Part shown: piece by piece, positions 1 through 24,000 of the stretch
Position numbering within the stretch: position 1 is the first letter of the stretch
How the letters are laid out: each line of letters begins with the position of its first letter
Source of the DNA: Microcoleus sp. B6-A1
GTDB taxonomy: Bacteria; Cyanobacteriota; Cyanobacteriia; Cyanobacteriales; Microcoleaceae
DNA: 24,000 bases
Reading direction: 5' to 3' (one strand)
Assembly (NCBI GenBank): GCA_036705085.1
Contig: JAUBTU010000002.1
Notes under the pieces: generated by a model
The model's database searches: none
What the model saw: the letters and a program-made list of their open reading frames with translations, nothing else
Told to the model about the DNA's origin: nothing
Made by a program: the position numbers and the translations under genes

Positions 1-1
1 G

Positions 2-583
2 ATCCGCAACTATCCGGGGATCTTCTTTCCCACCTTCATTGCTGCGATCGTCGTAGAATTAATTCTATTCTTCGTCGCCCGCGCCGCCGCCGAACAAGGC
101 AACAAAAATACCGCTTTGCCCCTGCTGGCAACCTACAGCCTGCTTTCCGGCTACACCCTCAGCGGGTTGGTGTCTGTAGCCCTCAGAAGCGAAGGCGTCG
201 GCATCGCCGGTATTGGTTTTGCTGCACTTGGATGTGGCATTACTTTTATCGCCGCCCGCCAAATTGGCTCCAACCTTTCTGAACAAGACGGCATGGCCCT
301 CACCAAAACTATAAGTTTAGGTGTCATTGCTTTGTTAGTCGTCGTTGGCGGTCAGTTTCTGCTCTCTCTCTTTGGCGTCTACACCCCAACTTGGTTGGAA
401 ATTGGCATTTCTGGCATCGGCGTTTTTATATTTGCCGGCGCTGCGATCGTCGATTTTTACATATTACCCCGCAGCTACCGCGACGACCAGTATTTGCCCG
501 CTGCTCTGTCGATGTACTTGACCTACATCAACTTGTTCATCTTTATTCTGCGCTTGCTGATTGCTCTCAACGGCCGCGATTAA
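2..583 (+). CDS. Bax inhibitor-1/YccA-family integral membrane protein; 5' end cut by the window edge
   Basis: The reading frame is open from position 2 to the stop at 581-583. The track ORF 116..583 is only the Met-initiated part. The product is multi-pass and hydrophobic, with the C-terminal '...MYLTYINLFIFILRLLIALNG' typical of BI-1/YccA proteins. A strong terminator follows. Confidence 0.8.
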   Translation: MRNYPGIFFPTFIAAIVVELILFFVARAAAEQGNKNTALPLLATYSLLSGYTLSGLVSVALRSEGVGIAGIGFAALGCGITFIAARQIGSNLSEQDGMALTKTISLGVIALLVVVGGQFLLSLFGVYTPTWLEIGISGIGVFIFAGAAIVDFYILPRSYRDDQYLPAALSMYLTYINLFIFILRLLIALNGRD

Positions 584-600
584 GTGAAACTTTAGCTTAA

Positions 601-640
601 AAAAACCGCGGCTCGATGTCGATCGAGCCGCGGTTTTTGA
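601..640 (+). terminator. Intrinsic (bidirectional-looking) terminator after the BI-1 gene
   Basis: Perfect 12-bp stem ccgcggctcgat (606-617) / atcgagccgcgg (622-633) with a 4-nt loop, flanked by an A5 run upstream and a T5 run downstream. Confidence 0.85.
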
Positions 641-1215
641 TTAAGATTGGGAATCAAGATAGTCTTGACACTCCCCACGGCCCAAGCCTGGGGATTCTCC
701 AAGCTAAACTTGGAAGGGACAGGCAAAAGTCCCCCTAGACGCTCAAAACAATACCCGTATCAAAGATATTGCAATTGCGCTTACTTTTAGAGTTTTTCTT
801 ACTTTCAGAGTCCATCGCACGAGCCAGATAGGTACGCTCCTCACCCTGCCATTATTCGCCCTTTAAGTATTCCGCATCAAAGGCGGATGTCTCCGTTGCC
901 GGGATTTCTCCGCACTAGGATGATTCTTCGCGTAGATGGTTATTCTTACTTGCTGTTTGAATTATATCAAAAACTGAAGGCGGTTGAAACCGCTACCGAC
1001 TTATCCCCGTGTCTAAAGCCAGGGGCCCGGCGGGCTCGTTCTTCGGTCATCTCGTCCTCTCGTCCTCTGTCCGTCATACAAAAAACTTATATCATGTCCA
1101 CAGGCGACAGGCATGAGGTATAATTTTACTTTTTAATCACTCTATCCAAGGTCTTGTTATCTAATTCTGTCGATCGCGATTTCAATATTAATCACAAATT
1201 AATTGGAGAAAACTC

Positions 1216-2799
1216 ATGTACTTAAAATATGAAGATATCAGGAGAGTCAGCGTAGAAATTACCTCCAGGTGCAATGCAGCTTGTCCCCAGTGTCCCCGCA
1301 CCGACAACCCGATTTTGCCGGGGGCAGAATTAAAGATGGAGGATATTGAGAGAATTTTCCCACAAGAGTTTTGCTCTCAGTTGGATTTGGTGTATATGTG
1401 CGGCAACTACGGCGATGCTATGACTAGCAATACCACAATTCCGGCGATCGAATATTGGCATCGCATGGGAGTTCCTCAAATCGGGCTTTATACTAATGGT
1501 AGCGGACGCAATCCCGACTGGTGGCAAGCCCTGGCAAAGGCGATGACAGGAGACAACGACAACGTAACTTTTAGTATCGACGGCTTGGCAGATACTAACA
1601 GCATTTACCGCAAAAATACCAACTGGGATAGAATAATGCAGTCGGTTAATGCCTTCATCCAAGCTGGCGGAAAAGCTGTCTGGCACTACTTGATATTTGA
1701 ACACAACCAGCACCAAGTAGAAGCAGCGCGGGATTTAGCCCAACAACTAGGATTTGTCGAGTTTGTACCGAAAGCTACCTCTCGTTTTGTGGCGAAAGAG
1801 ATATATGAGAAAGAGTCCGCAAATCAACAGCCTCAGAAGGCAGAAAACTCTCAGGTAGATGCCAAGAGCGATCGCCCCAACCAACCAGCAACAACTAATG
1901 CCTCAGCCCCTCAAAATCAAACACAGACGGCTGTTGGGTTGCACCAACAAGCTGAGGACTGTTTGAAACAAGGACAGCTCTCAGAGGCGATCGCAGCCAG
2001 CCAACAAGCCCTAAAAATTCAACCTAATTTTGCAGCAGCCTGGAAAACTTTAGGCAATGCTGTTCAAGGTTTGGGGAAGATGCAAGCAGCAGCAGATTGT
2101 TACGCAAAGGCACTAAAAATCCAACCTAATTTTCCCGAAGTTTATGCTAATGTCGGCAGTCTTTATGCTCAACAGCAACAGTGGCAGCCCGCTAGTGCTT
2201 ATTACCAAAAGGCGATCGAGCTTAAACCCAATTTTGCCGGAGCTTATCGCAATTTAGCTAAAGTGTTGACGCAGTTGGGGCAACCAGAAAAAGCCAATTA
2301 TGCTTGGTATCAAGCTATAGCTATCGAAACCTCTCAAGCACCCGCTCAAACTCAGCCCGTCCCATCAAAGCCAGCCAGCGAAGAACTTCAACCCCCATCG
2401 TTGGAACAATATAAAAATCCACAGGGAGACCAATTTATCCAAGCTGTAGAAAAATTTGGTAGCCTAAACAATTACTACCGAAATGTAGAAATTAGCTGCC
2501 AAACTCAAGCTAGCAAAGACATTTTTATCAGTTTTGAAGCGGAACTCTGGCCTTGTTGTTGGGTAAGTCATACTAAATACGCTGTTTATAATGATACTTA
2601 CAGACCGCAGATGCTGGCTTTAATTGAAAAATACGGAGAGGGCTTTAATTCTCTCAGAACTCAATCGGTGAAAGATGCCCTGGAAAGTGATTGGTTTCGC
2701 GAAGACCTCACAAAAAGTTTTTCCTGTTCTAAAAGGTTGGACGTATGCGCTCACGAATGCGGTAAAACTTTCAATTCCACAGGTTCGCAGTATATATAA
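1216..2799 (+). CDS. Radical SAM enzyme with an internal Q/P-rich linker plus ~4 TPR repeats and a C-terminal Cys-rich (SPASM/twitch-like) region
   Basis: N-terminal CxxxCxxC motif ('SRCNAACPQCPRT') and a 'GNYGDAM' glycine-rich motif mark the radical SAM core. The middle of the protein has ~4 TPR repeats ('ALKIQPNFAAAWKTLGNA', 'ALKIQPNFPEVYANVGSLY', 'AIELKPNFAGAYRNLAKV'). The C-terminus reads 'LWPCCW...CSKRLDVCAHECGK'. GGAG lies ~8 nt upstream of the ATG. Confidence 0.8.
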   Translation: MYLKYEDIRRVSVEITSRCNAACPQCPRTDNPILPGAELKMEDIERIFPQEFCSQLDLVYMCGNYGDAMTSNTTIPAIEYWHRMGVPQIGLYTNGSGRNPDWWQALAKAMTGDNDNVTFSIDGLADTNSIYRKNTNWDRIMQSVNAFIQAGGKAVWHYLIFEHNQHQVEAARDLAQQLGFVEFVPKATSRFVAKEIYEKESANQQPQKAENSQVDAKSDRPNQPATTNASAPQNQTQTAVGLHQQAEDCLKQGQLSEAIAASQQALKIQPNFAAAWKTLGNAVQGLGKMQAAADCYAKALKIQPNFPEVYANVGSLYAQQQQWQPASAYYQKAIELKPNFAGAYRNLAKVLTQLGQPEKANYAWYQAIAIETSQAPAQTQPVPSKPASEELQPPSLEQYKNPQGDQFIQAVEKFGSLNNYYRNVEISCQTQASKDIFISFEAELWPCCWVSHTKYAVYNDTYRPQMLALIEKYGEGFNSLRTQSVKDALESDWFREDLTKSFSCSKRLDVCAHECGKTFNSTGSQYI

Positions 2800-2802
2800 G
2801 AA

Positions 2803-2848
2803 GTCAGTTGACTGTTGACTGTTGACTGTTGACTGTTGACTGTTGTCA
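2803..2848. repeat. Heptanucleotide tandem array (GTTGACT/TTGACTG) x5 perfect plus partial copies (STRR-type)
   Basis: Direct reading: cagttgactgttgactgttgactgttgactgttgactgttgtca, starting just after the radical SAM stop codon. Confidence 0.95.
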
Positions 2849-2890
2849 CAAGATAGAAGGAAGAATGCGGTCAAGCGATCGAATTTCATG

Positions 2891-3637
2891 TCACGATTCA
2901 GGCAGGTTATCGGGATCGATCCCTTGCGATCGCAAATACTCAGCTAGGCGTTCGGCTCGCTGTTGTTGAACCTCAGCTCGTTGTTGTTCTACCCTCAACT
3001 GTTCGCGCATCTGCCCCGCCGCTACATCCGGCAGGGGATAGATATTTCCCGACTCGTCGTACCAAACTAGAATTTCTTGCTCGATGCCCCCAATAACTTG
3101 CCCAGATCGCCCCATGCCCAGTCCCACTTCTGGCATCCAATAGGGTTCGCCAATCTGCTGGCGATACTGCCCGTCAATCAGCTTGTAGGCTTCAAACGGT
3201 TGATGGCGATCGCGCCGCCAAAATTCGGGGTTGTAAATAATGTAGTATAAAACCCCTAACCCGGCATAAATCGACATTTTATCGTCGTATTCCCCACCGG
3301 GTTTGTGAGACACCATTTCCAATGCTACGATCGGCACAACCTCGTTTTCTTCCCAGACAGCATAGCTGCGGCGAGATTTGCCCCCTTTTCGGCGCTCCAC
3401 CCCCAAACTGAGAAACCCGTCGGGGACGACAGGCACTTTGGGACTTATTCCTGTAGTGTGATACACCGCCATATCCACCCCAAAGTACCAATCCATGCGA
3501 GCCGACCAAATACCGGTCAGGACAAACAACAATAGGTTCGGCAGCAGATTCTGGTCTTCGTTATCCACAGGGGTATCGTCCGAACAGGGCAGGTCTTCGG
3601 TGGACGGCAAGCTGAATTTTAGTTCTGGGGAAATCAT
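2891..3637 (-). CDS. Uma2-family (DUF820) putative endonuclease
   Basis: 248-aa ORF with the characteristic cyanobacterial Uma2 layout: 'PDGFLSLGV', 'VALEMVSH', 'KMSIYAGLGVLYYIIYNPE', and a Q/R/E-rich C-terminal coiled-coil tail ending '...YLRSQGIDPDNL'. Confidence 0.8.
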   Translation of the reverse strand: MISPELKFSLPSTEDLPCSDDTPVDNEDQNLLPNLLLFVLTGIWSARMDWYFGVDMAVYHTTGISPKVPVVPDGFLSLGVERRKGGKSRRSYAVWEENEVVPIVALEMVSHKPGGEYDDKMSIYAGLGVLYYIIYNPEFWRRDRHQPFEAYKLIDGQYRQQIGEPYWMPEVGLGMGRSGQVIGGIEQEILVWYDESGNIYPLPDVAAGQMREQLRVEQQRAEVQQQRAERLAEYLRSQGIDPDNLPES

Positions 3638-3766
3638 GGCAGTTAACTTCCATCGAGCTCGTTAACCTGATTTTAGATTCTAGCAACTTTTTGGGAATTT
3701 TGATTTTTTAAGGCGGTAAAGTTTTGAACTCAACGGCTTTGCAGTATATCTAAGCAGGAAGGCACA

Positions 3767-3794
3767 ACACGGATTTGGACACGGATACACGGAT
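3767..3794. repeat. Short repeat ACACGGAT x3 (one spaced copy, two tandem)
   Basis: acacggat occurs at 3767-3774, 3779-3786 and 3787-3794, in the prfB/Uma2 divergent intergenic region. Confidence 0.8.
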
Positions 3795-3860
3795 TAATTG
3801 CTGAAATGTCGAAATTTCAGCTAAAATCGACAAGACACCCCACAACTAGGAGAACTAACA

Positions 3861-4977
3861 GTGGAAGTTCTAGACATCAAACACAACATCGAAACATTGT
3901 GCGATCGACTGGGTACAACCCAGGACTATCTTTGACATCCCCGCACTTACAGCCAAAATTCAAGACTTAGAGCAAATCTGCGCCCAACCAGCATTTTGGG
4001 ACGACCAAGATAGAGCTCAAGAAACCCTCCAAGAACTTAATGACTTCAAATCTCATTTAGACCAATATCGCGGCTGGCAAACTAGCTTGGCAGATGCTAA
4101 AGCTATTTTAGAACTGCTGGAGTTAGAAGCCGACGAGTCCCTGTTCCAAGAAGCCTCATCAAGTCTTTCTCGGTTAACCCGCGAACTCGACCAGTGGGAA
4201 CTGCAACAATTACTATCCGGGCCCTACGACGAAGGCGGCGCCGTTTTGACGATTAACGCCGGGGCCGGCGGCACAGATGCTCAAGATTGGGCCGAAATGC
4301 TGCTGCGGATGTACACCCGCTGGGGGGAAAGTCAAGGTTACAAAGTACATTTAATGGAAATTTCCGAGGGAGAGGAAGCAGGTGTTAAATCTGCTTCTTT
4401 GGAAATTGTCGGCCGCTACGCTTACGGTTATATGCGATCGGAAAAAGGCACTCACCGCTTGGTCAGAATTTCGCCTTTTAATGCTAATGACAAGCGTCAA
4501 ACCAGTTTTGCAGGCGTTGAAGTGATGCCAATTCTCGATCGATCCGTCAAGTTGGACATTCCCGAAAAGGATTTGGAAATCACGACTTCCCGCGCGGGCG
4601 GCAAGGGCGGGCAAAATGTTAACAAGGTGGAAACCGCAGTCCGCATCGTGCACCTTCCTACCGGTTTGGCTGTCCGCTGCACCGAAGAACGCAGTCAGTT
4701 GCAAAATAAGGAAAAAGCTTTGGCATTACTCAAGGCTAGGCTGTTGGTAGTTGCTAAGGAACAGCGGGCTTCGGAAATTGCCGAGATTCGCGGCGATATG
4801 GTGGAGGCGGCTTGGGGCAACCAAATTCGCAATTATGTTTTTCACCCATACCAAATGGTCAAGGATTTGCGTACTGGAGTGGAAACAACCGCCATCGCAG
4901 ATGTGATGAACGGCGAATTAGACCCGTTTATTCAAGCTTACCTGCGGCAGGAAAATCAGTTGGTCAGTAGTCAGTAG
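3861..4977 (+). CDS. prfB: Peptide chain release factor 2, with programmed +1 ribosomal frameshift (frame 0: 3861..3932; frame +1: 3934..4977)
   Basis: GTG at 3861 is preceded by AGGAG (3848-3852). Frame 0 reads ...Q D Y L then TGA at 3933-3935 within 'tat ctt tga c'. The +1 frame from 3934 is continuous with track ORF 4087..4977. That ORF carries the RF2 'SPF' motif ('RISPFNA') and the GGQ motif ('[16 protein letters not shown]'). Confidence 0.93.
3927..3936 (+). promoter_or_regulatory. prfB: prfB autoregulatory +1 frameshift site (TAT CTT TGA C)
   Basis: The slippery CTT-T followed by an in-frame TGA-C matches the canonical RF2 recoding site. A weak SD-like AGGA sits a few nt upstream (3922-3925). 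Confidence 0.9.
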
Positions 4978-5022
4978 TCAGTAGTCAGTTGACAGTAGTC
5001 AGTAGTCAGTAGTCAGTAGTCA
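4964..5022. repeat. Heptanucleotide tandem array (TCAGTAG) ~8 copies, overlapping the prfB 3' end
   Basis: Direct reading: tcagtag tcagtag tcagtag tcagttg acagtag tcagtag tcagtag tcagtag. The last prfB codons (..V S S Q stop) are encoded by the first repeat units. Confidence 0.95.
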
Positions 5023-5023
5023 A

Positions 5024-5132
5024 TGAGGACTTCAGTCCGCAAAAAAGCAGGACTTGCATTCCTCACTACGAAAATTTTGGTTTGTAGTGAGGACTTCAGT
5101 CCGCAAAAAAGAAGGACTGAAGTCCTCACTAC
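5024..5132. repeat. Two tandem copies of a long palindromic element (second copy is a perfect 19-bp stem)
   Basis: Second copy: gtagtgaggacttcagtcc (5084-5102), 11-nt loop gcaaaaaagaa, then ggactgaagtcctcactac (5114-5132). An imperfect copy lies at 5024-5069. No T-tract follows, so a terminator role is uncertain. Confidence 0.9.
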
Positions 5133-5249
5133 GAACCAATTTTCTGGTATGATTTTGGGGTTTTGACCGATCGCCCGACCTCCAACAGGTCGCGCGGTCA
5201 AAAAGCTTGATATGATAAAACTTGATCTGACAAACACTAAGGAGAAATA

Positions 5250-5444
5250 ATGACCCAAGTTGTAATAGGCGAAAATGAAGGGATTGAGTCAGCCCTGCGA
5301 CGGTTTAAGCGACAAGTTTCTAAAGCGGGTATTTTCCCCGACATGAGAAAGCACCGCCACTTTGAAACCCCGTTGGAAAAGCAGAAGCGCAAAGCTATTG
5401 CCAGAAGGACTAAGAGACGCTTCCACCGCAACAACAAACCCTAG
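5250..5444 (+). CDS. rpsU: 30S ribosomal protein S21
   Basis: 64-aa basic protein '[48 protein letters not shown]...' matches the conserved bacterial S21 sequence pattern. AGGAG lies upstream of the ATG. Confidence 0.93.
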
Positions 5445-5455
5445 AATTATTAGCA

Positions 5456-6916
5456 CTAAATTGATTCGGCAGATATAATGCCTTGCGATTCTAGTACCGC
5501 AGCGACTCGGAGAATCACCGCTTCGCTGTAGGGAGCACCAATAATTTGTACCCCCAAGGGCAAAGCGCCGGGCCGCTGTACGGGCACGCAAAGAACGGGC
5601 AAGCCAATAAATGATAGGGGTTGGGTGAACAGTCCGAGATTGGGACGCACTCTTGTTTCTTGTCCGGCTATTACCATTTTCTCGACGCCAATTTCAGGGG
5701 CAGCTATCGGGGTGACGGGTGCGAGGATGATGTCTGTTTGTTGGAATATTTCGCGAATTCGATCGCGGTACCACTGTCTGAATCTCTGCGCTTGCAAGTA
5801 CCAAGTCGCAGGGATCAGGGTTCCCGCTAAAAATCGATCGCGCGTCGCCGGATCGAAGTCTTGAGGGCGCGATCGTAAATTGTCTAAATGCAAGTTTCCG
5901 CCCTCGCAGGCGGTAATGATAAACGCCGCAGCCCTGGCGCGATCGGATTCCGGTATGGTGACAGTTGCAAGCCCCCCTATTTTTGGGGGGTTTGTTGTTT
6001 TTTCTGTGCCTTTACCACAATCCAAGACATTTGTCAAGGCTTTAGCAACTATTTCTACAGCATCCATTGCTTCCGGTTCGGCCCCTGTGGCGAAATACCC
6101 GTCAGCAACAGCAATTCGCAATCCTTCGATGCCTTGATTTAACTGCGGCGAACAAAGTTCAGGCGGGCGTTGAGTGCAAACTGGGTCACGAGAATCAGGG
6201 CCTTGCAGGATATCGTACAGCAGCGCCATATCCCTGATCGAGCGCCCAAACGGCCCCACACAATCCAAACTACTCGAAAATAAAAAAGCGCCAGCCCTTG
6301 ACAAACGGCCGTAAGTAGGCTTAAACCCAAAGACACCGCACAAAGCAGCCGGTACGCGGATGGAACCGTTAGTATCAGAACCGAGGGTGATGGGTACAAA
6401 ACCGGCGGCGACTGCTGCTGCGGAACCGCCGCTGGAACCGCCGGCGATGCGCGCAGTATCGCGGGGATTGCGAGTCGGCCCGTAGTGGCTGTTTTCCGTG
6501 ACGAAACCGTAGGCGTACTCATCCATGTTGAGCGTACCTACAAGCACAGCCCCGGCTTGTTTTAGTCGGGCGACCACGGCCGCGTCCTGGGTAGCCGGAG
6601 GATTGTCAGCGTTGATTTTTGACCCTGCTAGGGTAGTAATTCCGCCGATGTCGTACAGGTTTTTGACAGCGAAGGGAACGCCTGCTAAAGGGCCTGGGTT
6701 TTGGTTATTTGCGATCGAATTATCTATATTTTCGGCTGCTGCGAGTGCGCTTGATTCAGTGATTGCAGTAAAGCAATTGAGGACGTTATCTCGATCGGCA
6801 ATTCGTTCTAATGCCGCAGTCACAACCGCTGTCGCTGTAATTTTACCACTTTTAACCGCTGATGCTGTGGCGACTGCATCCGCTTGTGCTAAAAATTTAC
6901 GTTCCTCTGCGTTCAT
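5456..6916 (-). CDS. Amidase-signature enzyme, AtzE-like / GatA-like amidohydrolase
   Basis: 486 aa with the amidase signature 'GGSSGGSAAAVAAG', 'GSDTNGSIRVPAALCG' and the Lys context 'FAVKNLYD'. It is immediately preceded by a DUF4089/AtzG-like small ORF, the partner expected for AtzE-type amidases. Confidence 0.8.
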   Translation of the reverse strand: MNAEERKFLAQADAVATASAVKSGKITATAVVTAALERIADRDNVLNCFTAITESSALAAAENIDNSIANNQNPGPLAGVPFAVKNLYDIGGITTLAGSKINADNPPATQDAAVVARLKQAGAVLVGTLNMDEYAYGFVTENSHYGPTRNPRDTARIAGGSSGGSAAAVAAGFVPITLGSDTNGSIRVPAALCGVFGFKPTYGRLSRAGAFLFSSSLDCVGPFGRSIRDMALLYDILQGPDSRDPVCTQRPPELCSPQLNQGIEGLRIAVADGYFATGAEPEAMDAVEIVAKALTNVLDCGKGTEKTTNPPKIGGLATVTIPESDRARAAAFIITACEGGNLHLDNLRSRPQDFDPATRDRFLAGTLIPATWYLQAQRFRQWYRDRIREIFQQTDIILAPVTPIAAPEIGVEKMVIAGQETRVRPNLGLFTQPLSFIGLPVLCVPVQRPGALPLGVQIIGAPYSEAVILRVAAVLESQGIISAESI

Positions 6917-6930
6917 CTGCGGTTCAAAAT

Positions 6931-7107
6931 CTAAGGTTCAAATACCGGCGCGACTTCTACTTCTGGGGGTAAGGGGAATTCAGTAACGAGTCGGGCGATC
7001 GCAGCTATTCTCTCGAAGTTTACCACAACACCGGGGCGGTGTTCCGGGTCTAAGGGTAAGTTTATCAGTTCGGCGGTGCGATCGACATATTCTTCTATAT
7101 TTGTCAT
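6931..7107 (-). CDS. AtzG-like / DUF4089 small protein (58 aa); below the ORF-track length cutoff
   Basis: Hand translation of the minus strand from ATG 7107 to TAG 6931 gives MTNIEEYVDRTAELINLPLDPEHRPGVVVNFERIAAIARLVTEFPLPPEVEVAPVFEP. The 'L.L..EHRPGV..N.ERIAA.A' and C-terminal 'APVF.P' patterns match my recollection of DUF4089/AtzG. It ends 14 nt before the amidase ATG. Confidence 0.7.
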   Translation of the reverse strand: MTNIEEYVDRTAELINLPLDPEHRPGVVVNFERIAAIARLVTEFPLPPEVEVAPVFEP

Positions 7108-7166
7108 TTTTTTCTTGCTAGCCTTGGAGTGCGATCGATTATTGTATTGTAAGGGCGATCGGGCTG

Positions 7167-7607
7167 TCAGTTATTATTGCTCAGTTTTTTGTATTCCTCA
7201 GATTGTCTGATATCATCTAAAGGAGATTTTGGCTCTAGTGGTTCATCAGGACAAAACTTTATAGATGTCTGCGTTTCCCCAGACTTTATGTTTTTATTAA
7301 CTTCGATTTGAACCTTTCCTTTTTGCCAACCCTTGGAACCAATTTTGATAATTTGACAATCGATTCCTTCTTCATGCGATTTCCAGTTTATCTCGCCTAC
7401 ACTAATTATTGTTTCTGGGTTAATCTTTAGCTCTCTCATCCAATCCCTTATGTATTGTCCATTTGCGGGAATCCCCAGGATCTCACTCAACTTGCTACCC
7501 GATAGCTCTTTAAACTTTCGTACCAGAAAAGTTGTTTGACCGAATAACAAAACATCATCATCGCCTACTGCCTCATAGTTTTTATTGGATTCAATTTTAT
7601 CGTTCAT
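7167..7607 (-). CDS. KGK-domain protein (cyanobacteria-restricted family of unknown function)
   Basis: 146-aa ORF containing 'IKIGSKGWQKGKVQIEV', the eponymous KGK motif context. The coding region is AT-rich relative to the flanks. Confidence 0.6.
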   Translation of the reverse strand: MNDKIESNKNYEAVGDDDVLLFGQTTFLVRKFKELSGSKLSEILGIPANGQYIRDWMRELKINPETIISVGEINWKSHEEGIDCQIIKIGSKGWQKGKVQIEVNKNIKSGETQTSIKFCPDEPLEPKSPLDDIRQSEEYKKLSNNN

Positions 7608-7635
7608 TTTTTTTCAAAATTCGGGTTATTCCTCT

Positions 7636-7664
7636 TTGATACCATTTCAATATCTCTGAGTCAA
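7636..7664 (-). promoter_or_regulatory. Candidate sigma70-type promoter for the KGK gene
   Basis: On the minus strand: TTGACT (7664-7659), a 17-nt spacer, then TATCAA (7641-7636), ~30 nt upstream of the ATG at 7607. Motif match only. Confidence 0.3.
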
Positions 7665-7701
7665 GGTGGTAAAGAAACAATTTGCGATCGCACTTTTCCA
7701 C

Positions 7702-8154
7702 TCAAACACTAACAGTTTCCCGCAACTTCTCAACTGCAACATCCAGCGGAGGCAAAGCAAAATCCTCAGCATCCATCAATTCCTTAACCTTCTCAAAAAT
7801 CTCAACCTCCGCCTCTTCTTGGTCTGTCAGCTTATCATAAAAATAAGGGTCAGTAAACCACTGTTCAAACGCTATCATTAACAAGCCATTGGGTGAAAGG
7901 TCAAACCGCCAATACTTAGAAATTCTGCTGTCAACCACTTCAAACATCGGCGCCGGATTATGGATGGGATAATAGCTATAATTATCATTGCAGATGTAGT
8001 ACCAAATAGTCCCTTTCCATTCTCGGATAGCATAAACAACATATTCCTTGCCTATAGTTAGCGGTAACTCAACCTTTCTAGTGTAACCGCGTGGCGGATC
8101 TATATATTCTTCAGGAAGAGATTCACCAGTCTTAGCAATACAACGAATTTTCAT
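7702..8154 (-). CDS. Hypothetical 150-aa protein, downstream member of duplicated cassette (copy 1); candidate immunity-like partner
   Basis: Intact ORF, paralogous to 8559..9011. It starts 11 nt after the stop of the 102-aa ORF. The C-terminal tail is acidic. No family is recognised with certainty. Confidence 0.6.
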   Translation of the reverse strand: MKIRCIAKTGESLPEEYIDPPRGYTRKVELPLTIGKEYVVYAIREWKGTIWYYICNDNYSYYPIHNPAPMFEVVDSRISKYWRFDLSPNGLLMIAFEQWFTDPYFYDKLTDQEEAEVEIFEKVKELMDAEDFALPPLDVAVEKLRETVSV

Positions 8155-8165
8155 AACTTGATTAC

Positions 8166-8474
8166 CTACAGATTTTTAGGGGCTGTTTTGGGATACTGTC
8201 GCTTGAACTTAAACTCCACATCTTGAAGAGTCTGACTGTTCCGAAACCAATGGACTTGTACGGAAGCTCCATTAATTTCAAAAGCCTCAATACTTGTCAT
8301 TTTATCCCAATCTTCAGCATTCCCGCCATAAACAGCAATAAGTCTCCGTGCATCGCCCAACAGTCTATCTGTACCGCAATGAATGACTATGCAATTACCA
8401 GCCTTAGCATCTTCCAGGAGCAATTGCTCCGGCAAATTTCTCGGACTCTCATCGGGAATAGCACCTTGATTCAT
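8166..8474 (-). CDS. Hypothetical 102-aa protein, upstream member of duplicated cassette (copy 1); candidate orphan toxin-like C-terminal module
   Basis: Intact ORF with an ATG start, paralogous to 9023..9331. The pattern 'NLPEQLLL.DAKA...LGD..R....YGG...DW.KM.......G..V.VHWFRN..T...VEFKFK' resembles C-terminal modules I recall from polymorphic toxins. This rests on memory, not a search. Confidence 0.55.
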   Translation of the reverse strand: MNQGAIPDESPRNLPEQLLLEDAKAGNCIVIHCGTDRLLGDARRLIAVYGGNAEDWDKMTSIEAFEINGASVQVHWFRNSQTLQDVEFKFKRQYPKTAPKNL

Positions 8475-8558
8475 AGTTTAACAGTTGCAGATGTTATTTG
8501 TCAAAAAGCTGTTTGAATCAACGGCAAAAGACTAAATTTACCTTCCCACTTTCTCAAC

Positions 8559-9011
8559 TCAAACACTGACACTTTCCCGCAACTTCTCAACTGCAACATC
8601 CAGCGGAGGCAAAGCAAAATCCTCAGCATCCATCAATTCCTTAACCTTCTCAAAAACCTCAACCTCTGCCTCTTCCTGATCCGTCAGCTTATCATAAAAA
8701 TAAGGGTCAGTAAACCACTGCTCAAAAGCAATCTCTAACCGCCCATTCGGTGCTAGTTCAAACCGCCAATACTTAGAAACTCTACTATCAACCACCTCAA
8801 ACAGCGGTGCAGGATTCTGCATGGGATAATAGGTGTAGTTATCGTCACAGATATAGTACCAAACATTACCCTGCGATTGGTAAAGAGCGTAGACAACATA
8901 TTCTTTGCCAAGCGTTAGCGGAAATTCCACTTCTTTCGTAAAATAGAACTCAGGCTTGAGGTAACTTTCAGGGAGAGCATTACCTGTATTGGCAATACAG
9001 CGAATTTTCAT
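8559..9011 (-). CDS. Hypothetical 150-aa protein, cassette copy 2; candidate immunity-like partner
   Basis: Paralog of 7702..8154. The last ~57 residues are nearly identical to copy 1, while the N-terminal ~90 residues are much more divergent. Confidence 0.6.
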   Translation of the reverse strand: MKIRCIANTGNALPESYLKPEFYFTKEVEFPLTLGKEYVVYALYQSQGNVWYYICDDNYTYYPMQNPAPLFEVVDSRVSKYWRFELAPNGRLEIAFEQWFTDPYFYDKLTDQEEAEVEVFEKVKELMDAEDFALPPLDVAVEKLRESVSV

Positions 9012-9022
9012 GTTTTTTATAA

Positions 9023-9331
9023 CTACAGATTTTTTAGTGTAGTTTTAGGATATGTACGTTTGAATTTAAACTCAACAGTTTGGGCAGTCTCGTTATTTCT
9101 GAACCAATGTACTTCAACAACTGCTCCCTCAATTACTGCGGTTTGGGAACTAACCATTTTAACCCAATCACCGACTTTGCCCCCGTAATTAGCGACCAAT
9201 CGGGGAGCATCTCCCAACGGCTTATCTGCACTGCCTAGAATTCGTTTGCCGACGCTAGCTTTAGCATCTTGCAACAGAAGTTGCTCCGGCAAATTTCTCG
9301 GACTCTCATCGGGAATAGCACCTTGATTCAC
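9023..9331 (-). CDS. Hypothetical 102-aa protein, cassette copy 2 (GTG start); candidate orphan toxin-like module
   Basis: Paralog of 8166..8474 with gapless alignment. The first 20 residues are identical, the centre is divergent, and the 'VHWFRN...VEFKFKR.YPKT' end is conserved. Confidence 0.55.
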   Translation of the reverse strand: MNQGAIPDESPRNLPEQLLLQDAKASVGKRILGSADKPLGDAPRLVANYGGKVGDWVKMVSSQTAVIEGAVVEVHWFRNNETAQTVEFKFKRTYPKTTLKNL

Positions 9332-9357
9332 AATTTAACAGCTTCAAATATTGTTTG

Positions 9358-10775
9358 TCAAATACCATAAAAACTAATTTTAGCAGGTTCAGTTTCCGCC
9401 AGCAACTTTCCCCGCGAAATCACATAGCGAACCGCAGCGCGCATCCTAATTGCATCATAACAATCCTCAGCGTCCAACACAATCAAATTAGCAGGTTTCC
9501 CCGCCTCTATCCCATAATTATCATCTCCCAGATTGAGAGTTTTAGCACCGTTGACAGTGACCATATCAAAACAAGCTGCAATCTCAGCCATTCCCGTCAT
9601 CTGACAAACATGAACCGCCATATGAGCGACATCCAACATATTTCCCGTACCTAAACTATACCAAGGATCTTGCACACAGTCGTGGCCAAAACTCACATTC
9701 AATCCCTGCTGCCACAACTCCTTAACTCGCGTCACCCCACGGCGTTTGGGATAAGTATCAGCGCGGCCTTGCAGGGTGATATTAATTAAAGGATTGGCGA
9801 TGAAATTAATTCGCGATTTGGCCAAACTTCCCATCAGCTTAAAAGCATAAGCATTGTTGTAAGAACCGAAAGCCGTCGTGTGGCTTGCAGTCACCCGCGA
9901 ACCAGCCCCGCTTCTAATCGCACAAGCCGCTACAACCTCCAAAAATCTCGACTGTTCATCATCGATTTCATCGCAGTGAACATCTATTAATCTATGGTAT
10001 TTTTCAGCAAGTTCAAAAATTCGCTCAACCGACTTCACCCCATCTTCCCGCGTCAACTCATAATGCGGAATCCCGCCCACAGCATCCGCACCCATATCCA
10101 GAGATTTCTCTAAGAGTTTGTCATTTTCTGGACTTCCGTAAATCCCGTCTTGAGGAAAAGCCACAACTTGCAGAGTCATCCAATCTTTGACTTGTTCACG
10201 AACTTCCAAAAGTCCTTGCAAAGCAGTCAGCGTCGGTTCGCTAACATCAGCGTGACTCCTGACAAACAAAATCCCTTGAGACGCTTGCAGCTTTAAAGTT
10301 TCTACAGCCCGTTTTTTGACATCATCCAGAGTTAAACATTGCTTGCGTTCCCCCCAGATTTGAATACCCTCGAACAAAGTGCCGCTTTCATTCCATCGCG
10401 GTTCCCCCGCAGTCAATCGATTTTAGATTTTAGATTTTAGATTTTAGATTTTAGACTGAAGCATTGACCCCACGGATAAATTCGGGGGGCAAGTTTCATC
10501 GGATACAGGTTTTTATTTCTCCACCGATGAATCCGGGGGCTTGTATCCTGGATGCTTTCAGTCAAAGCCGAATCGAGATGAATGTGCGAATCCACAAAAG
10601 GAGGACTAACTAAATTGCCTTGAATGTCGATTTCGCGTTCGCCAAGTTCTGATACCCGATGCGAAACGGCGACTATTTGGTCATCCTCGATAGCAATATC
10701 AACCGTTGGGCGATCATCGCCCGCACCTAACAAACGACATTCGCGCAGAACAATGCTATACTTTTGCTCAGGCAT
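9358..10775 (-). pseudogene. codA: Cytosine deaminase interrupted by a 149-bp insertion (fragments 10437..10775 and 9358..10416 lie in different frames)
   Basis: The fragments align collinearly with E. coli CodA as I recall it. The N-fragment has 'PPFVDSHIHLDSALT'. The C-fragment has 'AGEPRWNESGTLFEGI...DVHCDEIDDEQSRF...VTASHTTA...GHDCVQDPWY'. The N-fragment runs into the inserted sequence and stops inside a heptamer array. Confidence 0.85.
10410..10565 (-). mobile_element. MITE-like insertion (142 bp) in codA, flanked by a 7-bp direct repeat TTGACTG; includes a (TAAAATC)x5 array
   Basis: On the plus strand, cagtcaa occurs at 10410-10416 and 10559-10565. Between them lie ttttaga x5 (10421-10455) and ~100 bp with internal imperfect repeats (gcccccggattcatcggtgg / gccccccgaatttatccgtgg on the gene strand). 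Removing 10417-10565 restores ...GCT TTG ACT GCG GGG GAA... in frame. Confidence 0.75.
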
Positions 10776-10884
10776 GACAATTGCAGCTATTTTAATACTT
10801 GTAAACTTTATCCTTCCTAGTTGCGATTGGGCCTAGTGATTCCAAAATAATTCCCCAATCACTTGCGAACCCCCTCCTTCTCCT

Positions 10885-10915
10885 CCTCTGCGTCCTCTGC
10901 GCCCTCTGCGGTTAA
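10885..10915. repeat. Short tandem CCTCTGCG-type repeat ending CCCTCTGCGGTTAA (dispersed element, copy 1)
   Basis: Reads cctctgcg t cctctgcg c cctctgcg gttaa. The same terminal 14-mer recurs at 11546-11559. Confidence 0.85.
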
Positions 10916-10968
10916 AAAATCTTACTCAAAAATCACCAAAAAGAAAGCGCAACTACAAATCGCCAACA

Positions 10969-11499
10969 TCAGACAATCTCAAACTCCAGATTGTGATTTT
11001 TCACAAAATCAAAAGTAAAATGGTCAACCACATTAGTATCGCTCAATTCCAGATTGTAAAAATCAACAAAATCCGCATCAAAATACGGCCCAGCGTGCCA
11101 AGTCCCCACATCTAACTTAATAAAACAATTGCCCGGAATCCGAAAAGCAGCCATATCCTCTAAACTCGGTTTATCGCTATCCCCAGGAGGCGCAACCGCC
11201 ATCAACCAATCCTTCCCATCCAAAGAACCCAAACACTGAGTACATTCAACGTGCCGCGTAATTTTGCGAAACTTGCGACCTTCCTTATGGAGCCGCATAA
11301 TGTAAAATCTAGGAACACCATTTTGCAAATTTAACTGAGCATCCTCAGCATCGAAAGACTTGCCATCAACAGCCGTAAAGATAACTTGACCGTAACTCCG
11401 AAAATTCTCCCGTGTCACCCATTGGGCAAACAACTGCTTAGTCGAAATTGATTCGCTCATAAATCCCAACACCCCCTCCCTGCTTTCCATCAAAAGCAT
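10969..11499 (-). CDS. Ureidoglycolate lyase/hydrolase-family (AllA-like) cupin protein
   Basis: 176-aa ORF with 'PRFYIMRL', 'ITRHVECTQCLGSL' and 'GTWHAGPYF', motifs I associate with the AllA-type fold. The true start may be the internal Met ('MSESISTKQ', near 11460). Confidence 0.55.
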   Translation of the reverse strand: MLLMESREGVLGFMSESISTKQLFAQWVTRENFRSYGQVIFTAVDGKSFDAEDAQLNLQNGVPRFYIMRLHKEGRKFRKITRHVECTQCLGSLDGKDWLMAVAPPGDSDKPSLEDMAAFRIPGNCFIKLDVGTWHAGPYFDADFVDFYNLELSDTNVVDHFTFDFVKNHNLEFEIV

Positions 11500-11529
11500 T
11501 TTAATACAGTAACTCCTCTCTCTTCTCTT

Positions 11530-11559
11530 CTCTGTGCCCTCTGTGCCCTCTGCGGTTAA
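11530..11559. repeat. Short tandem CTCTGTGCC repeat ending CCCTCTGCGGTTAA (dispersed element, copy 2)
   Basis: Reads ctctgtgcc ctctgtgcc ctctgcgg ttaa, directly abutting the cobB stop codon. Confidence 0.85.
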
Positions 11560-13098
11560 TTAAATAAAAAAATCCAGTTCGCTTTCTCGATCGCCCAAAA
11601 CACCCTTACAATCAAACTCAGCACACTGCTGCAAAAAACGAGCCGGAATATCAGGCCGAGCACCCCAATGCAAATGCAAATAAGAAGCGTGTACCTGACA
11701 AACTCCCCAACCTTCAGCAACCGCCTCAACCTCCCCCCGCTTCCCATACCTCCAACTGTGATAAACTGGATTACTCGGTTCAACAGTTAAATGCGATCGA
11801 TGAAACTCATGTCCCCAAACCTCATCAAAAGCAGTTAACACCAAACTATCCCTCACCGCCACCGCTTCTCGGTATCCCAGCGTCAAACGCTTTCCCATCG
11901 CAGCAGCAGTTTCCAACACACCCACCCCTGGCCAAGAATTGCCATCGAAGTCTACAATAGAATCGCACAAATACATCAAACCGCCGCACTCCGCATAAGT
12001 CGGCATTCCCGAAAAAATCGCACTTCTTACCGCATCCCGAATTAAAACATTACCGCTCAATTTTTGAGCAAACACTTCGGGAAAACCACCACCAAAATAT
12101 AACCCTTGCACATTGTCAGGAAAAACCGAGTCATCAAGAGGACTCCAAAACACCAACTGGGCACCCAACTCTTCCAACAAATCAAGATTGTCCTGATAGT
12201 AAAAATTAAAAGCCCGATCGCGCGCAACCGCAATCCTCACTCCAAATTGTTTTCCCAAACAGTTGACAACATCATTTTTTTGAGTTACAATTCCCGAAGG
12301 GAGACTGTGCCTACCCGAAAGTTGCTCAGACCCCTCACCCCCCCCATTTCGAGTTGCAGCCAACAAAGGCAAAAGTTGCTCCCAGTCAAAACTAACAGCA
12401 GCCAAATCAGCCAGTTTATCGATCGCAGCATGAAGATTCGGCAACTCCTCAGCAGGAATCAGCCCCAAATGTCGATCGGGAATAGTAACAGCCTCATCCC
12501 TACGCAAAACGCCCAAAATAGGTAAATTGATCGGTTTGAGAGCATCTTGAAGCAGTTCCAAATGTCGATCGCTCGCCACCCGATTCAGCACCAAACCAGC
12601 GAATTTAAGGTCAGGGTTAAAAGAACGAAAACCGTGGGCGATCGCAGCCACAGAACCAGAGAGCCTGCTGCAATCTATCACAAACAATACCGGCAAATTC
12701 AGCAAATAAGCCACATGAGCCGTAGAAGCAAAGGAAAAATCATAATTGCCTTCTTCTTTTCGATAATTAATCCCTGTATCCGTGTCGTGCCTTTGTGATT
12801 CCTGATTCCTTCGACTCACTCCATCAAATAGTCCCATCACCCCTTCAACTAAGGCATAATCGACATCTTGAATATGACGATAAAAACACTTTTTTACATA
12901 AGATTCAGACGTTAATACCGGGTCTAAATTCCGACAGGGGCGACCAGTAACAAAAGCATGAAACATCGGGTCAATGTAATCCGGGCCTACCTTAAAAGAC
13001 TGAACATTCAAGCCGCGACGGATTAAAAAAGCTAAAAGGGCGATCGTCACAGTAGTCTTTCCCGCACCGCTGCGTTCGCCAGCAATTACTAAAGCCAT
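11560..13098 (-). CDS. cobB: Cobyrinate a,c-diamide synthase (CobB/CbiA)
   Basis: N-terminal 'ALVIAGERSGAGKTTVTIALLAFL' P-loop. C-terminal glutamine amidotransferase-type region with 'YAECGGLMYL' and 'GHEFH'. At 512 aa, the length and order fit CobB/CbiA. Confidence 0.88.
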   Translation of the reverse strand: MALVIAGERSGAGKTTVTIALLAFLIRRGLNVQSFKVGPDYIDPMFHAFVTGRPCRNLDPVLTSESYVKKCFYRHIQDVDYALVEGVMGLFDGVSRRNQESQRHDTDTGINYRKEEGNYDFSFASTAHVAYLLNLPVLFVIDCSRLSGSVAAIAHGFRSFNPDLKFAGLVLNRVASDRHLELLQDALKPINLPILGVLRRDEAVTIPDRHLGLIPAEELPNLHAAIDKLADLAAVSFDWEQLLPLLAATRNGGGEGSEQLSGRHSLPSGIVTQKNDVVNCLGKQFGVRIAVARDRAFNFYYQDNLDLLEELGAQLVFWSPLDDSVFPDNVQGLYFGGGFPEVFAQKLSGNVLIRDAVRSAIFSGMPTYAECGGLMYLCDSIVDFDGNSWPGVGVLETAAAMGKRLTLGYREAVAVRDSLVLTAFDEVWGHEFHRSHLTVEPSNPVYHSWRYGKRGEVEAVAEGWGVCQVHASYLHLHWGARPDIPARFLQQCAEFDCKGVLGDRESELDFFI

Positions 13099-13294
13099 AG
13101 TTCTAGGTTATTCACAAAAAATACATATTTAACGAACCGCGAAGACGCGTTAGGCGAAGCCGCGCGTAAGCGCTAGGGCGCGAAGGAAGAATGAGAAGAA
13201 GAGAGGTAATTTAGTGGCTTTTGGGAAGTAATTTAGAGTTTTGAGTTAAATAACAGGATTAATTCAAAACTCCTAACTTAAAATTCATAACTCC

Positions 13295-13323
13295 TAAAAA
13301 AGTAGGGCAGACATTGCCTGCCC
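13295..13323 (-). terminator. Intrinsic terminator downstream of opcA (end of the fbp-tal-zwf-opcA transcription unit)
   Basis: The minus strand reads GGGCAG gcaatgt CTGCCC followed by tactttttt. The stem occupies 13305-13310 / 13318-13323 and the T-tract is the plus-strand A-run 13296-13301. Confidence 0.7.
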
Positions 13324-13383
13324 CACTGAATATTAACTCAATCCGTCTTGCTTATTCCTTTCTCCTTTCTCCTGATTCCATCC

Positions 13384-13410
13384 ATCCGTTACATCCGTTA
13401 CATCCGCTAC
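13384..13410. repeat. 9-nt tandem repeat ATCCGTTAC x3
   Basis: Reads atccgttac atccgttac atccgctac, just downstream of the opcA stop. Confidence 0.9.
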
Positions 13411-13433
13411 ACAATCCGTTGCCGAACTTCTTT

Positions 13434-14798
13434 TTACCGCTTAGCCAACTTCAGCATTTGAGCCGTCACTGCCAAACTTTCTTCGTAAAGCACATCTCGG
13501 CCCCAACTCTGCAAGTGCTGGCCCAGCAACTGTTCCGTCACCTGATCGAACAGAGGACTCACCTGGTTAAACCGATCGGTTTGAGCGCCGCCCTTCGTTT
13601 CCATCCGCATACAGCCACCCGCTTCCGAACACAGCACTGTACCGCAGTCAGCCTTCTCGTTCGTAGAATTCAAACGCAGAGCAATCAAATCGCCCGCGAC
13701 ATCGCCCGAATCAGCAGTAGGAATAGCAGCCAACTCGGCTTCGACAACGCGTTCGTCCGGCCCGGCGAATTTAATTCGCTTGATGTGGTAATCGCCCTCT
13801 TCCTGTTTGAAAGCAACAGGACGCCACTGAAGCCGACTCGCCAGCCAACCCAAATACATCAGCGCTTGCGTAGAATTGTCCTGTTCGTAATCGATCGTCA
13901 CCCGATCAATTTCCCGAATCGCAGCGCGACGTTCCGGGGCGTCAAAAGCCTCAGCAGCCAACTCCTGCCACGCGGCCAGCCGGCGCCAATTGAGATCCGC
14001 GATCGGAATTCCCTCCTCGATCAGACTTTGCATCAACAGCAATTCCGCTTCACACTCGGCAAAGCTGCTAGAGTCAACAATCACAGAACTGCTAACTGCC
14101 GCCAGCCGCTGGAACAAACCTCGATCGGCATCAGGATTCGCCTTCCACCACAGCAGCGTCGGCAAATCAGCGATAGTCAACGCCGTCACGATGCCGCTCA
14201 CCCGTTCCAAAGCAGCTTCCGTACCGCGCAGCGTAATGTACTCGCAGCAGATCAGATTGCCACTGGTGCGCTTGTGAACCGGACAATAAGCAGCCACTTG
14301 AGCCTGCACGCCCGTATCTTCCCCCGCCGTCGGACACAGAGCAATAATCCGGCAGGGATTGGCAGCCACGATCGCGTCAGCCACGCCCGAACCCCCCGAA
14401 CCCAAACCACTCGATCCCATCTCCTCGCCATTGGAATTTTTGCGAGCCACTTCTTCCCGCAAAGTCGCCAGCAATTCAGCGTTAGCTTTGCCAGTTCTCG
14501 GCAGTCCGTAAGCTTTTTGAGCAGCCCTGATGCTAGATGCCGTCATCGGCCCGGTAATACCGTCCACCGGCCCGTCGTAAAACCCTAGATCCGCCAATAA
14601 CCGCTGAGTTTCTTCGGGTTCGTAGACTACAAAAGTAAAAGTTGTTGCCCTACTAGCGATCGGAAAATCGCCCTTCGACCCCGATTCTCTGTAACTTTCC
14701 CAAATTTGACTCAATTCGGCCTCTATTTGGTCGATCGACACATCTTTAGGACTTTGTAGCGAAACCAGAGGCGGAGCTTTCATCGGTGTCATCGTCAT
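13434..14798 (-). CDS. opcA: Glucose-6-phosphate dehydrogenase assembly/activator protein OpcA, carrying an internal peptidoglycan-binding-like (PG_binding_1-type) segment
   Basis: 454-aa ORF directly downstream of zwf, the conserved cyanobacterial order. The N- and C-terminal regions are OpcA-like. The internal 'LGFYDGPVDGITGPMTASSIRAAQKAYGLPRTGKANAELLATL' matches the PG-binding repeat pattern. Confidence 0.85.
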   Translation of the reverse strand: MTMTPMKAPPLVSLQSPKDVSIDQIEAELSQIWESYRESGSKGDFPIASRATTFTFVVYEPEETQRLLADLGFYDGPVDGITGPMTASSIRAAQKAYGLPRTGKANAELLATLREEVARKNSNGEEMGSSGLGSGGSGVADAIVAANPCRIIALCPTAGEDTGVQAQVAAYCPVHKRTSGNLICCEYITLRGTEAALERVSGIVTALTIADLPTLLWWKANPDADRGLFQRLAAVSSSVIVDSSSFAECEAELLLMQSLIEEGIPIADLNWRRLAAWQELAAEAFDAPERRAAIREIDRVTIDYEQDNSTQALMYLGWLASRLQWRPVAFKQEEGDYHIKRIKFAGPDERVVEAELAAIPTADSGDVAGDLIALRLNSTNEKADCGTVLCSEAGGCMRMETKGGAQTDRFNQVSPLFDQVTEQLLGQHLQSWGRDVLYEESLAVTAQMLKLAKR

Positions 14799-14911
14799 CG
14801 GTTTTTTCTCCTTTGTCAGTTTTTAGTCATCAGTGATTGGTCATTAGTTCAGTAGTCCTGGAGATCAGAAAATTTTAGACCCTAGTTTAAGCTCTCAGAT
14901 TCATCTGTCCA

Positions 14912-14946
14912 GTAAATCTAAAATCTAAAATCTAAAATCTAAAATC
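14912..14946. repeat. Heptanucleotide tandem array (TAAAATC) x4 plus one variant copy
   Basis: Reads gtaaatc taaaatc taaaatc taaaatc taaaatc in the zwf-opcA intergenic region. On the plus strand it is the reverse complement of the array read at 10421-10455. Confidence 0.95.
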
Positions 14947-14955
14947 GACTGACTC

Positions 14956-16485
14956 TTAAAGTCTGCGCCACTTGCGGCCATCTCTGTTAATTAGCAGTTC
15001 TGCTTCCGCAGGTTCCCAAGTACCCGCTTCGTATTTAGGAACCAAATCTTGGTCGTTGGACGATTCCCAAGCCATCAACGCCGGCGTTACCACCCGCCAA
15101 GCTTCTTCCACTTCATCAGAACGGGTAAACAAAGTTTGGTCGCCCAGCATACAATCAATTAACAGGCGATCGTAAGCATCCGAAGATGTCACCCCAAAGG
15201 AAGAACCGTAACTGAAATCCATATCCACCGTCCGCGTCCGCAAATCCGGCCCCGGCATTTTCGCCTCAAACCTCAGCGAAATCCCCTCGTTCGGATGCAC
15301 GCGCATAGTCAAAACGTTAGGAGTAGTTTGTTGGGCCGCGGACTGAAAGATTAGCAGCGGAACTTCGCGGAACTGAATCGCAATTTCGCTAACTTTTTTC
15401 GGCAACCGTTTGCCGGTTCGCAGGTAAAAAGGCACTCCCTGCCAGCGCCAGTTGTCAATCATAAACTTCATGGCCACAAAAGTCGGCGTTGTCGAGTTGG
15501 GAGCCACCCCCGGTTCTTCGTGATACCCCGGCACCTGTTTGCCCTTCATCCAACCTGCGGAATATTGACCGCGAATCGCTGAGAACTCTAAGTTATTCAA
15601 ATCTGCCAAGCGAGTTGCTTGCAGAACTTTCATCTTTTCGGTGCGGATGCTGTCAGCGTCGAGCGAGTTCGGCGGTTCCATCGCCGTCAGACAGAAAATC
15701 TGCATCAAGTGGTTTTGCAGCATATCCCGCAACGCCCCAGAGGATTCGTAGTAACCGGCCCGGTCTTCTACGCCTACTGTTTCTGCAACTGTAATTTGTA
15801 CGTGATCGACAAATTGCCGATTCCACAGCGGTTCAAAAATCGCGTTAGCAAACCGGAACACCATTAAATTCTGAACAGTTTCTTTACCCAAATAGTGGTC
15901 GATCCGGTAAACTTGCTGTTCTTGGCAAACCTTCTGCACGACTCGGTTAAGAGCTTTTGCTGAACTCAAGTCGCGGCCGAAGGGTTTTTCAATTACTAAG
16001 CGGTGTTTTACTGGATCGACTAGCATTTGAGCCGCGCCCAGTTGCCTAATTGCTTCTGGGAAAAAGTTCGGGGAAACCGACAGATAAAATATGTGATTGC
16101 CGCGAGTTCTCCTTTCTTCGTCGAGTTCGGCTAAGAAAGCTTTGAGTTTTTCATAGCTTTCGGGGTTGTCAATGTCGCCCGGACAGTAGTACAAACCTTT
16201 AGCGAAATCTTGCCAAAATTCTTCATTGCCAATGCCGCCGCCAAATTCTTCAATGCCTTCGCGCATTTGCTCTCGGAAGTAATCGTGACTCCAAGGGCGG
16301 CGGGCAACTCCCACCACGGTAGTTTCCGGTGGCAAGCGTCGATCGCGCTTCATCTGATAAATTGCAGGTACCAGTTTGCGCTGGGTGAGATCCCCAGAAG
16401 CTCCGAAGATGACCAGAATTTGTGGTTCCGGCACTCGTTCTTTTCGCAAACCTACCCGCAGCGGGTTTTCAAGAATTGTGACCAT
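14956..16485 (-). CDS. zwf: Glucose-6-phosphate 1-dehydrogenase
   Basis: 509 aa with '[14 protein letters not shown]' (NADP-binding site), 'RIDHYLGKE' (active-site motif) and 'EKPFGRDL'. Confidence 0.95.
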
Positions 16486-16489
16486 GTTT

Positions 16490-17890
16490 CTATTTTGCTC
16501 CTTCTAAAGCTGACAGCCGCGCTAATACGGCTTGATAATTAGCAGTTATAGCGTTCGGCAACGAAATCTTGGAGTATTTCGGAGTATTTCTTAGTATTTC
16601 GCAGTCTGAGAATGCGTATCCATAACCATCATTCCTGTAAACGAAATGTACATCTTTCATGGTTGAAAAGCTGATTCGGTTCCCGTTGATGAGAACTTCA
16701 CAACCGTTCTTGTTTGGGGTTTTCACCCGTGCGGTGTAGATTCCTGCTTTCACCTTTTTTCTATCCTTGTTGATCGAAACCTTGACAATATCGCCAGCAC
16801 TGACATGATGAAACACATCTTTCGCCCTCTTGACTGCCGGGAATCCTGATGCGTTGACGCGCCGTGCTTGACGGTTCCCATGTCCTTTACAGGTAACAAG
16901 TAAAGGTTGATGGGTTCGCAAATTGATCGACTGCCCTGATTCCCCAATACAGGCGGCATCAATGCTGTGAGCCTTTTCTAACCCCTGAGAGCATCGGTTA
17001 TATTTCGTTCTCCCACCCGTCCAGCATTTGACCGAATCACATAATCCTTTCGCCATTCGCACAATTGCGTAACGAGTCGCGTTGACTGCTGCCGCATCCT
17101 TCAAAGGTTGCTTTACTTGTTTGAGAATTCGATCTAGGGTGCTCGGCTTTTGTAATAAAAAATCTCTGATGTCTCGATCGCCTTTCGCCTGATTACAAGC
17201 ATGGCAAGCCAATGTGAGATTAGAAACCCGATCGCTTCCTCCTTTTGATTTTGGATAAATGTGTTCGATTTCTAATGGCACATTCTCAGTGCCACAGTAC
17301 GCACATTTTCTCTCCCATTTTTGCAACAGATATTCACGCACTTCATAGCCGAATAACGTCCCTTGCTGATACTCTATACCGTTGATTTCAGGATGCTGCA
17401 ACTTCTGTATATCGAAGCGAACTTGCTCAATTTCAATGCACTCCACGGGGCAATACCGAATCAACCGCTTAATCCACGTCTCAACGGTTAAGACGCGGTG
17501 CCGAATGGAAGGTGCTAACCATCCTTCGGGTTTGCGGCGATCTAACCGCTTTTTGCGATACCGCAGATTGCGAGAACGTCTTCCCCGTCTGAATCCTGCC
17601 CGTTGCTCCAGGCCTGCTTTAATCGTTTCGCCACGATGCTGCAACTCCATCCTCCACACAATATCTTGACCGCATTGCAAGGCGAATCCGGTGAATTTTG
17701 ACCCCGGATCTATCTTGATGGAATACAACTTTGTGACAGGATTTTGCACTCGCTCTGGCAAAATCAAAACGTAGGGATATTGGCGAAACACTTTCGCCTT
17801 CCCCTTTGATTGAATCTCTCTCGCACGAGCAGGATGAATCAGATCTAATGGCATTTTATCGGTATTCAAAAGAAACACATAATTTGGCAT
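16490..17890 (-). CDS. iscB: IscB (OMEGA-system RNA-guided RuvC/HNH nuclease, Cas9 ancestor); the track ORF extends to a GTG at 17905
   Basis: Domain order: an N-terminal PLMP-like segment ('[26 protein letters not shown]'); RuvC-I '[14 protein letters not shown]'; an Arg-rich bridge helix '[15 protein letters not shown]'; RuvC-II '[11 protein letters not shown]'; HNH 'CAYCG...[34 protein letters not shown]'; RuvC-III '[10 protein letters not shown]'; and a C-terminal '...NGNRISF...YRNDGYGY' TAM-interaction-like domain. The ATG at 17890 has GGAGAAGG just upstream. Confidence 0.85.
16571..16600. repeat. 10-nt tandem repeat (GGAGTATTTC x2 + TTAGTATTTC) inside the 3' tail of the iscB ORF
   Basis: Direct reading of 16571-16600. 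On the coding strand it encodes '...[11 protein letters not shown]...', downstream of the conserved IscB C-terminal '[10 protein letters not shown]'. Confidence 0.9.
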
Positions 17891-18260
17891 TTCTGCCTTC
17901 TCCACATATTGGGTTAAGTTTGCTTCGATCGGCTTGAGGGCTTGTTAATCGGTTTGGTGTTCTACCTTCAGAAACTAGGCGATGTTCCTCCCCTAACCGC
18001 TTGGGACTAGCAATCTCTATAGCTGAGAAAATCCCATTAAGGTTGTGACCTTTCAAGCGTCTCCACCTTCCTCAAGGGTGGGATCTGGCGTAGCAGGTAG
18101 ATTAACTACTGAAGATTCGGGAAGACCCCGAATTACTCTGTTTCTTTGCTACTCATTTCTGCTAGTTGCTCGGCCAGATAGCTAATCTGTGCTTCGTAGT
18201 TAGGAATGGAAACTCAGCATTTAGGAACCAAAACAATTATCCATTCCGACTCCTAAATGC
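17891..18260 (-). ncRNA. Candidate IscB omega-RNA (scaffold upstream of and abutting iscB; 5' boundary and guide not determinable here)
   Basis: IscB omega-RNAs are encoded directly 5' of iscB. This 370-nt non-coding stretch has no ORF. On the minus strand it contains several hairpins: ATTCGGGgtcttCCCGAAT (~18119-18137), CCACCcttgaggaaGGTGG (~18063-18081), and interleaved pairings at 18203-18260. The extent is a guess. Confidence 0.5.
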
Positions 18261-18288
18261 TTCTGCCTCTAAGGATACAGATATCACA

Positions 18289-19443
18289 CTAGGCAACGGG
18301 TGAGAGCTTCTGCACTTTCTCTTGCAAGGAATCCATCAGGGATTGGAACGGGGTGACGAATTTATCAATCCCGTCCAAGAGCAAGTCTGCCATCACTTGG
18401 TCTAAGTTGATGTCGATGTCGGGATCTTTGAGACTTTCGATTAGCGTGTAAGCTTCTGCAACGTTGTTCTCAATCCGGGGTGCGACATCGCAGTGATCGA
18501 AACAAGCTTCAACAGTGTTCGGCGGCAAAGTGTTAACGGTGTCGGGGCCGATTAGTTCATCGACGTACATGACATCGCTGTAGTTGGGGTTTTTGGTGCT
18601 GGTGGAAGCCCACAGCAAGCGCTGCACTTTCGCTCCTTTGGCTGCTAAAGCTTGCCAGCGATCGCTCGCTACGATCTCTTTATACTTCTGGTAAGCTACC
18701 TTCGCATTGGCGATCGCAATTTTCCCCTTCACCGCTTCCAGTTTAGCTTTGGTGGAAATATCTGTGACATTTTTGAGTTTCTCGTCAATCTTGCCATCGA
18801 TATTGATGTCGATCCGGCTCAAGAAGAAACTGGCAACAGAAGCAATATTGCTCACATCCAAACCTTTAGCCACCCGCGCTTCCAATCCGCGAATGTAAGC
18901 CCAGAAGGTTTCGACGTAGCTGTCAACCGAGAACAGTAAAGTCACGTTAACGTTAATTCCTTCGCTGATGACTTGCTCGACTGCGGGCAAACCTTGAGCG
19001 GTTCCCGGAATCTTAATCATCACGTTTTCTTTGCCGAGGGCTTGGTAATAGCGTATGGCTTCGCTAATCGTGCTTTCTGTGTCGTTGGCGATCGTCGGTG
19101 GCACTTCAATGCTAATGTAGCCGTCCAAACCCTTCGACTCTGCGTAAACGGGGGCGAAGATGTCGCAAGCGTTGCGGATATCTTCAAATACCAGAGATTC
19201 GTAAATCTCCATTACAGATTTACCCGCCCGGATGCCCGCTTCGATATCCGCGTCGTAAATCACATTACCCGCGATCGCTTTCTCAAAAATAGCCGGATTA
19301 GATGTAATCCCGCGCAGTCCTCGACTTTCAATCATCTGTTTTAGTTCGCCGGACTCGATCAGATCGCGAGTCAAATTGTCCATCCAGATACTTTGGCCAA
19401 TTTCTTTGATTTCTAACAGGTGATTCGTTGGTGTTGCTGTCAT
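18289..19443 (-). CDS. tal: Transaldolase (long, ~380-aa cyanobacterial/plant type)
   Basis: 384 aa with 'GQSIWMDNLTRDLI', 'RGITSNPAIFEKAI', 'ISIEVPP' and 'MIKIPGT' (active-site Lys context). Confidence 0.93.
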   Translation of the reverse strand: MTATPTNHLLEIKEIGQSIWMDNLTRDLIESGELKQMIESRGLRGITSNPAIFEKAIAGNVIYDADIEAGIRAGKSVMEIYESLVFEDIRNACDIFAPVYAESKGLDGYISIEVPPTIANDTESTISEAIRYYQALGKENVMIKIPGTAQGLPAVEQVISEGINVNVTLLFSVDSYVETFWAYIRGLEARVAKGLDVSNIASVASFFLSRIDINIDGKIDEKLKNVTDISTKAKLEAVKGKIAIANAKVAYQKYKEIVASDRWQALAAKGAKVQRLLWASTSTKNPNYSDVMYVDELIGPDTVNTLPPNTVEACFDHCDVAPRIENNVAEAYTLIESLKDPDIDINLDQVMADLLLDGIDKFVTPFQSLMDSLQEKVQKLSPVA

Positions 19444-19515
19444 TACTGTAACTCCTACAATTTGATAGCTGTTAATTGGGAATTTAGGATCGGGTCTAAA
19501 AGCATTGGGTCTTGC

Positions 19516-19612
19516 TTAGTTGTTAGTTGTTAGTTGTGATTTTTTGGTTTTAATCACCAATAACTAATGACCAATAACTAATGACTAATTACCAATAACT
19601 AATGACTAATGA
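19516..19612. repeat. Heptamer-based tandem arrays: (TTAGTTG)x3, then (ACCAATA/ACTAATG)-type 7/14-nt repeats
   Basis: ttagttg x3 at 19516-19536. 'accaataactaatg' repeats with variants across ~19555-19612, in the fbp-tal intergenic region. Confidence 0.9.
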
Positions 19613-19614
19613 CT

Positions 19615-20748
19615 TCACTCTTGGACTGTTCTAGGATTGCGCGATCGATCTTGAATAAAAGACTCGACCATCGCTACATTTTCTTTACTGCCGATAATCA
19701 AGGGCGATCGCTCGTGCAGCTTGGTCGGCACAACGTCTAAGATGTCTTGAATGCCCGTACTGGCGCGCCCGCCGGCTTGCTCCATCAAAAACGCCAAAGG
19801 AGCAGATTCGTAGAGCAAACGCAATTTGCCCTCCGGTTGTTTGACCGTTCCGGGGTACAAAAACACGCCTCCCTGGAATAAAATCCGGTGGAAATCTCCC
19901 ACCAAAGCCCCGCCGTACCGGGCGGTGTAGCCTTCGCTGCGGTGTACGTAGCGAATGTAGTCTCTCAAAGATTCCTCCCACTGCCAGAAGTTGCCTTCAT
20001 TAACGCTGTAAATCGGGCCGCGATCGGGAACCTTAATGTTTTCGTTAGCTAGAATAAACTCGCCCAAACTGGGGTCGAGGGTAAAGGAATGAACACCCTG
20101 ACCGATCGAATAAACCAACATGGTACTGGGGCCGTAGAGTACATAGCCAGCGGCAATTTGTTTGTGTCCATGTTGCAGCAAGTCGGAAGCAGAGCCATCT
20201 GCATCGTCCCCCTCTTGCTTGCGGATGCTGAATATGGAGCCTACATTGAGATTGATGTCAAGATTGGAAGAACCGTCTATGGGGTCGTAGAGCAGACTGT
20301 AACGCCCGATCGGACAGTTTTCGGGAATGTAGTAGGGTTTTTCCATTTCCTCGGAAGCCAAGCGGCAGACAAGTCCGCTTTGCTGGAAGACCGAGATAAA
20401 CACTTCATTGGCATAGATATCCATCTTTTTGACGGATTCTCCCTGCACGTTCGTAGCCCCTGTAAACCCCAAGGCATCTGCCATTAATCCGGCTCTGCTG
20501 AGTCGCCTCGCGATCAGCTTGGCTGCGAGCCCGATGCGATTCATCAGAGCGCTGAGATCCTGAGCATCTGCTGAAAAGCTGTGAAGTTGCTGGAGTACGT
20601 GACGGGATAGAGTAGTGCAATCGCGGTCTAAGGCTTGCACCTGATCGATCGGGCCCAGTCGGGTTTCCCCTGTCGGCGCTTGTACCATGATATTGATAAC
20701 CTCCCTGTCTTGCTGCTGTGGATTTGGGTTCGATGGAGTCCTTGACAC
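19615..20748 (-). CDS. fbp: Class 1 fructose-1,6-bisphosphatase (start may be the internal ATG at 20688)
   Basis: Motifs 'DPIDGSSN', '[12 protein letters not shown]', 'YSVNEGN' and '[13 protein letters not shown]...GGVFLYPG'. It is the first gene of the conserved fbp-tal-zwf-opcA arrangement. Confidence 0.92.
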
Positions 20749-21173
20749 TTGCCCCTAAATCGGCTAAGAGACCGATCGTCCCCCAACTTCTATCTTAGGA
20801 AGGGTTTTGCGAAAGGGCGCTAAACTTTAGGTGAATTTTAGATCCGCATCGAAAATTGAGGAGTTCGATCGACTGTTGAGTCGGGAATTGTATTCAAAAT
20901 CACTAATTTTTTTAATTAACCGCTCTTGACGCTCTTAACCTAGAGGAATAGCAGAAGGAAGAAGGAAGATTGTTGGTAAGCTGTTGCACATTTAAACAGT
21001 GATACAAGCATTACCCTTGTTTTGGATTTTTCGCCCCCATTTAATTATTAAATGTCATTCATTTAAGAGGCTATGCAATAAATACTCTAGCTCTTCAAGT
21101 GATGTAAAAAATCGATTGACAATATATTCTTTTGTCGATTTTCCTACGAATTCAATTAAGTTATAGTCGGGTC

Positions 21174-22968
21174 GTATCGGCTCAATAAATAGGGGGAGCA
21201 GTTATTCTAGTTGCCAAGACAAGCCCAAGGGATGAAGAGAAGATTATTCGCGAATAATAGTAGAGAGAGAGGGAATAACTCGAAGTTGAGAAATTCGGTC
21301 CCGGACATAATCGAAAAAACTGATTCCCAACTGACGAGTAGTAGCAACAAGAGACATAAAAGTATCCCAAGCCCTCGTACCCTCAATCGTTTGAGTTGCA
21401 TAGCTAATATTACGTCGCTGCACCATAGTTCTGGCAGCTAGCTCAGCCGGATTATTGTGTAAAGGTAATTCAGGATGCTCTAAAACTCTCAGCAACTCCG
21501 ATACTTTTGTCGCAGTTAATTGTTTGCGCTCATCCAACAATTCATAGCCACTCGGAGTTTCAAAAAGCAGCCGAAATTTAGCCTTTAAAGGCTGTGCAGC
21601 TTCGGGACTGGGAGCATCTTTATAAGCTAATAATTCCCGATAATAATCCCAAAAATCTTCGATAAACTGCCCTAAAATTACTTGATGGCAAGGGAATACC
21701 GGGCTTAACTTCTTGTAATGCCTTCCCTCGTGTACCCAACATAACGCTCGCTCGGCAGTGATTAACTTGAATTGCGGAGCATCATCACAACAAAGAGTTT
21801 GTACGACTGGACAATCTGTTTGCTGATGGTAGAAGGCAATAGCTGCTGCTTCCTTAATCCGGGTCAGTTGTTGAACACCCAGTTTGGGTAGATACTTATT
21901 GAGTAGGTGATTAAACTGTGACTCACTCAACACCGTTTCTTGAGGTAATAGCTTGAGAGCATTCTGCCATTTAGTCGGGATTTTGAAGTCCCCAATTAGT
22001 GAGAATGTGAGTGGATTCAACAGGAATTCTAGTTCTCGTCCTGGCTGTAATCCTTTCAGGACAGTCAATCTGTCTTTATTCGCTGTTGTAAAGTAGACTG
22101 TATATAAAGGGTTGCAGATGATATTGGTAGTATGGTTTACTCCACCTACACGCGCACCAGTTTGGTCGAAGTGTTGCCTGCAGACTACTTGCTAGTCCTG
22201 AATCATAAACTTCTTTTTTCTCGGTTTCAAAACCTGAGTGGTTTTTGATTAACAGGTTGGATAAATAACCCGCTGATATAGAAATACCTAGATCTGCTAA
22301 AAACTCCAGTAGTTTGCCTTGCGTCATATTGCCACCATAGTACAAACTAATGATTAAGGCTTTGATTCCTGGTCCAAATTCTCCTTCGTAGCCCATTGGT
22401 AATTCTGCTACATAAGTTTTTCCGACTGAGGGTGAGTAATATTTCTGTTTGCGGAATAATATGTTGTCGGTTGCCAAGCTGATATCTTGGATGATTACTT
22501 GTTCGTATCCTTTAAATTCTGCATCTGCTGGTAGTTGGTATGCAAGGATATTCTAGTATTTCTTCTCGATCTATTTTAATTGTGGCGTTCTTACTGCCTT
22601 TGCTGTGCTTTTTTGGGGTTTTTCGTTCTTTCTCGCTATGAGTGCTGGCTTTTGAATCCTTTGGACTTGGCTTTGATGTCTGGTTTTCCTTGCTCTCCCT
22701 TCAATCGGTTATTTTCATCTTTTAACCGTTGATTCTCTGACTCCAAGTCTTTGACTTTTAATTCTAATTGCTCTATTAGGTTCAGTAATATCTCTACTGT
22801 GTGACGCATGGATTCGTCTGCAATACCTTTTGGGTCGATGGTTTGCAGTATCTTGAAGGATGACTTGTCTTGTGAAATAATCTTTGGCGTCATGTGTCCT
22901 ATTTTATGACACTTTGTGTACTCTGCTTACTTTTTTTTCTCTCCTACCCCTACTTATTGAGCCGATAC
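21174..22968 (-). mobile_element. IS66-family-like insertion sequence (~1.8 kb) with 22-23-bp terminal inverted repeats; transposase frameshifted
   Basis: The left end gtatcggctcaataaataggggg (21174-21196) is the near-perfect reverse complement of the right end cccctacttattgagccgatac (22947-22968). Three collinear minus-strand ORF fragments lie between them. Confidence 0.8.
21244..22893 (-). pseudogene. IS66-like transposase split into three frames (22636..22893, 22076..22477, 21244..22068)
   Basis: The N-fragment has the leucine-zipper/coiled-coil 'LELKVKDLESENQRLKDENNRLKGEQGKP'. The C-fragment has 'CWVHEGRHYKKL' and 'LPLHNNPAELAARTMVQRRNISY...LGISFFDYVRDRIS', paralleling the IS66 TnpC motifs (CWAH.RR.F; L..DNN.AER..R). 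Confidence 0.7.
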
Positions 22969-23502
22969 AAAATTAACTTTGAGTAAAATATCTGAGTTGC
23001 TTTTAGTTTTGGAGCATCCGGAATTACCTTTACATAATAACCCGGCCCAATTAGCTGCTAGAACAATCGTGCAGCGACGAAATATTAGTTATGCAACCCA
23101 AACTTGTGAAGGAACTAAGGCGATGGATGTTTTCATGTCTCTGGTGGCGACTACCCGCAAATTAGGAATTAGCTTTTTTGAATATATGCACGACCGTATT
23201 TCTTACCTGGGAAATATTCCATCTCTAGGGACGATTATTCGTCAACAATCTTCGGTTTATTCTCTGGGTGTGTCCTGGTCTGATTGAAGAAATTCAAAAA
23301 AATATAAAGGCTCTGAATTATTGGCACTTGATTCCTGTAGTAAGTGTCGTATAAACCCACGGTTAATTGTGACTTTAGTGGCTAAAAAAGACTATGACAT
23401 TCTTGATTTTATGATTAATAATAATATGTCATATTCTACCATGCTGTGCCTAGATTGTGAACCTTATTTTTTTACTGTTACCCCGATTTATTGAGCGGAT
23501 AC
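22969..23502 (+). mobile_element. 5'-truncated second copy of a related IS66-like element (transposase C-terminal fragment 22979..23287 plus its terminal IR)
   Basis: The 102-aa ORF 'SKISELLLVLEHPELPLHNNPAQLAARTIVQRRNISYATQT...' is paralogous to the C-terminus of the 274-aa fragment. Homology begins at the boundary of the neighbouring IS. The end-repeat ccccgatttattgagcggatac lies at 23481-23502. Confidence 0.7.
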
Positions 23503-23521
23503 ATTCCAATCAACTCGGCAG

Positions 23522-23728
23522 TTGTTTAATCAGTTCTTGACGCTGTTGGCAACTACAGGGAAACGCCAACAGCGACAATGGCATCAATTGCTGTTGGAAC
23601 AGGTGGCAACTAATTTACTCATGATTCGACCTGAGCGTTCCGAACCTAGAGTCTTGAAACGCAGACCGAAACCGTATCCTCGAATGCAGGAACCTCGCTC
23701 TGTCTTGAAATCTAAACGGAGGGCGTGA
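23522..23728 (+). pseudogene. C-terminal remnant of a different DDE transposase (possibly IS4-like)
   Basis: '...LLLEQVATNLLMIRPERSEPRVLKRRPKPYPRMQEPR...' resembles the basic C-terminal tails of IS4-type transposases as I recall them. There is no upstream coding continuation. The overlapping minus ORF 23584..23805 is less convincing. Confidence 0.35.
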
Positions 23729-23880
23729 TTGAGACTTTTTCTGTGCCATTGCTCTATAGCCCTTGCCTGCTCAACGATCATCTCTACCAGTTTCTCTGTC
23801 GCCAACTGTTTTAAGATTTCACTGTTGTAAGGATTCAGGTCAAAAAAGACTTAAGTGGCGGCATCTGGTAAAATAAAAGA

Positions 23881-24000
23881 ATGAAAAAGCCCGCAGCAAC
23901 CAGACAGAAGGAAAAAACCGAAATCGAGCAGTTGAGCCAAGCTGAACTGGTAGAAATGGTACTGGGGCTGCAAAAAATCATTGCAGAATTGCAAGAAAAA
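23881..24000 (+). CDS. 5' part of an ORF running off the window; coiled-coil N-terminus typical of IS66-like transposases
   Basis: The ATG at 23881 gives MKKPAATRQKEKTEIEQLSQAELVEMVLGLQKIIAELQEK..., open to the window end. This resembles the N-terminal zipper of the neighbouring IS transposase. Confidence 0.4.
   Translation, partial: MKKPAATRQKEKTEIEQLSQAELVEMVLGLQKIIAELQEK

Follow-up and report, generated by a model that had tools for sequence, protein, structure and literature searches.

Among the closest described counterparts of two gene pairs found in a 24-kb window (the whole stretch of DNA analysed) from Microcoleus are polymorphic toxin systems (Zhang et al. 2012, PMC3482391), in which Rhs/YD-repeat proteins, DUF4157 carriers of the PVC/eCIS type and related carriers hold C-terminal toxin tips encoded next to immunity genes. 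The first gene of each pair, A, is homologous to the tips of RHS/PT-HINT, eCIS_core and secreted cyanobacterial carriers, and homologues of the second, B, lie immediately 3' of such tips. As in polymorphic toxin systems, tip and immunity gene are swapped jointly, near-identical carriers end in unrelated tips, and diverged cassettes are stacked. Unlike in these systems, A in Microcoleus stands free as an ORF of 102 aa that has a start codon of its own, neither a carrier nor a processing domain nor secretion genes are found nearby, and the cassette occupies a fixed chromosomal site across the genus, with its conserved arms in the 5' end of the toxin gene and the 3' end of the immunity gene and not in the constant region of a carrier.

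[quoted passage not shown] 2020, PMC7043789). The Microcoleus cassette resembles these orphan rhs modules in combining a tip and an immunity gene without a delivery part, and in the TA-like action within the producer that is proposed for it. However, the Salmonella orphan sits beside a full-length rhs gene, keeps rhs core sequence and has internal promoters (PMC7043789), whereas the Microcoleus cassette holds no rhs sequence and is unlinked to a carrier. The classical orphan rhs/cdi cassette retains part of the carrier constant region, lacks a start of its own and is found 3' of the main toxin gene. In contrast, A has a conserved start codon (ATG or GTG), preceded in both window copies (A and A') by an in-frame TAA two codons 5' of it, and is without any trace of the constant region of a carrier.

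With type II TA modules the cassette shares small co-oriented genes 11 nt apart, TA pairs as neighbours in other genera, and toxin knock-outs in which the antidote is retained. It differs from them in that the toxin gene comes first, that the antidote (B) is larger than A and has no DNA-binding or known antitoxin domain recognisable by family and fold searches, and that neither protein matches TA families in Pfam, NCBIfam or PADLOC. A leading toxin gene is usual in immunity systems, not in classical TA pairs.

Two described toxin families deserve separate mention. In Zhang et al. (2012, PMC3482391), Ntox6 is an alpha+beta toxin on PVC-metallopeptidase carriers, present in Microcoleus and Haliangium. 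By that description only, it would share with A the alpha+beta class, the carrier type (PVC metallopeptidase corresponding to DUF4157/eCIS_core) and the cyanobacterial occurrence; the same source lists no immunity gene for the PVC form, which matches the eCIS_core–A fusions seen here, in whose flanking DNA, as far as examined, no B homologue was found. However, no Pfam model matches A or its fused relatives. PT5, the only new PT family that Nachmias et al. reported in Microcoleaceae, was rejected as the identity of A, as A contains no equivalent of the primer-encoded motifs of WP_084153669.1 around its mutated residues R63, H77 and D102 (DAIRHEALT, GKFHTTKGEQY and SPSDRSA).

With a probability of roughly 0.6, the Microcoleus locus is read here as two stacked alleles of an autonomous, carrier-less toxin–immunity cassette that belongs to a polymorphic-toxin family without a curated model and is put to TA-like use.

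Layout and allelic types of the stacked cassettes

The two A+B pairs (102 aa + 150 aa) lie on the minus strand and repeat with a period of exactly 857 nt (Table 1). An earlier note on this DNA had pointed out this tandem arrangement, and it is borne out by two intact pairs and by three direct-repeat families (D1–D3), each spaced 857 nt from start to start with identities of 71–88%, far beyond chance. The gap of 11 nt between the stop of A and the start of B, also remarked upon there, is the same in either pair. A and A' are 66% identical, the N-terminal 25 residues and the C-terminal motif VHWFRN..VEFKFKR being kept and the middle diverged; B and B' are 78% identical, and their final 50 residues are almost the same. 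The duplication is old, because the synonymous divergence between the window copies reaches 1.36 for A and 0.73 for B and the copies are of different allelic types. The window holds a type III cassette stacked on a type I cassette, two anciently diverged alleles of one cassette.

Table 1. Features of the tandem cassettes and of the adjoining DNA (positions in the window)
Feature	Position	Strand	Remarks
Conserved 31-nt element, TTGACA-N18-TAAATT with TG, abutting the first A gene	9332..9362	-	shares sequence with the stop codon that ends the upstream amidohydrolase gene; holds an in-frame TAA two codons 5' of the A start
5' conserved arm, cassette 1 (upstream element + first 20 codons of A)	9272..9362	-	counterpart in cassette 2 at 8415-8505
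A, type III (A cluster 11), predicted toxin, 102 aa, GTG start	9023..9331	-	stand-alone copy of a polymorphic-toxin C-terminal domain
B, type III (B cluster 9), predicted cognate immunity protein, 150 aa	8559..9011	-	starts 11 nt past the A stop
3' conserved arm, cassette 1 (last ~58 codons of B)	8559..8731	-	counterpart in cassette 2 at 7702-7874
Inter-cassette spacer, 84 nt	8475..8558	-	~53 nt homologous to the region past the last B + 31-nt A-upstream element (8475-8505)
A', type I (A cluster 7), predicted toxin, 102 aa, ATG start	8166..8474	-	AF2 pLDDT 84.6
B', type I (B cluster 11), predicted cognate immunity protein, 150 aa	7702..8154	-	AF2 pLDDT 80.3
KGK-domain gene (PF08872)	7167..7607	-	polymorphic neighbour of the cassettes

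In Microcoleus, the cassette is found at one syntenic site and exists as three allelic types. In a comparison of 55 cassettes, the arms are conserved and the core differs by type. Within the 3' arm, nucleotide identity between types equals that within types (dS 0.06–0.37). Since the arms are near-identical and the core is type-specific, homologous recombination through the shared arms could replace one cassette by another. Stacked cassettes occur at this locus in the combinations III+I, II+I, I+II and Ib+II, and tandem loci of the combinations III+I, II+I and Ib+II have the same spacer junction structure as the window. A single duplication junction may have created a two-slot array, the contents of the slots having been swapped since.

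Both A and B are under purifying selection, A over its full length. The dN/dS values within types are 0.16–0.25 for A and 0.11–0.16 for B, and the value between the two window copies is 0.18. A has been disrupted at least seven times, by the premature stops Y49* (four loci), K91* and G69* and otherwise by a frameshift, an insertion of 1.5 kb or an internal deletion. B is intact in most of these loci, which is indirect evidence for toxicity of A and its neutralisation by B. In addition, extra B genes without A are present in three loci (L037, L055 and L079).

Carrier-fused relatives and the partner gene

The resemblance of the 102-aa protein to the C-terminal module of polymorphic toxins, which the earlier note had proposed, is supported by profile searches. 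The profile of A retrieved 862 proteins at E<=1e-3, and among the best representatives the domain is located at the extreme C-terminus in 134 of the 136 full-domain matches. The possibility that its homologues are never fused to delivery domains was checked, and fusions were found. The carriers include an RHS protein with DUF6531 and PT-HINT, several further RHS proteins and eCIS_core (DUF4157) proteins, some of the latter encoded inside eCIS operons. Another of them is represented by P0242, whose N-terminal ~400 aa are a secreted cyanobacterial carrier (Nostoc, Umezakia, Scytonema). Sister proteins of the P0242 carrier end in EndoU_bacteria, Ribonuclease (barnase-type), CdiA_C or Cytotoxic (colicin-E3-type) tips, and P0242 and P0388 are 92% identical over residues 1–409 and unrelated beyond. 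The same note had seen no large carrier gene near the Microcoleus pairs; there is indeed none in the 24-kb window (no ORF exceeds 527 aa, and the larger ORFs contain no A domain), nor within about 8 kb of the cassette in 79 related loci.

B is located downstream of A in all 79 genome loci, with a gap of 11–13 nt in most of them, and A clusters correspond to B clusters almost one to one. Homologues of B also directly follow three carrier-fused A proteins (the RHS proteins P0298 and P0320, and the carrier P0242), in agreement with the immunity function that had been suggested for the 150-aa partner. On carriers of the A family, tip and downstream gene swap together. In the pair formed by L080 and L092, the carrier DNA is nearly identical up to one point, after which tip and downstream ORF are wholly different, one locus having A and B and the other an unrelated tip followed by a 122-aa ORF without similarity to B. 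Given the carrier-fused A tips, the position of B downstream of carriers and the joint swap of tip and downstream gene, A and B very probably constitute a toxin–immunity pair of a polymorphic-toxin family.

A is predicted to be an alpha/beta toxin domain of ~90 residues. Its length is exactly 102 aa in 92 of the 120 A homologue clusters, and residues D41, R44, Y49, K58, H75, N79, E87 and K89 are conserved across the superfamily. The conserved N-terminal segment PDESPRNLPEQL had been taken for the junction between carrier and toxin. However, it is kept as KGPIPDE.P.NLQEQ in distant carrier-fused homologues and, in the one carrier pair aligned, is situated ~14 residues C-terminal to the actual swap point, and therefore it is part of the toxin domain and not the junction.

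Searches in Pfam, NCBIfam, PADLOC and PHROGs returned nothing for A or B, a Pfam scan at E<=1 of 39 diverse A-domain members gave no recurrent family, and PDB sequence searches retrieved nothing with either the narrow or the broad profile of A, or with that of B. The structure prediction advocated in the earlier note yielded monomer models (Table 1), but neither the AF2 model of A nor that of B has a Foldseek match in the PDB at E<0.001. The model of B consists of a beta-rich N-terminal domain followed by C-terminal helices. No significant profile or fold match links A to known toxin-domain families (Pfam Ntox/Tox, BECR-type RNases, HNH, deaminases and ARTs), and hhalign, run with the broad A profile against the remaining sister-carrier tips (EndoU, barnase-type, CdiA_C, Cytotoxic and unannotated), stayed below a probability of 1%. 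From association and residue chemistry only, it may tentatively be guessed that A is a nuclease and, as such, probably an RNase. Among the fold hits in the BFVD are a phage 'minor capsid protein' and a giant-virus 'hemagglutinin', both carrying an A-like fold.

Proposed use of the cassette and competing accounts

The cassette is probably an autonomous, expressed gene pair and not a silent fragment. Since A is an independent ORF without a delivery domain, intracellular TA-like action is considered the most likely use, ahead of an exported weapon and of a recombination reservoir, although, taken by itself, it is given slightly less than an even chance. A, having no signal peptide, would be expected to act in the cytoplasm, and B, read from a shared transcript and beginning 11 nt past the stop of A, would neutralise it by direct, type-specific binding. 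The pair could then act within the producing cell like a type II TA module, in addiction, growth control or defence. Between the two uses that the earlier note had suggested, a stand-alone TA or defence-like module of an uncharacterised family is the better fit. In the neighbourhood survey, A–B was found in other genera beside HEPN/MNT and PIN TA pairs and TIR/VMAP/nSTAND conflict genes, and never beside a carrier. However, the matched allelic types, stacked arrays and extra B genes resemble inter-strain competition loci, which favours an exported toxin and counts against the TA-like reading. So do the toxin-first order, the larger size of B and its lack of a recognisable DNA-binding or antitoxin domain.

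In such a weapon or kin-discrimination locus, which is judged rather unlikely, free A would be delivered non-covalently (carried, for instance, by a contractile injection system or along another pathway), B would protect kin and the types would be incompatible. Three toxin types with strictly matched immunity types are indeed stacked at one syntenic locus, and B genes occur without intact A; orphan immunity genes guarding against non-self effectors are an established idea (PMC10539506). A is related to effectors of eCIS and Rhs systems, the BFVD matches also point in this direction, and residues 1–13 of A, conserved yet disordered in the AF2 model, could speculatively be a loading signal. Nevertheless, A lacks a signal peptide, a lipobox, PAAR/LXG/MuF and any other trafficking domain, and secretion or injection genes are absent from the 24-kb window and from within 8 kb in the 79 loci. 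Moreover, decay of the toxin first is equally expected of a TA module, and the TA and defence neighbours in other genera argue against export. It is doubtful, further, that A is a new-fold toxin and the cassette a recombination-armed self/non-self locus, its three or more types being exchanged and stacked by way of the arms, with free A reaching neighbouring filaments along a so far undescribed route and the type deciding which trichomes share a bundle or mat; if true, this would represent a new deployment mode of polymorphic toxins in a multicellular cyanobacterium.

The other use put forward in the earlier note, a recombination reservoir, appears improbable; the tip/immunity cassettes would here be silent and recombine onto a carrier encoded at another place in the genome, with only B being expressed meanwhile. 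In the A family, carriers directly show the joint swap of tip and immunity gene, the core is variable between conserved arms, and stand-alone cassettes that recombine belong to polymorphic toxin systems as these are defined (PMC3482391). However, none of the 79 loci has a carrier nearby, and the conserved start of A, the in-frame stop two codons 5' of it and the missing constant-region remnant speak against a fragment awaiting transfer, as does the selection on full-length A, which is not expected of an unexpressed fragment. In addition, the 3' arm lies within B and not in a carrier, and the arms would therefore serve cassette-for-cassette exchange at the Microcoleus locus. A domesticated, non-toxic role, such as a regulatory enzyme and its inhibitor tied to nitrogen-heterocycle catabolism, is very improbable: the Microcoleus cassettes do form part of a co-oriented gene cluster (ureidoglycolate-lyase-like, amidohydrolase, AtzG-like and amidase), but A–B has unrelated gene contexts in other genera and persists at many loci where the amidohydrolase is missing or split, and the recurrent knock-out of A with B kept, together with the allelic diversity, are signatures of a conflict system.

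Microcoleus is a globally abundant soil cyanobacterium and, to our knowledge, interbacterial antagonism in filamentous cyanobacteria has been little studied. The analysis defines toxin-domain and immunity families without counterpart in Pfam, NCBIfam, PADLOC or the PDB, the former being found on carriers of the Rhs and eCIS types and on a secreted cyanobacterial one. The locus would represent a clear-cut natural instance in which the tip of a polymorphic toxin has become a gene pair of its own, fixed at one chromosomal site. Its three types, recombination arms and recurrent toxin knock-outs form a ready-made cross-immunity matrix, and the cassette types offer a way to ask whether a TA module or a kin-discrimination weapon is at work in filamentous cyanobacteria.

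Neighbouring KGK gene and upstream element

The KGK gene adjoins the cassettes nearly always in Microcoleus. It was rejected as a third component, given that its alleles assort independently of the A–B type and that it is absent from three annotated A–B loci of other genera (Planktothrix, Oscillatoria and Crocosphaera).

The TTGACA-N18-TAAAYT element was not taken for the promoter of A. It abuts the start codon, and is thus too close to be a normal promoter of that ORF, which counts against the reading favoured here; in the promoter/terminator scan the counts, those of promoter-like matches included, were no higher than in shuffles. Rfam families are absent from positions 6500–11000. Nearly all related loci have the 31-nt element in front of A, regardless of which gene lies upstream.

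A stand-alone gene pair conserved and under selection

ORF calls and direct-repeat families confirmed the arrangement described in an earlier note, in which two pairs of genes for proteins of 102 aa (A, the predicted toxin) and 150 aa (B, the predicted immunity protein) follow each other with a period of 857 nt. This is the exact spacing in all three direct-repeat families spanning the unit (71-88% identity), and in both pairs 11 nt separate the stop of A from the start of B. The two copies of this cassette share 66% identity between A and A' and 78% between B and B'. As the note had also stated, no large carrier gene lies nearby: the longest ORF of the window encodes 527 aa, and there is no A domain besides those of A and A'. 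Several Microcoleus genome contigs match the window at 92-95% identity across ~15 kb, which places the organism in this genus.

Features of the window and their coordinates
Feature	Position	Strand	Remarks
A	9331..9023	minus	upstream pair; 102 aa, GTG start
B	9011..8559	minus	upstream pair; 150 aa
A'	8474..8166	minus	downstream pair; 102 aa, ATG start
B'	8154..7702	minus	downstream pair; 150 aa
31-nt element	8475-8505 and 9332-9362	minus	TTGACA-N18-TAAAYT with TG
KGK-domain gene (PF08872)	7167-7607	minus	
Co-oriented cluster	5456-13098	minus	CobB/CobQ-like, ureidoglycolate-lyase-like, amidohydrolase, AtzG-like and amidase genes
Amidohydro_3 gene	9358-10775	minus	cytosine-deaminase-like; split into 112-aa and 352-aa ORFs
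Heptamer array	10419-10455		GATTTTA x5.3, perfect
RRXRR + HNH gene	16490-17905	minus	471 aa; RRXRR is PF14239, E=6e-61
7-nt tandem arrays	2807-2845, 4956-5022, 14914-14946, 19551-19614		perfect or near-perfect, intergenic

Close homologues form 147 clusters for A and 219 for B, and all those with a named organism come from cyanobacteria, mostly filamentous (Microcoleus, Tychonema, Oscillatoria, Planktothrix, Okeania, Limnofasciculus and Allocoleopsis, also Crocosphaera). Among the 120 A clusters listed (147 in total), none is part of a larger fusion protein, and 92 have a length of precisely 102 aa. Species-representative genomes were scanned as well, and their ORFs HMM-scanned for A and B, which yielded 79 loci; B directly follows A in every one of them unless a contig end intervenes, with a gap of 11-13 nt in most. 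About 65 loci hold a single pair, 10 hold two tandem pairs, and in three there is an additional B that has no intact A with it. A metagenomic protein of 117 aa (P0108) joins an HNH-endonuclease-like N-terminus (CxxC...H motif) to the C-terminal ~70 residues of A, a chimera that may be a product of deletion or fusion.

Stand-alone A is a real gene and not a fragment. An in-frame TAA lies two codons upstream of both A starts in the window, and the constant length of 102 aa indicates that the position of the start is conserved. Both genes are under purifying selection, with dN/dS values within cassette types of 0.16-0.25 for A and 0.11-0.16 for B (7-31 genomes per type), and of 0.18 for A and B alike between the window copies, whose synonymous divergence reaches 1.36 in A and 0.73 in B. 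At some related loci A has been disrupted, in several independent ways: by a stop at the invariant Tyr49 (L053, L054, L068 and L071), by K91* (L023), G69* (L064), a frameshift (L075) or a ~1.5-kb insertion after codon 12 (L065), or, in the second slot of L055, by deletion of all but its last nine codons. At all of them except L068 and L071, B remains a full-length ORF, and an active toxin-antidote pair would be expected to decay in this way, toxin first.

Homology to carrier tips and their immunity genes

A is homologous to the tips of polymorphic toxins, the toxin domains borne at the C-terminus of large carriers with an N-terminal delivery or repeat region. An exhaustive search with a profile built from 45 A sequences retrieved 862 proteins with E<=1e-3, of which 97 reach E<=1e-10. 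The 146 best representatives of these matches include 136 with the full A domain, which occupies the extreme C-terminus in 134 of these, and in 44 proteins it is preceded by at least 150 residues. According to Pfam, an A tip follows RHS repeats, DUF6531 and a PT-HINT pretoxin domain in P0298, RHS repeats in seven other proteins (P0320, P0330, P0345, P0346, P0373, P0263 and P0277), and eCIS_core (PF13699, formerly DUF4157) in P0291, P0336 and P0259. The tip region of these RHS and eCIS_core carriers is covered by no Pfam model. Contractile-injection operons contain or adjoin the eCIS_core-A fusion genes; that of P0254, an eCIS_core fusion by precomputed Pfam annotation, lies directly upstream of such an operon. 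Fusion of A homologues to delivery domains, whose absence would have spoken against the earlier proposal of a toxin tip paired with its immunity protein, has therefore been found, and this proposal is supported by carrier-fused A homologues with B homologues downstream. The RHS protein P0320 (L088, 4370-10813) also holds a second, partial A-like stretch at residues ~1400-1466 (profile positions 30-95), numbered from an ORF call beginning four residues upstream of the called gene.

B is in turn homologous to the immunity genes of carrier tips, in agreement with the role first suggested for the 150-aa partner. All three non-eCIS carriers that were examined have a B homologue as their immediate downstream neighbour: P0242 with a gap of 12 nt (57% identity, hhalign probability 100), P0298 with a gap of 22 nt (39% identity, probability 99.9), and P0320 with an overlap of 4 nt (HMM E=3e-35). 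No B was found in the searched flanks of the eCIS_core-A fusions, which agrees with the remark of Zhang et al. (PMC3482391) that an immunity gene is often missing next to PVC-type toxins. In 80 intact pairs, A and B clusters pair almost one to one.

Tip and immunity gene swap together. P0242, the closest fused relative of A (520 aa, with a signal-peptide-like N-terminus), shares its first ~400 residues with proteins of Nostoc, Umezakia and Scytonema, and these sister proteins end in EndoU_bacteria, Ribonuclease (PF00545), CdiA_C, Cytotoxic (PF09000) or unannotated tails. P0388 matches P0242 at 92% identity as far as residue ~409, beyond which the two are unrelated. The DNA of loci L080 and L092 is nearly identical up to one point; past it the loci differ in the tip as well as in the gene that follows, and the gene downstream of P0388 shows no similarity to B.

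Allelic types, predicted function and mode of use

The main cassette types are three, namely type I (31 copies, including the downstream one of the window), type II (22 copies) and type III (7 copies, including the upstream one), and a genome carries either a single type or one of the combinations III+I, II+I, I+II and Ib+II. Across 55 cassettes, two arms (nt -29 to +60 and nt 601 to 780) are as similar between types as within them (identity 0.79-0.93), whereas the core (nt 61-600) is type-specific, with identities of 0.58-0.86 between types versus 0.84-0.94 within. At synonymous sites, the divergence between the window copies drops to 0.30 for codons 1-25 of A and to 0.06 for codons 126-150 of B. 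Stacked cassettes are separated by a spacer of 84 nt, which consists of ~53 nt with homology to the sequence that follows the last B and of the 31-nt element found ahead of every A; this junction is common to tandem loci with different cassette content. The array would have arisen by one duplication, followed by slot-by-slot replacement via the arms. The 31-nt element, present in ~70 loci, accompanies the cassette regardless of the upstream sequence and ends exactly at the A start codon, too near to be a normal promoter of A.

Neither A nor B has a significant match in Pfam, NCBIfam, PADLOC or PHROGs, and their profiles match no PDB sequence. Both AlphaFold2 models are confident. That of A (pLDDT 84.6) comprises a disordered stretch (1-13), helix 14-24, strand 28-33, helix 42-49 and four strands (56-93), and that of B (pLDDT 80.3) a beta-rich domain (1-95) followed by helices (97-148). 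Among viral models, Foldseek matched A below E=0.001 to a giant-virus 'hemagglutinin' and a 99-aa siphovirus protein, and more weakly to a phage 'minor capsid protein'; polymorphic toxins are also known to be carried by the minor capsid (MuF) domain of phages. One source labels a B homologue from Floridanema evergladense (P0199) as 'DUF402 domain-containing protein', a label not reproduced by Pfam scans of the window B proteins. PT5, the sole new polymorphic-toxin family reported in Microcoleaceae by Nachmias et al., was rejected as the identity of A, which lacks the motifs encoded by the PT5 primers. Ntox6 is described by Zhang et al. (PMC3482391) as an alpha+beta domain with PVC-metallopeptidase carriers from Microcoleus and Haliangium; it shares with A its occurrence in Microcoleus and, compared by description alone, could be the same domain.

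B would neutralise A by direct binding, with specificity residing in the segments that vary between types (residues ~21-102 of A and ~1-93 of B). A would act in the cytoplasm, and both proteins lack a signal peptide. The residues conserved across the A superfamily (D41, R44, L45, Y49, G50, W56, K58, H75, N79, T82, E87 and K89) include polar ones of the kind used by metal-independent nucleases, which tentatively points to A being a nuclease; sister tips of the cyanobacterial carrier are mostly RNases. The odds of this activity are set somewhat below even because profile, Foldseek and hhalign comparisons revealed no similarity to nucleases.

In total, the data support an uncharacterised toxin/immunity family deployed as a free-standing, recombination-armed cassette. 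Stand-alone toxin cassettes already feature in the paper that first described polymorphic toxin systems (PMC3482391). As the pair has no delivery domain, intracellular, toxin-antitoxin (TA)-like use is the simplest mode, and the Salmonella Rhs tips offer a precedent for it (PMC7043789). The correspondence of allelic types between A and B, the stacked cassettes and the B genes that lack an A speak for export of A for competition, which is nevertheless rather unlikely. A silent reservoir for recombination ranks last among these three modes and is quite improbable.

Genomic neighbourhood

The cassette is found at a single syntenic site in Microcoleus and Tychonema, with the order CobB/CobQ-like, ureidoglycolate-lyase-like, Amidohydro_3 (sometimes absent), one or two A-B pairs, KGK, AtzG-like and amidase. 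Elsewhere, the pair accompanies TA and conflict genes: it lies beside a HEPN/nucleotidyltransferase pair in Planktothrix tepida, next to a PIN gene and its 76-aa partner in Oscillatoria princeps, with caspase and nSTAND genes near, and after TIR, VMAP-C and AAA genes in Crocosphaera. Both carrier and KGK gene are absent from these three loci, which indicates that the A-B pair is the mobile unit.

In the window, cassettes and KGK gene interrupt a co-oriented cluster resembling nitrogen-heterocycle catabolism. The heptamer array sits exactly at the break of the Amidohydro_3 gene, which is a single ORF of 420-450 aa in most related Microcoleus loci, is also split in L014, L041, L074 and L076, and is missing from others. 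The KGK gene occurs in Microcoleus as two allelic forms that have diverged strongly (the window copy is ~35% identical to one and 60-72% to the other), each with an upstream region of its own, and these forms assort independently of A-B type; in L019, L042 and L043 it lies upstream of the cassettes instead. The RRXRR and HNH domains of the 471-aa protein form the architecture of an IscB/OMEGA-type RNA-guided nuclease, a kind of gene with an associated guide RNA expected just upstream. Sites of the HIP1-like sequence GCGATCGC also occur between genes, and such sites, like the 7-nt tandem arrays, are typical of filamentous cyanobacteria.

Follow-up and report, generated by a model that had tools for sequence, protein, structure and literature searches.

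The window analysed here is a stretch of 24,000 nucleotides from Microcoleus sp. B6-A1 (G000:C183:156098-180097, G000 being the Microcoleus genome that holds it). Its minus strand carries codA, the gene for cytosine deaminase, which is split after codon 72. The first-pass annotation had described two codA fragments in different frames with TTGACTG (gene strand) bracketing 142 bp, and both the ORFs and the repeats are located accordingly: on the plus strand, one copy of CAGTCAA occupies 10410-10416 and a second, separated from it by 142 bp, occupies 10559-10565. The gene does not encode one continuous polypeptide: the HxH motif lies in 10566-10775 and the remainder in another frame 149 bp downstream, and TAA stops occur in all frames between the halves. 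The features of the locus are collected in Table 1. Directly downstream of codA, positions 7702-9331 (minus strand) hold a tandem-duplicated small gene pair (150 aa and 102 aa, twice).

Table 1. Features of the interrupted codA locus, in coordinates of the window.
Feature	Position	Strand	Basis
codA N-terminal part: codons 1-70 adjoining the upstream repeat copy, with the metal-binding HxH motif (..SHIHLD..)	10566..10775	-	ORF list, NF006685, 1K6W alignment
N-terminal ORF, whole: first 72 cytosine deaminase residues plus 40 unrelated codons	10437..10775	-	ORF list
Extension of the N-terminal ORF into the insert by 40 junk codons, TAA at 10437-10439 inside the heptamer array	10437..10565	-	
C-terminal ORF	9358..10416	-	Frame different from the N-terminal ORF (ORF list)
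codA C-terminal part: residues about 73-423, then stop	9358..10409	-	NF006685, 536.5 bits; about 64% identity to E. coli CodA residues 69-415
7-bp repeat CAGTCAA, copy lying downstream in the gene sense; holds the TTG opening the C-terminal ORF	10410..10416		
Upstream copy (gene sense) of the 7-bp repeat; element consensus TCGGTCA, now TCAGTCA	10559..10565		
Inserted element with both bounding GTCA, 153 bp (insertion period 149 bp)	10412..10564	+ (antisense to codA)	Family alignments, empty sites in relatives
Heptamer array (ATTTTAG)x5; on the codA strand (CTAAAAT)n, with TAA in all three frames	10420..10454	+	
TGAC, complement of GTCA, just before hairpin 1	10465-10468	+	
Hairpin module 1, imperfect palindrome CCCCACGGA-TAAA-TTCGGGGGG	10468..10489	+	ssDNA fold; family variants retain hairpin potential
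Hairpin module 2, CCACCGA-TGAA-TCCGGGGG, direct repeat of module 1 with a private G-to-C variant	10521..10539	+	

The C-terminal fragment alone covers positions 69-413 of the NCBIfam cytosine deaminase profile NF006685 and, at 536.5 bits, scores above the curated cut-off of 483 bits; it lacks the HxH metal ligands. The N-terminal fragment matches profile positions 18-69. In the alignment with E. coli CodA (1K6W), the C-terminal fragment corresponds to residues 69-415 and the N-terminal fragment to residues 22-67, and the break falls in the loop that follows the strand with the HxH metal ligands, beta-strand 1 of the barrel. Since the profile and 1K6W alignments meet, the two fragments abut exactly. 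Removal of 149 bp yields ...GATTCGGCT-TTGACTG-CGGGGGAA..., in which the protein sequence ..HLDSALT runs directly into AGEPRWN... The earlier proposal that this deletion restores a codA collinear with that of E. coli holds, the empty allele having been seen in relatives. A single TTGACTG between the codA flanks (exact sequence ..GCTTTGACTGCG..) constitutes the empty site in 9 congeners, and the site is likewise empty in 28 of 31 sampled alleles and in 10 of 10 metagenome contigs matching the junction pattern, so that it is known from no fewer than 28 Microcoleus species and from 10 metagenome contigs. Because empty sites occur in congeners, sampled alleles and metagenome contigs, the restored codA is an allele observed in nature.

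The insert belongs to a repeat family that is abundant in the genus. A search of G000 for further copies, suggested by the first-pass annotation, returned at least 47 BLAST matches and, with nhmmer, 376 matches, about 155 of them near full length and 79 reaching both ends. The family is present in all 79 genus genomes searched, and an exact 25-mer of the element was found in Microcoleus records only in a scan of GTDB genomes. Counts of the core 21-mer (at most 1 mismatch) vary among five species (79, 55, 89, 36 and 9); therefore, copy number has changed since those species diverged. Family alignments bear out the description of the insert as foreign, non-coding and composed of a heptamer array plus a roughly 100-bp repeat-rich unit. 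The opposite case envisaged at that stage, a unit unique in the genome and present in frame in codA orthologs, does not apply: the family is multi-copy and the orthologs are empty.

Family copies measure 137-179 bp and, on the plus strand, consist of GTCA, ATCG, an ATTTTAG array of 3-7 units found in all copies, ATTGAAGCATTGAC, hairpin 1, GGATACAGG followed by a T-run, hairpin 2, CTTGTATCCTGGATGCTTTCG and GTCA; GGATACAGG is the conserved part between the hairpins. The palindromes CCACGGATAAATTCGGGGG and CCACGGATGAATCCGGGGG stand in direct orientation near both element ends. Terminal inverted repeats are absent, the ends GTCAATCGATT.. and ..GCTTTCGGTCA not being inverted copies of each other, and the element is too short for a transposase. 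As a single strand, the codA insert folds better than shuffled controls (z = -4.2 for the plus strand and -3.3 for the other). Several base pairs of the family consensus would be C-A on the minus strand but are G-T on the plus strand, which suggests that the plus strand is the structured one. A short version with one hairpin exists, tandem copies share one GTCA, and hairpin 2 is degenerate in the commonest subfamily (GGAC..CACGTGG).

Incomplete and composite copies also occur. Within the window, positions 14914-14954 (minus strand) hold a solo left module consisting of AGTCAATCG and five ATTTTAG units, 97.6% identical over 41 nt and devoid of the hairpin part. Such left-only pieces number about 170 in the G000 genome; many run into other heptamer arrays, with GTCA as punctuation between arrays. 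Conversely, family copies at G000:C133:64762-65082 and at C196:16517-16740 and 55882-56155 contain other small repeats nested between the hairpin modules, in insertions of about 110 to 210 bp.

A scan of the insert against Rfam 15 gave no family match, the best E-value being 0.11, far below gathering scores. A role as terminator or promoter was considered and rejected: no promoter- or terminator-like consensus site was found in the insert, and family copies show no orientation bias relative to neighbouring ORFs. Among the 79 full copies of G000, the one in codA is the sole clear mid-gene insertion, and this rarity of genic insertions fits selection against them except in losable genes. No description of the family was found in the literature searched, a coverage outside which Elhai et al. 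2008 falls, and the family seems to be undescribed.

The boundaries of the element were defined by alignment of genomic copies, 53 at first and then 78 clean ones. GTCA marks the start in 71 of the 78 and the end in 70, and the flanks beyond are unconserved. Common to both family ends is GTCA only (10412-10415 and 10561-10564 in the codA copy); hence the 7-bp repeat in codA represents the 4-nt GTCA rule, two chance matches and one later mutation. On the gene strand, the element ends with the T that precedes TGAC, a base that codA happens to have as well; the G two bases beyond TGAC likewise agrees with codA by chance, and the remaining 7-mer position was made to match by a C-to-T change in the lineage of G000 and G067, another insert-bearing species. 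In the allele of a third species, G004, the upstream copy is still the consensus TTGACCG. The 7-bp duplication noted earlier is thus present as a repeat, but the duplicated or targeted sequence is the 4-bp GTCA according to the family alignments. Three more loci are occupied by the element in another Microcoleus but lack it in G000, which has a single GTCA at each. The orientation of the family is fixed and coupled to the asymmetric 5'-GTCA-3' site. The presence of GTCA at both element ends and of one GTCA at empty sites is compatible with a target site combined with a 3' GTCA that belongs to the element itself, and also with duplication of 4 bp.

Judged by its architecture, the element appears to resemble most closely the palindrome-associated transposable elements (PATEs), of which it is a candidate member. 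PATEs derive from IS200/IS605-type insertion sequences and carry no genes (Dyall-Smith et al. 2011, PMC3119063), and their definition includes repeat-mediated core deletions (PMC3119063). Both the Microcoleus element and PATEs are small and non-coding, lack terminal inverted repeats and exist in many heterogeneous copies; in both, two palindromes of similar sequence lie close to the ends as direct repeats on one strand, the 5' boundary is marked by a fixed 4-nt site, the end-to-palindrome distance is longer on the 5' than on the 3' side, and core-deleted versions with one palindrome occur (PMC3119063). The Microcoleus element differs from PATEs in the heptamer array between its 5' end and hairpin 1, in the weakness of hairpin 2 in its main subfamily, and in having the same tetranucleotide at both boundaries, so that the absence of target duplication cannot be read off.

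There are also likenesses to IS608 (PMC3201880). The pair of hairpins is bracketed by cleavage tetranucleotides, one on the 5' side of the left hairpin and one on the 3' side of the right, the second GTCA being about 22 nt 3' of hairpin 2; TGAC directly 5' of hairpin 1 is complementary to GTCA, like the guide sequence G_L; and insertion is orientation-specific and takes place beside a tetranucleotide. In contrast to IS608, the left distance is about 52 nt here versus 19 nt and the right distance about 22 nt versus 10 nt, and the right-hand guide is only 3/4 complementary (GGAC) or worse, a geometry that is read from sequence alone.

A further difference from PATEs concerns the parent element. 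In G000, the genome searched, no transposase-bearing relative with these ends was found, a feature that defines PATEs, nor was an IS605-type parent with the ends or hairpins of the codA insert. The six Y1_Tnp loci of G000 show no similarity to the family, and 84 of the 86 occurrences of the hairpin motif in this genome lie inside family copies. A search in G000 for left and right family ends 0.5-8 kb apart found none, and a search for facing left ends as the mark of an autonomous parent likewise failed there. The family may be an orphan PATE family. The resident IS605-like insertion sequence (TnpA and TnpB) has hairpins unrelated to those of the codA insert. This 1.9-kb element exists in three copies, at G000:C60:128-2045, C8:10643-12560 and C183:~40185-42101, the last outside the window. 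All have divergent TnpA (Y1) and TnpB-size ORFs and begin with TTGAC, which is followed by the hairpin AGCGGGC-TAAA-GCC(A)CGCT; CTCAA just 5' of this hairpin is a possible guide for a TTGAC target.

Other classes of small repeats were compared as well. Bacterial miniature inverted-repeat elements (MITEs), such as Nezha of Anabaena/Nostoc and Correia elements, are miniature, non-coding, high-copy and structured. The Microcoleus family shares these properties, together with presence/absence polymorphism between relatives and gene disruption. In classical MITEs, the terminal inverted repeats can be traced to a known insertion sequence, whose transposase determines the target duplication, whereas here terminal inverted repeats are lacking and no parent insertion sequence was identified. 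STRR heptamer repeats were reportedly described in cyanobacteria by Mazel and colleagues in 1990, and small dispersed repeats of Nostoc are said to have been treated by Elhai and colleagues in 2008, a paper cited in PMC5861425. Like these, the present family combines tandem 7-nt arrays, with some GTCA-containing units, and small mobile hairpin repeats in filamentous cyanobacteria; unlike them, its ATTTTAG array is an integral conserved module of a bounded element of 140-170 bp with defined ends. REP/REPIN repeats mobilised by RAYT are 20-40-bp palindromes tagged GTAG or CGTC, arranged as inverted pairs and flanking a RAYT gene. Identity with them was rejected, as the present elements are tagged with GTCA and have their modules in direct rather than inverted orientation, and no family sequence was found at two RAYT-like loci (L047 and L048). 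L047 (G000:C193:20587-23913) contains, in ORF 1465..2031, a 188-aa Y1-type transposase that resembles REP-associated tyrosine transposases; its match to PF01797 is weak (48 bits), and no family copies lie beside the ORF. The idea that the family is the gene-less form of a cassette with a 23S-rRNA-IVS protein (PF05635) was likewise rejected, only one such gene being present in the genome.

GTCA on both sides of the copies and one GTCA at empty sites could also arise if the element were a cut-and-paste MITE whose 4-bp target-site duplication results from a staggered cut by a DDE-type transposase. This alternative is unlikely but has a real minority chance. The codA gene of G073 (L082, G073:C3:36319-40373) contains a 4-bp tandem duplication that turns GTCA into GTCAGTCA and shifts the frame, about 95 bp downstream of the insertion site (window ~10310-10313), where the other 30 alleles have a single GTCA. 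This sequence resembles a classical excision footprint; involving the same tetranucleotide, it may be the footprint of a departed family copy, and it favours target duplication and speaks against the PATE reading. The G073 allele is the one nearest to that of the insert-bearing G067 (80% bootstrap). However, GTCAGTCA is not enriched genome-wide (209 observed versus 238 expected) and no footprint is present at 7 other empty sites. The element moreover has no terminal inverted repeats, and its orientation is strictly coupled to an asymmetric target, a coupling that is unusual for transposases acting on inverted-repeat ends.

The first-pass annotation had suggested that the insertion might be recent. 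Comparison with codA of related strains, where the site is otherwise empty, revealed that G004 and G067 have an insert at the identical position and with identical orientation. A private 25-mer, created by the G-to-C change in hairpin 2, occurs once each in G000, G004 and G067, in codA, and is absent from G010 and G002. Because site, orientation and private 25-mer are shared by these three species only, the insertion happened once, and the presence of the same insertion with its private variant in three species tells against a recent date. The three inserts are 149 (G000), 143 and 152 bp long, each length being 2 mod 3. Two blocks in which they differ correspond to common family variants, and a few point or indel changes also separate them. 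The two blocks suggest that gene conversion from other family copies may have taken place. Outside them, the inserts show 1-4 point or indel differences, fewer than are found between the coding flanks.

No shared haplotype tract that would date a recent spread surrounds the insert, differences beginning 10-28 bp from it. The three insert alleles do not cluster in the tree of 31 alleles, an unresolved bush in which most nodes are unsupported, and the trees of four flanking segments conflict. The four-gamete test is failed by 1618 of 4278 informative site pairs (38%), which puts the minimum number of recombination events (Rm) at 35 or more in 1.2 kb. The codA gene is heavily recombined in Microcoleus. 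Gene flow by homologous recombination has been documented for this genus (PMC10923798).

Both halves of codA are intact in the three species, where no further stop or frameshift has accumulated, and the stop-free halves had initially been taken as a sign of tolerance. Pairwise dN/dS among the three insert alleles is 0.13-0.20, as low as between intact alleles, and terminal-branch changes in a 10-taxon set number 21 synonymous to 11 nonsynonymous (p = 2e-7 against neutrality). With 31 alleles, low dN/dS was rejected as evidence for function on account of the non-clustering of the insert alleles, the Rm value and private changes like those of intact alleles. The insert alleles have 7, 6 and 7 private changes among the 31 alleles, and these comprise 11 synonymous to 9 nonsynonymous, indistinguishable from the 86 to 79 of intact alleles. 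Because the private divergence of the insert alleles is so small, their lack of extra stops is unremarkable. In G000 alone, 2 of the private changes are synonymous and 5 nonsynonymous, one of them an E-to-D exchange adjacent to the HxH motif. Low dN/dS and intact halves are attributed to recombination. The tolerance reading accordingly lapses in a gene that is strongly recombined and whose interrupted copies carry few private substitutions and are no more constrained than intact ones.

These intact halves and their low dN/dS would also be expected if the insert-bearing codA still yielded active enzyme, either as a two-piece CodA or by excision, which is improbable, with a small chance of being correct. 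In the two-piece route, ribosomes would terminate at a TAA of the array and reinitiate at the TTG 20 nt further on, with the N-terminal piece, comprising the beta-sandwich strands and the HxH strand, reassembling with the barrel. Consistent with this, every reading frame meets a stop within the array, where the upstream ORF of all three species terminates 20 nt ahead of the TTG start of the C-terminal ORF. Each insert has a length of 2 mod 3, and the protein is interrupted in a loop that follows beta-strand 1 of the barrel. The junk tail of the N-terminal ORF differs among the three species owing to internal indels. However, neither a Shine-Dalgarno nor a promoter-like signal precedes the TTG, and the C-terminal fragment is without the HxH ligands.

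In the excision route, precise excision in some chromosome copies would act as a reversible switch; the filaments are polyploid and contain many chromosome copies. The lower divergence of the inserts from one another than of the coding flanks is in line with this, and excision of the IS200/IS605 type is seamless (PMC3201880), so that the reversibility suggested by the first-pass annotation is mechanistically plausible if the element is of that type. Against it, no cognate transposase was found, and the 10 metagenome contigs and 28 of the 31 alleles are simply empty. Both routes are further weakened by the account of the selection signal in terms of shared polymorphism and recombination among the 31 alleles, by the private changes of G000 and by the loss or breakage of codA in many congeners. 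It is accordingly very doubtful that the insertion makes codA conditional, through a two-piece enzyme that exploits the array stops and the outward-facing TTG or through seamless partial excision. If true, a conditional codA would explain why the interrupted allele is uncorrupted in three species and why its length is kept at 2 mod 3.

Ribosomal bypassing of the 149-nt insert, from the Thr codon ACT (ACC in G004) to the downstream ACT as in phage T4 gene 60, would produce full-length CodA from the interrupted mRNA, and is extremely improbable: matched take-off and landing codons (ACT/ACT) within the 7-nt repeat, a take-off site at the foot of a roughly 100-nt hairpin and the intact halves in three species recall such a system, but the codon after take-off is GAA rather than a stop, the repeat is explained by the GTCA rule of the family, the independent selection signal is gone, and the gap is 149 nt. 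In bypassing of the T4 gene 60 type, the take-off and landing codons match, take-off is immediately followed by a stop codon, and the gap spans about 50 nt; to our knowledge, 149 nt is three times longer than any known bypass.

The state of codA across the genus provides the setting for the interrupted allele. The gene was found in 45 of 79 genus genomes and is absent from 34. Several of the genomes that retain it show independent lesions, the 4-bp duplication of G073 among them. In G069 (L060), it carries a nonsense change, CGA to TGA, at codon 77, near the insertion site; in G019 (L039), one G is missing from the G-run right after TTGACTGC, a 1-nt frameshift deletion beside the insertion site. 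The 3' end of codA is replaced in G001, and the gene is split over contigs in G021 and G091. Clearly, codA is dispensable in Microcoleus and has been lost repeatedly.

As a whole, the locus is best explained, and probably correctly so, by the knock-out of a dispensable codA by a GTCA-bounded, PATE-like repeat in a single old insertion. Under this explanation, codA would have been knocked out, or at best crippled, by a 149-bp insertion amounting to one repeat copy and one GTCA, which would have come to lie in the loop immediately following the metal-binding HxH strand. Movement would most likely have followed a single-strand 'peel and paste' course driven in trans by a Y1/HUH transposase, with insertion 3' of GTCA, as we infer from the boundaries and hairpins. 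The insertion would have arisen once, and the old allele, now in three species, would have been shuffled onto different codA backgrounds by homologous recombination. Its halves would be stop-free through little private divergence rather than through a demonstrated function of the split gene. This is ordinary gene disruption in a decaying accessory gene.

For annotation, the locus should read 'cytosine deaminase, interrupted by mobile repeat', an ordinary pseudogene call. It also carries a caution: where a genus recombines strongly, low dN/dS between interrupted alleles is no proof of a working gene. Of greater use is the definition of a Microcoleus-wide family of GTCA-bounded heptamer-plus-hairpin repeats, which are present in tens to hundreds of copies per genome and differ about ten-fold in number between species. 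These repeats fragment assemblies and serve as markers of recent genome change in a soil-crust cyanobacterium of ecological importance.

Follow-up and report, generated by a model that had tools for sequence, protein, structure and literature searches.

The locus described here raises the question of whether an IscB gene lodged in a core metabolic operon of Microcoleus sp. B6-A1 is a selfish insertion or a part of the operon that serves the host. Cas9 descends from IscB, a transposon protein that also provides a compact scaffold for genome editing, and whose proposed natural role is to bias the inheritance of its own transposon. In the stretch of 24,000 nucleotides that was analyzed (the window), fbp, tal, the ORF in question, zwf and opcA were all found on the minus strand, as an earlier note on this DNA had claimed for the element and the operon. 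The transaldolase gene tal (18289–19443) lies upstream, and zwf, encoding glucose-6-phosphate dehydrogenase (14956–16485), starts 4 nt after the stop of the ORF. The ORF is already annotated as IscB and the element is of a known kind; a literature search returned nothing specific on IscB in Microcoleus or in a zwf operon.

The ORF can be read from a GTG (16490–17905, 471 aa) or from an ATG (16490–17890, 466 aa), and the ATG lines up with the start in all relatives in the family alignment. A Pfam profile search identified RRXRR (E 5.8e-61, 206 bits) and HNH, and the ORF scored 416 bits against the NCBIfam equivalog NF040563 'RNA-guided endonuclease IscB' (cutoff 175); the profile search placed it in no other HNH family. 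Sequence matches in the PDB were TbaIscB, HfmIscB, and OgeuIscB. The residues to which the earlier note had pointed (IDPGS, IEIEQ, EIEH...N...CxxC, and HSIDAAC) were invariant in the family alignment. In the numbering of the 466-aa form the catalytic residues are D61, E155, H210, H308, and D311, with zinc pairs C196/C199/C229/C232, and they align with the OgeuIscB motifs GIDPG, LEL, YHHV, and DHYLDA of RuvC and HNH. The protein thus defined has a split RuvC with an inserted HNH and an N-terminal RRXRR/PLMP region, and both the RuvC (D, E, H/D) and the HNH (H, N, CxxC pairs) catalytic residues are present. According to the profiles, PDB matches and family alignment, the iscB coding sequence proper comprises 427 codons (16610–17890, minus strand), laid out as N-terminal RRXRR/PLMP-RuvC, bridge helix, HNH, RuvC-III, and a C-terminal TAM-interaction region. 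This core was unbroken in every orthologue seen, in at least three host lineages. Beyond this core, the final 39 residues do not belong to IscB and come from reading through the transposon end into host sequence. Judged from its sequence, the ORF is confirmed as an intact IscB, in agreement with the identification made earlier.

Directly upstream of iscB, on the same strand, lies a linker with the iscB ribosome-binding site GGAG (17891–17912), in which GCAGAAATGC is invariant in the paralog alignment, preceded by a predicted omega-RNA scaffold of approximately 242 nt (17913–18154, minus strand). The scaffold was recognized from conservation among paralogs, which begins and stops sharply across nine of them, and from covariation. 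Its 5′ end is GA/GUAGCA (the slash marking the junction) and its 3′ end is ...CGAAGCAAACUUAAC; a lineage-specific 17-nt hairpin lies at 18030–18014. In a MAFFT alignment of the omega-RNAs, 28 pairs were 92% paired and 13 had changed on both sides, a result equaled in 0 of 500 shuffles, while a hand alignment gave 36 pairs with 21 compensatory changes. The fold of the single leader sequence was no more stable than shuffles (z = -0.64) and is uninformative. Together, covariation and the clade model described below bear out the claim that a conserved RNA is present where IscB omega-RNAs are encoded, and support a divergent RNA of predicted HEARO type directly upstream of iscB. The leader had been described as 370 nt of structured RNA; the structure stands, with covariation at nine paralogous loci, whereas the length does not. 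The non-coding leader measures 383 nt (18288–17906), of which only approximately 242–258 nt are omega-RNA, and the remainder consists of native spacer downstream of tal (18288 to approximately 18205) and 14 codons left over from a host gene (18195–18153).

The Rfam model RF02033 gave no HEARO match in the window at the gathering score (83 bits) or at E<=10, including searches of 2.2-kb and 311-nt slices, but it does match 11 more distant relatives. This miss was at one point read as evidence against an omega-RNA, a reading dropped because the paralog alignments and a clade model show homology to HEARO. The covariance model R1, built from the omega-RNA clade of this locus, matched more than 50 regions upstream of distant iscB genes. 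Ten of these pass the Rfam HEARO gathering score (L029, L024, L028, L033, L007, L008, L035, L030, L044, and L038), with R1 E values of 2e-13 to 1e-3 at the same coordinates as the Rfam matches. The 3′ motif AAGCNAACNUNAC is common to the omega-RNA of this locus and accepted HEARO RNAs. The helix order is likewise that of HEARO RNA: P1 around small hairpins, a pseudoknot strand, a hairpin, a long-range helix, a GGGAU/GUCCC hairpin, a long hairpin, and the 3′ tail CGAAGCAAAC.U.AC. Unlike HEARO RNA, the RNA of this locus starts with GAGUAGC instead of GUCA and the interior of P1 is variable. The Rfam model fails because the 5′ domain and the 17-nt insertion have diverged. A MAFFT alignment of the Rfam-positive HEAROs was too ragged in its 5′ half for model building.

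Related genomes with an empty site were found, as the earlier note had proposed looking for, and comparison with them placed both element ends within 2 nt, at approximately 18154–16548 on the minus strand. Empty sites were found in M. vaginatus (L019–L022), and an intact copy of the interrupted gene, orf268, in L134. The insertion point lies 18 codons before the stop of an uncharacterized host gene of 268 aa, which had no match in Pfam, NCBIfam or PHROGs. A 5′ remnant of approximately 14 codons, EAQISYLAEQLAEM (18153–18195), was recognized by its match to the empty sites. The 3′ remnant (16490–16547), comprising the last 18 codons and the stop, was recognized by homology to relatives, with counterparts in the C-terminal ends of orf268 (L134) and orf281 (L011) and in the M. 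vaginatus spacer. An alignment of the window with L003 had suggested a left end at approximately 18195, which was ruled out by the presence of 18195–18153 as host sequence in the empty sites. The 281-aa ORF of relatives was considered as a truncated IscB and rejected, since similarity is limited to the last approximately 20 residues, which are host-derived. Since native spacer, host-gene remnants and the read-through tail of the ORF all lie between tal and zwf, the element does not fill the whole spacer as had been claimed. The target is shown to be an extra 268-aa gene that Microcoleus carries between tal and zwf, and not a bare spacer.

The putative guide, AGCAACTAGCAGAAAT (18155–18170, minus strand; 16 nt, boundary uncertain by 2 nt), adjoins the start of paralog conservation and is host flank that belongs to what is left of the 268-aa gene. 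All 18 positions of 18170–18153 are identical in the unoccupied alleles L019 and L134. The guide varies along with the flank, as seen from A/G differences in L001 and L103, and a second match to it was not found within the window.

At the opposite side, the distal transposon end, which lies away from the omega-RNA and is termed LE by Meers et al. (16548–16609, minus strand), was delimited by comparison with paralogs. It contains three GAAATACTNN repeats at 16600–16571. The conserved distal motif at nine loci is TACTCCRA followed by 24 nt ending in ..RGAC; the ends of the element read GAGTAGC... on the RNA side and ...TACTCCAA-N24 on the distal side. Folding of seven loci gave no consistent subterminal hairpin at the distal end; tandem TACTCC repeats are present instead. 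Paralogs stop right after ...DGYGY(G/A)F, and here the distal end is translated because the iscB stop became TCA (16609–16607). The 3′ remnant is fused in frame to IscB and holds the zwf Shine-Dalgarno sequence GGAG (16501–16498). A 4-nt insertion breaks this fusion and the tight stop in the M. anatoxicus orthologues L003 and L103, which are therefore not conserved features. The position of the inferred TAM (16543–16547, minus strand), derived from paralogs and empty sites, reads AACTG here, GACAG or GACAT beside paralogs, and GACCG in the empty sites. GA occurs at both junctions; paralogs have ..RGAC/A at the distal end and GA/GUAGC at the RNA end, and the window has AAC/T. As the TAM position differs from that of the paralogs, competence for cleavage of the empty allele is uncertain.

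No ORF for a Y1 HUH transposase (TnpA), one of the features on which assignment to IS200/IS605 was judged, was found in the 24-kb window. The element is therefore at best non-autonomous, as had been proposed. TnpA genes are near only about 1.5% of iscB genes and absent at about 98% of loci, the omega-RNA of IscB is encoded ahead of iscB with a transposon end as its boundary, IscB cleaves donor joints, and the OMEGA system is seen as a composite homing endonuclease (Meers et al. preprint; review PMC13565253). IscB elements are also generally biased to the orientation of the upstream gene (Meers et al. preprint), and the co-orientation seen here is an instance of this general bias and not special to the locus. 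A search of the minus strand from tal to zwf gave no site resembling a promoter or a terminator, and tal is the probable source of read-through transcription. Other Microcoleus IscB paralogs were also found directly upstream of housekeeping genes, e.g., gyrA.

Compared with known IscB-omegaRNA (OMEGA) elements of the IS200/IS605 (ISC) kind, such as those of OgeuIscB and of Geobacillus stearothermophilus ISGst IscB, the element has the same protein architecture and catalytic residues, an upstream co-oriented omega-RNA bounded by the transposon end, a guide taken from the flank, no tnpA, and the orientation of the upstream host gene. It differs from them in being single copy at always the same chromosomal site in several species, in an ORF that has lost its stop and continues across the transposon end into the host DNA, in an omega-RNA whose 5′ domain and 17-nt insertion are too divergent for the Rfam model, and in tandem TACTCC repeats with no obvious hairpin at the distal end.

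The closest relatives of the window carry no element, have normal operons, and retain an 18-nt stretch that matches the guide exactly; in close relatives the 268-aa gene is kept between tal and zwf. Host tal and zwf showed a dS of approximately 0.1 to these relatives lacking IscB and of 0.5–0.8 to the IscB-bearing M. anatoxicus group. In genomes of the M. anatoxicus type the element is present at the same site with an iscB dS of 0.12. These values show an element history that, as far as synonymous divergence tells, is much younger than the surrounding host genes, and strains that are only distantly related appear to have acquired the element by spread, at an identical site. Between the window and L001, the most recent pair compared, 14 differences were counted in 1742 nt inside 18217–16476, against 10 in the 66 nt on the left side and 17 in the 212 nt on the right side. 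In the comparison with L103 the exchanged tract extends from approximately the tal stop to approximately nt 60 of zwf, placing about the first 60 nt of zwf within the introgressed tract. These two independent exchanges have breakpoints within approximately 65–140 nt of the element ends. A multiple dispersed, IS-like distribution was not found: every copy found was at this one locus, the complete genome CP181291.1 has one match to the element, all contigs of the 90% cluster have it at tal-zwf, and each paralog (64–78% identity) keeps to a fixed locus of its own.

Occupied and empty alleles, a target intact in the empty alleles, and an element tree discordant with the host tree are the features of a homing-type element, and all three are seen at this locus. 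Like such elements, this one shows presence/absence polymorphism at one precise site and short co-conversion tracts. Unlike them, it is no intron or intein, it disrupts the targeted host gene, and its recognition would be RNA-guided, with cleavage a prediction. The element is very probably a non-autonomous IS200/IS605-type (ISC) element, consisting of an omega-RNA gene and iscB, with a homing-type selfish mode. Under this explanation, read-through from the fbp/tal promoters would transcribe the omega-RNA and iscB, IscB would bind the scaffold, and the 16-nt guide would direct cutting of element-free alleles (at AGCAACTAGCAGAAAT with a GAC-type TAM after it). Repair templated by a copy with the element would restore or spread the element, which lacking TnpA would persist as a single-copy homing-type selfish element. 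Transcription would run on into zwf-opcA, and the IscB-tail fusion and the stop 4 nt before the zwf ATG would be accidental by-products of the lost stop codon. The stronger proposal, that such a TnpA-less element is a free-standing RNA-guided homing element in nature, which moved between Microcoleus species into one site by cutting the empty allele and being copied in, and which is sustained by operon read-through, is made tentatively, as a possibility to which we give somewhat less than an even chance.

Ordinary recombination between Microcoleus lineages could give the same discordance without a nuclease, and the element could then be a stranded, inactive IscB insertion, an immobile passenger shared through homologous recombination of the tal-zwf allele, which is frequent in Microcoleus, with omega-RNA and IscB having no part in its spread. 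The lack of tnpA, the single copy at always one locus, and a TAM position unlike that of the paralogs agree with this, and the crossovers fall within the conserved ends of the tal and zwf coding sequences, where recombination of any kind would be resolved. Besides, iscB differs between the window and L001 by nine non-synonymous and two synonymous changes, which is compatible with relaxed constraint. Over the deeper comparison with orthologues, however, iscB dN/dS was 0.25–0.32. The omega-RNA differed from the M. anatoxicus orthologues by 1 change in 241 nt, versus approximately 29 expected at the iscB synonymous rate, which indicates selection for function. As the catalytic residues are all intact and two independent exchanges break so close to the element ends, we consider an inert passenger rather unlikely.

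The second of the two alternatives raised earlier was a domesticated nuclease/RNA wired to OPP expression. IscB and its omega-RNA might have been co-opted, like TldR or Cas12m, for regulation of zwf-opcA or another host gene, or the ORF might couple translation into zwf. The stable position in a core metabolic operon, purifying selection, an ORF that ends 4 nt short of the zwf ATG and contains the zwf Shine-Dalgarno sequence, and the paralogs upstream of housekeeping genes are what could be expected of such a role. TldR and other nuclease-dead domesticated OMEGA proteins are likewise transposon-derived RNA-guided proteins at a fixed locus beside host genes; however, they are marked by having lost their catalytic residues and by guides that pair with a host promoter, and here the residues are intact and the guide matches the element's own insertion site. 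In addition, the guide varies with the flank and is matched nowhere else in the window, the closest relatives lacking the element have normal operons, and the 4-nt insertion in M. anatoxicus orthologues breaks both the fusion and the tight stop. A host role of this kind is thus very improbable, and nothing points to a link with OPP expression. The selfish insertion is favored over domestication because the guide is flank matching the empty allele, the nuclease residues are intact, and presence/absence does not follow the host phylogeny; the evidence fits a selfish, site-specific (homing-like) element. That the locus is a decaying relic with an ORF open by chance and neither product made, as the lost stop, the aberrant C-terminal tail, its frameshifts in orthologues and the undetected promoter of its own between tal and zwf on the minus strand might suggest, is hardly credible given the 427-codon core intact in at least three host lineages, a dN/dS well below 1, a nearly invariant omega-RNA and a conserved ribosome-binding site.

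The selfish homing-type reading leaves the current picture of OMEGA systems unchanged, and what is gained is mainly an example that is amenable to study and an improved RNA alignment; an entire cyanobacterial clade of omega-RNAs escapes the Rfam HEARO model. The locus is a clean natural test case: Microcoleus strains that are sequenced and in culture include both occupied and empty alleles of the one site, the guide is exact to the empty allele, and the sequences bear signatures of cross-lineage spread. It indicates that such elements can inhabit an essential metabolic operon, using its transcription, and can erase a host gene on insertion. If the proposed homing between Microcoleus species is true, it would constitute population-genomic evidence of an OMEGA gene drive outside the laboratory.

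The fbp (19615–20748), tal (18289–19443), zwf (14956–16485) and opcA (13434–14798) genes of the OPP operon are all on the minus strand, as is the ORF under study (16490–17905) between tal and zwf. An ATG at 17890 lines up with the start in all relatives in the family alignment, giving a protein of 466 aa. The NCBI entry for the ORF (WP_333199366.1) is titled 'RNA-guided endonuclease IscB', Pfam showed RRXRR (E 5.8e-61) and HNH matches, the score for the NCBIfam IscB equivalog was 416 bits (cutoff 175), and a PDB sequence search returned TbaIscB, HfmIscB and OgeuIscB. By these matches the ORF is firmly placed in IscB and not in another HNH family, as the earlier note had claimed. The RuvC and HNH residues which that note had described as catalytic-looking were found to line up with the motifs of OgeuIscB; all catalytic motifs and both CxxC pairs were present, with no variation in the family alignment. 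The finding is correct, and the element is of a known kind that was annotated beforehand in the source genome.

The proposed alignment of related tal-zwf spacers provided both empty sites and element ends. The interval contains the IscB element in the window and its orthologues, a 261-nt spacer without IscB in M. vaginatus (L019–L022), and an intact coiled-coil gene of 281 or 268 aa, ending 0–3 nt before zwf, in other close relatives (L011–L018, L134). On either side of the element, the window is homologous to the C-terminus of this gene: orf268 (the 268-aa version in L134) reads ...QQLAEM followed by TANYHDVLARLTALEKGK and the stop, and the window reads ...EQLAEM, the element, and 18 residues. 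Judged by this homology, the element is about 18154–16548, inserted into a real gene 18 codons short of its stop, with ends uncertain by 2 nt because GA is present at both junctions. Upstream of it, the window keeps only ~14 codons of the host gene. Thus, the element is located between tal and zwf and co-oriented with them as previously described, but does not fill the whole spacer, since host-gene remnants (18153–18195 and 16490–16547) flank it.

The disrupted gene is a fifth OPP operon gene in many Microcoleus (268 or 281 aa; L134:2694–3500, L011:3152–3997). M. vaginatus has lost most of it, and in the window the IscB insertion destroyed it. Its product combines a conserved domain at the N-terminus with a coiled-coil tail, and gave zero matches in Pfam, NCBIfam and PHROG. 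A short palindromic repeat (GAGACCAATGGGTCTC-like) is strewn through the tal-zwf spacers of relatives, even within the 281-aa ORF (L003:2380–2700, L011:2700–3150, L019:3830–3900), and is absent from that of the window.

The relatives of this IscB are 426–433 aa and end in ...DGYGY(G/A)F in the family alignment. In the window the stop-position codon is TCA (16609–16607), so that 39 extra residues are translated, through the transposon end (16609–16548) and then in frame through the final 18 codons of the disrupted gene, whose stop lies 4 nt ahead of the zwf ATG and whose tail includes the zwf GGAG. This read-through to the host stop explains why the ORF abuts zwf. A 4-nt insertion in the M. anatoxicus orthologues shifts the frame and ends the ORF 52 nt earlier, so the close junction lacks conservation and probably arose by accident.

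The sequences upstream of iscB were aligned for nine paralogous loci from Microcoleus, Potamolinea, Brasilonema and metagenomes, with protein identities of 64–78% and below. Conservation started abruptly at GA/GTAGC (18154/18152) and ended at ...CGAAGCAAACTTAAC (17913), 22 nt ahead of the iscB ATG. The 370-nt leader reported earlier thus contains a structured omega-RNA with covariation, whose scaffold is 242 nt, in agreement with the mean of 242 bp that the Meers et al. preprint gives for RNAs of this class. Plain MAFFT alignment with an RNAalifold consensus gave 28 pairs (92% paired), 13 of which change on both sides; none of 500 shuffles matched this, and slid controls were 27–48% paired. 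A structural alignment made by hand, with a bias towards the structure, added P1, a pseudoknot, P2 and a long-range P3 (36 pairs, 305/324 cells canonical, 21 compensatory pairs). A 17-nt mini-hairpin (18014–18030, UUUCUCAGCUAUAGAGA) inserted in a conserved loop was seen only in the tal-zwf element lineage. In the covariance-model check, Rfam HEARO (RF02033) reached gathering score in 11 more distant relatives and gave no match, even at E<=10, in the window and the clade nearest to it; R1, a model built from the clade, found more than 50 regions directly upstream of distant iscB genes, including Rfam-positive HEAROs. By this model link, the window RNA is classed as a divergent HEARO/omega-RNA.

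The guide, 16–18 nt just 5′ of the scaffold (AGCAACTAGCAGAAATGA), matched L019 and L134 exactly; the orf281 allele of L011, which is diverged, lacked this match. Every paralog carries, at its distal end, TACTCCRA plus 24 nt ending in RGAC, then A. By IS605 logic (Meers et al. preprint) such a pattern suggests a candidate TAM near GACA(G/T), a position occupied by AACTG in the window and GACCG in empty sites. This end also contains 2–4 tandem ~10-nt (A/T)TACTCC repeats (16571–16600 in the window), inverted relative to the GGAGTAA motif of the omega-RNA 5′ domain; the same was seen in L103, L113, L118 and L023, and no classical IS200/IS605 hairpin was evident.

The 90% protein cluster of this IscB includes B5-D4, herbarium8, M. 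anatoxicus and other Microcoleus MAGs, and was found at tal-zwf in every contig examined. Host tal and zwf dS was 0.5–0.8 between the window and the M. anatoxicus group (L003, L103–105) and about 0.1 between the window and relatives without IscB. Compared to L103, iscB dS was 0.12 (dN/dS 0.25–0.32) and the omega-RNA differed by 1 of 241 nt. The 60 nt between element and zwf were identical to L103 at 59 positions and to M. vaginatus at only 38, and the window is vaginatus-like from about zwf nt 60 on and upstream of the tal stop. The element of L001, a metagenomic contig, was 99.2% identical (14 differences in 1742 nt, 18217–16476), with flanks 15% (left) and 8% (right) divergent. Read from these divergences and tracts, the element allele has moved among at least three host lineages, each time entering this one site, and the co-converted flanks are short.

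The anatomy and conservation of the element, its match to the target and its discordant history are observed. By the model for IscB and TnpB (Meers et al. preprint; PMC13565253), we infer that IscB and omega-RNA would form an RNP that would cleave the empty allele, with the element then copied in by recombination. It would be transcribed by read-through from upstream, as no promoter-like or terminator-like site was found on the minus strand from tal to zwf, and the known bias of IscB elements to co-orientation with the upstream gene (Meers et al. preprint) gives further ground for this. The same spread may have occurred by ordinary recombination, without nuclease help. The non-synonymous to synonymous ratio of 9:2 in iscB in the youngest comparison warns of possibly weak constraint over short time scales. 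Domestication by the host, the other possibility in the earlier note, is unlikely given an intact nuclease, a guide that is mere flank sequence and drifts along with it, and nearest relatives that do without the element.

IscB paralogs of Microcoleus and relatives each occupy a single fixed locus, typically 50–120 nt ahead of a housekeeping gene in the same orientation, for example gyrA (at least 24 contigs; in L118–L127 iscB 3001–4293, gyrA from 4358), a HAD hydrolase or peptidase M16 (further paralogs in L113, 3001–4284, L128 and L130). Such siting looks general in this clade. TnpB (OrfB_IS605) genes ~2.5 kb from the gyrA-associated paralog (L120, L124–L127, positions 1–490) indicate that other IS605-family elements exist in these genomes. 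Upstream of fbp (21244–23287), IS66-family transposase gene fragments (274 aa with a weak DDE_Tnp_IS66 match, and a similar 102-aa piece on the opposite strand, 22979–23287) look like a decayed or nested IS. At ~7700–9400, a pair of small genes (102 and 150 aa) with no function assigned is tandemly duplicated (7702–8154 and 8559–9011, each with its 102-aa partner); the sole member scanned, the 150-aa ORF 7702–8154, had no Pfam match.

New here are the precise ends, the disrupted host gene and the read-through fusion, an omega-RNA variant that has covariation support and is missed by Rfam, and sequence evidence of same-site spread between species.
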